Part shown: piece after piece, positions 1-64,000 of the stretch
Position numbering within the stretch: position 1 is the first letter of the stretch
Layout: each line of letters opens with the position of its first letter
Assembly (NCBI GenBank): GCA_965199855.1
Contig: OZ241326.1
Span: forward strand, 2,279,682-2,343,681
Origin: a bacterium
Lineage (GTDB): Bacteria > UBA8248
DNA length: 64,000 bases
Direction of reading: 5' to 3'
Notes under the pieces: generated by a model
What the model saw: only the letters and a program-made list of their open reading frames with translations
Told to the model about the DNA's origin: nothing
Database searches by the model: none
Made by a program: the position numbers and the translations under genes

Positions 1-319
1 TCCGGGAGGGATTCAGAATCGCCTTCTCCGCGTAGCTACCGCTCGACGCGGCGCCGAATACCCTGTCCCCCGGGGAGAACCCCTCCACGCCCTCGCCCAC
101 GGCGAGCACCTCGCCCGCCGCGTCGATGCCGGGCGTCCAGGGCAGGGACAGGCTCTTCGAGAGCGGATGGGCACCCGAGCGAAAGGTCGTGTCCACGGGG
201 TTCACCCCCGCCGCGCGCACCCGCGCGAGAATTTCTCCCGCCGAGGGGGTCGGCTCCTCCGCCTCCTCGAGAACCATCACCTCGGGGCCTCCGAACTCGC
301 GCACATGTATGGCTTTCAT
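1..319 (-). CDS. NADPH:quinone oxidoreductase / Zn-type alcohol dehydrogenase (MDR) family protein, N-terminal 106 codons; gene runs off the left edge
   Basis: Own reverse translation from ATG at complement(317-319): MKAIHVREFGGPEVMVLEEAEEPTPSAGEILARVRAAGVNPVDTTFRSGAHP...LPWTPGIDAAGEVLAVGEGVEGFSPGDRVFG, a typical Qor/MDR GroES-like N-domain. Absent from the ORF track because no stop lies in the window. Confidence 0.8.
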   Translation of the reverse strand, partial: MKAIHVREFGGPEVMVLEEAEEPTPSAGEILARVRAAGVNPVDTTFRSGAHPLSKSLSLPWTPGIDAAGEVLAVGEGVEGFSPGDRVFGAASSGSYAEKAILNPSR

Positions 320-465
320 CGTCGTCTCCCGTTGGAAAAAGCAGGACGCCGCGGCGCGCGGCTCTTTCTCGCCGCCGCCCGAAGCGCCGCTCTCGATAAA
401 GCTGTTCCATATTCTCTATCACACCCGCGCAGAAAACGCTCCCGCGCCGGCCGATCGCCGAAGGT

Positions 466-493
466 CTTGACACGGCCGGCGGAGCGTAGATAA
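466..493 (+). promoter_or_regulatory. sigma70-like promoter candidate for the TAXI-TRAP operon
   Basis: TTGACA (466-471), 16-nt spacer, GATAAT (488-493) in the divergent intergenic region. Implies a ~175-nt leader containing a 7-bp hairpin GGTGATG(612-618)/CATCACC(625-631). Pattern match only. Confidence 0.4.
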
Positions 494-673
494 TGAGGCA
501 TTCTTCCAGACGGAATCGACGCGCTCCCCGCCGGCGCGAGCCATGGAGGCGGGAAGCCCGAAGAACGCGCGCGGCTTCGGGGAGATTTCCGCAGGGGCAG
601 GGCCTTCATCGGGTGATGCGGCGTCATCACCATTGCAATCGCGCATGACCTCACCACCGAAAAGGAGTCGGCA

Positions 674-1663
674 ATGAAGAAATTCTCGTTCTTCCTGGCA
701 GCGGCGGCCACGGCGCTCATGATGGGCGCGGCGGACGCGGCGGAGCGCTACCGCTTCGGGGGCGGCCCCTCCGGCGGGGGCTGGCATCCGGCCATCAGCG
801 CGGGAACCCAGCTGCTCAACAGAAAGCTGGGCGGCAAGTTCTACTTCCAGTATTCCCCCTCGGCCGGCTCGGTGGCCAACGTGCGCCGCGTGGGCCTCGG
901 CGAGTTCGGCACCTCGTGGGGGCACGTGGGCCAAGTCTATCAATCCTGGACGGGCACGGGCCTTTTCAAGAAGGACGGAGCGAACAAGAACTTCCGCATC
1001 GTGGCCAACGTCCGCGCCCAGGGGCAGATCATCGCCGTGCTGGCGGACAGCCCCATCAAGTCCTACAAGGACATGGCGGGCAAGCGGGTGAACCTGCTCA
1101 AGCAGGGCACCGGCAGCCACGTGAACTGCAAGAACATCTTCGCGGCCATCGGGCTTCTCGACAAGGTTCAGCCGCGGTATCTCGGCTTCTCCGCCTCGGG
1201 CCGCGCCCTGGGGGATCGCCAGATCGACGTCTACTGCTCGGCCGGCGCCCCCTTCACCATCCCCGCGCTCACCCGGCTCTCCATCCAGAAGCCGGTGCGC
1301 TACGTAAGCCTCACCGAGGCCGAGCAGAAGGCCGTGACCTCCCGGCACAAGTTCTACGTGCCGGTCACCATCCCGCCCCAGAAGGAAGTCCGCGGGATGA
1401 CGCAGTCCGCCCGCTCCATCGCCTACGACGTGTGGTGGATCGCGCACAAGCAGATGTCCGACGCCGCCATCTACAACATGCTGAAGGTCATCGCCGATCC
1501 GAACAACCTCAAGCAGCTCACCAAGACGGCGCGGTATTGGCGCGACCTGAGCGGCAACTTCAACGCCCTGAAGGTGCACAAGATCTGGGTGCACCCCGCC
1601 GCCGCGCGCTACTGGAAGGAGCGCGGCGTGAGCGTGCCCGCCGAAGTCGTGAAGGGCTACTAG
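674..1663 (+). CDS. TRAP transporter solute-binding protein, TAXI family
   Basis: 329 aa. Signal peptide MKKFSFFLAAAATALMMGAADA. GGGPSGGGWHP and SAGSVANVRRV motifs typical of TAXI receptors. AAGGAG RBS 6 nt upstream. Followed by the fused TRAP permease. Confidence 0.85.
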   Translation: MKKFSFFLAAAATALMMGAADAAERYRFGGGPSGGGWHPAISAGTQLLNRKLGGKFYFQYSPSAGSVANVRRVGLGEFGTSWGHVGQVYQSWTGTGLFKKDGANKNFRIVANVRAQGQIIAVLADSPIKSYKDMAGKRVNLLKQGTGSHVNCKNIFAAIGLLDKVQPRYLGFSASGRALGDRQIDVYCSAGAPFTIPALTRLSIQKPVRYVSLTEAEQKAVTSRHKFYVPVTIPPQKEVRGMTQSARSIAYDVWWIAHKQMSDAAIYNMLKVIADPNNLKQLTKTARYWRDLSGNFNALKVHKIWVHPAAARYWKERGVSVPAEVVKGY

Positions 1664-1802
1664 GGAATTCCCGCGCCGCGGGCGCGAACGCGGAAGAAAT
1701 CCCCCGGGGAGGAGACGCGGAGGCGCCCTCCTCCCCGGGGTTCCCTCGCGCTTCTTTCCCCTGAACCGGGGGCTGAACCGCCCATGCCGAGGTAAGGACG
1801 CG

Positions 1803-4274
1803 ATGCTCCGGAATCTCCTCCCCATCCTGATGAAGATCGGCCTCATCTCGGACGAAATGATCAGGCCCCGCGATCTGCGGGGCTTCTCGCGCGCGGTCGT
1901 CTCCGTCATATCGGTGGCGTTCTCCTACTTTTTCGTGCACATCTCCTACTTCGGCCCGCCGCGCTCGGAAATCTTCAAGGGCGTCTATATTCTGGCGACC
2001 GCCGCGCTGTGCATCCTCGTCTATAAAAGCCGGCAGCGGCCCGTCCGCGAGGGCTTCGCCTGGCTGGACGAAATCTTCTCGCTCCTCGCCCTCGCCGCCC
2101 TGTGCGCGTCGCTCGCCCTGTGGCTCTACTGGGCCGCCTTCCACCGGGGCGGGCTGTGGAGCGAGTTCATGGTCGGGGCGGCGTGGCCCGTCGCCCTGGG
2201 CGGCGGGCTGTTCGGCGTCTTCCTGTATCGCCGCGAGGCCGCGCGGGAGCGCGTCCCGGAGCTCCCGACGCTCGCCGACTGGCTGTTCATCGCCGCCGCC
2301 GTCGCCCCCATCATCTGGTGGAACATCTACAACATCGAGCTCACCACGCGCATCGGCGGCCCCGTGCCCGCCTCGGTGGTCATCTACACCGCCCTGCTCA
2401 CGGCGGTGAGCTTCGACGTCGCGCGGCGGGTCATCGGCCCCGTCATCCCCTTCATCGGCTTCCTGTTTCTCATCTACACCTTCCGGCCCGTCGCGCAGAT
2501 CTCGCCGGGCCTCCTGTTCCACGACGGCTTCGGGCTCGACCGCGTGGCCGAGTTCCTCATGCTCGAGGCCGACGGCATCACCGGCCTCATCGTCGAGGTG
2601 TTCGCCACCTACATCGTCATCTTCGTGGTGCTCGGCGCCTTTCTGGAGAAGACGGGCCTCGGCGAGTTCCTCATCGACGCCACCTACCGGCTCACGGGGC
2701 AGAAGACGGGCGGCCCCGGCCTCACGGCCGTCATGTCGAGCGGGCTGTTCGGCATGATATCGGGCAGCGGCGTGGCCAACGTGGTGACGACGGGAACCTT
2801 CACCATCCCGCTCATGAAGCGGGTGGGCTACCGCTCCGAGTTCGCCGGCGCGGTCGAGGCGGCCGCCTCCACGGGCGGCGCCTACATGCCGCCCATCATG
2901 GCGGGCGCCGCCTTCCTCGTCGCGCAGCTCACCGAAACGCCCTATTTCGAGATCGTCAAAATCGCGACGCTGCCCGCCATCCTCTACTATCTCTCCGTGG
3001 GCTACATGGTCTATATCCGCGCCGTGCGGCGCGGGCTTCACGGCGTGCCCGCCTCGGAGCTGCCGCCGTGGAGCAAAATCGTCCCGCGCCTCCACTTCCT
3101 GCTGCCGATTCCGGTGATGGTGTATTACCTCGTCATCGGAGACTCCGCCTTCCTGGCGGCCTTCAAGACCATCTGCATCATCGTCATGCTGAAGTCCTGC
3201 GAACTGCTCTCGGCCTTCAAAACCCCGACGGCGGAGAAGACGGCGCGCCCGTTCCTGCTCATCTCCATCGTCTTCGGCGTCTTCTCCTATTACTTCGGGC
3301 TGAAGGTCGGCGCGCCCTTCTCCTGGTTCGCGGACACGCTGCGCGGGATGAACTGGGGAGACGGCCTGATGTGGACGATAGCCGCCTTCCTCCTCCTGAA
3401 GCTCGGCGAAATCCTCACGGCCGCCCTCCAAAGCGGCTCCTCCGCCGGCCCCGAATACGAAACGGGGCCCATCCTCTTCACGCGGCTGCGCGAATTCGTC
3501 CTCGAAATCATCAGAATCACCTGGGTCTCCCTGGAGGCCGGCGCGAGAAACACCCTCGTCATCGGCTGCATCGCCTGCGTTCTGGGCATCCTTCTTTCCT
3601 GCGCGACGCAGAGCGACCTGTCCGGGCGCATCTCCATCCTGCTGACGGAGTTCAGCTTCGGGCTTCTGCCGCTCACCATCATCTGGGTGATCATCGCCGG
3701 CTACATCGTCGGCATGGGCCTGCCCATCACGGCGAGCTACGTGGTGCTGGTCATCTTCGGCGTCATCGCGCTCACCAACCTGGGGATTCCCACGGTGCAC
3801 GCCCACCTCATCTGCTACTGGGTGGCCGTCGTGAGCGCGGTGACCCCTCCGGTCGCCCTGGCGGCCTACGCGGCGAGCGCCATCGCCGTCTCCGACCCGG
3901 TGAAGACCGGCTTTCAGGCGCTCAAGCTCGCCTCCTGGCTCTTCATCATGCCGTTTCTGTTCGTCTATACCCCGCTGCTCCTGAACGGCACGCCGACCGA
4001 GGTGGCCATCACCTTCGGGGCGTGCCTCGTCGGCATCGTCGGCTGGGCCGGGTGGATGGAGAATTTCATGACGCGCCCCGCCAACGGCGTCGAGCGCGCG
4101 CTGATGTTCGTGAGTTCGGTGTGCCTGCTCCTGCCCGTGGGAAATTTCGTGGTGTTCATCACCCCGATGGAGGGAGACCTGAGGTACGCCTCATACGCCG
4201 TCGGGCTGCTCGCCATCGCGGCGGCGCTCGTCATGCAGAGAACCCGCGCGGGCGGAAGCCCGCGCGCCGCCTGA
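1803..4274 (+). CDS. TRAP transporter fused (4TM/12TM) permease, TAXI-associated type
   Basis: 823-aa polytopic membrane protein. GPGLTAVMSSGLFGMISGSGVANVVTTGTFTIPLMKRVGY is characteristic of DctM-like fused permeases. Directly downstream of the TAXI receptor. Confidence 0.85.
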   Translation: MLRNLLPILMKIGLISDEMIRPRDLRGFSRAVVSVISVAFSYFFVHISYFGPPRSEIFKGVYILATAALCILVYKSRQRPVREGFAWLDEIFSLLALAALCASLALWLYWAAFHRGGLWSEFMVGAAWPVALGGGLFGVFLYRREAARERVPELPTLADWLFIAAAVAPIIWWNIYNIELTTRIGGPVPASVVIYTALLTAVSFDVARRVIGPVIPFIGFLFLIYTFRPVAQISPGLLFHDGFGLDRVAEFLMLEADGITGLIVEVFATYIVIFVVLGAFLEKTGLGEFLIDATYRLTGQKTGGPGLTAVMSSGLFGMISGSGVANVVTTGTFTIPLMKRVGYRSEFAGAVEAAASTGGAYMPPIMAGAAFLVAQLTETPYFEIVKIATLPAILYYLSVGYMVYIRAVRRGLHGVPASELPPWSKIVPRLHFLLPIPVMVYYLVIGDSAFLAAFKTICIIVMLKSCELLSAFKTPTAEKTARPFLLISIVFGVFSYYFGLKVGAPFSWFADTLRGMNWGDGLMWTIAAFLLLKLGEILTAALQSGSSAGPEYETGPILFTRLREFVLEIIRITWVSLEAGARNTLVIGCIACVLGILLSCATQSDLSGRISILLTEFSFGLLPLTIIWVIIAGYIVGMGLPITASYVVLVIFGVIALTNLGIPTVHAHLICYWVAVVSAVTPPVALAAYAASAIAVSDPVKTGFQALKLASWLFIMPFLFVYTPLLLNGTPTEVAITFGACLVGIVGWAGWMENFMTRPANGVERALMFVSSVCLLLPVGNFVVFITPMEGDLRYASYAVGLLAIAAALVMQRTRAGGSPRAA

Positions 4275-4301
4275 TTCATCCATCCCCCGAAAGGAGGCGA
4301 G

Positions 4302-4931
4302 ATGAGCGGCGCTCCTCCCCTCAGGCGCGTCCAGCACGTGGGTCTGAAAGTCCACGACCTCGACGAGGCGGTGAATTTCTACGGCGGCGTCATGGGGCTC
4401 ACCATCTCGGATCGCTACGAGCCGGGCGACAACCCCCACAATCCCTGGGGCATCTGCTTCATGCGCTGCGGCGAGGGGCATCACGAAATATCCCTCATCG
4501 CGTATCCCGAAGAAGCCGGCCTCTCGCCGAAGGAGGGCGGCATGAGAAAGCCCGAGGTCGGCCTCCACCACGTCGCCTTCGAGGTGGACTCCAGGGAGGA
4601 GCTGGAAGCCTGGGCGGCCCACGTCCGCTCGCGGGGAATCGACATCGCGGCGGGGCCGCTCGTCCACAGCCCGACGCACCCCGAGGGGGACGGCACCCTG
4701 GGCGAGAACCGCGCCTTTTACTTTCACGACCCCTCCGGAAACGGAATCGAGATTTTCTGCGACATGGCGCGGATGGACGCGGGCGCGAACCGGGTGAGCG
4801 AGGAATGGCATCGGGCGCGCCTGGAGCGGGACGGATACGCGCGCGACGCCGCGGACCCGCCCCCCGCGTGGCGGCCCGGCGTCTCCAGCATGGCGGGGGC
4901 GAAGGAGAAATTCGGCCGGCCCTCCTCCTGA
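4302..4931 (+). CDS. VOC-family (glyoxalase / extradiol dioxygenase fold) protein
   Basis: 209 aa. VQHVGLKVHDLDEAVNFYGGVMGL, GLHHVAFEV and FYFHDPSGNGIEIF match the paired VOC modules. AAGGAGG RBS upstream. Confidence 0.75.
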   Translation: MSGAPPLRRVQHVGLKVHDLDEAVNFYGGVMGLTISDRYEPGDNPHNPWGICFMRCGEGHHEISLIAYPEEAGLSPKEGGMRKPEVGLHHVAFEVDSREELEAWAAHVRSRGIDIAAGPLVHSPTHPEGDGTLGENRAFYFHDPSGNGIEIFCDMARMDAGANRVSEEWHRARLERDGYARDAADPPPAWRPGVSSMAGAKEKFGRPSS

Positions 4932-4959
4932 CGCCCGAGACCGAGAGAGAAAGCGCAAA

Positions 4960-5916
4960 ATGCCGCATCGCGTCGTAAGCGTGGACGAGCGCAGCAGAAC
5001 GCAGCCGGCGCGCCGGGCGTTCATGGAGGAATACCTGCATGAGGGCTACGAGTTCATCGTGCCGGACTCGTTCGCCGAGGACGCCCTGCTGGAGGAGGCG
5101 CGAGGCGCCTGCGCGCTCGTCACCGGCTTCGCCCCCATCACGCGGAAGCTCATGGAGGCGGGGCCCGGCATCAAGGTCGTCGGCAAGGCGGGCGCCGGCG
5201 TGGACAACATCGACCTGGCGGCCGCCACCGAGCTCGGCATCCCCGTCGCCAACGCCCCCGGCTGGATGCGCTGCGTCCCCGTGGCGGAGCACGCCATGGC
5301 GCTCATGCTCATGCTGGCGCGCAGGCCCCGGCTCTGGCCGACGGGGGAGCGCAGGCTCCACGTTCAGCTTCAGGGGGCGACGCTCGGCGTCGTGGGCCTC
5401 GGCAACATCGGCCGGGCGCTCGCCCGGCGCGCCGCCGGCTTCGAGATGGAAATTCTCGCCCACACGCGCACGCGGGGAAAATTCCGGCCGGAAGGCTTCC
5501 GGGTGGAGGAGACGGCGACGCTCGAGGAGCTCCTGCCGCGCGCCGACTTCGTGGCGCTCACCCTGCCCCTGACGCCGGAGAGCCGGGGGCTGATCGGCGC
5601 GAGGGAGCTCGGGCTGATGAAGGAGACGGCGCTTCTCGTCAACGTCTCGCGCGGCGCCCACGTGGAGACGGACGCGCTCGTCCGCGCCCTGCGCGAGGGG
5701 GGCATAGCCGGCGCGGGACTCGACGTCACCGACCCGGAGCCCCTGCCCGGGGATCACCCCCTGCGCCGGCTTCCCGGCGTCGTCCTCTCCCCGCACAACG
5801 CCGCCCAGACCGAGAGCGTCCAGCGCGAGAGCTACAGGCTTTTGTGCGATAATATCAGGCGGGCGGTGGAGGGCGAGAAGGTCACCTCGCTCGCCAACCC
5901 CGGGCTCTACGACTGA
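4960..5916 (+). CDS. D-isomer-specific 2-hydroxyacid dehydrogenase family protein
   Basis: 318 aa. GAGVDNIDLAAATELGIPVANAPG, NAD-binding GVVGLGNIGRALARRA, and a C-terminal SPH catalytic region. Confidence 0.85.
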   Translation: MPHRVVSVDERSRTQPARRAFMEEYLHEGYEFIVPDSFAEDALLEEARGACALVTGFAPITRKLMEAGPGIKVVGKAGAGVDNIDLAAATELGIPVANAPGWMRCVPVAEHAMALMLMLARRPRLWPTGERRLHVQLQGATLGVVGLGNIGRALARRAAGFEMEILAHTRTRGKFRPEGFRVEETATLEELLPRADFVALTLPLTPESRGLIGARELGLMKETALLVNVSRGAHVETDALVRALREGGIAGAGLDVTDPEPLPGDHPLRRLPGVVLSPHNAAQTESVQRESYRLLCDNIRRAVEGEKVTSLANPGLYD

Positions 5917-5942
5917 AGCGCGCCCGCGAAGGAGGACCCCTC

Positions 5943-7079
5943 ATGGAGGATGCGCCCGTTCGGGGTCTCGAAGGCGTAGTAGCCGCCGATACGCGGATAT
6001 GCGATCTGGACGGCGTGAACGGCGCGCTGGCCTATCGCGGCTACGACGCGCCGGAAATGGCGCGCGAAGGGGCGACGTTCGAGGAAATCGCCCATCTCCT
6101 GTGGCGCGGCGAGCTGCCGGACCGGGAGCAGTTCAAGGCGTTCGACGCGCAGCTCAAGGCCGAGCGCGCGCTCTCGCCGGAGCTCCTGCGCGCTCTCGGA
6201 CGGATGCCCCCCGGCAGGCAGCGGACGGCGGCGCTGCGGGCGGGCGTCGGCGCGATGGGGCTTTTCGACCCCGAGGCGGAGGACGACGCGCCGGAGGCGA
6301 ACCTCAGAAAAGCGATGCGCCTCACCGCGAAAATGCCCACCCTCATCGCCGCCCAGCACAGGCTGGCGGCGGGCCTCAGGCCCTTAAGTCCCCGCAGGGG
6401 ACTCGGCCACGCGGCGAACTTCCTCTACATGATCACCGGCGAGGCGCCCGACGGGGAGGACGCCCGCGCGCTCGACGCCTCCCTCGTCCTCTACGCCGAG
6501 CACGAGATCAACGCCTCCACCTTCGCGGCGCGGGTCGCCGCATCCACGATGTCGGACATCTACTCCGCCGTCACGGCGGGCGTCTGCGCCCTGAAGGGCC
6601 CGCTGCACGGGGGCGCCGGCCTGGCGGTGATGGAGACGCTGCGCGAGATCGGCGAAGTCGAGAACGTGGAGCCCTTCGTGGAGGCGGCGCTCGCGCGAAA
6701 GAGGCTGTTCATGGGGTTCGGCCACCGCGTCTATGCGAAGAGCGGAGACCCGCGCGCGGGCGTCCTCGCCGCGCTGGCCGAGGAGGTGTGCCGCCGCCCC
6801 GGCCGGGAGAGCAAGTGGTTCGAGATGGCGAAGGCGCTCGACCGCGCGGTGGGCAGCCGAAAGGGCGTCATCCCCAACGTGGACTTCTACTCCGCTCCCC
6901 TCTGGCAGGGGCTGGGGATTCCCATGGAGCTCTTCGTCCCCGTCATCGCCATGTCGAGGGTCGCCGGCTGGACGGCCAACGTTCTGGAGCAGAAGGCCGA
7001 CAACCGCCTCATCCGCCCCCGCGCGCGCTACGTCGGCGCGGCCAGGCGGCCCTACAGCCCCCTCGGAAGCCGTGGCTGA
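5943..7079 (+). CDS. citrate synthase family protein (citrate / 2-methylcitrate synthase-like)
   Basis: 378 aa. LKGPLHGGA, HEINASTFAARV, GFGHRVY and NVDFYS motifs of the short citrate synthases. Confidence 0.85.
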   Translation: MEDAPVRGLEGVVAADTRICDLDGVNGALAYRGYDAPEMAREGATFEEIAHLLWRGELPDREQFKAFDAQLKAERALSPELLRALGRMPPGRQRTAALRAGVGAMGLFDPEAEDDAPEANLRKAMRLTAKMPTLIAAQHRLAAGLRPLSPRRGLGHAANFLYMITGEAPDGEDARALDASLVLYAEHEINASTFAARVAASTMSDIYSAVTAGVCALKGPLHGGAGLAVMETLREIGEVENVEPFVEAALARKRLFMGFGHRVYAKSGDPRAGVLAALAEEVCRRPGRESKWFEMAKALDRAVGSRKGVIPNVDFYSAPLWQGLGIPMELFVPVIAMSRVAGWTANVLEQKADNRLIRPRARYVGAARRPYSPLGSRG

Positions 7080-9042
7080 GCCGGGGGCGCGCAGCCTCGC
7101 GCAGAAGCTTCTCGACGCCCATCTCGTATCGGGGGCGGCGAGGACGCCGGGCGAGGAAATCGAGCTCAGAATCGATCAGGCGCTTCTCCAGGACGCCTCG
7201 GGACCCATGGCGTTGCTCCAGTTCGAGGCCATGGGCTTCGAGAGAGTCCGCCAGAAGACGGCCGTCATGTACGCCGACCACCAGAGCCTCCAGGTTCACA
7301 GCCTTCACGCGGAAGCGCACCGCTTCATGCTCGCCTTCTGCCGAAAGCGCGGCATCCACTTCTCCAAGCCCGGAAACGGCGTTTGTCACAACGTTCACCT
7401 CGAGGAATTCTCGGTTCCGGGCGAGAGCCTGCTCGGCACCGATTCGCACACCCCGCAGGCGGGCGCGGTGGGGATGCTGGCGCTAGGCGCGGGGGGGCTG
7501 GACGTGGCGGCGGCCATGGCGACGGGCGCGGCGATTCTCCCCCGCCCGCGCGTCGTTGAGGTGAGTCTGTCGGGCAGGCTCGCGCCCTGGTGCGCGGCGA
7601 AGGACGTGGGGCTGGAGCTCCTCCGGCGCCTGGGCATTCACGGGGGAATCGGCAAGTTTTTTGAATACGCGGGCGCGGGCGTCCGCTCGCTCTCGGCGCC
7701 GGAGCGCTTCACCATCGCGAGCATGGGAACCGAGCTGGGGCTGACGGGCAGCGTGTTCCCGAGCGACGCGCAGACCCGGCTGTTCTACGAGCGCATCGGC
7801 CGCCCCGGCGACTGGTCACCCCAGGAGGCGGACGCCAACGCCGCCTACGACGAGAAAATGGCGCTCGACCTGGGCGAGGTGCAGCCCCTCGTCGCCCTGC
7901 CCTCCAGCCCGGACGGCGTGGTTCCCGCCGCCGAGGCCGCCGGGACGCCCATTCATCAGGTCGTCATCGGCAGCTGCACGAACGGCTCGTTCACCGACAT
8001 CGCCTCGTTCGCGCAGGCGCTCCGGGGCCGCAAGGTGGCGGACGGCGTGGACGCCATTGTCTTCCCGGGCAGCCGGCAGGCGTTCGAGGAGCTCGCCCGG
8101 GAGGGGCATCTCGCCGACCTGCTCGCCGCGGGCGCGTGCGTCTCGGAGTCCACGTGCGGGGCGTGCCCCGGCTACGCCCACGTCCCCGCCCCGGGCATGA
8201 ACTCCCTGCGCGCGTTCAACCGCAACTTCCGCGGACGCTCGGGTCTGAGCGAGGATTCCGTCTATCTCGCCAGCCCCGAGACGGCCGCCGTAGCCGCCCT
8301 GCACGGCGAGCTGCGCGACCCGAGGAGCGAGGGAAAGCCCCCCGGGGTTCTGCTTCCCTACCGCCTCGCCTCCGACAGGACGGGCATCGTTCCCCCGGCG
8401 GAGGATCCGTCCTCCGTGGAAATTCCCCGGGGGCCGAACATCGGCCCCGTTCCGGTGGGGACGCCCCCGGGCGATTCCTTCGACGGGGAGGTTCTCATCA
8501 AGCTCGGCGACGGCGTCTCCACCGACCACATCAGCCCGGCGGGGGTCGAGGCCATCACCTACCGGACGAACATGCCCGCCCTGGCCGACTTCACGTTCAG
8601 GCGCGTGGACCCGGGGTTCGTCCCGCGCGCCCGAGAGGCGGGCGGCGGCGTCATCGTCGCGGGAGAAACCTACGGACAGGGCTCCGCGCGCGAGCAGGCG
8701 GCCATCTGCCCGATGATCCTGGGGATTCGCGCCGTCATCGCCAAGAGCTTCGCCAGAATCCACCGGGCGAACCTCATCAACTGGGGCGTCCTGCCCCTCT
8801 CGTTCCTCGACGAGGCGGACTACGACGAAGCGGCGCCCGGGCAGAGGCTCTCCGTCTCCCGTCTGCGGGATTCCCTCGCCGAGGACGCGCTGGAGGTGAG
8901 GAACGAGGACGCGGGCCGCGCCTTCCGCGTCTCCTGCCCGCTGACGGAGCGCGAGCGGCGCGTTCTGCTGGCGGGCGGGGCGCTCGCCCTGGCGCGCGGC
9001 GAGGGGGCCGCCGCCTCGACCGGGGCGCGGGAGGGCGCGTGA
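7072..9042 (+). CDS. aconitase-family hydratase, short (~656 aa) single-chain type with C-terminal swivel domain
   Basis: In-frame GTG at 7072 overlaps the citrate-synthase stop by 8 nt. The upstream part of track ORF 6733-9042 is Arg/Ser-rich junk overlapping the previous gene. IDQALLQDASGP, GTDSHTPQAG, IGSCTNGS, CGACPG, NRNFRGRSG and swivel GETYGQGSAREQAA motifs are present. Confidence 0.85.
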   Translation: MAEPGARSLAQKLLDAHLVSGAARTPGEEIELRIDQALLQDASGPMALLQFEAMGFERVRQKTAVMYADHQSLQVHSLHAEAHRFMLAFCRKRGIHFSKPGNGVCHNVHLEEFSVPGESLLGTDSHTPQAGAVGMLALGAGGLDVAAAMATGAAILPRPRVVEVSLSGRLAPWCAAKDVGLELLRRLGIHGGIGKFFEYAGAGVRSLSAPERFTIASMGTELGLTGSVFPSDAQTRLFYERIGRPGDWSPQEADANAAYDEKMALDLGEVQPLVALPSSPDGVVPAAEAAGTPIHQVVIGSCTNGSFTDIASFAQALRGRKVADGVDAIVFPGSRQAFEELAREGHLADLLAAGACVSESTCGACPGYAHVPAPGMNSLRAFNRNFRGRSGLSEDSVYLASPETAAVAALHGELRDPRSEGKPPGVLLPYRLASDRTGIVPPAEDPSSVEIPRGPNIGPVPVGTPPGDSFDGEVLIKLGDGVSTDHISPAGVEAITYRTNMPALADFTFRRVDPGFVPRAREAGGGVIVAGETYGQGSAREQAAICPMILGIRAVIAKSFARIHRANLINWGVLPLSFLDEADYDEAAPGQRLSVSRLRDSLAEDALEVRNEDAGRAFRVSCPLTERERRVLLAGGALALARGEGAAASTGAREGA

Positions 9043-9043
9043 C

Positions 9044-10192
9044 GTGAGGCAGAGGAAATACCCGGCCGTATTCATGCGCGGAGGCACGAGCCGCGCCATC
9101 TTCTTTCACGAGCGCGACCTGCCGAAGGCGCGCGCCGAGCGCGACGCCGTCTTCCTCAAGGCGCTGGGCAGTCCCGACCCGAACGGCCGCCAGCTGGACG
9201 GGCTGGGGGGCGGCGTCTCCTCCCTGAGCAAGGTCGCCGTCGTCGCGCTCTCCGAACGCGCGGACGCGGACGTGGACTTCACCTTCGCGCAGGTGGGCGT
9301 GCGGGAGAAAATCGTGGACTACGCGGGCGCGTGCGGGAACATATCGAGCGCGGTCGGCCCCTTCGCCGTGGACGAGGGGCTGGCGCCCGCGGAGGAGAAC
9401 GGTGCCGCCCTCGTCCGCGTCCACAACGCGAACACGGGGAAAATCTTCCACGCCCGCTTCCCGGTGGAGGACGGCGCGGCCGCCGTGGACGGCTCCTGCG
9501 AGCTGCCGGGCGTCTCCGGCGCGGGGGCGCGCATCACGCTCGAATTCATGGACCCGGGAGGCGCAGCCACGGGGAAGCTCCTGCCCTCGGGCGGCCCGGT
9601 GGACGTTTTCGATATCGAGGGGCTGGGAAGCGTGGAAGTCAGCATGGTGGACGCGACCAACCCGATGGCGTTCCTCCGCGCGAAGGACCTGGGGCTGAGC
9701 GGCGGAGAAGCCCCCGGCGCCATCGACGCCCGCGTCGAACTGATGGTGAACCTCGAGCAGATTCGCGCCGAGGCGGCCGTTCGCATGGGCATGGCGCGAA
9801 GCAGGCGGGAGGCCTCCGAGAGCGTCCGCGCGGTGCCGAAAGTCGCCCTCGTCGCGCCGCCGGCGGAATACGTGGACATCAGGGGCGAGGTCGTCCCGGC
9901 GGAGGCGTGCGACGTCGTGAGCCGCGTCGTCTCGATGGGCAAGACCCACCGCGCCTACGCGCTCACGGGGGCGATGTGCCTCGCGGTCGCCGCGCGGATT
10001 CCCGGCACCCTCGTTCACGAGGCAGCCCGGGGCGGGGCGGGCGACATTCGCCTGGGCCATCCCTCCGGCGTCCAGCGGGTGAACGCCCGGGTCTCCGCCT
10101 CTCCGCAGGGATGCGAGGCCGAGAAGGTCGTCGTCTATCGCACGGCGCGGAGGCTCATGGAGGGCCTCGTGTGCGTGCCCGCCGATTCGTGA
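9044..10192 (+). CDS. prpF: PrpF family protein (2-methylaconitate isomerase / AcnD-accessory-like)
   Basis: 382 aa. The N-terminus YPAVFMRGGTSRAIFF is the PrpF signature. Starts 2 nt after the aconitase stop. Confidence 0.8.
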   Translation: MRQRKYPAVFMRGGTSRAIFFHERDLPKARAERDAVFLKALGSPDPNGRQLDGLGGGVSSLSKVAVVALSERADADVDFTFAQVGVREKIVDYAGACGNISSAVGPFAVDEGLAPAEENGAALVRVHNANTGKIFHARFPVEDGAAAVDGSCELPGVSGAGARITLEFMDPGGAATGKLLPSGGPVDVFDIEGLGSVEVSMVDATNPMAFLRAKDLGLSGGEAPGAIDARVELMVNLEQIRAEAAVRMGMARSRREASESVRAVPKVALVAPPAEYVDIRGEVVPAEACDVVSRVVSMGKTHRAYALTGAMCLAVAARIPGTLVHEAARGGAGDIRLGHPSGVQRVNARVSASPQGCEAEKVVVYRTARRLMEGLVCVPADS

Positions 10193-10210
10193 GGCGGGGC
10201 GGGGCCGCGC

Positions 10211-11173
10211 CTACGCCTTTCGCCCGCCCCTCTTCTCTCCCGTCACCAGCCAGACGCCGGCCGCCGTCAGCGCGGCTCCCGCCGCCAGACGCCAGCTCAC
10301 CCGCTCGCCCAGATACAGGGCGCTGCCCAGCACGCCGACGATCGGGTTCAGGAACAGGAACACCGACACCCGCGCGGGCGAATACTTCAGGAGCAGGTAG
10401 CCCCAGTAGGCCAGCAGAAGCGCGCTCGAAGCCACGCCCATATAGACGACCGCGAGAATCTGCGCGCCCCCGAAGGAGAGAATCCCGAAGCCGGGATCGG
10501 ACGAGGCGAGGAGAAAATAGGCCGGCGCGCCGATGAGCATGGCCCATCGGGAGATGGACACCACGTCCGAGTTCCAGAGGCAGCGGCGGTAGTGAATCGT
10601 CTGCGCCGCCCAGAGGACGGCGGCGAGGAGGATGTAGGAATCCGCCCAGAGCGCGCCGTCCGCCCCGAGGCGGTTCGAGAACACCGTGACAGTTCCTCCC
10701 ATCGCCAGGGCGAAGCCCGCCGCCCGCGCCGGGGTGACGCGCTCGCCCGACAGAAACGCCGCGCCCAGCAGCATGACCCAGATCGGCTGCGAATAGAGCA
10801 GCACCGAGGCGCGCGCGGCGGCCGTTCCGAACATCCCCTGATAGAGGAACCAGATATAGACGTTGTGCAGAAGGCCGCTCAGCGCCCGGTGCCCCTTCTC
10901 CTTCCAGGCGCTCTTGTGGGTCGCCCGGTCGGGGGCGCCCAGGAGAAGGCCGTAGATCGTCAGGGTGAGGACGGCCGCGGAGCAGCGCATCCAGATGAGG
11001 CCGAAGGGGGTGAGCCCCCCGTAGGCGCCCTTGATGACGGGCTGCGCCATCCCCCAGATCAGGGTGAGGAGCAGCGAGCCGAACACCAGCTCGAGCGGCG
11101 CTCCCGCGGACGGCTGCCGGACGCCCGGGCGGCCGCTCAACCGGCTTTCCCGGAAGCGCGGGGCCGCCCGCAA
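10211..11173 (-). CDS. EamA/DMT-family transporter
   Basis: Maximal ORF 320 aa with about 10 hydrophobic helices in two EamA-like halves. The true start may be internal. Confidence 0.75.
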   Translation of the reverse strand: MRAAPRFRESRLSGRPGVRQPSAGAPLELVFGSLLLTLIWGMAQPVIKGAYGGLTPFGLIWMRCSAAVLTLTIYGLLLGAPDRATHKSAWKEKGHRALSGLLHNVYIWFLYQGMFGTAAARASVLLYSQPIWVMLLGAAFLSGERVTPARAAGFALAMGGTVTVFSNRLGADGALWADSYILLAAVLWAAQTIHYRRCLWNSDVVSISRWAMLIGAPAYFLLASSDPGFGILSFGGAQILAVVYMGVASSALLLAYWGYLLLKYSPARVSVFLFLNPIVGVLGSALYLGERVSWRLAAGAALTAAGVWLVTGEKRGGRKA

Positions 11174-11473
11174 GTCTCGATGCGGACGTTTTCAGCCCCC
11201 CTGACGCGGGCGATCATCCGACCGCCTCCGCGGGCGCGCCCCTGAAGCCCTCCTCGCGGGAGAGAGGCTCCGGCCCCGGGGCGCGCGCTCCGGGGCGGGA
11301 AGTGAACGTGGTCGCATCGAAATTCCACCCGTGAAGCCCCTTCCGCGATTTTCCGCCTCCCCGCCTCCCGGATCGGCTCCGGGCGAGAATCCCACAGGAA
11401 GCGCCGCTTCCACAAACCATTTTCCCGGCCGGGCGTGAAGCGCGCCCCACCCGCGACGCCCCTCGCCGCCCGC

Positions 11474-11502
11474 TTGATTCGCGCGGGGGATGGGGCTAGA
11501 TT
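11474..11502 (+). promoter_or_regulatory. sigma70-like promoter candidate for the MBL hydrolase gene
   Basis: TTGATT (11474-11479), 17 nt, TAGATT (11497-11502). If used, it excludes the track start at 11435 and favours ATG 11528 or 11600. Confidence 0.3.
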
Positions 11503-11599
11503 GAAAGCCTCTATCGACGCCAGCGGCATGAGTGACGCGGAGCATTCCTCCGGACAGGAGCGCGTGAACTTTTCACCCTTCGACAGGAAAGGCGCCTAC

Positions 11600-12421
11600 A
11601 TGGAAACCCAGGACTGGTATTCCGTCAACGAATTCGCCCCGGGCAGCTACCAGATTACCGAAGGCGGCCGCTTCAACATGCTCCTTCTCGTGGGAGACGA
11701 GAAGGCGGTCGCCATTGACGGCGGCATCGGGGTCGGCGACCTGAGAAAACTCCACGAGAGCATCACGGACAAGCCCATCGACTTCATCCTCACCCACACC
11801 CACTGGGATCACCTGGGCGCGGCGTGGCGGTGGGAGAAGGTGGGCGTTCACCCCGTCGGCAGGAGTCTGCTCGCCAACGACTTCTCCAAGCTCGAAAAAG
11901 CCTTCGTGAACACGTGGAAGACGAACGGAAACGCCTTTCCCGACTGGTTCGACGAGGAGACCTACTCCATCAGGCCCGCCGCGTTCGGCTGGACGCTCCG
12001 GGAGGGCGACTCCTTCGACCTGGGCGGCAGAAAATTCCGCGTCTATGAGACGCCCGGGCACTCGCCGTGCAGCATCTCGCTCTACGACGAGCGCGAGAAG
12101 ATTCTCGTATCGGGCGACCTGATCCGCTGCGAGGAATGCCTCTTCCTCCAGGTGCCGACGGCCGTGCTCTCCGACTACGCGCCCTCGCTGCGCAAGATGG
12201 AGAAGGTGGCGCGGGAAAACGAGGTGCGCTGGATCACGTCGGGACACACCGCCCCCTACCCGGACCCCTCCATCATCGGCGAGCTGGCCCAGAACATGGA
12301 GGAGCTCGAAGCGGGCGCGCACGACCCGCCCGCCAAGGTGGACGGCGGCGCGTGGGGCGAGGTGGACGAGTACGTCTTCCCCCGCGTGAAGGTGTGGATT
12401 CAGGATCACGCGAGAAAGTAG
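11600..12421 (+). CDS. MBL-fold metallo-hydrolase
   Basis: HxHxDH motif ILTHTHWDHLGA, later TPGHSPCS. Start chosen at ATG 11600 (AGGAAAGG upstream). ATG 11528 is also possible. The 11435 start looks like a GC-driven extension. Confidence 0.75.
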   Translation: METQDWYSVNEFAPGSYQITEGGRFNMLLLVGDEKAVAIDGGIGVGDLRKLHESITDKPIDFILTHTHWDHLGAAWRWEKVGVHPVGRSLLANDFSKLEKAFVNTWKTNGNAFPDWFDEETYSIRPAAFGWTLREGDSFDLGGRKFRVYETPGHSPCSISLYDEREKILVSGDLIRCEECLFLQVPTAVLSDYAPSLRKMEKVARENEVRWITSGHTAPYPDPSIIGELAQNMEELEAGAHDPPAKVDGGAWGEVDEYVFPRVKVWIQDHARK

Positions 12422-12454
12422 CGGCGCGGCGAAAACAGCGGAGGGCAAACGACA

Positions 12455-14401
12455 ATGAGCGCCCCGGACATCATCTGGCGTCCGAACGAGGATTTTCTGA
12501 CGAACAGCCACGTCGCCAGGCTGATGAGGAAGCTCGGCATCGCCGACCACCGGGAGTTTCTGAAGTGGTCGGTTCGGGACATCCGCCGCTTCTGGGAGGT
12601 CGTCCTGGAGGACATGGGACTCGCGTGGTACAGGCGCTATGACGAGCTTCTCGACATGAGCGGCGGCTTCCCCTGGGCGAAATGGTTCGTCGGCGGGGAG
12701 ACGAACATCGTCCTGAACTGCATCGACCGCCACCTGGAGAGCGGCCGCAGGGATCAGACCGCCCTCGTCTGGGAGAGCGACGCGGGCGAGGTGCGCCAAT
12801 TCACCTACGCCGAGCTCTCGGCGGAGGTCTCCCGCCTGGCCTGCGCCATGCGCGGGATGGGGCTGGGGCGCGGAGACGTGGCGGGCGTGTTCCTGCCCAT
12901 GGTGCCCGAGGCCGCCATCGTCATGTATGCGTGCTTCAAGACGGGGGTGGCCGTCCTGCCCGTGTTCTCAGGCTTCGGGCCCGAGGGGCTGGCCGAGCGG
13001 CTCATCCACGCGGAGGCGCGCATCCTCTTCACGGCGGACGGCGCGGTTCGCCGGGGCAAAAAGGTTCCCCTGAAGGGGACGGCGGACGCCGCCCTCGAGC
13101 GGGCCTCGAAGGTGGAGAAGGTGGTGGTCGTCCGCCGCTCGGGCGATGCGGCGCCCATGCGCGCCGGGCGCGACGTATACTGGGAGGACTTCACGGAGGG
13201 CCAGGCCGCGGAGGCGGAGACCGCGCGGCTTCCCGCCGACGCCGTCTCGATGATCATGTACACCTCCGGCACCACCGGCAAGCCCAAGGGAACCGTCTAC
13301 ACCCACGCCGGGCTGATGAGCGGCCCCGGGCGCGAACTCCGATACTGCCTGGACATGCGCGAGGGCGACGCGATTTTCTGGGTCACGGACTTCGGCTGGG
13401 TCATGGCGCCCTACGAGCTGGTGGGGGCGCACTTCAGCGGCCATTCCTGCCTCCTCTACGAGAGCGTGCCGAACCACCCGGCGCCCGACCGCCTCTGGCG
13501 CATCGTGGAGAGGCACCGGGTCAGCCACCTGGGGCTTTCGCCCACGGCCGTTCGCGTGCTGATCAGCGCGGGCGACGAATGGGTGGAGAAGCGCGATCTC
13601 TCCTCCCTGCGCGTGCTGGCCTCCACGGGCGAGCCCTGGGACCCGGAATCCTACATGTGGTATTTCGAGAAAGTGGGCGGGGGGCGGTGTCCCGTCATGA
13701 ACATTTCGGGCGGCACGGAAATCGGCGCCTGCCTGCTCCAGCCCCTGCCCGTCATGGAGCTGAGCCCCTGCACGCTGGGCGCCCCCGCCATGGGAACGGA
13801 CGCGGACGTGTTCGGCGAGGACGCCCGGCCGGTGCGCGGCGAGGTGGGCCACCTCGTTCTCAAGCAGCCCCTCCCCTCGCTCACCAACGGCTTCTGGAAG
13901 GAGCCGGAGCGCTACCTGGAGACCTATTTCTCCCGCTGGGAGGGCGTCTGGTATCACGGCGACTGGGCGAAGGTGGACGAGAAGGGCCTCTGGTATCTCT
14001 ACGGACGCTCGGACGACACCATCAAGGTGTCGGGCAAGCGCGTGGGCCCCAGCGAGATAGAATCCCAGCTCATCAAGCACCCGGACGTCATAGAGGCCGC
14101 CGTCGTGGGAACGCCGCACCCGGTGAAGGGCGAGGGCCTCACCTGCTTCGTCGTCACGCGCGACTCCCGCGAGCCGGGCGACGCCCTGCGCGAGGAGCTC
14201 AAGGATCAGGCGGCGCGATACCTGGGCAAGAGCCTGCGCCCCGACGAGGTGCGCTTCGTCCGCGCCCTGCCCAAGACCCGCTCCGCCAAAATCGTGCGCA
14301 GCGCGATCAAGAAGGTCCATCTGGGCCAGCCGGTGGACCACATGGACCTCAACTCGCTCGAAAACCCGGCGCACCTCGACGCCATCCGGGAGGCGCTCTA
14401 G
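12455..14401 (+). CDS. AMP-forming acyl-CoA synthetase (acetyl/propionyl/acetoacetyl-CoA synthetase family), copy 1
   Basis: 648 aa. YTSGTTGKPKG, GDWAKVDEKGLWYLYGRSDDTIKVSGKRVGPSEIE and LPKTRSAKIVR motifs. Confidence 0.85.
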   Translation: MSAPDIIWRPNEDFLTNSHVARLMRKLGIADHREFLKWSVRDIRRFWEVVLEDMGLAWYRRYDELLDMSGGFPWAKWFVGGETNIVLNCIDRHLESGRRDQTALVWESDAGEVRQFTYAELSAEVSRLACAMRGMGLGRGDVAGVFLPMVPEAAIVMYACFKTGVAVLPVFSGFGPEGLAERLIHAEARILFTADGAVRRGKKVPLKGTADAALERASKVEKVVVVRRSGDAAPMRAGRDVYWEDFTEGQAAEAETARLPADAVSMIMYTSGTTGKPKGTVYTHAGLMSGPGRELRYCLDMREGDAIFWVTDFGWVMAPYELVGAHFSGHSCLLYESVPNHPAPDRLWRIVERHRVSHLGLSPTAVRVLISAGDEWVEKRDLSSLRVLASTGEPWDPESYMWYFEKVGGGRCPVMNISGGTEIGACLLQPLPVMELSPCTLGAPAMGTDADVFGEDARPVRGEVGHLVLKQPLPSLTNGFWKEPERYLETYFSRWEGVWYHGDWAKVDEKGLWYLYGRSDDTIKVSGKRVGPSEIESQLIKHPDVIEAAVVGTPHPVKGEGLTCFVVTRDSREPGDALREELKDQAARYLGKSLRPDEVRFVRALPKTRSAKIVRSAIKKVHLGQPVDHMDLNSLENPAHLDAIREAL

Positions 14402-14403
14402 CC

Positions 14404-16350
14404 ATGAGCGCGGACAACATCATCTGGCGGCCGGGGGAGGATTTTCTCCAAAACTCGAACGTCGCCCGCTTCATGCGAAAGCATGATCTGGCGGACTACG
14501 AGGCGCTGCTCGCCTTCTCCCGGGAGGACATCGGCCGCTTCTGGGAGGCGATAGAGAAGGACATGGGCGTCTCCTGGCAGAAGCCCTACGAGCGGATCAT
14601 CGACGCCTCGGGCGGCCTCCCCTGGACGAAGTGGTTCATCGGAGGCGAGCTCAACGTCGTCCACAACTGCATCGACAGGCACCTGGAGGGCGCCGCGCGC
14701 GACAGAACCGCCCTCGTCTGGGAGGGGGACGGCGGGGAGGTCCGCCGCTTCACCTACGCGGAGATGAGCGCGCGGGTCTGCCGGCTGGCGAACGCCATGC
14801 GCGGGATGGGGATGGGCGCGGGAGACGCCGCCGGCATCTTCATGCCCATGATTCCCGAAACCGTATTCGCCATGTTCGCCTGCCTGAAAATCGGGGCGGC
14901 GGCGATTCCCATCTTCTCGGGCTTCGGCCCTGAGGCGGTCGCCGAGCGTCTCGCCCACGCCGAGGCGCGGCTCGTCTTCACCGCGGACGGCGGGATGCGG
15001 CGCGGGAAGGAGGTCGGCGTGAAGGGGCTGATGGACGAGGCGCTCGCCCTCGGAACGCGGGTGGAGAAGGCGGTCGTCTTCCGGAGAACCGGGACGAGCG
15101 TCCCCATGCGGGAGGGGCGCGACGTATTCTGGGAGGACTTCATCGACGGCCAGCCCGACGACGCCGAAACCGCGCGCCTGCCCGCCGAGGCGCGCGCGCT
15201 CATCATCTACACCTCCGGCACGACGGGCAAGCCCAAGGGCGCGGCGCACACCCACGCGGGGTGCATGATCAACGCGGCGAAGGAGATTCGCTACTGCCTG
15301 GATCTGAGGGAGCCGGACGTGTTCTTCTGGGTGACCGACATCGGCTGGATGATGGGCCCCTGGGAGATGCTGGGCGTCCAGTTCGCGGGCGGAACCTACC
15401 TCATCTACGAGGGCGCCCCGGACTGGCCCGCGCCCGACAGGCTGTGGAGGCTCCTGGAGGATCACGGGGTGACCATCTTCGGCGTCTCGCCCACCGCCGC
15501 GCGGCTCCTGATCAGCAGGGGCGACGAATGGGTGGAGAGGCGCGACCTCTCGCGGCTGCGCGTGCTGGGCTCCACCGGAGAGCCCTGGGATCCTGAATCC
15601 TACATGTGGTTCTTCGAGAAGGTGGGCGGCGGGCGATGCCCCGTCATGAACATCTCGGGCGGCACCGAGCTGTTCGGCTGCCTGCTCCAGCCCTACCCCG
15701 TCGCTCCGCTCGCCCCCTGCTCCCTGGGCGGCCCCGCCCTGGGCGCGGACGCGGACGTGTTCAACGAGGCGGGCGAACCCGCGCGGGGCGAAATCGGCCA
15801 TCTCGTCTGCAAACAGCCGACGCCCTCGATGACGAAGGGCTTTCTGAAGGACGACGAGCGATACCTCGAGACCTATTTCTCGCGCTGGCCGGACGTCTGG
15901 TATCACGGCGACTGGGCCATGGCGGACGAGGACGGGCAGTGGTATCTCTACGGCCGCTCGGACGACGCCATCAACGTGGCGGGCAAGCGCGTGGGGCCCG
16001 CCGAGGTGGAGGCCGCCCTCATCCGGCACCCCGACGTCGTGGAGGCCGCCGTCATCGGCGCGCCGCACCCCGTCAAGGGGGAGGGGCTGTGCTGCTTCGT
16101 GGTGCTGGGCGAGGGCGCGGCGCCCGACGACGCGCTGCGCGAGGCGCTCAAGGACGAGGCCGTGAAGTATCTCGGCAAGAGCCTGCGGCCCGACGAGGTG
16201 AAGTTCGTCCGCGCCCTGCCCAAGACGCGCTCGGCGAAAATCGTCCGCGGCGCGATCCGCAAAATCCATCTGGGCGAGGACCCGGCGAGCATCGACGCCT
16301 CCTCCATCGAGACGCCCGAATTCCTCCACGCCATCAGGGAGGCGCTGTGA
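14404..16350 (+). CDS. AMP-forming acyl-CoA synthetase, copy 2 (tandem paralogue)
   Basis: ATG 14404 lies 2 nt after the stop of copy 1. Also 648 aa and collinear with copy 1 (YTSGTTGKPKG, GRSDDAINVAGKRVGPAEVE, LPKTRSAKIVR). It is the C-terminal part of track ORF 12682-16350. Confidence 0.85.
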   Translation: MSADNIIWRPGEDFLQNSNVARFMRKHDLADYEALLAFSREDIGRFWEAIEKDMGVSWQKPYERIIDASGGLPWTKWFIGGELNVVHNCIDRHLEGAARDRTALVWEGDGGEVRRFTYAEMSARVCRLANAMRGMGMGAGDAAGIFMPMIPETVFAMFACLKIGAAAIPIFSGFGPEAVAERLAHAEARLVFTADGGMRRGKEVGVKGLMDEALALGTRVEKAVVFRRTGTSVPMREGRDVFWEDFIDGQPDDAETARLPAEARALIIYTSGTTGKPKGAAHTHAGCMINAAKEIRYCLDLREPDVFFWVTDIGWMMGPWEMLGVQFAGGTYLIYEGAPDWPAPDRLWRLLEDHGVTIFGVSPTAARLLISRGDEWVERRDLSRLRVLGSTGEPWDPESYMWFFEKVGGGRCPVMNISGGTELFGCLLQPYPVAPLAPCSLGGPALGADADVFNEAGEPARGEIGHLVCKQPTPSMTKGFLKDDERYLETYFSRWPDVWYHGDWAMADEDGQWYLYGRSDDAINVAGKRVGPAEVEAALIRHPDVVEAAVIGAPHPVKGEGLCCFVVLGEGAAPDDALREALKDEAVKYLGKSLRPDEVKFVRALPKTRSAKIVRGAIRKIHLGEDPASIDASSIETPEFLHAIREAL

Positions 16351-16392
16351 GGCTCCCGCTCCCGCCTCCCGCGCGCGGGGAAGCGCCCTGAC

Positions 16393-16758
16393 GTGCTTCT
16401 CGACTGCCCGGAATGCGGGGGAGCCTTGAGCTCGGAGGCCGAATCCTGCCCGAACTGCGGCTACGTTCTGAACCCGCGGCCCACCTCGCTCGATCAGATT
16501 TTCGGCATCCTCGGCTGCTTCCTGAAGGCCATTCTGCTCCTGGTCGCCGCGGTTTTTCTTCTGTCGCTGTGCTCGGGCGAGAGCGGAATCAAGCGCATCC
16601 AGGCGCTGCGCGCGCCCTCCCCGCTCCCTCCATCCATGACCGCGCGCGAGGGCCGGAGCGCGAGTTCGGGAGAGAGCGTCGTCGGGGCGGCGGCGACGCG
16701 GCGCGGGAAGACGCGGGGAATCACCGGAACGGCCGGACGCTTGAAGACGGCTCCGTGA
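16393..16758 (+). CDS. zinc-ribbon membrane protein (hypothetical)
   Basis: GTG start. CPECGG-x11-CPNCG zinc ribbon followed by one TM helix (IFGILGCFLKAILLLVAAVFLLSLC). The C-terminal third is low complexity, so the 3' extent is less certain. Confidence 0.5.
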   Translation: MLLDCPECGGALSSEAESCPNCGYVLNPRPTSLDQIFGILGCFLKAILLLVAAVFLLSLCSGESGIKRIQALRAPSPLPPSMTAREGRSASSGESVVGAAATRRGKTRGITGTAGRLKTAP

Positions 16759-16799
16759 GCGGGATGAGCGCCTAGGGCGACTCCCCTCACCGCCCCGAA

Positions 16800-17663
16800 G
16801 TGAACGGGGGCGACGGCCGAACTTCCCGGCCGTCCGCCGCGCCCTTGTCCGCGCCCCCCCGAATCGCTAAGGTGGCCTCTCTCCATTCACGCGCGCGGGG
16901 GACGCCTCCTCTCTTGGAATACTCGGGCCATCAGCTGCTCGCGGTGGGAATCGCCGCCTTCTGCGTGGGCTTTCTCAAGACCACCTTCAGCTCCGGCGTC
17001 GGCGTCTTCCTCGTCCCGGCCATGATCATGTTCTGGCCCACGCGCTTCATCATCGGAATCGTGGCCGTCGTCATGTGGGTGACGGATTTTTTCGCCGCCC
17101 CCATGTTCTGGAGGCAGTGGGAGGCGCGGTTTCTGCGCTTTCTCGTGCCGGGCTTCTACGCGGGCGTCGCCGTCGGCGTATTCGCGCTCGTGAACACGCC
17201 GGACTACTGGCTGAGAAAGGGAATCGGCCTCGCCTGCGTCTGCTTCGCCTCCCTGCTCGTCTGGCGCGAGCTCAGGGGGGAGATGAAGCCGCCGCCCGTC
17301 CACCCGGCGGTGGGGGTGGGCGTGGGCGTGGGCGGCGGAATCGTGAGCGCCATGTTCCACTCGGGCGGCCTGGTGCTGAGCCTCTTCTTCATCGGCCAGG
17401 GGCTTTCCAAGACGGCGGTGGTGGCGAGCATCATCATCACCTGGCTCTGGGTCAATCCCTTCAAGGTCGCCTCGCTCTGGGTCGGGGGCGTCGTGCGCGG
17501 CGAGATGATCATCGCGGGCCTCCTCGCCTTTCCCCTCGCCTGGGCCGGAAGCTGGTGCGGGCGCGCGACGCTCAGGAGAATCCCCCAGCGGGCGTTCACC
17601 CTCATCTTCCTGCTGCTCTCGCTCGTCACGGCGCTGCGCCTGCTCTCCGAGCCGAATCCGTGA
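16800..17663 (+). CDS. TauE/SafE (DUF81) family anion exporter, copy 1
   Basis: Polytopic membrane protein with FLKTTFSSGVGVFLVPAMIMF and GGGIVSAMFHSGGLVLSLF, the two Gly-rich DUF81 repeats. Start uncertain (in-frame GTG 16872 and TTG 16914 are closer to the first helix). Confidence 0.7.
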   Translation: MNGGDGRTSRPSAAPLSAPPRIAKVASLHSRARGTPPLLEYSGHQLLAVGIAAFCVGFLKTTFSSGVGVFLVPAMIMFWPTRFIIGIVAVVMWVTDFFAAPMFWRQWEARFLRFLVPGFYAGVAVGVFALVNTPDYWLRKGIGLACVCFASLLVWRELRGEMKPPPVHPAVGVGVGVGGGIVSAMFHSGGLVLSLFFIGQGLSKTAVVASIIITWLWVNPFKVASLWVGGVVRGEMIIAGLLAFPLAWAGSWCGRATLRRIPQRAFTLIFLLLSLVTALRLLSEPNP

Positions 17664-18409
17664 CGCCCGACTTCTCCCTCCTCGAGTGGGCCTTCGCGCT
17701 GGCGGCGGCGTTCTGCAGCGGCTTCCTCGTGCGCACGTTCGGGGCGGGGGTGGGCCTTACCATCACGCCGTTCCTCATCCTCGCGTTCTCGCCCACCTTC
17801 TCGCTCGGCCTCATCGCGCTCCTCAGCTGCTGGTCGGGGCTGGGCGCCGTCCCCGACCTCTGGGGCAAGTGGAACCCGCGCTACGTCCTCCTCTTCGCCC
17901 CCGGCGTCCTGCTGGGAATCGCCGGCGGCGTCTGGCTGCTCACCCTGCTTCCGGGGACGGGGCTGAAAATCCTCATCGGCGTCATCTGCCTCTGCCTCGC
18001 CTCCTGGCAGACGATCGTCGAAATCCGGGGGCGCCCCTTCGAGATTCCTCCCCTGCCCGCGTGGCAGGGGGCGGGCTTCGGCTTCATGAGCGGGCTCTGC
18101 TCCGCGCTCGCCAACAGCGGGGCGATCTTCCTCACCCCCGTCCTCATCAGCCAGAGGCTGGACAAGCGCGCCCTCGTCAGCACGATATGGATCCTCTACT
18201 CGGTGATGAACCCCATCAAGGTCGCCGCCTACTGGCGCGTCTCGGTCGTCACGGCGGACACCTTCTGGGCGAGCCTGGTCGGGCTTCCCGCGCTGTGGCT
18301 GGGGCTGAGGACGGGCGCCCGGGCGCAGGAGAGGCTGAGCGGGCGCGCCTTCAACCTGTGCGTGCTGGGCATCGCCCTGGGCGGCTCGATTCGCCTGCTG
18401 TTCGGCTGA
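17660..18409 (+). CDS. TauE/SafE (DUF81) family anion exporter, copy 2
   Basis: In-frame GTG 17660 overlaps the upstream stop (GTGA). 249 aa. FLVRTFGAGVGLTITPFLILAF and SGLCSALANSGAIFLTPVLI repeats. It is the C-terminal part of track ORF 17075-18409. Confidence 0.7.
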   Translation: MTPDFSLLEWAFALAAAFCSGFLVRTFGAGVGLTITPFLILAFSPTFSLGLIALLSCWSGLGAVPDLWGKWNPRYVLLFAPGVLLGIAGGVWLLTLLPGTGLKILIGVICLCLASWQTIVEIRGRPFEIPPLPAWQGAGFGFMSGLCSALANSGAIFLTPVLISQRLDKRALVSTIWILYSVMNPIKVAAYWRVSVVTADTFWASLVGLPALWLGLRTGARAQERLSGRAFNLCVLGIALGGSIRLLFG

Positions 18410-18487
18410 AGGCCCGCGCCCCCGCGTCACGCGCGAGAACGCGATGGCGCTTTACGGGTTCGGGGAGCGAGGGGGGAGGAGAGATTT

Positions 18488-18516
18488 TTGACGGGGAAAC
18501 ATTCAGTTGGCATAAT
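18488..18516 (+). promoter_or_regulatory. sigma70-like promoter candidate for the ATPase-PIN operon
   Basis: TTGACG (18488-18493), 17-nt spacer, CATAAT (18511-18516), about 85 nt upstream of the ATPase start, at the point where composition drops. Confidence 0.45.
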
Positions 18517-18600
18517 TGCTAAGGATTCGATTAAAGTAGCCGGAAGAATCCGACCCGTCAAGGCGAGGCTCTGCCGTCTCCGGTTGCTCATGGGGAGCGC

Positions 18601-19974
18601 GTGATGTTCAAGCATATCAACCTCAAAAACTTCAAGGCGTGGCGGGAGCTCGACATCCCCCTAGGCCGGAGAATTACGGGACTTTTCGGGACCAACAGCT
18701 CGGGCAAGAGCAGCCTGATCCAGTTCCTGCTCATGCTAAAAGAGACGAAGAACAACCCAGATCGCAACCTGGTCCTGGATTTCGGGGAATTCGGCGAGTT
18801 GATTAATCTGGGCAGCTTCGGCGACGTCATCCACGGAAAAGACGAAAAGCAGAAACTGGAATGGCGTTTGGATTGGAATGCCAAGGAGGAGGTCAAACTC
18901 CAAGATACCACCAAGGGCCGAAACAAAAACCTGGTTTCTTCCAAAGAGCTTTCAACAGAATCAGCTGTGACAATGCCGAAAGGGTCAAAGTCTCCGAAAA
19001 CCCTGTTCATCAAATACGCAATCGGAGATATGACTTTCAAAATCGAGACGAAAGCTAAGCAGGAAAGCAGTTTTCGCCTTAGCTCATCCGGCTCGGATTT
19101 CGAGTTCCGCCGAATCCAGGGCAGGCCCTGGCAACTGCCCGGCCCCATTAAAACACATCTATTTCCCGACCAAGCGAAAACGTATCACCAGAATGCCGAT
19201 TTACTAAGCGATCTGGAGGTAGCGTACGAAAAACTGTTTGATAGCGTTTTCTATCTCGGCCCGCTCCGAGAATATCCACACCGGCAATACAACTGGAGTG
19301 GCGGCAGTCCTCTCGACGTAGGCGTTCGAGGCGAACTCACCATGAACGCGATCCTCGCCGCATCGGAAAATGGAAGCGACTATCAGATGAGAAAAAGGGG
19401 CAGAAAACGCTCTTTTCAGGAAGTAGTCGCCATGAGACTTCAGGAAGTGGGGCTCGTCCATTCCTTTTCGGTAGCCGAAATCGCCAAGGGCTCCAACATC
19501 TACCAAGCGAAGGTGTCGGTGAAAAAAGAGAGCCCGGAAGTCCTTTTGACGGACGTGGGCTTCGGCGTATCCCAGGTTCTTCCGGCCGTCGTACTCCTGA
19601 ATTATGTCCCGAAAAATTCTACGGTCATCCTTGAGCAACCGGAAATTCACCTGCATCCCAGGGTTCAAAGCGAGGTGGCGGACGCTATCATCGCCATTGC
19701 CGAAACGAGGGATTTACAAGTGATCGTAGAAAGCCACAGCGAGCACATTCTGCGCCGGCTTCAGCGGCGGGTGGCCGACGAAACCATACAGGCGGACTTG
19801 GTGAAACTCTATTTCGTATCGCAGGAGAACGGCGAGGCGCGCCTTTCGGACATCGGCCTGAACGAATACGGAGAAATACAGAACTGGCCTGAGCATTTCT
19901 TCGGCGACGATATGGAGGAAATCTCGGAGACCAGAAAGGCCGCTCTGAAGCGCAGAATGGCCGCCGGGCAATGA
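18601..19974 (+). CDS. ABC/OLD-like AAA ATPase (AAA_15/AAA_21-type head, DUF3696-like C-terminus)
   Basis: 457 aa (GTG 18601; ATG 18604 with GGGGAG RBS is equally possible). Walker A GTNSSGKSS, YLGPLREYP, GFGVSQVLP, Walker B VILEQPEIHLHP, H-loop ESHSEHIL, C-terminal NWPEHFFGDD. Codon usage and GC differ from the flanks. Confidence 0.85.
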   Translation: MMFKHINLKNFKAWRELDIPLGRRITGLFGTNSSGKSSLIQFLLMLKETKNNPDRNLVLDFGEFGELINLGSFGDVIHGKDEKQKLEWRLDWNAKEEVKLQDTTKGRNKNLVSSKELSTESAVTMPKGSKSPKTLFIKYAIGDMTFKIETKAKQESSFRLSSSGSDFEFRRIQGRPWQLPGPIKTHLFPDQAKTYHQNADLLSDLEVAYEKLFDSVFYLGPLREYPHRQYNWSGGSPLDVGVRGELTMNAILAASENGSDYQMRKRGRKRSFQEVVAMRLQEVGLVHSFSVAEIAKGSNIYQAKVSVKKESPEVLLTDVGFGVSQVLPAVVLLNYVPKNSTVILEQPEIHLHPRVQSEVADAIIAIAETRDLQVIVESHSEHILRRLQRRVADETIQADLVKLYFVSQENGEARLSDIGLNEYGEIQNWPEHFFGDDMEEISETRKAALKRRMAAGQ

Positions 19975-20462
19975 CGGACAGGTTTGTCATTGACACCAAC
20001 GTCTTGGTCGTGGCGAACGGAAAGAGTCGTCAAGCCGATCCCAAATGCCAAATCGCTTGTATCGAGATGTTGGAGGGAGCTACCAAAGGGAAACGGGTTG
20101 CTCTCATCGACACCTGCAATCTCATCATGGATGAGTACAAACTTCATTGCAGCTTTGCGGGAGAACCCGGCCCCGGGAACGCCTTCTTCAAGTTCCTGCA
20201 TGACAACGAGTTTTCACAAAACAGCGTCATTCCCGTCCCGGTTCAAAAAACGCCGGACAAGGCCGGTGGATTCTCGAACCTTCCCCCGAACAAACTCGAC
20301 AGGAGCGACAGGAAATTTCTGGCCGTCGCAAAGGCAGGGAGCGGGCGAATCGTCAACGCCACGGATTCGGACTGGTCGCAACATGCCGAGTTCATCGCCT
20401 CCGTCGGCGTCCAAGTCCGCGAACTCTGCCCGCAATGTCTGAAACAAAATGAGATAGGATAG
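19971..20462 (+). CDS. PIN-domain nuclease-like protein
   Basis: 163 aa. ATG overlaps the ATPase stop (ATGA). FVIDTNVLVV N-terminus with acidic residues D8, D54/E55, D110/D113 (DRSDRKFLAVA) and D132/D134 (NATDSDW), spaced as in PIN domains. The family call comes from motif spacing only. Confidence 0.65.
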   Translation: MTDRFVIDTNVLVVANGKSRQADPKCQIACIEMLEGATKGKRVALIDTCNLIMDEYKLHCSFAGEPGPGNAFFKFLHDNEFSQNSVIPVPVQKTPDKAGGFSNLPPNKLDRSDRKFLAVAKAGSGRIVNATDSDWSQHAEFIASVGVQVRELCPQCLKQNEIG

Positions 20463-20584
20463 AAACCAAACGTCGTAATCTTCGTTTTCCATCCCCCCCC
20501 GCAATCAGCCGAAAGAGGCGCTCTTTCCGGCGCGTTGTCCGCCATCCGGCTGAAACCTTGCGTTTTTCCCATGCGTCCGCGCGG

Positions 20585-20862
20585 TGCGCATTTGCCCGCA
20601 TTTGCGCGTTGCGCGCCGTAAAGCCGATGCGTCAGAATCCCGCGCGTGAGGGCCGGAGAGAATTCTCCCGCCGTTCCCGGAGGATGGGACGACGTATTCA
20701 ACGCGCGTGAAACAGATATGGCGGCGCGAATGAAAATCATCCCGCATTTCTGCAAATTCAGACAAATTCACAGCTGTTTCAAAGCTTTTTCAGACAAATT
20801 CATGGCCCTTTCACAACCTTTTTCGGCGCGGGGAAAAGGCGGAAGGAGGCTTTCGTCATCCC
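20585..20862. repeat. copy A of a long imperfect inverted repeat (partner at 25935-26353)
   Basis: The reverse complement matches copy B. Hand alignments give 79/88 for RC(20585-20672) vs 26265-26352 and 51/55 for RC(20748-20802) vs 25988-26042. AT-richer than the flanks (22/60 G+C at 20741-20800). Ends are approximate. Confidence 0.85.
20757..20802. repeat. two identical direct 14-mers TTCAGACAAATTCA, 32-bp period
   Basis: 20757-20770 and 20789-20802 are identical. The same arrangement occurs in reverse complement in copy B. Confidence 0.9.
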
Positions 20863-20899
20863 CATAAGCGTTTGATATGTGAAGGGATGGGCGGATTTC

Positions 20900-21772
20900 T
20901 CAGGATTCGGAGTTGACGAGGTAGATGCCCGCCGAAATCAGCGCCGCGCCGCCGAGCATGAGAATCGTCAACGGCTCGGCGAGCAGCAGCGCGCCCAGAA
21001 AGACGCCGAAAACGGGTGTGAGGAACATGAAAGCGCTCACGCGGCCCGCCGGGTAGTCCTTGAGCAGCCACAGCCAGGGAATCATGGCGAGGCCGGTGCC
21101 GATGACGCCGTTGTAGCCCACGCCCAGAAGCACGTTGGCGTCCCCCAGGTCGGGCCAGGGCTCCCCCCGGAGCGAGGCGATGAGGAAAAAGGGCGGGACG
21201 GCGAGCGCCTGCGTCCAGGCGGTGATCCGGAAGGCGTCGAAGCTCCTGAGCCGCGTCTTGAGAAACACCGACTGCGCCGCCCACAGGACGGCCGCCAGGA
21301 TGACGATGACGTCGCCCAGCCAGGTGGAGCCGCCGGCGGAGGAGAGCTTGTCGCCGAACAGGAGCGCCATGCCGAGGCTCGCCGCCCCGAACCCCGCTAC
21401 GGCGCGCGCGCCCACCCGCTCCTGGGGGAGAATCCACGCCGCCAGCCCCGTGAGAATCAGCGGCTGGGCGTAGAGGAACAGCGAGGCGCGCCCGGCGGTG
21501 GTGTGGTGCACGCCGTGATAGTAGGTGAGAAACATGAGGTTGTGCAGGCAGGCGTTGATCCAGAAATCGGCGTTTTCCCGCCCTCCGCCCAGGCGCGGCG
21601 GCTGAACGGGCATCTTCCGCAGGAGCATGACCGCAAAGACGATTCCCGCCGAGCACAGCCCCCTCAGCCAGAGAAACGTGAAGGGCTCCACCCCGCGCAG
21701 GCCGACCTTCGCCGCCGGAAAGCTCAGCCCCCAGAGGAAGGTGACGGAGAAAATCAGGACGAAAAACCGCAA
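20900..21772 (-). CDS. EamA/DMT-family transporter
   Basis: 290 aa. MRFFVLIFSVTFLWGLSFPAAKVGL start and ten hydrophobic helices in two EamA halves. GC-rich like the core genes. Confidence 0.8.
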   Translation of the reverse strand: MRFFVLIFSVTFLWGLSFPAAKVGLRGVEPFTFLWLRGLCSAGIVFAVMLLRKMPVQPPRLGGGRENADFWINACLHNLMFLTYYHGVHHTTAGRASLFLYAQPLILTGLAAWILPQERVGARAVAGFGAASLGMALLFGDKLSSAGGSTWLGDVIVILAAVLWAAQSVFLKTRLRSFDAFRITAWTQALAVPPFFLIASLRGEPWPDLGDANVLLGVGYNGVIGTGLAMIPWLWLLKDYPAGRVSAFMFLTPVFGVFLGALLLAEPLTILMLGGAALISAGIYLVNSES

Positions 21773-21848
21773 CGCTCATCTCCGCCTTGAACGAATCCGC
21801 CGCGCGCCGGGAAGCGGGCGGAGGGCGAAACCCGCCGGACCGCCGCCT

Positions 21849-22472
21849 TCAGCCCTCGGATTCCATTTTGCGGGGAAACGGCTCGAGAGCCTTCAAGTCC
21901 ACCTTCTGCTCCAGTTCGTCGTGGCAGGCGTCGCAGCGCGGCTGCGCCGTCGCCGCCACGAGGAAAGCCTTCTCCCGCGCCCCGCCCATCCGGTGGCCGT
22001 TGTGGCACTGCACGCAGTCCGCCTTGAGCTCCGCGTGGTCCGAGATGGCGTGAAAGGCGCCGTCGGCCAGCGCCAGCAGGCGCGCCTCGTCGTGGCACTT
22101 GACGCAGTCCTTGTCGGGAATGGGGTGAAACACGCGTGAGGGCTGCTCGAAGTCGCCGATGACGAACTTGTAGAGATCCTTGCCCGCCAGAAGCGTCGTG
22201 CGGATCATCCCCGCGATCCCCTCCTCCCCGTGGCAGGAGATGCACCGCGCCGCGTCCGCGCCCTTGTGCCAGCCGGCCAGCGTCCGCGTCCGCGCCTTCG
22301 GGCGCATCCCGTCGTCGAGATAATCCTGGTGATCCCGGAGATGGCAGGCCGTGCAGAAGGGATCGTAGGATTCCACGGCGCGAATCCCATGCAGTCCGCC
22401 CAAGCCGAGCAGCGGAGAGAGCGCGGCCGCGAGAATCAGCCATTTCCACCAACGCCCCCGCGCGCTTCGCAT
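21849..22472 (-). CDS. membrane-anchored multihaem cytochrome c (NapC/NirT/NrfH-like), five CXXCH motifs
   Basis: 207 aa. N-terminal anchor WWKWLILAAALSPLLGLGGL. Haem motifs CTACH, CISCH, CVKCH, CVQCH and CDACH. Confidence 0.8.
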   Translation of the reverse strand: MRSARGRWWKWLILAAALSPLLGLGGLHGIRAVESYDPFCTACHLRDHQDYLDDGMRPKARTRTLAGWHKGADAARCISCHGEEGIAGMIRTTLLAGKDLYKFVIGDFEQPSRVFHPIPDKDCVKCHDEARLLALADGAFHAISDHAELKADCVQCHNGHRMGGAREKAFLVAATAQPRCDACHDELEQKVDLKALEPFPRKMESEG

Positions 22473-22602
22473 TCAGGCTCCCCTCGGCGCGGACGCGCCG
22501 GCGTCCGTCCCGCCCGTCCGCCGGGACGAATGAACCTCCCTCCATCTTCCGCATTATAGCGCGATTTGCTAGGATGCGCCGTGAACGAGGGAGGCCGCGC
22601 CG

Positions 22603-22965
22603 ATGGCGAGAACGAGATTCAGCGCGAAAAGACGCCGCCCGGGACGCGGGAGCGCCCCCGCTCCCCCCGCCGGCTCCGCCGAAAGCGCGAGACGGATCGC
22701 CGCGCGCCTCAAGTCCTCGGCGAGCGTGGGCAGGAGCGCACGGGACTACCGCCGCAGGTCGCTCGAGATTCACGGCTGGTTCTGCGCCAAGTGCGGCCGG
22801 GACTTCGACGAGAGCAATCTCCACGCCCTCACGGTTCATCACAGGGACGGCGATCACAGGAACAACCCGCCGGACGGAAGCAACTGGGAGAACCTCTGCG
22901 TGGACTGCCATGAGGACGAGCACTCGCGCGACATGCTCGGCCGCTATCTGAGCGGCGAGCACTGA
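22603..22965 (+). CDS. yajD: YajD-family HNH nuclease
   Basis: 120 aa. CAKCG...LTVHHRDGDHRNNPPDGSNWENLCVDCHEDEH is the small YajD-type HNH fold. Confidence 0.75.
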   Translation: MARTRFSAKRRRPGRGSAPAPPAGSAESARRIAARLKSSASVGRSARDYRRRSLEIHGWFCAKCGRDFDESNLHALTVHHRDGDHRNNPPDGSNWENLCVDCHEDEHSRDMLGRYLSGEH

Positions 22966-22980
22966 AAAGCGCCGTCTTCG

Positions 22981-24273
22981 ATGATCCTCTCGGTAAAGCC
23001 CTCCTCCGCCAGGGGAGCGGCCGGCGTCCCCGGCTCGAAATCCCACTCCATCCGCGCCGTCGCCCTCGCGTCGCTGGCCTCGGGCGAGAGCGCGATATTC
23101 AACCCCCCGGATTCCTCGGACGGCCTCTCGGCCGCGCGCGTCTATGAGAGCCTGGGCGCCGAAATCCACAAAGAGAAAGAGGTCTGGCGCGTCAGGGGCT
23201 TCGGCGCGCGGCCTGGGGCGCCGCGCGGGGTTCTCGACGTGGGAAATTCGGGAACCACCTGCCGGATGGCGCTCGGAACGGCCGCGCTCCTGCGCGAGGG
23301 CGAGGCCCGCTTCGACGGCGACGCCCAGACCAGAAAGCGCCCGATGGGGCCGCTGCTCGAGGCGCTCTCCAACCTGGGCGCGAAGGCGGAGGCGAACAAC
23401 GGCCTCCTCCCCGCCTCGGTGCGCGGCCCATGGCGCGGCGGTCGGACGAGGGTGGACGGGACGACCAGCCAGTTCACCTCCTCCCTGCTGCTGAACGCGC
23501 CCTTCGGGGAGGGCGCGAGCGTCGTCGAGCCGATCGGCCTGAACGAGCGCCCCTACGTCGAGATGACGCTCTGGTGGCTGGATCGCCTGGGTCTCGAATA
23601 TGAGCGGGATGAATGCCGGAGCTTCGCGATCCCCGGCGGACAGGCGCTGTCGGGGTTCGAGATAGCCGTCCCCGCCGACTGGAGTTCCGCCGCCTTTCTC
23701 GCGGCCGCGGGCGCGCTTCCGGGCGGGGACGTCGCCCTCGAGGGCCTGGACATGGACGACCCGCAGGGCGACAGGGAAATTCTCCGGTTCCTGGAGGAGA
23801 TGGGCGCGGAGGTCTCCGCCACGGAGGCGGGCGTCAGAGTCCGCGCGCGGGCGCTGCGCGGCGGAGAGTTCGACCTGAACGCCACGCCGGATCTCCTGCC
23901 CGTCATGGCCGTCCTCGGAGGGTTCGCGGATGGGGAGACCAGGCTCCTGAACGCGCCCCAGGCGCGCATCAAGGAGACGGACAGAATCTCCGCCATGCGG
24001 AAAGTCATCGAAGCCCTGGGCGGCGAGGCGAGAGAGCTGGCGGACGGCCTCGTCGTGCGGGGGGGCGGGCTGCGGGGCGGGGCGGTTCACGGCTTCGGCG
24101 ATCACCGCGTCGTCATGGCCGCCGCCGTCGCCGGGCTCGCCGCTCCCGAGGGGGCGTCTGTGGACACGGCCGAAGCGATGGCGGTAACCTTCCCCGATTT
24201 TCGCGAGCGCATGGCCGCGCTGGGCGCCGAGATGGAAGCGAGGGATTCGCCCGATGCCGATCTACGAGTATGA
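22981..24273 (+). CDS. aroA: 3-phosphoshikimate 1-carboxyvinyltransferase (EPSP synthase)
   Basis: 430 aa. VPGSKSHSIRAVALASLA, GNSGTTCRMALG and KETDRISAM motifs. Confidence 0.9.
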   Translation: MILSVKPSSARGAAGVPGSKSHSIRAVALASLASGESAIFNPPDSSDGLSAARVYESLGAEIHKEKEVWRVRGFGARPGAPRGVLDVGNSGTTCRMALGTAALLREGEARFDGDAQTRKRPMGPLLEALSNLGAKAEANNGLLPASVRGPWRGGRTRVDGTTSQFTSSLLLNAPFGEGASVVEPIGLNERPYVEMTLWWLDRLGLEYERDECRSFAIPGGQALSGFEIAVPADWSSAAFLAAAGALPGGDVALEGLDMDDPQGDREILRFLEEMGAEVSATEAGVRVRARALRGGEFDLNATPDLLPVMAVLGGFADGETRLLNAPQARIKETDRISAMRKVIEALGGEARELADGLVVRGGGLRGGAVHGFGDHRVVMAAAVAGLAAPEGASVDTAEAMAVTFPDFRERMAALGAEMEARDSPDADLRV

Positions 24274-24586
24274 ATGCAGGGGGTGCGGCTTCATTTCCGG
24301 GCACCTGGTGATGAAGCCCTCCGACAGGAGGAAGCTCGCCTGCCGCGCCTGCGGGGAGACGAAGCTGCGAAAAGTCATGTCGCGCTTCTCCTCCCACCAG
24401 ACGGAAGACCAGCGGCTCGAGGGGTTCGACCCTTCCAGGCCGCAGGATGCGTCCTTCTACAAGGACGACCGCAATATCGGGCTATGGGCGCAGAAGCGCG
24501 CCCGGCAGATGGGCGTGGATCTCGGCGATTCCTTCGGCGAAATCCTCGAGAAGGGCCGCTCGAAGAAGATTCTCGACAACCTTTGA
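24254..24586 (+). CDS. FmdB-family zinc-ribbon protein
   Basis: 110 aa. MPIYEYECRGCGF...CRACG is the FmdB/CxxC_CxxC_SSSS signature. Overlaps the aroA end by 20 nt. Confidence 0.7.
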   Translation: MPIYEYECRGCGFISGHLVMKPSDRRKLACRACGETKLRKVMSRFSSHQTEDQRLEGFDPSRPQDASFYKDDRNIGLWAQKRARQMGVDLGDSFGEILEKGRSKKILDNL

Positions 24587-24611
24587 GGCCGCCTTGACGC
24601 CTGAAGCGAGC

Positions 24612-25274
24612 ATGAGCGAGGCGCTTCGCGCGGAAGCGGAGCCGCTCTGGGAGAAAATCCACGAGCATCCCTTCGTGCGCGGCATCGGCGACGGGACGCT
24701 GCCGATGGAGCAGTTCCGCTTCTACATGCGGCAGGACTACGTTTTCCTGAAGGAATACAGCCGCGCCATCGCCCTGGCCGTCGTGAAGGCGCCCGGGCTC
24801 GAGGAGATGGGCCGCTTCGCCGACCTGCTGAACGCCACGCTGAACACGGAGATGGCGCTGCACCGCAGCTTCGCCGGAAAATTCGGCGTCTCGGCCGAGG
24901 AGATCGAGGCGACGCGGCCCGCCCCCGCCTGCAGGGCCTATGCGGATTTTCTGCTGGAGGCGGCCTTCTCCGGCGCCTTCGGGGAAATCGCCGCCGCCAT
25001 GCTGCCCTGCCAGTGGGACTACGCCGTCATCGGGAAGCGGCTCGCCGAGCGGGGAATTCCCGAAAACGCGCCGCTTCACGCCGAATGGATAAAGACCTAC
25101 GCCTCGGAGGAATTCGCCCGGCTCGCCCGCTGGATGCGCGACATGCTCGATGCGGCCGCTGCGGCCGCCGGCCCGGCCGAGCGGGAGCGGATGCGCGCGC
25201 GCTTTCTGACGGGGACGCGCTACGAATACCTCTTCTGGGAGATGAGCTGGCGCATGGAGGATTGGCCCCTGTGA
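24612..25274 (+). CDS. tenA: TenA-family thiaminase II / aminopyrimidine aminohydrolase
   Basis: Start at in-frame ATG 24612 (220 aa). HPFVRGIGDGTLPMEQFRFYMRQDYVFLKEYSRA and YEYLFWEM motifs. The upstream part of track ORF 24447-25274 overlaps the previous gene. Confidence 0.8.
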   Translation: MSEALRAEAEPLWEKIHEHPFVRGIGDGTLPMEQFRFYMRQDYVFLKEYSRAIALAVVKAPGLEEMGRFADLLNATLNTEMALHRSFAGKFGVSAEEIEATRPAPACRAYADFLLEAAFSGAFGEIAAAMLPCQWDYAVIGKRLAERGIPENAPLHAEWIKTYASEEFARLARWMRDMLDAAAAAAGPAERERMRARFLTGTRYEYLFWEMSWRMEDWPL

Positions 25275-25293
25275 ACCCCGGCCCGAGGAGGAC

Positions 25294-25884
25294 GTGACGC
25301 CCCGCGCGCGAAAAGCCCCGCCCGGCTCCCGGCGATGCGAATGGGCCGAGGGCGACCCGCTCATGGAGAAATACCATGACGAGGAATGGGGCTTTCCCGT
25401 CCGGACGATCAGCAGGCACTTCGAGCAGCTCACCCTCGAGATTTTCCAGGCCGGACTCTCCTGGCGAACGATTCTCCACAAGCGCGCGGCGTTCCGCGAG
25501 GAATTTCGGGGGTTCGCGCCCGGGAAGGTCGCCCGCTTCACCGAGCGGGACGTCGTCCGCATTCTCGGAAACCCCGGCGTCGTGCGAAACCGCAGGAAAA
25601 TCGAGGCGACCATCCGGAACGCCAAAAGGTTCCTGGCCATCGAGAAAAAGCGCGGATCGTTCAACCGCTACCTCGCCTCCCTGCCTGACGATCTTCCCTC
25701 GCTGCAAAGGATATTCCGCGAGGAATTCGTCTTCATGGGCCCCAAAATCGCCGAAGCCTACCTCGAAAGCGTGGGCAGGATACCCGAACCCCACGATCCG
25801 CATTGCTGGCGGGCGGAGGAGGCGAAACGCCGGGCTTCGGGCGGCGGGCGTTCTCCCCAAGGCGTGAGCGCCTCATCTTCATAA
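25294..25884 (+). CDS. tag: DNA-3-methyladenine glycosylase I
   Basis: 196 aa. RCEWAEGDPLMEKYHDEEWGFP, FEQLTLEIFQAGLSWRTIL and RNRRKIEATIRNA motifs. Confidence 0.85.
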   Translation: MTPRARKAPPGSRRCEWAEGDPLMEKYHDEEWGFPVRTISRHFEQLTLEIFQAGLSWRTILHKRAAFREEFRGFAPGKVARFTERDVVRILGNPGVVRNRRKIEATIRNAKRFLAIEKKRGSFNRYLASLPDDLPSLQRIFREEFVFMGPKIAEAYLESVGRIPEPHDPHCWRAEEAKRRASGGGRSPQGVSASSS

Positions 25885-25934
25885 ATCGCACATCATTTAT
25901 TATCAATAACTTGAATCGCTTTATTCAAAGCGGA

Positions 25935-26353
25935 ACGAGAACCTCGCCGCCTTTCGATTCCCGCCGTCAATTTGTCGAAAAAGGTCGTGAATTTGTCTGA
26001 AATAGCTGTAAAACAGCTGGGAATTTGTCTGAATTTGCAGAATAAAGAAGGATGATTTTTCACTCGCGCCGACATATCCGTTCAACGCGCGTCATTCCGG
26101 CGCAAGCCGGAATCCGGCGTTGCTTCGTCGGCTCCGGGTTGCGGCGATCCCTCCTCTCCGTCGAGGTTGACGCCGCAACGACGATGAAGCGCCGCAAGCC
26201 TTCAACGCGCGTCAAACATATCAGCGCCTTTTCATCATTCCCCATCCTTCCGTCCTCCCGGAGCGGCGGGAGGATTCTCTCCGGCCTTCACGCGCGGGAT
26301 TCTGACGCATCGGCCTGGCGGAGCGAAACGCGCAAATGCGGGCAAATGCGCGC
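25935..26353. repeat. copy B of the long imperfect inverted repeat, carrying ~150 bp of extra palindromic sequence
   Basis: Reverse-complement match to 20585-20862 (see copy A). The 14-mer modules lie at 25988-26001 and 26021-26033. Extra material at about 26094-26241 is absent from copy A. Ends are approximate. Confidence 0.85.
25988..26033. repeat. two direct copies of (T)GAATTTGTCTGAA, 32-bp period, flanking a 6-bp hairpin AGCTGT-AAA-ACAGCT
   Basis: 25988-26001 TGAATTTGTCTGAA; 26021-26033 GAATTTGTCTGAA; hairpin 26004-26018. This is the reverse complement of the 14-mers in copy A. Confidence 0.9.
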
Positions 26354-26412
26354 CGGGGGCGATTGACAGCCCTCCGCTCCCCAAATCCCGCCAATCGCTG
26401 GCCGCGCGAGGG

Positions 26413-27147
26413 TCACTCCAGGGGTTCGATGTCCGCGTAGATGACTGTGGGACGCCGGCCTTTCGACCGCGCGCCATCGGCGTCCGCGCCGGCCGCCTCC
26501 CTCTCCACGACGCGCCCGGCTCCGGCGCGAACCGGCGCGGAGAACATCGGCCCATCAACCACGCAGGTGTGGAATTCGCCGTTCTCGCCCAGAGGGTCGG
26601 CTCCATGCGGCAACTCGGCGACGAAGCGGGCGTCGAACCATCTGCCCGCGAACCGGGCGGGCAGCTTCGCCGGATCGACCGCCGTCACGATGGCCCTGAG
26701 GCCGGCGTCCATCATCTCCCCGGCGAGTTCGGAGGTGTTTCGCCCCCATATCGGAAACAGGGGCGCGAAGCCGGTTCCCCTTAAATTCTCCTCCCGCCAG
26801 CGCCGGACGTCCTCCAGAAACAGGTCGCCGAACGCCAGGCGCGACGCGCCGAGGCCCTCCGGCAACGCGCGGACGCGGGCGAGGAACCCCCGCATGGCGG
26901 CCTCGTATTCCTCGTTCGGGCAGGGCCAGGGGATGGGCATCTCGTAGAGCGGAAGGCCGAGCCTCTCCGCCTGGGCTTCGAGCGCCCAGCGCGGCGTGGC
27001 CTGGATGGAGACGCGATCGAAGGCGGCGGTCACGGTCGTGAAAATCCCCCGCACCTCCCAGACGTCGGGCCGCCGGCGGAGCGCGTGGAGCGCCCACGCG
27101 GAATCCTTGCCGGACGACCAGGAGACGAGCACGGGCTCAGGCGGCAT
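26413..27147 (-). CDS. DUF71 / Dph6-related ATP pyrophosphatase-domain protein (adenine nucleotide alpha-hydrolase superfamily)
   Basis: 244 aa. N-terminal VLVSWSSGKDSAWAL (SGGKDS-type PP-loop), later GDLFLEDVRRWRE and GENGEFHTCVVDGPMF. Confidence 0.7.
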   Translation of the reverse strand: MPPEPVLVSWSSGKDSAWALHALRRRPDVWEVRGIFTTVTAAFDRVSIQATPRWALEAQAERLGLPLYEMPIPWPCPNEEYEAAMRGFLARVRALPEGLGASRLAFGDLFLEDVRRWREENLRGTGFAPLFPIWGRNTSELAGEMMDAGLRAIVTAVDPAKLPARFAGRWFDARFVAELPHGADPLGENGEFHTCVVDGPMFSAPVRAGAGRVVEREAAGADADGARSKGRRPTVIYADIEPLE

Positions 27148-27203
27148 GGCGCGGCTCCGGCGGGAGGGCGGAACCCAGGACGGGGGAAGAAATATATCCC
27201 TGC

Positions 27204-27238
27204 AAGAAACAAAACGCGCCTGCGATCTGCGAGGCGCG
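27204..27238 (-). terminator. intrinsic terminator candidate downstream of cvpA
   Basis: On the minus strand: CGCGCCT-cgcagatcgc-AGGCGCG (7-bp GC stem, + coordinates 27215-27238) followed by TTTTGTTTCTT (27204-27214), 34 nt after the cvpA stop. Confidence 0.55.
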
Positions 27239-27272
27239 GATTCTTCTCAGGCGCCCATGAGCGGAGAGTTTC

Positions 27273-27875
27273 CTACCTCTCCGGCGGCTTCTCCTCCGCG
27301 CCGGAGGCGCCCACCGAATCCTTCACCCTGTCCTTCAGAGCGCCCGCGCCCTCCGAGGCGTCCTCGATTTTCTCCCTGGCGGAATCGAGCTTCTCCGCAA
27401 CCTCCACCTCCCCCAGCGTCCGGATTCGCGCGCTCACCTCGCGCATGTAGGGCAGGATTCTGTCCGAGCCGCCGCCGAGCGGATAGTCCGGCGCGGACGT
27501 CTCGAACCCGGCCAGGAGGAGGCCCACGACGAACACCCCCTTCGCGCACCCGAGGAGGCCGCCGCCGATTCGGGAGGAGAGACCGGGGCTGTCCGTCGAC
27601 ATGAAGCGCAGCGCCGCCCGGAAAACCGACGTGAGAACGAGCCAGACCGCCGCGAAGAGGAGCGGGACGACCACCTTGTCCATCCAGCCCGCGCCGCCGA
27701 CCCATTCGGAAACGTAGAGGCTTGCCGGGGCGCCGTATCGCGCGGCGGCGAAGACGGCGACTCCGAGCGACAGAAGGGAGAACGCCTCGCGGACGAAGCC
27801 GCGCACGCAGCTGCGAATGACGAACACCGCCAGGACGAGGAGGATGAAAACGTCGGGGATGGAGAAGGAGATCAT
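27273..27875 (-). CDS. cvpA: CvpA-family membrane protein
   Basis: 200 aa. DVFILLVLAVFVIRSCVRGFVREAFSLLSLGVAVF start and four TM helices followed by a charged tail, as in colicin V production protein homologues. Confidence 0.75.
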   Translation of the reverse strand: MISFSIPDVFILLVLAVFVIRSCVRGFVREAFSLLSLGVAVFAAARYGAPASLYVSEWVGGAGWMDKVVVPLLFAAVWLVLTSVFRAALRFMSTDSPGLSSRIGGGLLGCAKGVFVVGLLLAGFETSAPDYPLGGGSDRILPYMREVSARIRTLGEVEVAEKLDSAREKIEDASEGAGALKDRVKDSVGASGAEEKPPER

Positions 27876-28027
27876 GGAAATTCCGGCATCTCCTCGGGCG
27901 GGGAACCGGCGGGCGTTTCCCTCATCCTACCACAAATCGCGGCGCGCCTGCCATTGTCGGGCATGAAATTTCGGCGGCGGAGGCAAGGGCGACAACCCTT
28001 TTCAGGCGCGCGGCAGGCGCGTCCTCC

Positions 28028-28501
28028 TCAGATTTTCTCCTTCCACATGACCAGGGTGTCCTCGCGGTTGTCGGGATAATAGCGCGGGCGCATGGCCGCC
28101 GCCGTGAATCCGTGCTTTTCATAGAGCGCGATGGCGGCCGCGTTGCCGGCGCGCACCTCGAGCGTGGCGCGGAGCAGACCCCTGCCCTTCGCGTCCGCGA
28201 GCGCCCTCTCCAGCAGGAGGGCGCCGACGCCCCTGCGCCTGCGGCCGGGCGCGACCGCGAAGTTCGTGATGTGGCACTCCTCCGGCACCTCCCACCAGCA
28301 GGCGTATCCCAGAACGCCCGCCCGCGGGGGCTCGGGCGCGGCCGGGGGGCCTCCCTCGTCCACCGCGACGAGGAGCCGGGCGTTTTCGACCTCGCGGAGC
28401 TCCCGAAGGAAGCTCTCCCTCGACCAGGGAAGCGGAAAGGAGCGCCGCTCGATGTCGAGCACGGCGTCCAGATCCCCCACCCGCATGGGCCGCGCCTTCA
28501 T
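28028..28501 (-). CDS. rimI: ribosomal-protein-alanine N-acetyltransferase (GNAT)
   Basis: 157 aa. DLDAVLDIERRSFPLPWSRESFLREL, NFAVAPGRRRRGVGALLL and LEVRAGNAAAIALYEKHGF motifs. Confidence 0.8.
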   Translation of the reverse strand: MKARPMRVGDLDAVLDIERRSFPLPWSRESFLRELREVENARLLVAVDEGGPPAAPEPPRAGVLGYACWWEVPEECHITNFAVAPGRRRRGVGALLLERALADAKGRGLLRATLEVRAGNAAAIALYEKHGFTAAAMRPRYYPDNREDTLVMWKEKI

Positions 28502-28692
28502 GCCCCCTCCCCTCCCGCGCGCGGCAAGCCCGCGCCGAACGCCGCAAACTCTTTCGCCGGGAAACTTTCGGGACTATAATACGCCAAACGCGGACATTCG
28601 CTCGCCGGGCCGCCGGACGCCGCGCGCCGCCGCGGACGGAGGCGGCCGCGGCCGGGGCGGAACCTTCCACAAACCCGATGCGGAGGACAATC

Positions 28693-29403
28693 ATGGGAGC
28701 GACTCTGACCTATCTGGGACATTCCACTTTCGTCGGACAATCGGGCGGGGGCAAGACCTTCTACATCGACCCCTGGCTCGAGGGGAATCCGCGCTGCCCC
28801 GAGGGCGACCAAAGCCCCCGGAAGGCCGACCTCATCGCCCTCACCCACGGCCACTTCGACCACGTGGCCGGCGTCATGGCCGTCTATGGCCAGGGCGGAT
28901 GCCCGGTCGCCGGCCCCTACGAGCTGGTGAACCTCATCGCCCAGTCCGAGGGCTTCGCCGAGGAGCACGCGGGCGCCATGGGCAAGGGGGGGACGGTGGA
29001 CTTCGACGGCATCGCCGTCACGCTGACCCACGCCATGCACAGCTCGAGCTACGGCGAGCCGGGCGTCTATGCCGGAGAGCCCGCGGGCCTCATCCTCGCC
29101 TTCGAGGACGGCAGGAGGCTCTACCACGCGGGAGACACCGCCGTCTTCGGCGACATGAAGCTCATCGGCGAGCTCTACGAGCCCGACCTGTGCCTCCTGC
29201 CCATCGGCAGCCGGTTCACGATGGACCCGCGCGAGGCGGCGCTCGCCGTCGAGCTTCTGGGCGCGAAGCGGGTGGTTCCGATCCATCACTCCACCTTCCC
29301 GCCGCTCACGGGGACGCCGGAGCAGTTCCGCGAGGAGGTCGCCAGGCGCGGACTCCCGGCCGAGATCGCCGCGCTGGAGCCGGGCGAGTCCATCGACGTG
29401 TAG
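28693..29403 (+). CDS. UPF0173-type metal-dependent hydrolase (MBL fold)
   Basis: Start at ATG 28693 (GGAGGA RBS 5 nt upstream). MGATLTYLGHSTF, LTHGHFDHV and YHAGDTAVFGDMKLIG motifs. Confidence 0.8.
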   Translation: MGATLTYLGHSTFVGQSGGGKTFYIDPWLEGNPRCPEGDQSPRKADLIALTHGHFDHVAGVMAVYGQGGCPVAGPYELVNLIAQSEGFAEEHAGAMGKGGTVDFDGIAVTLTHAMHSSSYGEPGVYAGEPAGLILAFEDGRRLYHAGDTAVFGDMKLIGELYEPDLCLLPIGSRFTMDPREAALAVELLGAKRVVPIHHSTFPPLTGTPEQFREEVARRGLPAEIAALEPGESIDV

Positions 29404-29472
29404 CGGCGGGCGCGGCGCCCGCCCCCGATGAGGAAACCTCGTCTTTTCAACGTTCACGAAAAGGAAGCGCGC

Positions 29473-31242
29473 ATGAGCGAGGGCCCCGAAGTCAAGGCGC
29501 GAACCGAGGATCGCGACGGCATGAGAATCACCTGGCACCAGCCCATCGAGATGGACGACGGCCTCGTTCTCCGCGCCGACGTGTTCCGGCCCGTCGAGGA
29601 GGGGAAGTATCCCGTCATCCTCACCTATGGAATCTACGCCAAGGGGGTGGCCTACCAGGAGGGCTATCACCACCAGTGGAGCAAGATGGTCGAGGACTAC
29701 CCCGAAATCCTGGAGATGTCCACGAACAAGTACCAGAACTGGGAGGTGACGGACCCCGAATGCTGGATTCCGCACGGCTACGTCTGCGTCCGCGTGGACT
29801 CGCGCGGGGCGGGCTGGTCGCCGGGCTTCATGGAGCCCAACTCGCCGCGGGAGATTGACGACCTCTACCAGTGCATCGAATGGGCGGGCGTTCAGGCGTG
29901 GAGCAGCGGCAAGGTGGGGATGCTGGGAATCTCCTACTACGCCCGCAACCAGTGGCGGGTGGCGGGCCTGAAGCCCCCGCATCTGGCCGCCATCATCCCC
30001 TGGGAGGGCGGGAACGACGCCTACCGCGATTCGGGCTACCACGGCGGCATCCTGAGCCAGTTCACCGAGCAGTGGTCGAAGGTGCAGGTGATGAACGTTC
30101 AATACGGCCGGGGGGAGAACGCGCGAAAGCACCCCGTGACGGGAGAGTCCGCCGCCGGGCCGATTACGCTCTCCGAGGAGGCGCTTGCGAACAACCGCGT
30201 CAACGCCTTCGAGGAGCTCAAGAAGCACCCCTTCGACGATCAGTGGCACCGGGATCGCTCGGCCGACCTCTCGAAGGTCTCGCTGCCCCTCCTGACCTGC
30301 GCCAACTGGGGCGGCCAGGGCATTCACCCGCGCGGAAACTTCAACGGCTACGTCGAGTCGCCCTCGGAGCAAAAGTGGCTCGAGGCGCACGGCGACTCGC
30401 ACTGGTCGCTCTTCTCGAGCGCCTACGGCCTGGATCTGCAGAAGCGCTTCTTCGACCATTTCCTGAAGGGCGAGGACAACGGCTGGGAGAAGACCCCGCC
30501 CGTGACGCTCAACGTCCGCCACCCGGGGCCGCGCTTCGTCCTTCGCCATGAAAACGAATGGCCCCTGGCGCGCGCGCAGTGGACGAAGTTCTATCTCGAC
30601 CTGGAGAGCGAGGCGCTCTCGCGGACGCCCGCCGCGCGCGAGGCGCGCCTCGAATACGACGCCATGGGGGACGGCCTCACCTTCCGGACGCCCCCGATGA
30701 CGGAGGAGACGGAAATCACGGGCCCCATGGCCTCCAGGCTCTTCGTCTCCTCCTCCACCGAGGACGCCGACCTGTTCCTCATCGTCCGCGTGTTCGACCC
30801 CGAGGGGAAGGAACTCACCTTCATGGGCTCCACCGACCCGCACACGCCGATCGCCAACGGCTGGCTGCGCGCGTCGCACCGCGCCCTGGTTCCCGAGAAA
30901 AGCTCCATCTACCGCCCCTACCACCCCCACGACAGGGCCGAGCCGCTCGCGCCCGGCGAGGTCTATGAGTGCGACGTGGAGATCGTCGCCTCGTGCATCG
31001 TCGTCCCCGCCGGCTGGCGGGTGGCGCTCACCGTTCGCGGGAAGGACTACGAATATACGGGCGAGGTCAGCGAGTTCGCCAAGCGGTTCCACTACTCCAC
31101 GAAAGGCACGGGCGGCATGACGCACAACGACCCGGACAACCGCCCGCCGGCGATCTTCGACAACAGGGTGACCCTCCACGCGGGCGGCGGGCGCGACCCC
31201 TACCTGCTCCTGCCCATCATCCCGCCGAAGGAGGGGGAGTAG
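29473..31242 (+). CDS. CocE/NonD-family hydrolase (S15 X-Pro dipeptidyl-peptidase-like)
   Basis: Start at ATG 29473 (AAGGAAG RBS). DGLVLRADVFRP, VRVDSRGAGWSPG and GISYYA (nucleophile-elbow region) motifs, with a C-terminal beta-sandwich region. Confidence 0.8.
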   Translation: MSEGPEVKARTEDRDGMRITWHQPIEMDDGLVLRADVFRPVEEGKYPVILTYGIYAKGVAYQEGYHHQWSKMVEDYPEILEMSTNKYQNWEVTDPECWIPHGYVCVRVDSRGAGWSPGFMEPNSPREIDDLYQCIEWAGVQAWSSGKVGMLGISYYARNQWRVAGLKPPHLAAIIPWEGGNDAYRDSGYHGGILSQFTEQWSKVQVMNVQYGRGENARKHPVTGESAAGPITLSEEALANNRVNAFEELKKHPFDDQWHRDRSADLSKVSLPLLTCANWGGQGIHPRGNFNGYVESPSEQKWLEAHGDSHWSLFSSAYGLDLQKRFFDHFLKGEDNGWEKTPPVTLNVRHPGPRFVLRHENEWPLARAQWTKFYLDLESEALSRTPAAREARLEYDAMGDGLTFRTPPMTEETEITGPMASRLFVSSSTEDADLFLIVRVFDPEGKELTFMGSTDPHTPIANGWLRASHRALVPEKSSIYRPYHPHDRAEPLAPGEVYECDVEIVASCIVVPAGWRVALTVRGKDYEYTGEVSEFAKRFHYSTKGTGGMTHNDPDNRPPAIFDNRVTLHAGGGRDPYLLLPIIPPKEGE

Positions 31243-31368
31243 AGAAGCAAGGATTTCGCTCGTCCGGCCGAAGCGGGGAAGGCGAGGGAGAGCCGCGCCG
31301 TCCGGCGGTGGTTCGGGCTTCAGGCCGCCCTCGCGCGGGCGGCGCCCGAAGGCCGGCCCGCCTGAGGG

Positions 31369-32136
31369 TCACCCGGCGGCGGAGCGTCCGCCGTCCACCA
31401 CGACGTGCTGCCCGGTGAGGTAGTCCGAGGCGGCGGAGCACAGAAAGAGCGCGGCGCCCGCCGCGTCCTCGGGCAGGCCCGCGCGCGCCGCCGGCGTCCG
31501 CGCCAGCACCTCCCTCATTTTCCCGGGATTCGCGAAGAGGCCCTCCGTCATCGGCGTGCGCGTGAGCTGCGGCCCCAGGGCGTTCACCTGAATCCCATGC
31601 GGCGCCCACTCGATCGCCAGGGCGCGGGCGAGCGAGACGACCGCCCCCTTCGTGGCGGCATAGACGGCCTGGTTCGGCGCCGCGCGCTCGGCCACCATGG
31701 AGGCGAGGAAAAGGATTTTTCCGCCCTCCCCCTGCGGAATCATCACCCGCGCCGCCTCCCGGGCGCAGAGGAACGCCCCGCGCGCGTTGCAGGCGAGCAG
31801 CGCGTCCACCTCGGCCGGCGCGCATTCGAGGGCGGGCTTCACGAGGTTGATCGCCGCGCTGTGGACGAGGACGTGAAGCCCCCCGTGAAGGGCGGCGGCG
31901 TCCCTGATCAGGCGGGAGACCGCCTCCGCGTCCGCGACGTCGCAGGGGAGGAACCGCGCCTCCAGGCCCTCCGCCCGAAGCGCCGCGAGCGCCTCCTCGC
32001 CGCGAGCGCCTGAGCGGCCCGCAAGCGCCACGCGCGCCCCCGCCCCCGCGAGCGCCCCGCCTATCGCCAGCCCGATGCCGGAGGTTCCGCCCGTAACGAG
32101 CGCGGAGCGGCCCGCGAGCCCGAATTTCTCCATCAT
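31369..32136 (-). CDS. SDR-family oxidoreductase
   Basis: 255 aa from MMEKFG. VTGGTSGIGLAIG and YAATKGAV catalytic motifs. The remainder of track ORF 31369-32730 is an upstream extension overlapping the next gene. Confidence 0.85.
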   Translation of the reverse strand: MMEKFGLAGRSALVTGGTSGIGLAIGGALAGAGARVALAGRSGARGEEALAALRAEGLEARFLPCDVADAEAVSRLIRDAAALHGGLHVLVHSAAINLVKPALECAPAEVDALLACNARGAFLCAREAARVMIPQGEGGKILFLASMVAERAAPNQAVYAATKGAVVSLARALAIEWAPHGIQVNALGPQLTRTPMTEGLFANPGKMREVLARTPAARAGLPEDAAGAALFLCSAASDYLTGQHVVVDGGRSAAG

Positions 32137-32162
32137 CCTCCCGCCTCCCGACGCGCCCGCGC

Positions 32163-32972
32163 TCACAGGCGCGCCCTGAGATACGCGATCGTCCTGGTCG
32201 CCGCCGTCCGGAAGTCGGGCTTCTGGGCGAGCTGCGCCGAGAGATAGCCCGCGTAGCCCACCTCCTTCAGGGCGGCGATGATCTCGTCGAAGGGAACGTG
32301 GCCCGACCCCGGATAGGTGCGCATGTTGTCGGCGACGTGGAAATACTCGATGCGCCCGCCCGCCTCGCGGATGGCGCCCGCGAAGGAGGCGTCCTCGATG
32401 TTCATGTGAAAGCTGTCGATGAGAAGCCCCATCGCCTCGTGGCCCATCTCGTCGAGAAGCGCCAGGCCCTCCCGGGTGGAGCGCGCGAAGTTCGTGTTGA
32501 AGCGGTGGTGCGGCTCGAAGAGCATCCGGATTCCGCGCGCCGCCGCCCGGTCGGCGCCCGCCCGCAGCGCGTCCCGCATCCAGCCCTCGGAGGCCGCCCT
32601 GCCCTCTCCCTCCAGGAGACTCCCCCGGAAGCGGCCGATGTTCACCGGACAGCCGAGCCCGCCCGCGAAGTCCACGTGGCCGAAGAGGCGCTCCAGCGCC
32701 CGTGCGCGCGCCTCCGCGTCCGGGTGGCACAGCTCCAGCCCGTCCTGATAGGAAATGGGCGCCGTGCCGACGAGGGAGACCTCCAGGCCCGATTCCTCGA
32801 GGGCGCGGCGGAGCGCGTCCCCGTCGAAGGCGGCCGCGTCCCGAACCGCGAGCTCCACGCCGTCGAAGCCCGCCTCCTTCAGAAACGCGAGATTGTCGCT
32901 GAACGCGCCGCGCACGGCGGGCATCAGGGGGGTCGTGACGTCGGGCGTCGCCACCACGTAGCCGATTTTCAT
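32163..32972 (-). CDS. sugar phosphate isomerase/epimerase (xylose isomerase-like TIM barrel)
   Basis: 269 aa. FLKEAGFDGVEL, MLFEPHHRFNTNF and FHVADN motifs of the AP-endonuclease-2/TIM-barrel family. Confidence 0.75.
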   Translation of the reverse strand: MKIGYVVATPDVTTPLMPAVRGAFSDNLAFLKEAGFDGVELAVRDAAAFDGDALRRALEESGLEVSLVGTAPISYQDGLELCHPDAEARARALERLFGHVDFAGGLGCPVNIGRFRGSLLEGEGRAASEGWMRDALRAGADRAAARGIRMLFEPHHRFNTNFARSTREGLALLDEMGHEAMGLLIDSFHMNIEDASFAGAIREAGGRIEYFHVADNMRTYPGSGHVPFDEIIAALKEVGYAGYLSAQLAQKPDFRTAATRTIAYLRARL

Positions 32973-33155
32973 TCCATGAGGCTCCTCTGCGTCATTCCAT
33001 CATCCGGGCTGCGCGACTCTTCCGAAAGCGCGCCCCGCCCGCACGGGCGGGGGGACACTATAGCCCCGACGCCCGGCGGGGTGAAGCCGCGCCGTTGCCC
33101 GAACGCCGGCGATTCGGTAGCCTTGGCGCTTCCACGCGAACCCCGGAGGAAGGGC

Positions 33156-34145
33156 ATGAGAGAAGACCAGAGGCTGCTTCACGGCGCGATCGACACCCAC
33201 ATTCACGCCTCGCCCAGCCTGTTCCCGCGCGTCTGCGATCACGTCGAGTGCGCGCGCGGCGCCGCCTCGGCGGGGATGCGGGGGGTGGTGTTCAAAATCC
33301 ACCACGGCGACACGACGGGCCGCATCCCCCTCGTCCGGGAGGCGGTGGGCGACGCCATCGAGGTCTATGGGGGCGTCACGCTCAACAGTCCGGTGGGCGG
33401 CCTCAACCCCTTCGCGGTGGACGCCGCCGTCAGGATGGGGGCGAAGATGGTGTGGATGCCCACCATCAGCGCGCTGAACCACCTCGAAAAGCTGGGCGCG
33501 CCCCATTTTCCGGGCATGAAGCAGACGCGCGGCGTCAGGCTCAAGGAGAAGGGGCTGACCATCTTCGCCGACCGGAAGCGCGCGAAGGTGCGCCCCGAGG
33601 TGCGGACCATCTGCAGGCTCATCGCCGAGGCGGGCGTCTGCCTGAGCACGGGGCACCTGAGCGTGGAGGAGGTGCGCGCCCTCATCCCCCTCGCCAGGGA
33701 GGAGGGGGTGAAGCGCATCATCGTCCAGCACCCCGAATACATCGTGGACGCCTCCATCGAGGAGCAGGTGGAGTTCGCCGGGATGGGCGCCTACATCGAG
33801 CATCTCGCCATCTTTTGCTTCACCCACTGGGGCGCCTACCCGACGAACAAGAAGGCGCCGCCCATCTCCGTGAAGGAGCAGGCGAAGATGGTGAAGGCGG
33901 TGGGCGCCGCGCGCACGATTCTTTCCACCGACCTGGGCCAGCTCCACAACGCGCCCCCCTGGGAGGGCCTGAGGATATTCGTCCAGCTCATGCTGGAGAA
34001 CGGCGTGAAGCCCGAGGAGATCGAGACGATGCTGCACAAGAACCCGGCGCGGGTTCTCGGCCTCCCGCTCAGGCCCAAAAAGCGGGCGACCGCCGCGGCA
34101 TCTTCAGGCGGCCGAGGCGCGGCCCCAACGACGGCGGGAGAATGA
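33156..34145 (+). CDS. amidohydrolase-superfamily metal-dependent hydrolase-like protein
   Basis: ATG 33156 with GGAGGAAGGG RBS; 329 aa. GAIDTHIH (HxH metal site), GHLSVEE, IVQHPEY and STDLGQ motifs. The specific family is not recognised. Confidence 0.6.
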   Translation: MREDQRLLHGAIDTHIHASPSLFPRVCDHVECARGAASAGMRGVVFKIHHGDTTGRIPLVREAVGDAIEVYGGVTLNSPVGGLNPFAVDAAVRMGAKMVWMPTISALNHLEKLGAPHFPGMKQTRGVRLKEKGLTIFADRKRAKVRPEVRTICRLIAEAGVCLSTGHLSVEEVRALIPLAREEGVKRIIVQHPEYIVDASIEEQVEFAGMGAYIEHLAIFCFTHWGAYPTNKKAPPISVKEQAKMVKAVGAARTILSTDLGQLHNAPPWEGLRIFVQLMLENGVKPEEIETMLHKNPARVLGLPLRPKKRATAAASSGGRGAAPTTAGE

Positions 34146-34182
34146 CGACAAGAAAAGGCGGGCGCGGGGAATTCAGACGGCT

Positions 34183-35478
34183 CTACGGGATCGATCGCGC
34201 CGCGTCCCGGACGAAGCGGCCCAGGCTCCGCCGCGCCGCCTCCCCGAAATTCCCGAACATCTCGAGCGTGGCCCGCTTGCTGCCCTCCACCGCCGGCTGA
34301 TCGAAGGGGTTGACGCCGCGCAGCAGGCCGCCATAGACGGCCGCCCACTGCCAGAGCGCGATGAGGCGGCACACGTCGCCGACGCCCAGGGAATCGAGCG
34401 TGAGGACGAGATGGGGCGTCCCCCTCCGCTCGGCCTCCCGAACGACGCCCGCGTGCTCCATGTGAAGAAATTCCGCGCAGGTGCTCTCGCCTCCCTCGAG
34501 AGGCTCATCTCCCTCGAGGCGCTCTACGCGCAGCGAGAGGCCCATCATGCTCCCGCGTCCGCCGAAATAGCGCTGGTTCGTGTGGTGCTGGCTCTCGGGC
34601 GCCGCCGCCGCGAGAATCGTCTGGCCCAGGCCCTCCTTGCAGTAGCTCTCATGGACGAGCTGGACGATGAGCTCGCCCGCCCCCGAGAGCGCGTGGGCGT
34701 ATATCGGCATGAACGCCTCCGTGAAGCCCAGCTCTTCCGCCCGCCACAGCGCCAGCGCCAGATATTTCGCCACGTTCTCGCGGAGGGGAGAGTCGGGGCG
34801 AAGCGTTCGGTGGGCGTCGGCGAAGGCTTTGTCTATCTCGCGGACGAGCGCCGTGCTCCCCTCCAGCATCGCCAGGGGCAGGAGCGCGCTGTTCTGCGCG
34901 GCGGTGAACCGCCCGCCCACCTCGTCGGGATGCGGAAAGGTCGGCAGCCTCCTCGCCTCGACCATCGAGGCGAGCTTGCTGGGGCCGGATGAGGTGATCG
35001 CCACCGCCTCATACCCGCGCGCCAGCAGAAGCGCCGTCTCCTGAATCACGTTTTCCGTGCTCCCCGACTTGCTCACGGGAACCAGCAGGGCGCTGCCGGG
35101 ATGGAGCGCGCCGTCCGCGCGCAGGAGCTCGCCGAGCAGGCCGCTCGCGTCCGTGCCGTCGAGCAGATGCAGTTTCCGGGCAAAGCCCCGCCCGGACAGG
35201 GCGCGATAGAGCGCCCATGCGTTTCGTATCGAGCCGCCGTTTCCGACCACGACGACGTGCGCCTTCCCCTCCGCCGGCGCGAGCATGGCCTCCATGCCGT
35301 CCACGTCCGCGCGCTCGACGGCGAAACGGGGCATGGCCTCTCCCCCCTGATGGCGCGCTATCATCTCCCCGCATTTCGCGGCGTCGTCCAGAAGGTCTCT
35401 TTTCTCGCGCCAGAGGGCGTCCTTTCCCCGCTCGCCGAGAGGCGCCTCGAAACTCCTCGCATACAGATGCAGGCCCAA
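34183..35478 (-). CDS. pgi: glucose-6-phosphate isomerase (short SIS-type)
   Basis: 431 aa. VVVGNGGSIRN, VPVSKSGSTENV, GGRFTA, QLVHESYCKEG and NPFDQPAVEGSK motifs. Confidence 0.75.
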   Translation of the reverse strand: MGLHLYARSFEAPLGERGKDALWREKRDLLDDAAKCGEMIARHQGGEAMPRFAVERADVDGMEAMLAPAEGKAHVVVVGNGGSIRNAWALYRALSGRGFARKLHLLDGTDASGLLGELLRADGALHPGSALLVPVSKSGSTENVIQETALLLARGYEAVAITSSGPSKLASMVEARRLPTFPHPDEVGGRFTAAQNSALLPLAMLEGSTALVREIDKAFADAHRTLRPDSPLRENVAKYLALALWRAEELGFTEAFMPIYAHALSGAGELIVQLVHESYCKEGLGQTILAAAAPESQHHTNQRYFGGRGSMMGLSLRVERLEGDEPLEGGESTCAEFLHMEHAGVVREAERRGTPHLVLTLDSLGVGDVCRLIALWQWAAVYGGLLRGVNPFDQPAVEGSKRATLEMFGNFGEAARRSLGRFVRDAARSIP

Positions 35479-35491
35479 AACCGCGCTCCTC

Positions 35492-36373
35492 TTAAAGCGG
35501 CGAAGAAGCCTCGCCGCCGATCGGCCCCTCGTCCAGATGCGCCCGGAAGCTGCGGACGACGATGGGAATGATGCCGGAGGGGGGAAGATTCAGCCGCCCG
35601 AAGGCGAACGCCGCCGCCTCTTCCGCCGAAAGTTCTCCCCCGCTTCGCGCCAGAGCCTCCTGAACCAGGGCGTCGATTTCCCTCAAATAGTTCGCCCCGC
35701 TTTCGAGATGGGCGGCGATCGCCTCGTCGCGCGAGACCTCCCGGCTCATGGCGGAGAGCAAAACCCTCGCTCCCTCGACGGCTTTCAGCCTCTCCAGGCT
35801 CCGCAGGGTGGACGCCACGCCCTCGTAGATGGGCGGCGCGCCCGGCTCGGGCAGAACGTCCCCGCAGATGAGCGCGCCCTCCCCGGGAAGGAAGAAGGAG
35901 AGGCCGCCCGCCGAGTGCCCGGGGGTGCGCATCACCCGGAGGGCGATTCCGCCCGGGGATATTTCATCCCCCTCCGAGAGGAAGCCCGCGACCTTCGAGG
36001 GGCCCTCCGCCGCCTCGCGCATCCGCCCCACCGGGCGGACGCGATGCTGATGGTCGAGGTCCTCTATCATCCTTCTCTCGGTTTCGGACGCCAGAAACTC
36101 GGGCCGCGCCCTCTCCTCTATCGCCCCGCAGCCGCCGACGTGGTCGAAATGCGAATGCGTGAGCAGAACGTAGGCTATCTCGTCCGGCTTTCGCCCGATG
36201 GATTCGACGTAGTCGAATATCCGGGAAGCGGTGGCGGCGACGCCCGCGTCGATGAGGGTGAGCGTCTCGCCCTCGAGAATATGGGAGGTCACGAACCTGG
36301 GAATCCGCGCCCCCTCCGGCGTCTCGATTCCGAATTCCAGCCAGAGGCAATGGACGCGAGGGGTGATTCGCAT
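35492..36373 (-). CDS. MBL-fold metallo-hydrolase
   Basis: 293 aa. LLTHSHFDHVGG (HxHxDH), TPGHSAGG and GDVLPEPG motifs. Confidence 0.8.
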   Translation of the reverse strand: MRITPRVHCLWLEFGIETPEGARIPRFVTSHILEGETLTLIDAGVAATASRIFDYVESIGRKPDEIAYVLLTHSHFDHVGGCGAIEERARPEFLASETERRMIEDLDHQHRVRPVGRMREAAEGPSKVAGFLSEGDEISPGGIALRVMRTPGHSAGGLSFFLPGEGALICGDVLPEPGAPPIYEGVASTLRSLERLKAVEGARVLLSAMSREVSRDEAIAAHLESGANYLREIDALVQEALARSGGELSAEEAAAFAFGRLNLPPSGIIPIVVRSFRAHLDEGPIGGEASSPL

Positions 36374-36781
36374 GAAGCCATCCGAGGCGGGCGGAGAAAA
36401 TCTTCCGGTTCACGGGACGCCCGCCGCCCGACCGGAGCGCCCGCGCCCCGGGAGCAATCTACCAGAACGCCCCGCCGGCTGAGAAGCGCCCCCGCCGGGC
36501 GAACGCGCGGCGGCGCGTCCCTGAAAAAATCATTGAAGCCGACCACCCGTTTTTCCCGGGGAAAAGCCCCCGTTCGCCTCCTGAAGAATTTCCCCCGGAC
36601 GCCCTCAGGCCGCTCCGTTCATTTTTATGATATTTTTCCCGATATCGGCGTATTTTTTTCTTGTTCCGCCCGCTTTTCTTGCTGTATAAATCCGCCTTGC
36701 GGTTTTCCGGGGCAGCGCGCCCGAAAGCCGCGAAACCACCGCCGCCGGGCAGGAAGAACCACCTTCGCTGAGGGCAAGACG

Positions 36782-37201
36782 ATGAACGCGACCACCCTGG
36801 GCTTCACGCTTCTCTCCGTCCTTTGCTTCGGGGTATGGGGACTCTTCATGAAGATGGGGCAGGAGCGCCTGGGCGCGCTGCCCCACCTCATGGGAATGGG
36901 GCTGACCGCCGCCGCCGTCGTCGCCCTCGCCCTGATGAGCAGGCGCTTCCCCCTGCCGCCGATGCGGACGGACGTCTGGCTGCCCGTCGTCGCCACGCTG
37001 GTCACCCTGGTGGGGATGCTCTGCCTGGTCATCGCCCTCTCGAAGGCGGGCGGGCAGATCGCGGGCGTGGTGGCGCTCTCGGCGCTCTACCCGGGGGTCA
37101 CGGCGGTGATGGCGGCGATCTTCTTGGGCGAGGGCTTCTCGGTCGCCAAGATGGGCGGGCTGGCCTGCGCGGCGCTCGCCGCGTTCCTCTTCACGCGCTA
37201 G
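36782..37201 (+). CDS. small EamA-like (single DMT half-domain) membrane protein
   Basis: ATG 36782; 139 aa with 4-5 hydrophobic helices and an ALYPGVTAVMAAIFLGE motif. It is the C-terminal part of track ORF 35537-37201. Confidence 0.6.
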   Translation: MNATTLGFTLLSVLCFGVWGLFMKMGQERLGALPHLMGMGLTAAAVVALALMSRRFPLPPMRTDVWLPVVATLVTLVGMLCLVIALSKAGGQIAGVVALSALYPGVTAVMAAIFLGEGFSVAKMGGLACAALAAFLFTR

Positions 37202-37218
37202 GAGCGCGCGCCCGGCCC

Positions 37219-39366
37219 ATGACGCCCCAGCGCGGACTCCGCATCGGGATCGACACGGGCGGCACGTTCACCGACGTCGTCGGCGTCCGCTCGGACACCG
37301 GCGAGGTGTTCACCACCAAGACGCCCACGACGCCGGAGGACTTCAGCGAGGGACTGCTCCGGGGGATCCGCAAAATCCTGGAGGAAGCCAAGATCCGCCC
37401 CGCCCTCGTGAGCGGGGTGTTTCACGGCACGACCGTGGCGACGAACGCCATCCTCGAGCGCCGCTTCGAGAACCTGGGGTTCATCGTCACGGAGGGGTTT
37501 CGCCATCTTCTGGAGATCGGCCGGGCGAACGACGCCGGCCGCGAGACCTACGCCGCTCCCCTCCTGCAGGGGCCGGGAGAGGCGCTCGTCCCTCCCGAGC
37601 GGATCCGGGAGGCGCGCGAGCGCGTCTCCGCCTCCGGCGAAATTCTCCGCCCCCTCAGGAAAGAAGACGCGCGCGGGCTCGCGCGGTGGTTCAGGGCGCG
37701 GCGCATCGGCTCCGTGGGGGTCTGCCTGCTCCACGCCTGCGCCGAGCCCGCGCACGAGCGCGTCATTCTCGAAGCCTTCGGGGAGGAATACCCCGAGTGC
37801 TTCGTGAGCGTATCGAGCGAGGTGATGCCCGAGCCCGGCGAATACGAGCGCGCCGTCACCACCCTGCTCGACGCCTGCGTCAAGCCGCCCGTCAAGTCCT
37901 ATCTCGAGCGCAGCGCGCGGAAAATCGAGGAGGCGCTGGGCGGCGCGCCCTTCCTCGTGATGAAGAGCAACGGCGGCGTCTCCACCGCGAGGGAAATCGC
38001 CAAAAGGCCGATAGGCACCGTGCTGTCGGGGCCGGCGGCGGGGGCGCTCTCGGCGGCCTACCTGGGAAAGCTCTCGGGCCACGAGGCGCTCATCACCCTG
38101 GACGGCGGCGGCACCTCCACCGACATCGCCGTCGTCGAGGGCGGCGAGGCCAGGCGCGCCACCCGCCACCGGCTCGACGAGTTTCACCTGCGAATGCCCA
38201 TGATCGACATGGTCGCCATCGGCACGGGGGGCGGCTCCATCGCCTGGCGAAGCGCCGAGGGAAGGCTCCGCGTCGGGCCGAGGAGCGCGGGGGCGGACCC
38301 GGGGCCCGTCTGCTACGGGAAGGGGGGGGAGGAGCCCACCCTCACCGACGCGAACCTGCTGCTCGCCCGCAGCCCCCTCCACCTGGCGGGCGGCGAGGTG
38401 AAGCTCAACAAGGCGCTCGCCATGAAGGCCATGCGCGATCTGGCGCGCCGCTTCGACATGGACCCCTACGAGATGGCCGCGGGCGTCGTCGAAATCGCCG
38501 CCTGGAACCAGGCCCACGCCGCGCGGCGGGCGACGGCGCAAAGGGGGGCGTCGCCGAAAAACTTCGGACTCATGGCCTTCGGAGGCTCCGGGCCGCTCAC
38601 GGCCGGCCTCGCGGCCGAGCTTCTGGGCGTGGACGCCGTCATCGTTCCTCCCTTCGCGGGCATGACGAGCGCCTTCGGGCTGGAGGTCGTCGATCTGGTG
38701 AACGATCACGCGGCGGCCCACCGCCAATCGGAAGAAAACCTCCGCCCCGAGGCCCTCGCCGACGCCTATGAGGAACTCGAGGCCCGCGCCGACGCGGCGC
38801 TGGCCGCCGAGGGCGTCCCCGAACACCGCCGCGAGATGCGGCGCGCGGCCGAGATGCGCTGCCAGGGAGAGGCGACCGAAATCGAGGTGGACGTGCCCGG
38901 AGGCTATCTCACCCCCTCGACGCTGGCGGAGGCGATCGAGCGCTTCCACCTGCTCTACCGGCGCCGCCACGGCCGCAGCCGCAAGGGGAGCCGCCCGGTC
39001 GAAATCGCGCGCCTGCGCGTCACGGGCGTGGGCCTGACGGAGCCGCCCAACCTCCCCCTGATTCCCGCGGGCGACGACAGCCCCGAGGAAGCCTACAAGG
39101 GCGCGCGCCTCGTCTGGTTCCGGGAGCTGGGCGGGTTTCACGACACGCCCGTCTATTACCGGGAAAGGCTGCTGGAGGGAAACTGCATCCCGGGGCCCGC
39201 CGTCGTGGAGAGCTTCGGCAGCACCACGGCGATCTTCCCGCGCCAGGAGGCGCGGGTGGACAGATACGGGAATCTGGTGATGCGCTTCCGCTCCGAAATC
39301 CCCGAGCGCGGCGAGCGCGCCGGCAGGCCGACGGGGGCGCACGGCGTGGGAGCGGCGCGGGGATGA
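37219..39366 (+). CDS. hyuA: hydantoinase/oxoprolinase family protein, A (beta) subunit
   Basis: ATG 37219; 715 aa. LRIGIDTGGTFTDVVG, HGTTVATNAILE and LTLDGGGTSTDIA motifs. Confidence 0.85.
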   Translation: MTPQRGLRIGIDTGGTFTDVVGVRSDTGEVFTTKTPTTPEDFSEGLLRGIRKILEEAKIRPALVSGVFHGTTVATNAILERRFENLGFIVTEGFRHLLEIGRANDAGRETYAAPLLQGPGEALVPPERIREARERVSASGEILRPLRKEDARGLARWFRARRIGSVGVCLLHACAEPAHERVILEAFGEEYPECFVSVSSEVMPEPGEYERAVTTLLDACVKPPVKSYLERSARKIEEALGGAPFLVMKSNGGVSTAREIAKRPIGTVLSGPAAGALSAAYLGKLSGHEALITLDGGGTSTDIAVVEGGEARRATRHRLDEFHLRMPMIDMVAIGTGGGSIAWRSAEGRLRVGPRSAGADPGPVCYGKGGEEPTLTDANLLLARSPLHLAGGEVKLNKALAMKAMRDLARRFDMDPYEMAAGVVEIAAWNQAHAARRATAQRGASPKNFGLMAFGGSGPLTAGLAAELLGVDAVIVPPFAGMTSAFGLEVVDLVNDHAAAHRQSEENLRPEALADAYEELEARADAALAAEGVPEHRREMRRAAEMRCQGEATEIEVDVPGGYLTPSTLAEAIERFHLLYRRRHGRSRKGSRPVEIARLRVTGVGLTEPPNLPLIPAGDDSPEEAYKGARLVWFRELGGFHDTPVYYRERLLEGNCIPGPAVVESFGSTTAIFPRQEARVDRYGNLVMRFRSEIPERGERAGRPTGAHGVGAARG

Positions 39367-41074
39367 ACGCGAACCCCGTCGTGAGCGAAATCCTCGCGGG
39401 CGCGCTGCGCGCCATCGAGGAGGAGGTCGAGGAGCTTCTCGCCCGCGTCTGGCGCAGCCCCTCGCTGCGGGACGCGGGCGACTTCTCCGTCTGCCTGTTC
39501 GACCGCTTCGGCCGCGCCCTCACGGGCCGGGCGCTGGCCTCGGGCCCCGCCCCCGTCCTCCGCGCGCATCCCGAAATCGCCGAGGGCGACGTCTTTCTCC
39601 ACAACGACCCCTACGCGCCGCCCGCGGGCCTGGGCGAGGCGCCCGAGCTGTGCCTCACCCGCCCCCTGTTCGCGGACGGCGCGCTCCTGGCCTTCCTGCA
39701 GATCAGGGGACGCCACGACGACGTGGGCGGCGCGCTGCCCGGCGGGAGAAGCGGCGGGGCGCGGGAGAGCTACCACGAGGCCTCCTCGTTCCGCCGGTGC
39801 GAATCGCGCGGAGGGACGAGACCGTCCGCGACGTCAGGGCCCTGCTTCTGCGGAACAGCCGGCGGGCCCGCCACCTGGGCGACGACATCGACGCGCAGCT
39901 GGGCGCGCTCCGGGTGGGCGCGGCGCGCCTTGCGGATTTGACGCGCCGATACGGGGCGGAGAACCTCTCGGCCTGCTTCGCCGATCTGTTGAGAGAGTGC
40001 GAGCTCGCCTTCCGGGAGCGGCTCATCCCGCGGATTCCCGAAAAAAGCTGGACGGCGCGCGCGGCCGTGGAATCGGACGGCCTGGACGGCCCCCACGCGC
40101 TCGAACTCACGCTCTCGCGCCGCGGGGACGCCCTGCGCGTCGCGCTGGACGCCGCCCCCCAGGCGCAGGGGCCGATAAACTGCCCTCTGGCGGGAGAAGG
40201 CGCGCAGTGCCTGCTCCGCCTGCTCGCGCCCGCCCTGCTCCGCCTGGAGGAGGACGCCGCCGAGTTCCCCCTGAACGACGGCGCCCTGCGGGCGTTCGAG
40301 GTCGGACTGCCGGGGCCCGGAACGCTGCTGACCCCGCGCTTTCCCGCGCCGACGGGCCTGCGGGCGCTCACGCTGGGGAAGCTGCTCTCCGCGTTCGGCG
40401 AGGCGCTCTTCGAGGCGTCGGGCGGGCGGGCGCCCGCGGGCTCCGAGAGCCTGCGAACGCTCGCCTTCTGTGGGCATGACGCGCGAGGCGGCTTCCACCT
40501 CCTCCGGGAGGCGCTGGGCGCGGGCGCGGGCGCGGGCGCGGGGGGAGACGGCGCGTCCGCGACTCCCCCCGTCGGCGGCGCCGGCGGCATGTCCGTCGAG
40601 GCGATGGAGGCGCGCTATCCCGTGCGGGTCGAGGCGATGGGGCTGGTCGAGGACTCGGGCGGCGCGGGCAAAAACCGGGGCGGCCTGGGCGTCTATAGGG
40701 AATACCGCCTGCTCATGGACGGCGAGGCGGCGAGCGCGGCGGGCGGCGCGGAGGCGCCTCCTTCGGGACGGGCCGGCGGGTCGGCCGGAGCTCCCTATCG
40801 CATCGAGCGCCGCGCCGGAAGGGAGCGCGTCTCGATGCCGGCGGTCTGCGCGGCCGTCCCGTTTTCGGACGGCGACGCGATTCGCGTCGCGACCCCCGGC
40901 GGCGGCGGGTGGGGCGACCCCATGGAGCGCGATCCCCAAGCCGCGCGCGCCGACGTTCTGCGCGGCTTCGTCTCCAGGGAGGCGGCGGAATCCCTCTACG
41001 GGGTGGTTCTGGGGCGCGCGCCCGGCTTCGGGATCGACGAGAGCGAGACGCGCAGGCGCAGGCGGGGAAAATAA
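39363..41074 (+). pseudogene. hyuB: hydantoinase B/oxoprolinase family gene interrupted by a single-base frameshift (or assembly error)
   Basis: The N-terminal part is in the frame of ORF 39363-39941 (through ...GGARESYHE). The rest is in the frame of ORF 39650-41074 (GLLVPPVRI...). Adding one G at GAGG|CC (39779-39781) restores ESYHEGLLVPPVRIARRDE, the conserved HyuB motif. Confidence 0.75.
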
Positions 41075-42310
<1,236 letters not shown>

Positions 42311-42317
42311 AAACGGC

Positions 42318-43541
42318 ATGGGCACGATAACGAGCGCCATCGAGAACGGCGCGGCCAAGCTCGGCGTGGAGGACGTGGACGTCGCGGGCAGGCGGGTCTT
42401 CCTGCGCGTCGACTTCAACGTGCCGCTCGACGATCAGGGACACATCACGGACGACGCGCGCATCCGGGCGGCGCTGCCCACCATCAACTATCTGCTGGAC
42501 GAGGGCGCGCGGGTCGTCATCGGCTCCCACCTCGGCCGTCCGAAGGGGAGGTTCGACGCCAAAAACTCCCTCGCGCCGGTCGGCAAGCGTCTGGCGCGCC
42601 TGCTGGACAAGGAATGCCCCCTGGCGTCCGACCCCGCCGACCCGGAGACCAGAAGCCGCGCGGAGAAGATGAAGCCGGGCGAGGTGCTCCTGCTGGAGAA
42701 TCTCCGGTTTCACCCGGGCGAGGAGAAAAACGACGAGAAATTCGCCCGGAAGCTCGCCTCCCTGGCCGACCTCTACATCGACGACGCCTTCGGCAACGCC
42801 CACCGCTCCCACGCCTCCATGTCGGCGATCACGAAATTCCTGCGTCCCGCCGTCGCGGGCTTTCTGATGATCAAGGAGGTGAGCTACCTGAGCGGCGCGG
42901 TGAACAACCCGATGCGCCCGGTGGTGGCGATTCTCGGCGGGGCGAAGGCGAGCGCGAAAATCGGCATCGTCGAGCAGATATTGCCGAAGATGGACAAGAT
43001 CATCCTGGGCGGCGGCATGGCGGGCACCTTTCACCGCGCCCTGGGCTTCGAGATGGGCAACAGCCTCGTGGAGGAGCACATGATGGACACGGCGCGCTCC
43101 ATCATGAACAAGGCGCAGGAGCTAGGGGTGAAGTTCTACCTTCCGAGCGACTACGTGGTGGCGGACAAGTTCGAGGCGTCGGCGGAAACCAAGGTGGTGC
43201 CCGCCCAGGAGGTGCCCGAGGACTGGTTCGCCCTGGACATCGGCCCGGCGAGCACCACCCTGTTCGGCGAGGCGCTCCAGGACGCGAAGACCATCATCTG
43301 GAACGGCCCGATGGGCGTGTTCGAGTTGGACGCCTTCTCGCGCGGGACATACGCCATGGTGAACCACGTGGCGAATTCCTACGCCCTGACGATCGTGGGC
43401 GGCGGCGACACGGACGTGGCCGTCCACGCGGCGGGAGAATCGCGCCGCATCTCCTACATCAGCACGGGCGGCGGCGCCTTCCTGGAGCTGCTCGAGGGCA
43501 AGGAGCTGCCCGGCCTGGCGTGCCTGACGGACAAGCGCTGA
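42318..43541 (+). CDS. pgk: phosphoglycerate kinase
   Basis: 407 aa. RVDFNVPLD, SHLGRPKG, GGAKASAKI and STGGGAFLE motifs. Confidence 0.95.
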   Translation: MGTITSAIENGAAKLGVEDVDVAGRRVFLRVDFNVPLDDQGHITDDARIRAALPTINYLLDEGARVVIGSHLGRPKGRFDAKNSLAPVGKRLARLLDKECPLASDPADPETRSRAEKMKPGEVLLLENLRFHPGEEKNDEKFARKLASLADLYIDDAFGNAHRSHASMSAITKFLRPAVAGFLMIKEVSYLSGAVNNPMRPVVAILGGAKASAKIGIVEQILPKMDKIILGGGMAGTFHRALGFEMGNSLVEEHMMDTARSIMNKAQELGVKFYLPSDYVVADKFEASAETKVVPAQEVPEDWFALDIGPASTTLFGEALQDAKTIIWNGPMGVFELDAFSRGTYAMVNHVANSYALTIVGGGDTDVAVHAAGESRRISYISTGGGAFLELLEGKELPGLACLTDKR

Positions 43542-43563
43542 GGCTTCCCGGGAGGAATTCTCG

Positions 43564-44346
43564 ATGCGGCGCAAGCTGGTGGCCGGCAACTGGAAGATGA
43601 ACAAGACGATACCCGAGGCGCGGACGCTCGCGCGCGAGGTGGCCGAGGGCGCCGCGCGGGCGGGCCTCCCGGGGGTGGACGCGCTTCTGGCGCCGCCCTA
43701 TCCCGCGCTTCACGCGGTGGCGGAGGCGGTGGCCGGAAGCGGGGTCGGCGTCGCCGGACAGAACTGCTCCCATCATCCCGAGGGCGCGCGCACCGGCGAG
43801 GTGAGCGTCTCGATGCTCAGGGACGCGGGCGCGACCCACGTCATCCTCGGGCACAGCGAAAGGCGGGAGACGGCGGGAGAGGGCGACGCCCTCATCGCGC
43901 GAAAGGCGGCGGCGGCGAGCGCGGGCGGCCTCGTTCCGATTCTCTGCCTCGGGGAGCCGCTCCCCACGAGGCGGGCGGGCGCGGCGCTCGCGCGCATCGC
44001 CCATCAGGTGGAGCTCTCCATCGAGGGAGCCTATCCCTCCCCTCCCGCCGGCGGCCTCGTCATAGCGTATGAGCCCGTGTGGGCCATCGGCACGGGCCTC
44101 ACGGCCGCGCCCGAGCAGGCGCAGGAGGCGCACGCCTTCATCCGAGAGCGCCTCGGCAGGGCCTACGGCTTGGAATGGGCGCGGGAAGCGCGTATCCTCT
44201 ACGGTGGCAGCGTGAAGCCGGACAACGCGGAGGCGCTGTTCGCGCAGCCGGACATCGACGGCGGCCTCATCGGCGGGGCGAGCCTGAACAGCGGGGATTT
44301 TCTGAAAATCATCGGCGCCGCGGAGGCGGCTTCCGCATCGAGGTGA
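43564..44346 (+). CDS. tpiA: triose-phosphate isomerase
   Basis: 260 aa. VAGNWKMN, ILGHSERR, AYEPVWAIGTG and YGGSVKP motifs. Confidence 0.95.
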   Translation: MRRKLVAGNWKMNKTIPEARTLAREVAEGAARAGLPGVDALLAPPYPALHAVAEAVAGSGVGVAGQNCSHHPEGARTGEVSVSMLRDAGATHVILGHSERRETAGEGDALIARKAAAASAGGLVPILCLGEPLPTRRAGAALARIAHQVELSIEGAYPSPPAGGLVIAYEPVWAIGTGLTAAPEQAQEAHAFIRERLGRAYGLEWAREARILYGGSVKPDNAEALFAQPDIDGGLIGGASLNSGDFLKIIGAAEAASASR

Positions 44347-44359
44347 GAAGAGCGAGACA

Positions 44360-44689
44360 ATGACCATCGTCCTGACAATCCTGCACGTAGCCGTCGCGAT
44401 CTGCCTGGTGCTGTCCGTGCTTCTCCAGGCGGGAAAGGGCGGGGGCATCGGCGCCGCCTTCGGAGGCTCCAGCGACACGATGTTCGGCGCGCGGGGGCCG
44501 GTGAGCTTCCTGAGCAAGCTCACGACCGGCGCCGCCGTCCTCTTCATGGCGACCTCGCTCCTGCTCACCTACATCGGCTCGCAAAGCGCGAACCGGGGCG
44601 CCTCGATAGTGCCCTCCGCGCCCGTCAGGAGCGCGCCGGCGCAGCCTCCCGCCGCACCCCCGAAGCCGGCCGCCCCCGCGAACAAATAA
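44360..44689 (+). CDS. secG: preprotein translocase subunit SecG
   Basis: 109 aa. LVLSVLLQAGKGGGIGAAFGG motif and the conserved position after tpiA. Confidence 0.85.
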   Translation: MTIVLTILHVAVAICLVLSVLLQAGKGGGIGAAFGGSSDTMFGARGPVSFLSKLTTGAAVLFMATSLLLTYIGSQSANRGASIVPSAPVRSAPAQPPAAPPKPAAPANK

Positions 44690-44702
44690 GCGAGGGCGGA
44701 GG

Positions 44703-46784
44703 ATGCTGATCAAGCGCCTTTTGCTGCTGCTCCCCCTGCTGCTCGCGGCCGTTCTGCTTCAGTCCTACTTCTGGGTTCCCACGTTCTCCGATCAGACCAG
44801 GGGCGGCGACGGGCGGCTCCGCCAGTTCATCACCGGCTCCATCGGCGACGCGCAGATACTGAACCCCATCCTTCACGCCGACACGGCGAGCGGCGAGATC
44901 GTAGACAAGGTGTTCGAGGGCCTCATCGACCGGGACCGCGACCTCTCCTACCGGGGCCGGCTGGCCTCCTCCTGGCGCATCTACGAGGAGGCGTTCTTCG
45001 TCCCCCATCCCGACGGGCCGGGCGCGAAGGCCCTGGCCGCGCGCATCGCGCGGGCGCGGGACGAGGGCGGCGCCGCGTGGCTGAAAAACGTCGAAAAAAT
45101 CGAAGCGCTGCCCCCCGCCGAGGAGAAGACCTTCATCCGCGCCCCGCCCGCCAAGGGGCGGAAAAGGCCCGGGCGCATGGCCGTCCGCGTCGCCTACCCC
45201 GAGCGCGTGAAGATGACGCTCAAGAACGTGGATCAGGACCTGTTCGCCCGACTCGGAAAACTGCTGGGCGAGGGCGCAATCGCCGCCGACCCGGCTCCCT
45301 TCGTCAAGACCGCGCTTCCCGAGCGGCTGCGCCCCGCCGCCCTGCGGCGCGCGCGGCTCACGGAGCACAACCCCGTCATCGTCTTCCGGCTCAGGCGCGG
45401 CGTCCGCTTCCACGACGGCCACGAGTTCGACTCGGGCGACGTGCGCTTCACCTACGAAGCCATCATGAACCCCGCGAACCTCTCCCCCCGGACGGCGGAC
45501 TTCGAGCCCGTCAAGCGCGTGGAGACGCCCGACAGGTTCACCGTGAAGATCACCTACAAGCGCCTCTACTCCCCCGCCTTCGGCACGTGGGGGATGGGGA
45601 TGCTGCCCGAGCACCTGCTGAACCGGGAGAGGCTCGACGAGGAGGCGAGGCGCGCGGGCAGGGAGCCGAAGAATTTCAGCCTGCGCGACAGCGCGTTCAA
45701 CCGAAGCCCCGTGGGCTCAGGCCCCTTCGTCTTCCGGGAATGGCGCTCGGACGAGCTCATCCGGCTCGCGCGCAACGAGGACTACTGGGAGGGCGCGCCC
45801 GAATACGACGAATACGTCTACAGAATCCTGCCCGACCCCCTGACGCAGGAGATCGCCTTCTACGCCGGAACCGTGGATCGCTACGGAGCGGGCTCCCACC
45901 AGGTCGAGCGTCTGCGGAAAGATCCGAGATTCCAGGTGTTCTCCGGCCTGGGCTTCGGCTTCTCCTACATCGGCTACAACATGCGCCGCTGGCCGTTCGG
46001 GGACGCCCGCGTGCGCCGGGCGCTCGGCATGGCGGTGAACGCGAGGCAGATCCAGCGCTACGTGCTGAACGGCGAGGCCGAGGACATCACCGGCCCGTTC
46101 GTGAAGCAGAGCCGGCACTACAACCGCAGCGTCAAGCCCCTGCCCTACGACCCGGAAGGGGCGGCGCGGCTGCTCCGCGAGGCGGGATTCCGCAGGAAAA
46201 ACGGCATTCTGACCAAGGACGGCAGGCCCCTCGCCTTCAACCTGATGACGAACCACGGCAACGAGATCAGACGCGCCATCGGCGCCGTCGCGCAGGACGC
46301 CTGGCGGAAGATCGGCGTCAAAGCCACCTTCTCGCAGGTCGAGTGGGCCGTGTTCATCCGAAAGCACGTCAACCAGCTCGACTTCGACGCCGTCATCCTC
46401 GGCTGGAGCCTCGGCCTCGACCCGGATCTTTATCAGATATGGCATTCGAGCCAGACGGGCAAGGGGCGGCTCAACTTCGTCGGCTACGCGAACCCGAAGG
46501 CGGACGACCTCATCGTCAAGATCCGCCAGGAATACGACCTGCCGACCCAGGTTCGCTACGCGCGCGCCCTCCACCGCATCATCGCGGCGGATCAGCCCTA
46601 CACGTTCCTCTACGTCAGCAAATGGACGGCGCTGCTCGACAGGAAAATCGCCATCGCCCGGCGCCTCGCGGACGGGAAAACGCAGCCGCGCAGAATCCGC
46701 CCCACCGTCACGGGAAGCTACGCCTTCGACTTCAACAGGTGGGTGAAGTTCCCCGAAGCCCCCCGCTTCGAGAGCCGGAATTGA
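44703..46784 (+). CDS. ABC transporter substrate-binding protein, family 5 (peptide/nickel type), membrane-anchored, extended (693 aa)
   Basis: N-terminal helix LLLLLPLLLAAVLLQ. ILNPILHAD, GVRFHDGHEFDSGDVRFTYE, GSGPFVFREW and LMTNHGN motifs of OppA/DppA-like proteins. Confidence 0.8.
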   Translation: MLIKRLLLLLPLLLAAVLLQSYFWVPTFSDQTRGGDGRLRQFITGSIGDAQILNPILHADTASGEIVDKVFEGLIDRDRDLSYRGRLASSWRIYEEAFFVPHPDGPGAKALAARIARARDEGGAAWLKNVEKIEALPPAEEKTFIRAPPAKGRKRPGRMAVRVAYPERVKMTLKNVDQDLFARLGKLLGEGAIAADPAPFVKTALPERLRPAALRRARLTEHNPVIVFRLRRGVRFHDGHEFDSGDVRFTYEAIMNPANLSPRTADFEPVKRVETPDRFTVKITYKRLYSPAFGTWGMGMLPEHLLNRERLDEEARRAGREPKNFSLRDSAFNRSPVGSGPFVFREWRSDELIRLARNEDYWEGAPEYDEYVYRILPDPLTQEIAFYAGTVDRYGAGSHQVERLRKDPRFQVFSGLGFGFSYIGYNMRRWPFGDARVRRALGMAVNARQIQRYVLNGEAEDITGPFVKQSRHYNRSVKPLPYDPEGAARLLREAGFRRKNGILTKDGRPLAFNLMTNHGNEIRRAIGAVAQDAWRKIGVKATFSQVEWAVFIRKHVNQLDFDAVILGWSLGLDPDLYQIWHSSQTGKGRLNFVGYANPKADDLIVKIRQEYDLPTQVRYARALHRIIAADQPYTFLYVSKWTALLDRKIAIARRLADGKTQPRRIRPTVTGSYAFDFNRWVKFPEAPRFESRN

Positions 46785-47776
46785 TCGCCTACATCGCGCG
46801 GACGACGCTGTTCAAGCTCGCGACCCTCTTCATCATCTCGATCGTGAGCTTCCTGATCATCCATCTCGCCCCCGGCGAGCCGAGCCAGATCGACCCCCTC
46901 AACCCGCGCTTCACGAAGGAGGACCTCGCCCGCTACCGCGCCGCCTTCGACCTCGACAAGCCGCTTCCCGTCCAGTACTGGCGCTTCTACAAAAAATTCT
47001 TCACCGGCGAGCTCGCGAGCCTCAAGGACAACCAGCCCGTCTTCGGAAAGATATGGCGGCGCTTCCTCGTCAGCCTGCCCCTGTTCATCGTGGGCACCCT
47101 CATCACCTGGTGCCTCTCCTTCCCGCTCGGAATCGCGGGCGCGCTGCGCCGCTACACCTTCTTCGACCGCTCCACCACCTTCATGAGCTACCTGATGATA
47201 TCCACGCCCGGCTTCTTTCTCGCCTACGTCCTCATCATCGCGGTGGTGCAGGGCTTTCCGCTCCCCTTCACCGACTACCGCGTCCCCGGGCTCGAGGTCT
47301 CCGTCCTGGGAATCGAAACCTTCGGCCGGGGCGGCGCCTCCCCCCTTTTCCGAATCAACGACCGCATCTGGCATCTCGTGCTGCCCAGCCTCGTGGGGGC
47401 GATCGGCGGCATCGCCGTGCTCTCGCGCTACGTGCGCGGCCAGATGATGGAGGTGGTGGATTCGGACTTCATCCGCACGGCGCGCGCCAAGGGGGTCGAC
47501 GAGAACGCCGTGAACTACATGCACGCCCTCCGAAACGCGGCGCTGCCCTTCGTCACGATGTTCGGACTCATCCTGCCCGGGCTGATCGGCGGCTCGGTCA
47601 TCATCGAGAACATCTTCGCGTGGCCCGGCATGGGGCGCCTGGGCTTCGAGGCCGTGCTGGCGCGCGACTACCCCGTCATCCTGAGCCTCAACTTCATGTC
47701 CGCCATCCTGGTCGTCATCGGCACCTTCATCTCCGACGTCCTGCTCGTCGTGGTCGATCCGAGGATTCGCCTGTGA
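46781..47776 (+). CDS. ABC transporter permease (OppB/DppB-like)
   Basis: TTG 46781 overlaps the upstream stop (TTGA). 331 aa. FLIIHLAPGEP N-terminus and EAA-loop region DFIRTARAKGVDENAVNYMHALRNA. Confidence 0.8.
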   Translation: MIAYIARTTLFKLATLFIISIVSFLIIHLAPGEPSQIDPLNPRFTKEDLARYRAAFDLDKPLPVQYWRFYKKFFTGELASLKDNQPVFGKIWRRFLVSLPLFIVGTLITWCLSFPLGIAGALRRYTFFDRSTTFMSYLMISTPGFFLAYVLIIAVVQGFPLPFTDYRVPGLEVSVLGIETFGRGGASPLFRINDRIWHLVLPSLVGAIGGIAVLSRYVRGQMMEVVDSDFIRTARAKGVDENAVNYMHALRNAALPFVTMFGLILPGLIGGSVIIENIFAWPGMGRLGFEAVLARDYPVILSLNFMSAILVVIGTFISDVLLVVVDPRIRL

Positions 47777-49275
47777 GCGAAGCGGCCGAGATGCGCGAGA
47801 TGATGGAGGAGATGGGCGAGGAGCTCGCTCCCCGCCAGCGCGTCTGGCGGCACCTGCGGCGGAACCCGATGGCGATGGCGGGCGGCGCCGCGCTGCTCCT
47901 CTTCCTGGGTCTCGCGGCGCTGGGCTTCGTCAACTCGGCCCTGATGAGCGATCCTCTCTTCGACGCCAACGTCGTTCGCCTGCCGGACAAGCTCAAGGCG
48001 CCCTTCTCCGCCCCGAACGCCGGGGTCGTGCCGAAGGAGAATCTCCCGCGCCTGGGAATCTACGTGTTCGGCACCGACGACCTGGGCCGCGACGTGTTCG
48101 CCAGAATGCTGGAGGGAACCTTCATCTCGATGTCCGTGGGCTTCGTGGCCATCGGCATCGCCACCCTCCTCGGGGTGGCCATAGGCGGCGTCGCCGGCTT
48201 CTACGGGGAGCTCAAGCCCAGCGGCGCGCCCCTGTTCGGCTTCGCGGGCGCGGCGCTCGCGGGCTACGCCGTCTGGAACGAGGCGGGGTTTCTCGCGCTC
48301 CTGTTCTGCGCGGCGGGCGCGGGCGCGGGCCTGGCGATGCGCCGCGCGGGGCGCTCCCTGTTTCTCGAGGGCCTCGTCTTCGGCGCGCTCCTGGGCCTCG
48401 CGCTGGGGAGCTTCGAGCCGTTCGACTTCAGGGGCTTCGCCTCCGATTTCGGCCTGCGCGCGCGCGCTCCCGGCTGGCGGGAGGGCCTCCTCGGCGCGCT
48501 CTGCCTGCTCGCGCTCGCCTCCTTCGGCGGGGCGCAGGGGCTGAACGCGGAGGAGAGCGCGGCGGACGGCGCCTCGTCGAGCGCGGTCGCGGGCTTCGGC
48601 CTCGCGTATTTTCTCGTGTTCGCGCCGGGCCTCTACCTCGCCTATCCGGGCCGCGCGGCGCATCTGTGGACGGCGGCGGCCGGCGCGGGCGCCTGCGCCC
48701 TCCTCTATCGAAAATTCGACCTCACGGCGCGCCTGCGCCGCTTCCGCCTGCCCCGGATCGACGTCATCTACACCACGGTCGTGGACGTGCAGCTCTCCTT
48801 CCCCTCGTTTTTCGTGCTGCTCACCATCCTCGCGCTCGTGACGCCCAACATCTGGATCATCATGGTGGTCATCGGCCTCCTGGGCTGGGTCGGCCCCGCG
48901 CGCTTCGTCCGCGCCGAGGTTCTCTCGCTCCGGGAGCAGCCCTTCGTGGAGTCCGCGCGGGCGGCGGGCGGGGCGGACGCCCTCATCATCTTCCGCTACC
49001 TCATCCCCAACGCCCTGGCGCCCGTGCTGGTCTCGGCCACCATCGGCATCGCGGGCGCCATCCTCACCGAGGCGAGCCTGAGCTTCCTGGGCTTCGGCGT
49101 TCCCCCGCCCCAGGCGAGCTGGGGCAACATCTTCGCCGACGGGAAGAAATACATCTTCGACGCCCCCTGGCTCACCTTCATTCCGGGCTCGGCCATCCTC
49201 GTCGTCATGCTCGCCTTCAACCTGTTCGGCGAGGGGCTGCGCGACGCCATGAACCCCAAGGCGAACGGCCGATGA
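47773..49275 (+). CDS. ABC transporter permease (OppC/DppC-like) with a ~180-aa hydrophobic insertion
   Basis: GTG 47773 overlaps the upstream stop (GTGA). 500 aa. GTDDLGRDVFARML and GGVAGFYG, then an insert, then IDVIYTTVVDVQLSFP and EAA loop PFVESARAAGGADALIIFRYLIPNA. Confidence 0.8.
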   Translation: MSEAAEMREMMEEMGEELAPRQRVWRHLRRNPMAMAGGAALLLFLGLAALGFVNSALMSDPLFDANVVRLPDKLKAPFSAPNAGVVPKENLPRLGIYVFGTDDLGRDVFARMLEGTFISMSVGFVAIGIATLLGVAIGGVAGFYGELKPSGAPLFGFAGAALAGYAVWNEAGFLALLFCAAGAGAGLAMRRAGRSLFLEGLVFGALLGLALGSFEPFDFRGFASDFGLRARAPGWREGLLGALCLLALASFGGAQGLNAEESAADGASSSAVAGFGLAYFLVFAPGLYLAYPGRAAHLWTAAAGAGACALLYRKFDLTARLRRFRLPRIDVIYTTVVDVQLSFPSFFVLLTILALVTPNIWIIMVVIGLLGWVGPARFVRAEVLSLREQPFVESARAAGGADALIIFRYLIPNALAPVLVSATIGIAGAILTEASLSFLGFGVPPPQASWGNIFADGKKYIFDAPWLTFIPGSAILVVMLAFNLFGEGLRDAMNPKANGR

Positions 49276-49300
49276 GCGGATTCGCGCGCGCGGAGGAGCG

Positions 49301-49329
49301 TTGACAGCCGGGCGCGCGAGGGGCAATAT
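49301..49329 (+). promoter_or_regulatory. sigma70-like promoter candidate for tRNA-Leu
   Basis: TTGACA (49301-49306), 17 nt, CAATAT (49324-49329), about 45 nt upstream of the mature tRNA 5' end. Confidence 0.45.
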
Positions 49330-49377
49330 GGCCGCGCCTTCCGGCCCTCGCGTCGCCAGGACGCCCGGAGGCGGCCT

Positions 49378-49464
49378 GCCCAAGTGGTGGAACAGGTAGA
49401 CACGCTAGCTTGAGGGGCTAGTGGGGGCGACCCCGTGTCGGTTCGAGTCCGGCCTTGGGCACCA
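49378..49464 (+). tRNA. tRNA-Leu (anticodon GAG), class II with long variable arm, CCA encoded
   Basis: Hand fold: acceptor GCCCAAG/CTTGGGC; D stem GTG/CAC; anticodon stem CTAGC/GCTAG with loop TTGAGGG (GAG); variable arm GGGG-gcga-CCCC; T arm GTCGG-TTCGAGT-CCGGC; discriminator A plus CCA. Confidence 0.9.
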
Positions 49465-49587
49465 TTCCTCAATCTTCTCGCGCAATGCGACAAGCGATTC
49501 GGCCCGCGCGGAACCCGCCGGGGTCTCATCCATCACGGCATCGGGAAGCAGCGGGAGCGACGATCGGCGCGGCGCCGGGCCGCGGCC

Positions 49588-50121
49588 TCAGTCCTTCTTC
49601 GGCTCGGGCCGGGGGGCGTGGTATCGGCGGTATTCCTCGCCGAAGCAGAGACTCTCGAAGCCGCGCATCCGGTCGAGGAAGACCACGCCGTCGAGATGAT
49701 CGCATTCGTGCTGGCACACGCGGGCGGCGAAGCCCTCCAGCTCCTCCTCGTAGGCGCGCCCGCGCGCGTCGAAGGCCTCCAGGCGCACCCGCGCGGCGCG
49801 CGGCACGAGGCCGTGCAGGTCGGGAATGCTGAGGCACCCCTCCCACGCCTCGAGCGCCGCCCCGTCCAGGGGGGCGACCTTCGGGTTCGCGGCGACGCGC
49901 AGCGTCTCCTCATCCTCCGGGTCGGGCCGCATGACGAACAGCCGAAGCCCGCGATGCACCTGCGGAGCGGCGAGGCCCACGCCCTCGTATTCCGCCATGG
50001 TGCGAACCATGTCCGCCGCCAGCCCGGCGAGTCCCGCCCCGCCCAGCTCCTCCGGCGTCAGCTCGCGCGCCCGCTCGCGCAGGACGGGATGCCCCAGGCG
50101 GGCGACCTTCAGAATGGACAT
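49588..50121 (-). CDS. def: peptide deformylase
   Basis: 177 aa. GVGLAAPQV, EGCLSIPD and HECDHLDG motifs. Confidence 0.9.
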   Translation of the reverse strand: MSILKVARLGHPVLRERARELTPEELGGAGLAGLAADMVRTMAEYEGVGLAAPQVHRGLRLFVMRPDPEDEETLRVAANPKVAPLDGAALEAWEGCLSIPDLHGLVPRAARVRLEAFDARGRAYEEELEGFAARVCQHECDHLDGVVFLDRMRGFESLCFGEEYRRYHAPRPEPKKD

Positions 50122-50123
50122 CT

Positions 50124-50849
50124 CTACTCCCTCCGGCTCCGCGCCCCTCCGGGGGCGGGCAGGGCGGCGAACCAGGCGGCCAGACCGCCCGGGTCGACGG
50201 TCTCCTCCAGCGAGGCGACCACGCGGTCGGCCTCTCCGAGCTTCCCGGCCGGGTAGCTCGTCGTCACCGCGAGCGTCCTCATGCCGGCGGCGGCGCCCGA
50301 GCGCACGCCGGCGACCGAATCCTCCACCACGAGGCAGGCGTCCGCCGGAATCGCCCCGCCCCCGCTTTCGTTGATCCGCTCGAGGGCGGCCAGAAAGCTC
50401 TCCGGGTCCGGCTTGCCCCGGCTCACCATCTCCGCCGTCACGATGACGGGGAAGCAGGCGAGCAGACCCGCGCTCTCCAGCACCGGGCGCACCTCGCGCC
50501 CCAGCGCGCCGCTCGCTATGGCGAGAGGCCAGCGCGCCGCGGCCGCGCGTATCATCTCGGCCGCGCCCGGCAGAATATCGGGCGCGCGCGCGATTTCGCG
50601 GTAGCGCTCCTCCTTGCGCTCCAGGAGCTGCTCGAAGCGCTCCGGCGCGACCGCCACGCCGCGATCCTTCAGCAGGTTGGCGAACAGCAGCCTGTCGTCG
50701 AAGGCGAGGTAGCGCTCGGCGTATTCCGCCTCGGCGAGGTCGAGGTCGAGCTCCTCGGCCAGCACCGCCTGAAACGCCGCGAGATGCAGCGGCTCGCTGT
50801 CCGCGATGGTGCCGTCGAAATCGAAGATGACGGCCTCAAGCTCCGGCAT
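50124..50849 (-). CDS. HAD-IA family hydrolase (beta-phosphoglucomutase/phosphatase-like)
   Basis: 241 aa. AVIFDFDGTIADSEP (DxDG motif I), later KPDPESF and VVEDSVAGV. Confidence 0.8.
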   Translation of the reverse strand: MPELEAVIFDFDGTIADSEPLHLAAFQAVLAEELDLDLAEAEYAERYLAFDDRLLFANLLKDRGVAVAPERFEQLLERKEERYREIARAPDILPGAAEMIRAAAARWPLAIASGALGREVRPVLESAGLLACFPVIVTAEMVSRGKPDPESFLAALERINESGGGAIPADACLVVEDSVAGVRSGAAAGMRTLAVTTSYPAGKLGEADRVVASLEETVDPGGLAAWFAALPAPGGARSRRE

Positions 50850-50867
50850 CGCTCCTCCCGGGATGGC

Positions 50868-51632
50868 CTAGAGCCACCCTCCTCCGTCCTCGAAAATCCG
50901 CTCGCCCGTGAGGTAGGCCGAAGCGTCCGAGGCCAGAAAAACCGCCAGCCCCACGATGTCCTCCGGCTCGCCCACGCGCCCCAGAATCGTCTTCTCCGAC
51001 AGCCGCGCCTCGGCCGCCGGGTCCTCCAGGGCGGACGCGAGCATCGGCGTGCGATGGACGCCCGGGCAGATGCAGTTCACGCGCACGCCCCGCGCGCCCC
51101 ATTCCGCCGCGAGCGCCTTCGTGAGGCCCACGACGCCGTATTTGCTCGCGTTGTAGGCCGCGCGCGCGGGCCGGTGGCCCCGCTCGCCGAGGAAGGTGCC
51201 CACGTTCACGATGCTGCCGGCGCCGCGCCGCAGCATCCCGCGCCCCACCGCCTGGGCGCAGAGGAAAGCGCCCGTCAGGTTCACGTCGAGCACGAAGCGG
51301 AAATCCTCGGGCGATACGTCCACGCTCGCGTCCGCGTTCAGGACGCCCGCCCCGTTCACGAGAACGTCGATGCCGCCGAGCGCCTCTTCCGTCCGCGCCA
51401 CGGCGCGCGCCACCTCCTCCGCCCGGGAGACGTCCGCCCCGATGGCCAAGCTCCCGCGTCCCAGCGCCTCGACGCGGCGCGCCGTCTCCGCGACGAGACG
51501 CTCCCGCCTGCCCAGGGCGGCCACGTCCGCGCCCGCCTCGGCCAGACCCAGCGCCATGGCGGCGCCCAGCCCCGTGCCCGCGCCCGTCACGAGGGCCGCT
51601 TTTCCGTCCAGGCGAAATTTTTCGAGTATCAA
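50868..51632 (-). CDS. SDR-family oxidoreductase
   Basis: 254 aa. VTGAGTGLGAAMA, NGAG and YNASKYGV motifs. Confidence 0.85.
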   Translation of the reverse strand: MILEKFRLDGKAALVTGAGTGLGAAMALGLAEAGADVAALGRRERLVAETARRVEALGRGSLAIGADVSRAEEVARAVARTEEALGGIDVLVNGAGVLNADASVDVSPEDFRFVLDVNLTGAFLCAQAVGRGMLRRGAGSIVNVGTFLGERGHRPARAAYNASKYGVVGLTKALAAEWGARGVRVNCICPGVHRTPMLASALEDPAAEARLSEKTILGRVGEPEDIVGLAVFLASDASAYLTGERIFEDGGGWL

Positions 51633-51809
51633 GCCCGCGCTCCCCGGCGATGCGGGTCGGGCGACTCCGCATCGGCCCCGCCAAACCGCCCCAACCTAGG
51701 AGATGGGGGGCGGGGTGTCAACGCGAAGGGGCGAACGGGAGGCGGGGCGCGGCGTCCGTCCTCCGCGCCTCCCGTTGCCGGAAGGGATGATGAAGGATAA
51801 GGTGGCGGC

Positions 51810-52481
51810 ATGAGCCGCTCCCCTGCGGATGAGACGCGGAAAGCCTGCCCCCTGTGCCGCTCGCGCGAGGCCCGGCGGTGGCTCCGCGCCGACGCGCGGG
51901 AGTATTTCCACTGCCCCGTCTGCCGGCTCGTCTTCGTTCCGCCCGCCTTCTGGCCCGCGCCGGAGGAGGAGAAGGCGAGATACGAGCGGCACCGGAATTC
52001 GCCTGCGGACGCGAATTACGCCGCTTTTCTGAGGCGGCTGAGCGGCCCTCTGGCGCGAAGATCGCCCCAAGGGGCGCGGGGGCTGGACTTCGGCGCGGGG
52101 CCCGCCGCCGGGGGAGACCCCGTTCTGTGCCGAATCCTGCGGGAGGCCGGGCTCGCGCCCGCGCCCTTCGACCCCTTCTTTTTCCCGGACATGCCCGATG
52201 GCCCCTTCGACTTCATCGCGGCGAGCGAGACGTTCGAGCATTTCAGGCGCCCCGCGCGCGAGATCGCGAAAATCCATGAACTTCTCAGGCCGGGCGGGCT
52301 GCTCGGCGTCATGACGGCGTTCTGGGATGAATCCCTCTTCATCAACAACTGGCACTACCGGCGCGACTTCACCCACCTGTGCTTCTACCGGCCGGAGACT
52401 TTTCGGTGGATCGAGGAGCGCTTCGGGTTCTCGCGCCTCTGGACGGACGGCCGCCGCGTCGTCATCCTGAAGAAGCCGTAG
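51810..52481 (+). CDS. class I SAM-dependent methyltransferase with N-terminal CxxC...CxxC zinc ribbon
   Basis: 223 aa. CPLCRS-x16-CPVCRL, then motif I GLDFGAGP and LLRPGGLL. Confidence 0.7.
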   Translation: MSRSPADETRKACPLCRSREARRWLRADAREYFHCPVCRLVFVPPAFWPAPEEEKARYERHRNSPADANYAAFLRRLSGPLARRSPQGARGLDFGAGPAAGGDPVLCRILREAGLAPAPFDPFFFPDMPDGPFDFIAASETFEHFRRPAREIAKIHELLRPGGLLGVMTAFWDESLFINNWHYRRDFTHLCFYRPETFRWIEERFGFSRLWTDGRRVVILKKP

Positions 52482-52640
52482 CCGGCCATTCCCGCGCCCG
52501 CGCCTTCGTCCGCCCCCGAAGCGCGCGCCCCCCGAACGCTCCCCTCCCCGGCGCGCTTCGGCGCGGCTTGCCGCCCTCCCGTCCGGTGTGGCATCCTTTC
52601 GCGCAGGGAAGCCCTTTGATTCGCCTGAGGAGCCGCCCCC

Positions 52641-54374
52641 TTGCGCGCGCTGAAAACGGACGTTCTCATCCTCGGATCGGGCGGGGCGGGGCTTCTCGCC
52701 GCCCTCGCCGCGAGCGAGGCGAGACCGCGCCCCCAGATCACCGTGGCCGTGAAGGGTCTCTTCGGCAAAAGCGGCTGCACGCGCATGGTGCAGGGCGGCT
52801 ACAACGCGGCCCTCGCCGAGTCCGACTCGGTGGAGAAGCACTTTCTCGACACCCTGAAGGGCGGGGCGTGGATCAACGATCAGGAGCTCGCCTGGACGCT
52901 CGTGAGCCGCGCGCCCGGCTGCGTGGAGCGGCTCGAGACGGTGTGCGGCTGCTTCTTCGACAGAAACGAGGACGGCGCGATTCACCAGAAGGCGTTCGCC
53001 GGCCAGAGCTTCGACAGAACGGTTCACAAGGGCGACCTCACGGGCATCGAGATCACCAACCGCGTGGCGGAGCAGCTCGCGCGCCGCGAGGTGGAGACGC
53101 TCGAGGAAACGCGGGCGGTGGCGCTCCTGCCCGCCAGGAAGGAGCCCGAGCGCGTCGCGGGCGCCCTGCTGCTCGACGTCCGCAGCGGCGCGTTCATCGC
53201 CGTCAACGCGAAATGCGTCCTCCTCGCCACGGGCGGCGGCCCCACGCTCTACAAAATCTCCGCCTGCGCGCAGGAGCTCGCCACGGACGGCATGGCGATG
53301 GCCTGGGAAGTGGGCGCCTCCTTCCGCGACATGGAGATGGTGCAGTTCCACCCGACGGGCATCCTGACGGGGGACGGCCTCCAGATCACGGGCACGCTGC
53401 TCGAGGAGGGCCTGCGCGGGGCGGGGGGGCATCTGAAGAACGCGGACGGCGAGCGCTACATGGCGCGCTACGACCCCGGGCACATGGAGCGCGCCACGCG
53501 CGACGTGGTCGCCCGCGCGGGCTACACCGAGATCATCGAGGGCCGGGGCACGGAGCGCGGCGGGGTGTTCATCGACGTGAGCCACCTGGGGCGCGCCTTC
53601 GTTCGCGGGAACTTCAAGGGCATGGTCGATCGCTGCGCCGACCTGGGGTATGACCTCGCGGGCGGCCCCGTGGAGGTGACGCCCACCGCGCACTACATGA
53701 TGGGCGGGGTGGAGATCGACTCCTCGTGCCGCGCGAACCTCGCCGGCCTCTACGCCGCCGGCGAGGACGCGGGGGGCGCGCACGGCGCGAACCGCCTGGG
53801 CGGAAACGGGGTGGCCAACGCCACGGTGTTCGGCGAGATAGCGGGCGAGGCGATGGCGGAGGAGGCGGCGGAATCCCCCCTCATGCCCCTGGACCCGGAA
53901 AAAATCGCCGAGGCGGAGGCGAAAGCCCTGGACGCGCTGGGCGAGGGCGAATCCCCCTACCCCGTCCGGGCGGCGCTCAAGGAGACGATGTGGCGAAAGG
54001 CGGGGCTGCGAAGAAGCGGCCGGGACCTCGAAAGCGGCCTCGGGGAGATTCTCGCGCTGCAGGAGCGCGCGGCCTCCGTCCGCGCGGGCGGCGCGCGCGC
54101 CTACAACCTCGCCTGGCAGAACGCGATTGACGTGAGGAACCAGCTGTGCGCGGCGGAGCTCATCGCGCGCTCCGCCCTCGAGCGCGACGAGAGCCGGGGC
54201 AGCCACTACCGGGACGACCACCCCGGGCCGGGGAGCGGGAGCCTCTACAACGTATTCATCAGGCGCGAAGGCGGGGGCGCGGCCATCGAGCGAAGGCCCG
54301 TCTCGTTCACCCGCCTGGAGCCAGAGGCGGCTCCGGCCGCCCAGGGCGCGCCCGAGCCCAACTTCATCGACTGA
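52641..54374 (+). CDS. sdhA: succinate dehydrogenase / fumarate reductase flavoprotein subunit
   Basis: TTG start; 577 aa. VLILGSGGAGLLAAL (FAD dinucleotide fold), VQFHPTG, RLGGNGVANA and SRGSHYR motifs. Confidence 0.85.
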   Translation: MRALKTDVLILGSGGAGLLAALAASEARPRPQITVAVKGLFGKSGCTRMVQGGYNAALAESDSVEKHFLDTLKGGAWINDQELAWTLVSRAPGCVERLETVCGCFFDRNEDGAIHQKAFAGQSFDRTVHKGDLTGIEITNRVAEQLARREVETLEETRAVALLPARKEPERVAGALLLDVRSGAFIAVNAKCVLLATGGGPTLYKISACAQELATDGMAMAWEVGASFRDMEMVQFHPTGILTGDGLQITGTLLEEGLRGAGGHLKNADGERYMARYDPGHMERATRDVVARAGYTEIIEGRGTERGGVFIDVSHLGRAFVRGNFKGMVDRCADLGYDLAGGPVEVTPTAHYMMGGVEIDSSCRANLAGLYAAGEDAGGAHGANRLGGNGVANATVFGEIAGEAMAEEAAESPLMPLDPEKIAEAEAKALDALGEGESPYPVRAALKETMWRKAGLRRSGRDLESGLGEILALQERAASVRAGGARAYNLAWQNAIDVRNQLCAAELIARSALERDESRGSHYRDDHPGPGSGSLYNVFIRREGGGAAIERRPVSFTRLEPEAAPAAQGAPEPNFID

Positions 54375-54392
54375 CGCCGGAGCGGAGCCGGA

Positions 54393-54737
54393 ATGACGCG
54401 CCCCAAGGAAGCGGCGAGGACGCCCGCCTGGAAGATCAACGCCTGGCGCTCGATGTATCCGGGCATGTGGGCCTGGGCGCTGCAGAGGGTCTCCGCCCTC
54501 GCGCTCATCGTTCTTTTCCCGATTCACGTGATGAACCCCTACGTCGATTCGGTGCGAATCGCCATGCTGCTCCTGGTCGTCTGGCACGCCATGCACGGCG
54601 TCAAGGTGATTCTGACCGACTTCGGCTTTCCGGATCGGCACCAGAGAAAGCTCCTGTGGGTTCTGTCCGCCGCGGGCGCCGCCGCCTTCTTCTGGCTCGC
54701 CTTCGCGCACAGGGACTACTGGAGGTTCGCGGCGTGA
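54393..54737 (+). CDS. succinate dehydrogenase/fumarate reductase small membrane anchor (3 TM helices)
   Basis: 114 aa. Three hydrophobic helices, with His residues in FPIHVM and VVWHAMHGVKVIL as in SdhC/D-type haem-binding anchors. Located between the flavoprotein and Fe-S subunit genes. Confidence 0.6.
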   Translation: MTRPKEAARTPAWKINAWRSMYPGMWAWALQRVSALALIVLFPIHVMNPYVDSVRIAMLLLVVWHAMHGVKVILTDFGFPDRHQRKLLWVLSAAGAAAFFWLAFAHRDYWRFAA

Positions 54738-55522
54738 GCGCGGAGAAGGAAGAAAAGCGGACGGAGAAGCCGCGGACGGCGCGCGTTCTCGTCCGCAGGG
54801 GCGGGGCGGCGGGCGGCGCGGACGAGCGCGTGGACGCCTTCGAGGTCGCGGCCTCCCCGCGCATGACGGTGCTCGACGCGCTGGTCGCCATCCAGACCGG
54901 GCAGGACGCCACCCTCTCGTTCCGCTACTCCTGCCGGGTGGGCATGTGCGGCACCTGCGCCGTCAGCGTCAACGGCCGCCCCGCCTGGGCCTGCCGGACG
55001 CGGCTGGACGGCCTGGGCGGGGAGATCGCGCTGGCGCCCCTGCCGAACTTCCCGGCGCTGCGCGACCTGGCGGTCGATATGTCGCCGTTCTTCGACAAGA
55101 TGAAAAGGGCGCGCGGCTGGCTCGAGCCCACCGAGGAGGCGGCGAAGGCGCCCGCGAGGATTTCGCCGGGCGCGCGCGAGCGCAGGCGCATCGAGCCGCA
55201 CGTCGAGTGCATCACGTGCGGCGTGTGCTATGCTTCCTGCTCCATCGTGGAGCACGACGGCGGCTACCTGGGGCCCGCGGCGCTCAACCGCGCCTGGACG
55301 CTCGTGAACGACAGCCGCGACGCCCGGGGCGCGGGGAGGCTCCTGGAGGTCTGCGCGGAGGACGGCGCCTGGCGCTGCCATTCGCAATACAACTGCGCGG
55401 AGAGCTGCCCCAAGGGCATCAGCCCGACGGCCGCCATCAAGGGGCTGCAGCGCCGCGCCCTGTCGGGGGGCGTCCGGCGATTCGCCGCCTCCATTTTCCG
55501 CGGAAGCGCGCCCGGCGGATGA
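54734..55522 (+). CDS. sdhB: succinate dehydrogenase / fumarate reductase iron-sulfur subunit
   Basis: GTG 54734 overlaps the upstream stop (GTGA). 262 aa. CRVGMCGTCAVSVNGRPAWAC (2Fe-2S), CITCGVCYASC (4Fe-4S) and CHSQYNCAESCPKG (3Fe-4S). Confidence 0.85.
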   Translation: MSAEKEEKRTEKPRTARVLVRRGGAAGGADERVDAFEVAASPRMTVLDALVAIQTGQDATLSFRYSCRVGMCGTCAVSVNGRPAWACRTRLDGLGGEIALAPLPNFPALRDLAVDMSPFFDKMKRARGWLEPTEEAAKAPARISPGARERRRIEPHVECITCGVCYASCSIVEHDGGYLGPAALNRAWTLVNDSRDARGAGRLLEVCAEDGAWRCHSQYNCAESCPKGISPTAAIKGLQRRALSGGVRRFAASIFRGSAPGG

Positions 55523-55541
55523 GCGCGCGGAGGACATCGAC

Positions 55542-56492
55542 ATGCCGACCATGGAAGCGCGAGCCATCAGCAGCGAACTGATCAGGGAGGTGGCCTTCGA
55601 GCTCAACCGCCGCGCCGCCATCGGCATCCCGAAGGACGTGGGCGAGAGCATCGCCGACATGGCGGAGCGCGAGACCGAGAAGCTCTCGAAGTTCGTGCTC
55701 CTGGAAATCGTCAGCAACTACCAGGTCGCCGTGGAGGAGCAGCGCCCCATGTGCGCCGACACGGGGCTGCCGCGCTTCTACGCCAAGGTGGGAAACGAGG
55801 CGGCCGTCGAGGGCGGCTTCGTGGCGCTCGAGCGCGCGGTTCGCCGGGGAACGGCGGACGCCACCGAGCGCGTCCCCCTGCGCCCGAACCGCGTCCACCC
55901 CCTCAGCCGGCATGACTACAACAACAACGTGGGCATCCACGCCCCCACGGTGGACTACTCCTGGGAGCCGGACGCCGACTGGCTGGAGCTCACCAGCTTC
56001 CACAAGGGCGGCCTCTTCGGGGGAGACTACCGGATGCTCTTCCCCACCGACGGCATCGAGGGCGTCAAGCGCTTCTTCCTCGACGTGATCAGCGAGTTCT
56101 TCAAGCGCGGCCTCTCCTGCCAGCCGGCCATCGTGGGCGTGGGCATCGGCGGCACGAAGGACACCTGCGTGCGCCTCGCCAAGGAGGCGGCCTGCCTCCG
56201 CGTGGTGGGCGACAGGAACCCCGACCCCGAAATCGCCGCGCTCGAGGAGGAGCTGAACGAGCTCGGCCGCAGGACGAGCCTGGGCCCCATGGGCTTCAAG
56301 GGCGAGGGCGCGGTGATGGACACCCACGTCGAGGTGGCCTACACCCACACGGGCGGGATGCCCATCTCGATTCACCACCAGTGCTTCGCGCTGCGGCGCG
56401 CCACCGCGCGAATCCACCCGGACGGCCGGGTGGCGTACCGGGAAAACCCGGAATGGTTCACCGACTACTACCGCCGCGACACCGTGAGCTGA
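55542..56492 (+). CDS. Fe-S type hydro-lyase alpha subunit (class I fumarate hydratase / tartrate dehydratase, N-terminal-domain type)
   Basis: 316 aa. CADTGLPRFY, GVGIGGT and GMPISIHHQC motifs. Confidence 0.8.
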   Translation: MPTMEARAISSELIREVAFELNRRAAIGIPKDVGESIADMAERETEKLSKFVLLEIVSNYQVAVEEQRPMCADTGLPRFYAKVGNEAAVEGGFVALERAVRRGTADATERVPLRPNRVHPLSRHDYNNNVGIHAPTVDYSWEPDADWLELTSFHKGGLFGGDYRMLFPTDGIEGVKRFFLDVISEFFKRGLSCQPAIVGVGIGGTKDTCVRLAKEAACLRVVGDRNPDPEIAALEEELNELGRRTSLGPMGFKGEGAVMDTHVEVAYTHTGGMPISIHHQCFALRRATARIHPDGRVAYRENPEWFTDYYRRDTVS

Positions 56493-56514
56493 GCGGCGCG
56501 GGAGGCTTGGGAGG

Positions 56515-57198
56515 ATGAGCGGCACCTCGGACCTGGAGATGCGGGAGCACCGCCTCGCCGCGCCCGTCTCGCCGGAGGCGCTGGAGAATCTCCGGCTGGG
56601 CGACGTCGTCTATTTCGACGGAGTGGTGTTCACCGGCAGAATCGGCCTCTACAAGAAGCTGTTCGACGAGAAGGCGCCCCCGCCGGCGGACATCGCCTCG
56701 CTCACGAACGTGACCTTCCACTGCTCGCCCGCCGTGGGGCGCGATGCAGAGGGCGGCTGGAAGGTGGCCGCCGTCACGGCCACGGCGAGCTTTCGCTTCG
56801 AGAAGCACCTCCCCCTCCTCATGGACGAGCACGGGGTGCGCTGCGTCATCGGCAAGGGCGGCATGGCGCCCAAGGTGTACCAGGAGCACTTCCGGCGGCT
56901 GGGCGCCGTGTTCCTGAACACGGTGGGCTACGGCATCGGCGCCCAGTACGGCCGCGGCATCGTCGGCGTGCGGGACGTCCATTGGCTCGAGGAGCTGGGC
57001 ATCGCGCAGGCGATGTGGGTGTTCGAGGTGCGGAACTTCGGCCCCTTCCTCGTGGAGTGCGACGCCCGGGGCGAGAGCCTCTACCAGATGGCGCTCGCCG
57101 AGACGAACGCGGAGCTCGGCAAGCTCTACGAGGGGCTGCCCGCCCCGACCCTCAAGCGCCTGGGCGAGGTGCGCAATCCCGAAGACGAGGTTTTCTGA
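56515..57198 (+). CDS. Fe-S type hydro-lyase beta subunit (class I fumarate hydratase C-terminal-domain type)
   Basis: 227 aa. VYFDGVVFTGRIGLYKKL, VIGKGGM and VFEVRNFGPFLV motifs. Confidence 0.8.
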   Translation: MSGTSDLEMREHRLAAPVSPEALENLRLGDVVYFDGVVFTGRIGLYKKLFDEKAPPPADIASLTNVTFHCSPAVGRDAEGGWKVAAVTATASFRFEKHLPLLMDEHGVRCVIGKGGMAPKVYQEHFRRLGAVFLNTVGYGIGAQYGRGIVGVRDVHWLEELGIAQAMWVFEVRNFGPFLVECDARGESLYQMALAETNAELGKLYEGLPAPTLKRLGEVRNPEDEVF

Positions 57199-57247
57199 GC
57201 GGGCGGCGAGGAGCGCGGCGCCCGCCCGCTGACGAGAGGATGAGCCG

Positions 57248-58255
57248 TTGCCGAAGGGAATCGCCTGGGTCACCACGAGCTGGCTGAACGGCCTGGAGGA
57301 CCCGATGCGCCACTTCCGCCCCCTCGAAGCCGAGGCGGGCCTCGAGGTGCGGATCGACTCGAACGGCCTGGACAAGACCGAGGAGGAGGTCATCGCCGGC
57401 CTCCCCGGCGTGGTCGTCGCCTTTCCGAGCAACGACCCCTACAACGAGCGCACCCTGGCGGCGGGGACGGACTTGAGGCACGTAGCGAGGACGGGCGTGG
57501 GCTTCAACGCCGTGGACCTCGACGCCGCCGCGCGCCGCGGGGTGATCGTCACCAACGCGCCGGGGCAGAATGCGGACTCCGTCGCGGAGCACGCCCTGGG
57601 CCTCATGCTCTGCGCCGCGCGCCGAATCGCCGAGAGCGACAGGAGGATGCGCGCGGGCGAATGGGCGGCGCTGCGGGTTCCCATCGCGCCGCTTCGGGGC
57701 AAAACGCTGGGCGTCATCGGGCTGGGCAACATCGGCAAGCGCGTGGCGAGGCGCGCCGCGGCCTTCGGGATGAAGATCATCGCCCACGACGTCGCGCGGG
57801 ACGAGCGATTCGCCGCCGAGACGGGCGTCTTCTTCAAGGAGCGCGAGGAGGTGGCGCGAAGCGCAGACTTCATCACCTGCCACGTCCCCCTGAACGAGGA
57901 GACGCGCGGCATGGTGGACGAGGCGTTCCTGCGCGCCATGAAGCCCGGCGCCTACCTCGTCAACACCTCGCGCGGCCCGGTGGTCGATCTGGACGCCCTG
58001 GCCCTCGCCCTGGAGCGGGGACGCATCCGGGGCGCCGCCCTCGACGTCTTCCCGAACGAGCCGGCGGACAGCCGCCACCGCGTATTCTCGCTCGACAGCG
58101 TCGTGCTCACCCCGCACGTAGCGGGCCTCGGCGAGGACGCCTGCGAGCAGTCGCTGGAGTTCGCCGTCGCCGCCGCCCTCGACGTCATCGCCCGAAGGCG
58201 TCCGGCCGGCCTCCTGAACCCCGAGGCGCTGGAAAAGGCCGGCATCCGGGACTAG
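57248..58255 (+). CDS. D-isomer-specific 2-hydroxyacid dehydrogenase family protein
   Basis: TTG start; 335 aa. GVGFNAVDLDAAARRGVIVTNAPG, GVIGLGNIGKRVARRA, TSRG and TPHVAG motifs. Confidence 0.8.
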   Translation: MPKGIAWVTTSWLNGLEDPMRHFRPLEAEAGLEVRIDSNGLDKTEEEVIAGLPGVVVAFPSNDPYNERTLAAGTDLRHVARTGVGFNAVDLDAAARRGVIVTNAPGQNADSVAEHALGLMLCAARRIAESDRRMRAGEWAALRVPIAPLRGKTLGVIGLGNIGKRVARRAAAFGMKIIAHDVARDERFAAETGVFFKEREEVARSADFITCHVPLNEETRGMVDEAFLRAMKPGAYLVNTSRGPVVDLDALALALERGRIRGAALDVFPNEPADSRHRVFSLDSVVLTPHVAGLGEDACEQSLEFAVAAALDVIARRRPAGLLNPEALEKAGIRD

Positions 58256-58336
58256 GGAGAAGGAGAAGCTCTCGTTCCGCTCGCCGGGCCGCCGCGCCCC
58301 GCGGGCGTCAAACGCGCCGCCGTCAGAGATCGATTC

Positions 58337-59725
58337 ATGCGAAAAGCCAGCAAGCCGCGCGCGCTCCTCGCCGCCGCCCTTCTCCTTCTGCTCGCCGCCC
58401 CCGCGCCGGCGGCCGGGGCGCAGAAGGAGGCCGCCCCGCCGCGCGTTCCCTGGAACGTGACCGAGCACCGGATGAAGAACGGGATGCGCGCCCTGCTCCT
58501 GCCGGACGCGAGCGCGCCTCTGGTGGTCTTCATGGTCTGGTACGCGGTCGGCAGCCGAGACGAGCGGCCCGGACTCACCGGCATGGCGCACTTTCTCGAG
58601 CACATGATGTTTCGCGGCACCCGGAAGCACCCCGGCAAGACGTTCAGCAATCTCATCAAGAAGAACGGCGGCGTGGACAACGCCTTCACGAGCTTCGACT
58701 ACACCGCCTACTACGAGCGCATCGCCTCGGACAGGCTCGGGCTCGCCGCCGCCCTCGAAGCCGACCGCATGGTGAACATGACGCTCGACAAGACGGCGTT
58801 CGACGCGGAGAAGAACGTGGTGCACGAGGAGAGGCGCACCCGAACCGACAGGCCGACGGGCAGGTTCTGGGAGCAGCTGCGCGCCGTCGCCTACACGAGC
58901 CATCCCTACCGGAACCCCATCATCGGCTGGCCGGAGGATCTGGCGGCCATCACCATCCGGGACATGGAGGCGTTCTACAGGCGCTACTACAGCCCCGAGA
59001 ACGCCACCGCCGTCGTCGTGGGCGACTTCGAGGTCGGGGAGGCCGCCGCGCTCCTCGAAAAGCATTTCGGCAAGATTCCCAAGTCCCCCGCCTTCAGGAA
59101 GCGGCCCGCGCTCTTCGAGTTCGACCAGAAGTCCGAGCGCAGGGCCTACGTCCGCGCGGAGGCGCAGCTCCCCTTCGTGGCGATCGGCTACCACGCCCCC
59201 AACTGGAAGAGCGAGGACGCCCCCGCCCTCGTCATGCTCGAAGCCGTCCTCGGCGGGGGAGAAACCTCGCGCTTTCACCAGCGGCTGGTTCGGAAGGACG
59301 CCATCGCCCTGGGCGCGGGCGCGGACTACACCTACCTCTCGGTGGACCCGATGCTCTTCTACCTCTACGGGAGGCCCGCCCCCGGCAAGACGGCGGACGA
59401 GGTGGAGAAGGCCCTCCTCGATGAGACGCGGAAGCTCATCGAGAAGGGCGTGGAGGAGGAGGAGCTCCGCCGCGCGCTCAGGAACGTAGAGGCGAACACG
59501 GTCTTCTCCATGGATTCGCACTACTACCGCGCGATGCTCCTCGGCCGGGCGGCGGTGGCGGGCGACTGGCGGCTGCTGAAGGGCTATCTGCCCGCCCTCC
59601 GGAAGGTGCGGCCCGCCGACGTGGCGCGCGTCGCCGGGAAATATCTGAACCACGGCAGAAAGACCACCGCCGCCCTCATCCCGCTCAAGAAGAGCGGGCG
59701 AAGCGGCGGAGGGCGCAGGCCATGA
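58337..59725 (+). CDS. M16-family zinc peptidase (active HxxEH subunit), secreted
   Basis: 462 aa. Signal peptide ALLAAALLLLLAAPAPAAGA and zinc motif HFLEHMMFRGT. Confidence 0.85.
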   Translation: MRKASKPRALLAAALLLLLAAPAPAAGAQKEAAPPRVPWNVTEHRMKNGMRALLLPDASAPLVVFMVWYAVGSRDERPGLTGMAHFLEHMMFRGTRKHPGKTFSNLIKKNGGVDNAFTSFDYTAYYERIASDRLGLAAALEADRMVNMTLDKTAFDAEKNVVHEERRTRTDRPTGRFWEQLRAVAYTSHPYRNPIIGWPEDLAAITIRDMEAFYRRYYSPENATAVVVGDFEVGEAAALLEKHFGKIPKSPAFRKRPALFEFDQKSERRAYVRAEAQLPFVAIGYHAPNWKSEDAPALVMLEAVLGGGETSRFHQRLVRKDAIALGAGADYTYLSVDPMLFYLYGRPAPGKTADEVEKALLDETRKLIEKGVEEEELRRALRNVEANTVFSMDSHYYRAMLLGRAAVAGDWRLLKGYLPALRKVRPADVARVAGKYLNHGRKTTAALIPLKKSGRSGGGRRP

Positions 59726-61056
59726 GGACGCGCCGCGTTTTCCGCGCGCTGCTCGCCTGGGCGCTCCTCCTGCCGTCCTCCTTCGCCGGCGCGGCCGTCC
59801 TCGCCTACGAGCGCGAGGAGCTGCCGGGCGGCGCCGTCCTGCTGGTCAAGGAGAACAGGCAGCTGCCGATGGTTCGCGTCGTCGTCTCGATTCCGGCGGG
59901 GGCGCGCCGCGAGGCGCCCGCGCGGGCGGGCCTAGCGAACCTCACCGCCGCCCTGCTCACCCGGGGGACGAAGACGCGAAGCGCGGCGGACGTCGAGAAG
60001 ACGAACGACGCCCTGGGCGGCGGCGTGAGCGTCGAGGCCGGGCGCGAGCGCGCGACGGCCTCCCTGCGCGCGCTCACGCGGGACGTGGAGGAGGGCCTCT
60101 CCCTGCTGGGCGACGCGCTCAGAAGCCCCGCTTTTCCGGCCGAGGAGATCGAGAAGACGAAGCGGCGCGTCCTGGGCATGCTTCGCCAGCGGCGCGAGCG
60201 GCCCCGCCGCCTCGCGGACAGGGCGTTCAGGGAGCGGCTCTACGGCGAGACGCCCGAGGGCCGCATGGTGGAGGGAACGGAGGAGTCGATCGCGAAGCTG
60301 CGCAGGGAGGACGTCGTCCGCTTCCACGAGAAGTGGTACGGCCTCGAGGGGACGGTATTCGTCTTCGTGGGCGACGTCTCCCTCGCGCGGGCGCGCGCCC
60401 TCGTTCTCGCCCGTTTCAGGGGCTGGCGGGCGCGCGGCGGGAAAATCCCCGCGGTGAAGCCGCCCGCCCCTCCGCGCGGGATGGAGGTCGTCAGGATCGA
60501 CCGCCCCCTCTCCCAGTCCACGGTGATTCTGGGCAACCGCGCGCTCAAGAGGACGCACCCCGACTTCTACGCCGCGCGCGTGATGAACTACATCCTGGGC
60601 GGGGACGGCACCACCAGCAGAATCTCGGCGAACCTCCGGGGGGAGAAGGGACTCGTCTATGCCGTCTACAGCTACTTCGCCTCGCGCAGGCGCGCGGGCC
60701 ACTGGCGGCTCACGCTGAAGACGAAGAACAGGAGCGCGAACGAGGCCATCCGCGAGTCGCTCGGGGAGGTGAGGCGCCTCCAGGAGGCCGGGGTGAGCGG
60801 CGCCGAGCTTCAGGACGCCAAGGACTTCATCACCGGAAACTTCGCCACGCGCTTCGGCTCCTCGAGCCGCGTTGCGAACTACATTCTCGCGGTGGAGCTC
60901 CTCGGCTTCTCCCCCGGCTACGCGGACGAATACGTGAAAAAAATCCGCGCCGTGACGAAGGCGCAGGTCGTGGAGGCGGCGCGAAAGCACATCAGGCTGG
61001 ATGAATCCGCCCTCGTGGTGGTGGGAAACCTGGGCGAGGCGAACCTGTCCTATTGA
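59722..61056 (+). CDS. M16-family peptidase, non-catalytic partner (no HxxEH)
   Basis: ATGA overlap with the upstream gene. 444 aa. Signal peptide. AGLANLTAALLTRGT occupies the position of the zinc motif. Confidence 0.8.
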   Translation: MRTRRVFRALLAWALLLPSSFAGAAVLAYEREELPGGAVLLVKENRQLPMVRVVVSIPAGARREAPARAGLANLTAALLTRGTKTRSAADVEKTNDALGGGVSVEAGRERATASLRALTRDVEEGLSLLGDALRSPAFPAEEIEKTKRRVLGMLRQRRERPRRLADRAFRERLYGETPEGRMVEGTEESIAKLRREDVVRFHEKWYGLEGTVFVFVGDVSLARARALVLARFRGWRARGGKIPAVKPPAPPRGMEVVRIDRPLSQSTVILGNRALKRTHPDFYAARVMNYILGGDGTTSRISANLRGEKGLVYAVYSYFASRRRAGHWRLTLKTKNRSANEAIRESLGEVRRLQEAGVSGAELQDAKDFITGNFATRFGSSSRVANYILAVELLGFSPGYADEYVKKIRAVTKAQVVEAARKHIRLDESALVVVGNLGEANLSY

Positions 61057-61128
61057 CGCGCGCGAAAGCCCCCCGCGGGAGCGGCGCGGGGGCCGCCTTT
61101 TCGCCGCGCGCCCCGGGGAGGGAAAGCG

Positions 61129-61524
61129 ATGAGGCGCGAGACGCTCAAGCCCAAGGGGCTCGCCGTCCCTGCCGGGCATTTCTCGCACGGGGTGATCGTC
61201 GAGGGCGGCCGGACGCTCTACGTGGCGGGCCAGACGCCCCTGGACGAGGCGGGAAGCCTCGTCTGCCCGGACGACCCCGAAGGGCAGGCGCGCCAGTGCT
61301 TCCGGAACGTCGAGAAGGTCGCGGCGGCGGCGGGCGGGCGCATGGAGGACGCGGCGAAGATTCAGGTCTTCGCGACGAGCCTCGCCTACAGGGGCGCCGT
61401 CGGCAGGGCGCGGGCCGAATTCTTCCCCGACGACCCGCCCGCCAGCACCTTTCTCGTGGTGTCGAGCCTGGCGGAGCCCGGCTTTCTGGTCGAGGTGGAA
61501 GCCGTCATCCCCCTGCCCGGGTGA
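61129..61524 (+). CDS. ridA: RidA/YjgF-family protein
   Basis: 131 aa. GHFSHGVIVEGGRTLYVAGQTPLD and VEVEAV C-terminus. Confidence 0.85.
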   Translation: MRRETLKPKGLAVPAGHFSHGVIVEGGRTLYVAGQTPLDEAGSLVCPDDPEGQARQCFRNVEKVAAAAGGRMEDAAKIQVFATSLAYRGAVGRARAEFFPDDPPASTFLVVSSLAEPGFLVEVEAVIPLPG

Positions 61525-61529
61525 GGGCG

Positions 61530-62222
61530 ATGAGCGGGAGGCGCGCCCTGCGCTGGGCGCTCGCCGCGGGCTGGCTGGCGGCCATCCACCTCCAGACGGC
61601 CTCGGGCGCGCTCGCGCCTTCCGCTCCCCTTCCTCCGGGGGTGGACAAAATCATCCACCTTTGCCAGTTTGGGCTTCTCGCCTGGCTCCTCTGGCGGCCA
61701 TGGCGGGAGACGTTCGCCGACTGGCCCGCGGGAAAAACCGCGGTCTTCATCTTCCTCCTCACCGCCCTGAACGGCGCGGCGGACGAGCTGCACCAGCTTT
61801 TTCTGCCCCATCGCGCCGCCGAGTGGGGAGACGCGGCGGCGGACGCCGCGGGCGGAGGAGGCGCCCTCCTCTGGCGCCTGCGCCGCGAGAAGGCGCGCCC
61901 CGGCGCGGCGGCGCCGCAGGAGAGCCATCGTGGACGACGCAAGGGAAGCCCTCGCCCGGGACATGAAGGACGCCATGCGCGCGAAGCAGGCGCTCCGGCT
62001 CTCCACGATCCGGATGGCGCGCGCCGAGATTCTGAACAGGGACAAGGAGAGCGGCGAGGAGGCGCCGCCGGAGGAGATTCTCAAGCTGCTCCAAAGTATG
62101 ATAAAGAAGCGGGAGGAGGCCGCCGGCCAATACGAGGCGGGCGGACGCGAGGACATGGCCCGCCGGGAGCGCGAGGAGATTCAGATTCTCCGGGGCTATC
62201 TCCCCGCGCAGATGGGCGATGA
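61530..62222 (+). CDS. VanZ-family membrane protein; 3' end uncertain
   Basis: ATG 61530. VDKIIHLCQFGLLAWLL and NGAADELHQLFLPHRAAEWGD are VanZ motifs. After about residue 125 the translation is Arg/Gly-rich and overlaps yqeY in another frame up to the first stop at 62222. Confidence 0.6.
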   Translation: MSGRRALRWALAAGWLAAIHLQTASGALAPSAPLPPGVDKIIHLCQFGLLAWLLWRPWRETFADWPAGKTAVFIFLLTALNGAADELHQLFLPHRAAEWGDAAADAAGGGGALLWRLRREKARPGAAAPQESHRGRRKGSPRPGHEGRHAREAGAPALHDPDGARRDSEQGQGERRGGAAGGDSQAAPKYDKEAGGGRRPIRGGRTRGHGPPGARGDSDSPGLSPRADGR

Positions 62223-62379
62223 GGAAATTCAGGCCGCCGCCCGCGCGGTCATCGAGGAGACGGGAGCCTCCTCGATGAAGGACATGGGGAAGGTGATGGG
62301 AATCCTGACCCGCCGACTGGCCGGGCGCGCCGCGGGCGCCCGCGTCTCCGCGGCCGTCCGCAAGCTCCTGGGCGCGTGA
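61930..62379 (+). CDS. yqeY: GatB/YqeY-domain protein
   Basis: GTG start; 149 aa. LARDMKDAMRAKQALRLSTIRMARAEI, EEIQILRGYLP and MKDMGKVMG motifs. Confidence 0.8.
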   Translation: MDDAREALARDMKDAMRAKQALRLSTIRMARAEILNRDKESGEEAPPEEILKLLQSMIKKREEAAGQYEAGGREDMARREREEIQILRGYLPAQMGDEEIQAAARAVIEETGASSMKDMGKVMGILTRRLAGRAAGARVSAAVRKLLGA

Positions 62380-62395
62380 GGGAGGGCATATCCCG

Positions 62396-62794
62396 ATGAG
62401 CAGACGGCCGGCCTATCGCGTGGAGGACGTCGCCGCGGCCTACCAGTGCGAGCCCGAGCAGGAGGAGATCATCTCGGCGCTCGCCGAGCGCGACTACCGC
62501 GTCTTCGAGGTCGAGCAGCCCGCCGGCGCCTTCGTGCCCTATCACGCGCACAGAGAGGAGGAGGCCGTCATTGTCGTCGAGGGGCGGATGCAGTTCAACG
62601 TGGAGGAGGAGCTCGTCCTCGTCCAAAGCGGCGAGGTCATCACCATCCGCGAGGAGGCGATTCACAGCGCCGCCCAGGTGGGCGAGGAGAAGGCCAGGCT
62701 CCTGCTCGCCTTCCCGAACGACGCGGGCGACCCGCCGGCCATCGACCTCGACTGGGAGGGCGACGAGGGGGATGACGACGTCGGCTACGCCTGA
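62396..62794 (+). CDS. cupin-domain protein
   Basis: 132 aa. PYHAHREEEAVIVVEGRM...GEVITIREEAIHSA matches the two cupin motifs. Confidence 0.7.
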   Translation: MSRRPAYRVEDVAAAYQCEPEQEEIISALAERDYRVFEVEQPAGAFVPYHAHREEEAVIVVEGRMQFNVEEELVLVQSGEVITIREEAIHSAAQVGEEKARLLLAFPNDAGDPPAIDLDWEGDEGDDDVGYA

Positions 62795-63239
62795 GCTCCT
62801 CTACTTCGCCTACGGAGCGAACCTGAACGCCGCCCACATGAAAATCCTCTGCCCCCGAAGCGTCCCCGCGGGCCCCGCGCGTCTGGAGAATCACCGCCTC
62901 GCCATCGCCCTGCCCGCCGCGGCGCCCCGAAGCGCCCCCGGCTGGGCGACCGTGACGCCCGAGGCGGGCGCGCGCGTCCCGGGCGCGCTCTTTCGCCTCC
63001 ATCCCGACGACCTGCCCGTCCTGGATCGCTTCGAGGATTTCCCCACGCTCTACGGGCGCGAAACCCTGGAGGTCGCGGCGGGAGAGGGCGCGGCGCAAGC
63101 CATGCTCTACGTCATGCGGGGGCGCCTGCGGGCGGCGCGCCCGACGGCGCGATACGTGGAGCTGATCCGGGAGGGATACGAGGATTTCGGCCTGCCCCCC
63201 GCCGCGCTGGACGCCGCGCTGGCGGAGGTTCGCTTCTGA
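62772..63239 (+). CDS. gamma-glutamylcyclotransferase (AIG2/GGCT-like) family protein
   Basis: In-frame ATG 62772; 155 aa. LLYFAYGANL N-terminal motif and ALFRLHPDDLPVLDRFE. Confidence 0.7.
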   Translation: MTTSATPELLYFAYGANLNAAHMKILCPRSVPAGPARLENHRLAIALPAAAPRSAPGWATVTPEAGARVPGALFRLHPDDLPVLDRFEDFPTLYGRETLEVAAGEGAAQAMLYVMRGRLRAARPTARYVELIREGYEDFGLPPAALDAALAEVRF

Positions 63240-63252
63240 GGAGTGATAGTTC

Positions 63253-63935
63253 ATGGTGGCGAGACGCAAAAAGTACGATCCGGCGGATCCCGAAGCGGTG
63301 GCCGCAAGAAATCGCGTTCACACGATCATTGATTCCATTGGGTCGGAAGATATTGTGGCGACCATCAAAAAGGCCCCCAGTTTACGCGGCATGTTCATGG
63401 GATACGTAGCAGAGGAAATGTTCGAGAAATACGTCCTCCGAAACTATGAGTTCATTCAATCGGAGGATATTGAAACGCATGACGATCACGATCGACGCCT
63501 CAACAAATCAGATCGAACCATTCGCTTCCGGGGCCGGTTCTATTCCGTTCAGTTGAAATCCGTCCAAACGAACAGCATCAAGCGCAACCTGGAAACCGGC
63601 CTTTTGCAGGCCGACGTTCAAAATGATGCGTCAGACGCGAGAACCGTTCATTTGCCAAACGGAAGCAGCCTCATCACCACCTGCTATGTAAAAGGGGAAT
63701 ACGATGTTCTGGCGGTACCGATGTTCCCGTTCACCGGTTCCTGGAATTACGCCTACAAGCGAAACGTTGACTGCCGAAAAACCAAAAGCAAAAATACGGC
63801 CCGGAGGACGCGCAATACCTTCTGGCGACGACCGAAGCAATCACTTGGCCGCTCACGAATGACTGGCGAATGGACTTGTTCGACCTGCTCGACGATCAGA
63901 TAGGCTCGCGTAGCCAATCCGCGAAATTGGAATAG
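63253..63935 (+). pseudogene. restriction-endonuclease-like (possible PD-(D/E)xK) hypothetical gene, interrupted by a 1-nt frameshift in an A5 run
   Basis: Frame 1 (63253-63903) is protein-like up to ...NYAYKRNVDCRK, then becomes basic junk (TKSKNTARRTRNTFWRRPKQ). The +2 frame opens right after a TGA at 63768-63770 and reads NQKQKYGPEDAQYLLATTEAITWPLTNDWRMDLFDLLDDQ... to TAG 63933-63935. One extra A in the run 63777-63781 joins them. Possible nuclease core KSD...YSVQLKS. Low GC (24/60 at 63421-63480). The function call is weak. Confidence 0.5.
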
Positions 63936-64000
63936 GATATTTTCTTCTGATGGTCTTCGCGCCTGAAGATCAGGAAATAGGAATGGTTCTTTCGCGCGTG

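Follow-up and report, generated by a model that had tools for sequence, protein, structure and literature searches.

A low-GC islet probably carries an intact, horizontally acquired HEC-03 anti-phage system, with a proposed ATPase-gated PIN RNase mechanism

HEC-03 (Hma-embedded candidate 03; Payne, Hughes, Fineran & Jackson, bioRxiv 10.1101/2024.01.29.577857) is an ATPase-PIN gene pair that has been listed under this name in PADLOC-DB since 2023 (v2 models PDLC04147 and PDLC04148). When the Pseudomonas cichorii representative was tested in E. coli, the plaquing of at least two phages was cut by orders of magnitude; both genes were needed for this effect, and induction of the system was toxic to E. 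coli (bioRxiv 10.1101/2024.01.29.577857). The embedding in Hma or another defense system reflects how the pair was discovered, and the PADLOC model does without it. The naming of the two proteins differs between the sources, the PIN being A and the ATPase B in PADLOC-DB and the reverse in the preprint. In a related system, Menshen (NsnABC), the DUF3696 tail of NsnB has been predicted to clamp a PIN-like domain, the inPIN of NsnC, which is devoid of the acidic residues.

Here we compare with these systems a locus found in the window, by which we mean the whole stretch of 64,000 nucleotides of bacterial DNA that was analyzed. A short islet between the second TauE copy and EamA carries an ATPase gene and a PIN gene. 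Our reading, to which we assign a probability of roughly 0.85, is that this islet is a horizontally acquired unit of about 2 kb, comprising a promoter and two translationally coupled genes, which together constitute an intact HEC-03 anti-phage system for which an ATPase-gated PIN RNase mechanism is proposed. The features of the islet are as follows:

18410-20527, no strand: low-GC islet, between TauE copy 2 (stop at 18409) and sequence common to relative L085
18416-18473, + strand: putative 3'-end remnant of a host-like Amidohydro_2 gene, aligned with the final ~58 nt of the gene located at 1001-2125 in L081
18488-18516, + strand: predicted sigma-70-like promoter, TTGACG-17 nt-CATAAT with an extended -10 TG (10/12 consensus matches)
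18592-18597, + strand: putative ribosome-binding site GGGGAG of the ATPase gene, 6 nt upstream of the ATG at 18604 (sequence reading)
18604-19974, + strand: HEC-03 ABC-type ATPase, 456 aa (PADLOC PDLC04148, Pfam, AF2 model, motif conservation)
19971-20462, + strand: HEC-03 PIN-domain nuclease, 163 aa (PADLOC PDLC04147, AF2 fold, conservation of acidic residues)

The initial annotation, which was based on the nucleotide sequence and its open reading frames, had reported a shift in composition between TauE copy 2 and EamA, and its hand counts of G+C (31/60, 26/60, and 46/60) proved exact upon recounting. The GC fraction of the islet is 0.537, compared to 0.694 ± 0.022 in non-overlapping segments of the same size (minimum 0.628), a difference of about 7 standard deviations that bears out the low-GC stretch of about 2 kb described there; when the 64 kb were scanned, the islet was the sole internal trough. 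The GC3 of the two islet ORFs is 0.65-0.67, as opposed to 0.91-0.96 in TauE2 and EamA. The borders of the foreign cassette could be refined to ~18474 and ~20488, and homology to the HEC-03 cassette of relatives covers window positions 18416-20472. Sequence in common with L085, a 99%-identical relative, starts again at window position ~20489, and a hairpin insert of 22 nt is found at 20508-20529. The Amidohydro_2 gene (GC3 0.89 in L081) is complete between TauE2 and HEC-03 in L081, L082, and L015, and the alignment of the remnant with the end of the L081 gene suggests that this gene was deleted in the lineage of the window. As claimed before, no integrase or transposase was found in or next to the islet, and neither was a tRNA; there is no direct-repeat target duplication flanking it, and an Rfam scan of the islet and the adjoining sequence returned no match.

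The islet holds exactly two ORFs, as originally described, both on the same strand with the ATPase gene first, and their stop and start overlap in the sequence ATGA at 19971-19974. ORF2 (19971-20462, + strand) encodes 163 aa. A length of 457 aa had been given for ORF1 (18601-19974, + strand); an ORF of this length is indeed present when counted from the GTG, but translation more likely starts at the ATG at 18604, yielding 456 aa, since the GGGGAG motif is located 6 nt upstream of this codon, the database gene call (P0121) is 456 aa long, and the HEC-03 profile starts at residue 2 of the 457-aa form. The near-consensus promoter said to precede the pair was also found, as a match to the consensus sequence, 88 nt upstream of the ATPase ATG; three promoter-like sites are present in the region, against 0.7 expected from shuffled sequences.

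Both proteins match the PADLOC models of HEC-03 from end to end, the ATPase aligning to PDLC04148 with an E-value of 3.8e-192 (637 bits; residues 2-454 on profile positions 1-454 of 458) and the PIN protein to PDLC04147 with an E-value of 2.8e-52 (residues 5-155 on positions 3-153 of 159). Judged from its sequence, the pair is an intact HEC-03 member and an ordinary example of a known system, and the possible novelty that the initial annotation had left for a search to decide is thus lost. Its description of the pair as uncharacterized is true for the mechanism only, as HEC-03 was named in 2023 and tested against phages in 2024. On Pfam and NCBIfam alone the pair would have looked novel, since these returned only generic or weak matches: AAA_15, AAA_21, and DUF3696 (1e-7) for the ATPase and, for ORF2, PIN_3 below the cut-off (E=0.14) and no NCBIfam match. 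The best matches are the HEC-03 models and not housekeeping families. The ATPase is 50% identical (over the 399 aa available) and the PIN protein 40% identical to its P. cichorii counterpart. The two loci have in common the order of the genes (ATPase, then PIN) and their overlap, an ABC ATPase ending in a DUF3696 tail, and a PIN resembling VapC; they differ in that the window pair has only core transporter genes (TauE, EamA) on either side and no Hma system around it, in the host, which is here a bacterium of ~69% GC, and in a Glu found in the P. cichorii PIN where the window PIN has D8. The interpretation first put forward, an acquired defense pair of an ABC/OLD-type ATPase and a PIN effector, therefore agrees with the full-length matches and with the identity to the validated P. 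cichorii pair, as well as with the predicted folds, the co-conservation of the two genes, and their presence or absence in relatives.

All the motifs listed earlier for ORF1 were found, namely GTNSSGKSS, GFGVSQVLP, VILEQPEIHLHP (Walker B), ESHSEHIL, and NWPEHFFGDD. In the numbering of the 456-aa form, the protein comprises Walker A (G29-S37), a beta-rich Insert 1 (~48-180), a GxG signature-like motif (D317-P327), Walker B (T340-P352, including E344-Q345), the H-loop (E376-H381), and a DUF3696 tail (~396-455) that carries NWPxxFFGD and a C-terminal helix (437-455); at least 78 of 81 relatives have these motifs unchanged. The previous assignments of the H-loop and the signature appear reasonable, whereas the class does not stand: the protein is an ABC-type and not an AAA+ ATPase, and its Walker B contains an unusual, invariant E-Q instead of D-E, which suggests that it acts as a slow-hydrolyzing switch and not as a motor. 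An AF2 model (pLDDT 72) displays an ABC (not AAA+) fold with Insert 1 as a beta-sheet extension, its beta-rich part lying at residues 85-162, and its best PDB matches are OLD (6p74), retron/Septu PtuA, GajA, and Rad50/SMC heads (E ~1e-10 to 1e-11). For neither protein did a sequence search of the PDB retrieve a closely related solved structure; the ATPase matched OLD and PtuA over local regions only, and the PIN profile had no meaningful match.

The features attributed to ORF2 (FVIDTNVLVV, D8, D54/E55, D110/D113, and D132/D134) were likewise all present. The putative catalytic residues are D8, E55, D113, and D132, together with D47 and D134, and the acidic residues are kept in 67-68 of 68 relatives. 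The top PDB matches of the AF2 model (pLDDT 89.7) are nearly all PIN domains (SSO1118, FitB, VapC, SMG6, and HARP), and the fold also matches the RNases HARP/PRORP and Regnase; these matches are distant, with Foldseek E-values of ~3e-3 and TM scores of 0.4-0.55. A zinc site formed by C26, C30, C153, and C156 was considered and dropped, as C30 and position 156 vary, which leaves C26 and C153 as the only invariant positions of the four. Among the best 150 of 956 clusters of the PIN family (E<=1e-10), almost all members are stand-alone proteins of ~160 aa. Two long matches (P0466 and P0438), inspected as natural ATPase-PIN fusions that might serve as evidence of interaction, proved to be ATPase fragments with truncations or internal deletions, which probably arose through frameshifts or decay.

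The similarity of the ATPase to Menshen covers almost the entire NsnB profile, the model being matched with an E-value of 8.8e-63 (211 bits, profile positions 1-334 of 345), although HEC-03 scores three times higher. The two ATPases share the DUF3696 tail, a GxG motif replacing the ABC signature, and a change of the second acidic residue of Walker B to an amide (E-Q here, E-N in NsnB), and in both systems the partner is PIN-like, as is the N-domain of NsnC. Unlike Menshen, the two-ORF islet, flanked by transporter genes, has no gene for NsnA (ParB-DUF262, ParBDB); the window PIN is a stand-alone protein of 163 aa without the C-terminal toxin domain, keeps D-E-D-D, and does not match the NsnC model; and the ATPase has ~110 additional insert residues. 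With Septu (PtuAB) and the PtuAB of retron I-A, the pair shares the combination of an OLD/AAA_15-type ABC ATPase with a small nuclease, PtuA being among the best fold matches, but the effector is a PIN and not the HNH protein PtuB, there is no retron, and the similarity to PtuA is weak and local (PADLOC E 2e-10; PDB chains 2e-4; NCBIfam PtuA 32 bits against a cut-off of 500). PARIS (AriAB) and Gabija (GajAB) also contain defense ABC ATPases of the AAA_15/AAA_21 type, and matches were obtained with AriA (2.8e-27) and GajA (~1e-11), the latter also a top fold match. The AriA scores are far below those of HEC-03, PDLC02979 matching mainly residues 304-384 and PDLC02980 residues 25-384 (E 1e-16); the similarity to the two systems is mostly in the Walker B/H-loop region, and neither a Toprim domain or partner (including the Toprim/DUF4435 protein AriB) nor a GajB helicase is present.

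The PIN fold and its four conserved acidic residues, the spacing of which is that of VapC and FitB, recall VapBC modules; here, however, the upstream gene encodes a 456-aa ATPase and not VapB, the PIN is below the Pfam threshold, and it carries the invariant C26/C153 pair, which to our knowledge is not a feature of VapC. PrrC and RloC offer an analogy rather than a relationship: in these, too, an ABC ATPase controls an RNase in phage defense, but their nuclease is part of the ATPase polypeptide and of a type other than PIN, and no sequence match was seen. PrrC is countered by T4 Pnkp/Rnl1, a theme of RNA repair that may be echoed by the RNA-repair enzyme linked to part of the HEC-03 family.

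This enzyme is an RNA ligase (PF09414), the gene of which directly follows the PIN gene in ~26 of 80 HEC-03 loci (about one third), and also on two plasmids (Aeromonas and Azotobacter). Its position beside the PIN points to an RNA target; as the window cassette has no RNA ligase gene, this argument rests on other members of the family. In the literature searched there was no mention of this ligase linkage, or of the kinship between HEC-03 and Menshen. A paper on HARP and RNA ligase was considered as a report of the same association and set aside, as it concerns a different ligase family (Rnl3) and no ATPase. The pairing itself is highly conserved: in 76 of the 79 other loci with sufficient room, a PIN homologue is located within 78 nt of the ATPase alignment and always on the same strand, so that the PIN gene is the conserved 3' neighbor of ORF1 homologues and the two genes are co-conserved across genomes. 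The distribution of the pair is patchy, covering many phyla as well as plasmids, and relatives on conjugative plasmids lie beside AbiE and Hok/Gef modules.

In relatives of the host, the TauE-EamA junction is occupied by HEC-03, by an NLR-like STAND gene, or by a VapB-like gene, and this varying cargo indicates a small variable defense hotspot. HEC-03 is absent at this site from the close relatives L084 and L085, the latter having a VapB-type antitoxin gene instead; neither presence in all relatives nor a host-like composition was found (GC3 is ~0.3 below that of host genes). Three diverged relatives (L081, L082, and L015) do have HEC-03 at this position, which is indicative of largely vertical inheritance since an older acquisition and of no recent insertion. 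The horizontal origin of the cassette is supported by its foreign composition, its presence or absence at the junction, and the relatives found on conjugative plasmids. The closest named relative of the adjacent EamA protein, at 64% identity, is from Tectimicrobiota.

The mechanism that we consider most likely is that dimers or oligomers of the ATPase hold the PIN protein by their C-terminal DUF3696 tails; the prediction for the related NsnB-NsnC of Menshen and the structure of PtuA-PtuB provide models for such tail docking. On sensing a phage cue with its variable inserts, the ATPase would change its ATP-bound state and thereby free or activate the PIN, which would then cut RNA (tRNA, rRNA, or mRNA); translation would stop and the infection would be aborted. 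As a tentative extension, which we hold to be possible though with the odds somewhat against it, HEC-03 might be a reversible RNA-cleaving module linked evolutionarily to Menshen, in which a poorly hydrolyzing NsnB-like ATPase docks a live PIN by its DUF3696 tail, and the ligase, where it is encoded, reseals the RNA as a reset or safeguard; the window would then represent the ligase-less, two-gene form. The ligase as a third gene, the E-Q Walker B, and an NsnB-like DUF3696 tail facing an active PIN lead to the prediction of an RNA substrate, the ends of which can be resealed by the ligase. Such observations at the level of the family could guide mechanistic work on the validated HEC-03, for which the window cassette is a clean and minimal natural example (~2 kb, from an uncultured high-GC lineage, with its own predicted promoter, tight borders, and both presence/absence variation and cargo swapping at one junction). 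For the window itself little is at stake, since HEC-03 is the label that a routine PADLOC run would give to this pair.

The PIN-like superfamily includes some DNA nucleases, and the nucleases associated with related ABC ATPases often target DNA (GajA, OLD, and the HNH protein PtuB); the PIN could accordingly cut DNA in the manner of FEN/Mut7-C-type nucleases and destroy phage DNA directly. We consider this unlikely, as the fold is best matched by RNases (VapC, FitB, SMG6, HARP/PRORP, and Regnase), an RNA ligase gene shares the operon at about a third of the family loci, and the toxicity of overexpression fits damage to the cell's own RNA. This same toxicity in E. coli, along with the VapC-like PIN, the conjugative plasmids on which the pair is found near AbiE and Hok/Gef, and the VapB-type gene at the same junction in L085, could also be explained if the pair were chiefly a toxin-antitoxin-like addiction module, with the ATPase as antitoxin, that stabilizes the locus or a mobile element. 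Less probability still is given to this scenario, since the P. cichorii homologue confers multi-log protection against at least two phages with both genes needed, an ABC ATPase of 456 aa whose nucleotide-binding motifs are invariant far exceeds the needs of an antitoxin, and the organization of the pair resembles that of Septu, PARIS, Gabija, and Menshen, in which a sensor is joined to an effector; one role does not preclude the other.

The match of the ATPase to NsnB (9e-63), and the position of a PIN-like domain at the start of NsnC, where it is predicted to bind the DUF3696 tail, raise the question of whether the cassette is a decayed fragment of Menshen, non-functional and with the PIN as an inactive docking domain. 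This is very improbable: HEC-03 is by far the best match (637 bits vs. 211 for NsnB), PIN relatives of ~160 aa stand alone in nearly all of the best 150 of 956 clusters, the acidic residues are kept, unlike in the Menshen inPIN, and both ORFs are intact and of full length, with no NsnA gene present. An even fainter chance is left for housekeeping genes of odd composition, a RecF/RecN/SbcC-like repair ATPase with an RNA-processing PIN, as might be suspected from weak matches to the N-terminal P-loop regions of SMC_N, RecF, and Rad50; these cover ~40 residues around Walker A and are far under the family cut-offs, and the pair is missing at this site from L084 and L085, is patchy over many phyla and plasmids, and has a GC3 ~0.3 lower than that of host genes.

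The reading of the islet as an intact HEC-03 system was also viewed against its surroundings in other genomes. Only a few of ~66 neighboring genes there match known defense proteins, and of the ~134 nearest neighbors only a handful match PADLOC models; Hma neighbors were found at only ~3 loci of the sample. The association with defense islands is therefore modest in this sample and no strong enrichment is claimed. Phage genomes contained only partial and distant matches to the ATPase, and among 2.9 M viral contigs four close full-length relatives were found.

The two genes of the low-GC islet between TauE2 (the second TauE copy, ending at 18409) and EamA were assigned by sequence to HEC-03, a named two-gene anti-phage system. 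The following features were located in the window:

18601-19974 (GTG start), same strand as ORF2: ORF1, the ABC-type ATPase gene, from the window sequence
19971-20462, same strand as ORF1: ORF2, the PIN nuclease gene, from the window sequence
18488-18516: promoter-like site TTGACG-17-TG-CATAAT, by sequence match
19633-19638: Walker B residues E344-Q345 of ORF1

When both proteins were searched against Pfam, as the initial annotation had proposed, ORF1 yielded generic matches to AAA_15 (5e-24), AAA_21 (2e-17) and DUF3696 (1e-7), and ORF2 a sub-threshold match to PIN_3 (E 0.14); an NCBIfam search of the two proteins gave no useful match. At the level of profile matching, PADLOC-DB v2 was decisive for HEC-03: ORF1 matched PDLC04148 ('HEC-03B') at 3.8e-192 (residues 2-454, profile 1-454 of 458) and ORF2 matched PDLC04147 ('HEC-03A') at 2.8e-52 (residues 5-155, profile 3-153 of 159). 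The pairing, which the initial annotation had thought possibly unnamed, is thus already known, and would be labelled in any routine PADLOC scan. Payne et al. describe HEC-03, one of their 'Hma-embedded candidate' systems, as an ABC ATPase accompanied by a PIN-domain protein; defence, the need for both genes and toxicity were all shown for a homologue (bioRxiv 10.1101/2024.01.29.577857). The tested pair, from Pseudomonas cichorii ATCC 10857, has the same gene order and overlap as that of the window; identity is 50% for the ATPase, over the 399 residues available, and 40% for the PIN protein. Judged by these comparisons, the window pair is an ordinary HEC-03 member: both proteins are intact and full length, with 40-50% identity to a validated pair. 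The component labels are swapped between sources, the ATPase being HEC-03A and the PIN protein HEC-03B in the preprint. No later mechanistic work on HEC-03, and no renaming, was found in a literature search.

The gene arrangement was as initially described, with the ORF1 stop and ORF2 start overlapping in ATGA and every quoted motif string present. An ORF does open at GTG 18601, but the proposed length of 457 aa is less likely than 456 aa from ATG 18604, since the database gene call has 456 aa and residue 2 of the 457-aa form is where the family profile begins to align; a GGGGAG ribosome-binding site lies upstream of this ATG. The three G+C hand counts proved exact on recount. Across the 2.1 kb of 18410-20527 GC is 0.537, against a mean of 0.694 ± 0.022 (minimum 0.628) in same-size windows elsewhere, and this islet is the sole internal GC trough of the 64 kb. 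GC3 is 0.65 and 0.67 in the two ORFs; in the flanking TauE2 and EamA it is 0.96 and 0.91. The promoter reported ahead of the pair was recovered, and neither the integrase and transposase already noted as missing nor a tRNA or flanking direct repeat was found in or beside the islet. A 22-nt hairpin-forming insert (AGCCGAAAGAGGCGCTCTTTCC) at 20508-20529, 46 nt 3' of the PIN stop codon and with no T-run behind it, is missing from the otherwise 99%-identical host relative L085.

Host relatives were retrieved through their EamA gene (79-99% identity), and comparing them reveals a small variable hotspot at the TauE2|EamA junction. In L081, L082 and L015 (EamA 93%, 93% and 84%) TauE2 is followed by a host-like Amidohydro_2 gene and this by HEC-03; at the DNA level their cassettes share 74-82% identity with that of the window, GC being likewise ~0.54. 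L084 (EamA 86%) has no HEC-03 and carries instead two small ORFs and the following gene:

L084 9195-11819: NB-ARC/NACHT-TPR gene (874 aa, GC 0.45)

A similar gene of ~870 aa adjoins EamA in L081 (9121-11721); these NLR-like STAND genes had no PADLOC match. Between 26000 and ~20489 L085 has 99% identity to the window; it then diverges, with a VapB-type (PSK_trans_fac) gene at 9351-9608 beyond that point. In L082, an 87-aa fragment (4197-4460) matches the PADLOC candidate PDC-S11. In the window, 18416-18473 aligns with the last ~58 nt of the L081 Amidohydro_2 gene, which implies, as far as an alignment can, that the window lineage deleted this gene. The foreign cassette is thus limited to ~18474-20488 and consists of a promoter, two genes and nothing more. 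HEC-03 is an old resident of the junction rather than a recent insertion. The initial annotation's defence reading was left uncontradicted by these relatives, because some members of the lineage (L084 and L085) lack the pair and its composition is not host-like, its GC being low.

The EamA-to-adenine-glycosylase block is inverted relative to TauE/HEC-03 in L081, L082 and L015. The same block, ~5.2 kb, is flanked in the window by imperfect inverted repeats at 20582-20822 and 25979-26355 (arms of 111 nt at 88% and 64 nt at 89%, each with a 32-nt tandem duplication). These are the only copies in the window, and in L001-L086 no locus other than those of the closest relatives, L085 and L086, showed the repeat.

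Of the initial label 'AAA ATPase', the ATPase coupled to a PIN protein was retained and the AAA class was not. The ORF1 model, of moderate quality (pLDDT 72), matched OLD nuclease, retron/Septu PtuA and Gabija GajA, followed by Rad50, SMC and RecN heads (E ~1e-11 to 1e-9), and these matches confirm, at the level of a predicted structure, an ABC-type fold rather than AAA+. Among 81 family members compared, Walker A (GxNSxGK[ST]S), the signature-like DVGFGVSQ, the H-loop ESHSEH and the tail NWPxxFFGD are invariant. The Walker B of ABC ATPases is normally D-E, the second residue usually being the catalytic glutamate. In HEC-03 it is likewise an invariant motif and reads hhhhEQPEIHLHP, with E-Q in all ~78 ATPases examined, and this substitution suggests an ATP-binding switch with slow or weak hydrolysis.

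The ORF2 AlphaFold2 model, of high confidence (32 homologues; pLDDT 89.7, pTM 0.87), matched almost exclusively PIN domains among its top ~34 PDB hits (SSO1118, FitB, VapC, SMG6, HARP/PRORP, Regnase), all distant (E 3e-3 to 7e-2, TM 0.4-0.55). In 68 usable homologues from other genomes, D47, D113 and D132 are present in every case and D8 (Glu in the exception) and E55 in 67. The acidic residues fall at the end of β1, in helix 51-59, at the start of helix 111-122 and after β 126-129, a spacing and placement that match the canonical PIN D-E-D-D set, as in FitB and VapC. C26 (20046-20048) and C153 (20427-20429) are also invariant throughout the family and possibly form a disulfide or partial metal site; a classic zinc site is unsupported, as C30 and residue 156, the other positions of the putative C/H cluster, vary.

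At least 584 relatives of the ATPase occur among species-representative genomes. The 80 loci retrieved come from Nitrospinota, Acidobacteriota, Alpha- and Gammaproteobacteria, Thermodesulfobacteriota, Cyanobacteria, Planctomycetota, Gemmatimonadota and Mycobacterium, among others. A PIN gene as the conserved 3' neighbour, anticipated in the initial annotation, was found in 76 of the 79 loci with room downstream, on the same strand and 0-78 nt past the ATPase alignment; in one the PIN gene is 1.3 kb away and two have none. The PIN family comprises 956 clusters (50% identity, E≤1e-10), and the best 150 of these are almost all stand-alone proteins of ~160 aa. In other genomes few immediate neighbours match known defence proteins (Hma at ~3 loci, type III RM at 2, DISARM-like at 2), and most copies in the sampled loci stand alone, like that of the window; full-length ATPase relatives (~40% identity), annotated solely as 'DUF3696 domain-containing protein', were found in Aeromonas, Azotobacter and Rhodococcus on plasmids that are conjugative or mobilizable. 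Viral contigs seldom carry close relatives. A 1.3-kb insertion separates ATPase and PIN in L061 (11317-12622), and truncated ATPase fragments are joined to PIN in the proteins P0466 and P0438; such irregular members are rare, and frameshifts or decay probably account for them.

In about one third of the loci (~26/80), the PIN gene is directly followed by a conserved same-strand gene of 215-250 aa (alignment offset -22 to +116 nt), and two plasmid loci have such a gene too:

Retrieved loci: L004, L005, L007, L010-L014, L020, L022-L024, L028, L031-L033, L035, L037, L039, L040, L042-L044, L053, L056
Plasmid loci: L136 6928-7629; L137 8927-9619

Four of the ~26 proteins are hits to the Pfam model RNA_ligase (PF09414, E 1e-17 to 3e-20); those that were aligned have the motifs KLDGxN, EGVVxR and CKSVR in common. 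RefSeq independently annotates the three-gene form on an Aeromonas veronii conjugative plasmid and an Azotobacter chroococcum plasmid, both in the order DUF3696 protein, 177-aa hypothetical protein, 'RNA ligase family protein'; L009 has ATPase and ligase without PIN. The window has no ligase gene, nor do its close relatives. Cleavage by metal-dependent PIN nucleases should generate 5'-phosphate and 3'-OH ends, on which ATP-dependent RNA ligases act, so that the ligase could reset or buffer HEC-03. The preprint makes no mention of an RNA ligase (bioRxiv 10.1101/2024.01.29.577857), and no description of such a link was found in a literature search.

Beyond the identity, folds, intact motifs and linkage established for the pair, we infer the mechanism. 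The closest characterised ATPase relative is NsnB of the Menshen system NsnABC (9e-63, ORF1 matching nearly the whole profile); it shares the GxG signature but has E-N in Walker B where HEC-03 has E-Q. For NsnB, the prediction is that its DUF3696 tails clamp the effector NsnC by the inactive PIN-like N-domain, a clamp likened to PtuA dimers holding PtuB (PMC12065111), and on this basis HEC-03 ATPase oligomers may use the DUF3696 tail to hold a catalytically competent PIN. A phage cue, sensed by variable inserts in the ATPase, would change its nucleotide state and release or activate PIN, which would then cut RNA and arrest translation. The toxicity of overexpressed HEC-03 fits a self-damaging effector. 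The RNA ligase gene, the NsnB kinship combined with an active PIN, and the E-Q Walker B are leads on how HEC-03 works; they are family-level side observations, not discoveries about the window itself.

An RNA target for PIN is supported by the ligase linkage in other family members; cleavage of DNA is less likely, because the PIN fold matches are RNase-like and because of that same linkage. The pair may also serve purely as a toxin-antitoxin addiction module, a role compatible with defence. That the pair is a decayed Menshen remnant was rejected because the ratio of scores is in favour of HEC-03, PIN family members stand alone and keep their active-site residues, and an NsnA gene is missing. 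A housekeeping role was likewise rejected: the distribution is patchy, close relatives lack the pair and its codon usage is foreign. An ATPase-PIN defence pair, as originally proposed, is supported by the HEC-03 identity, folds, motifs and linkage.

A second GC dip (0.56) occupies 63001-64000 at the window edge and includes a low-GC ORF on the + strand (63253-63903, 216 aa) with no Pfam match; a further acquired island may begin here.
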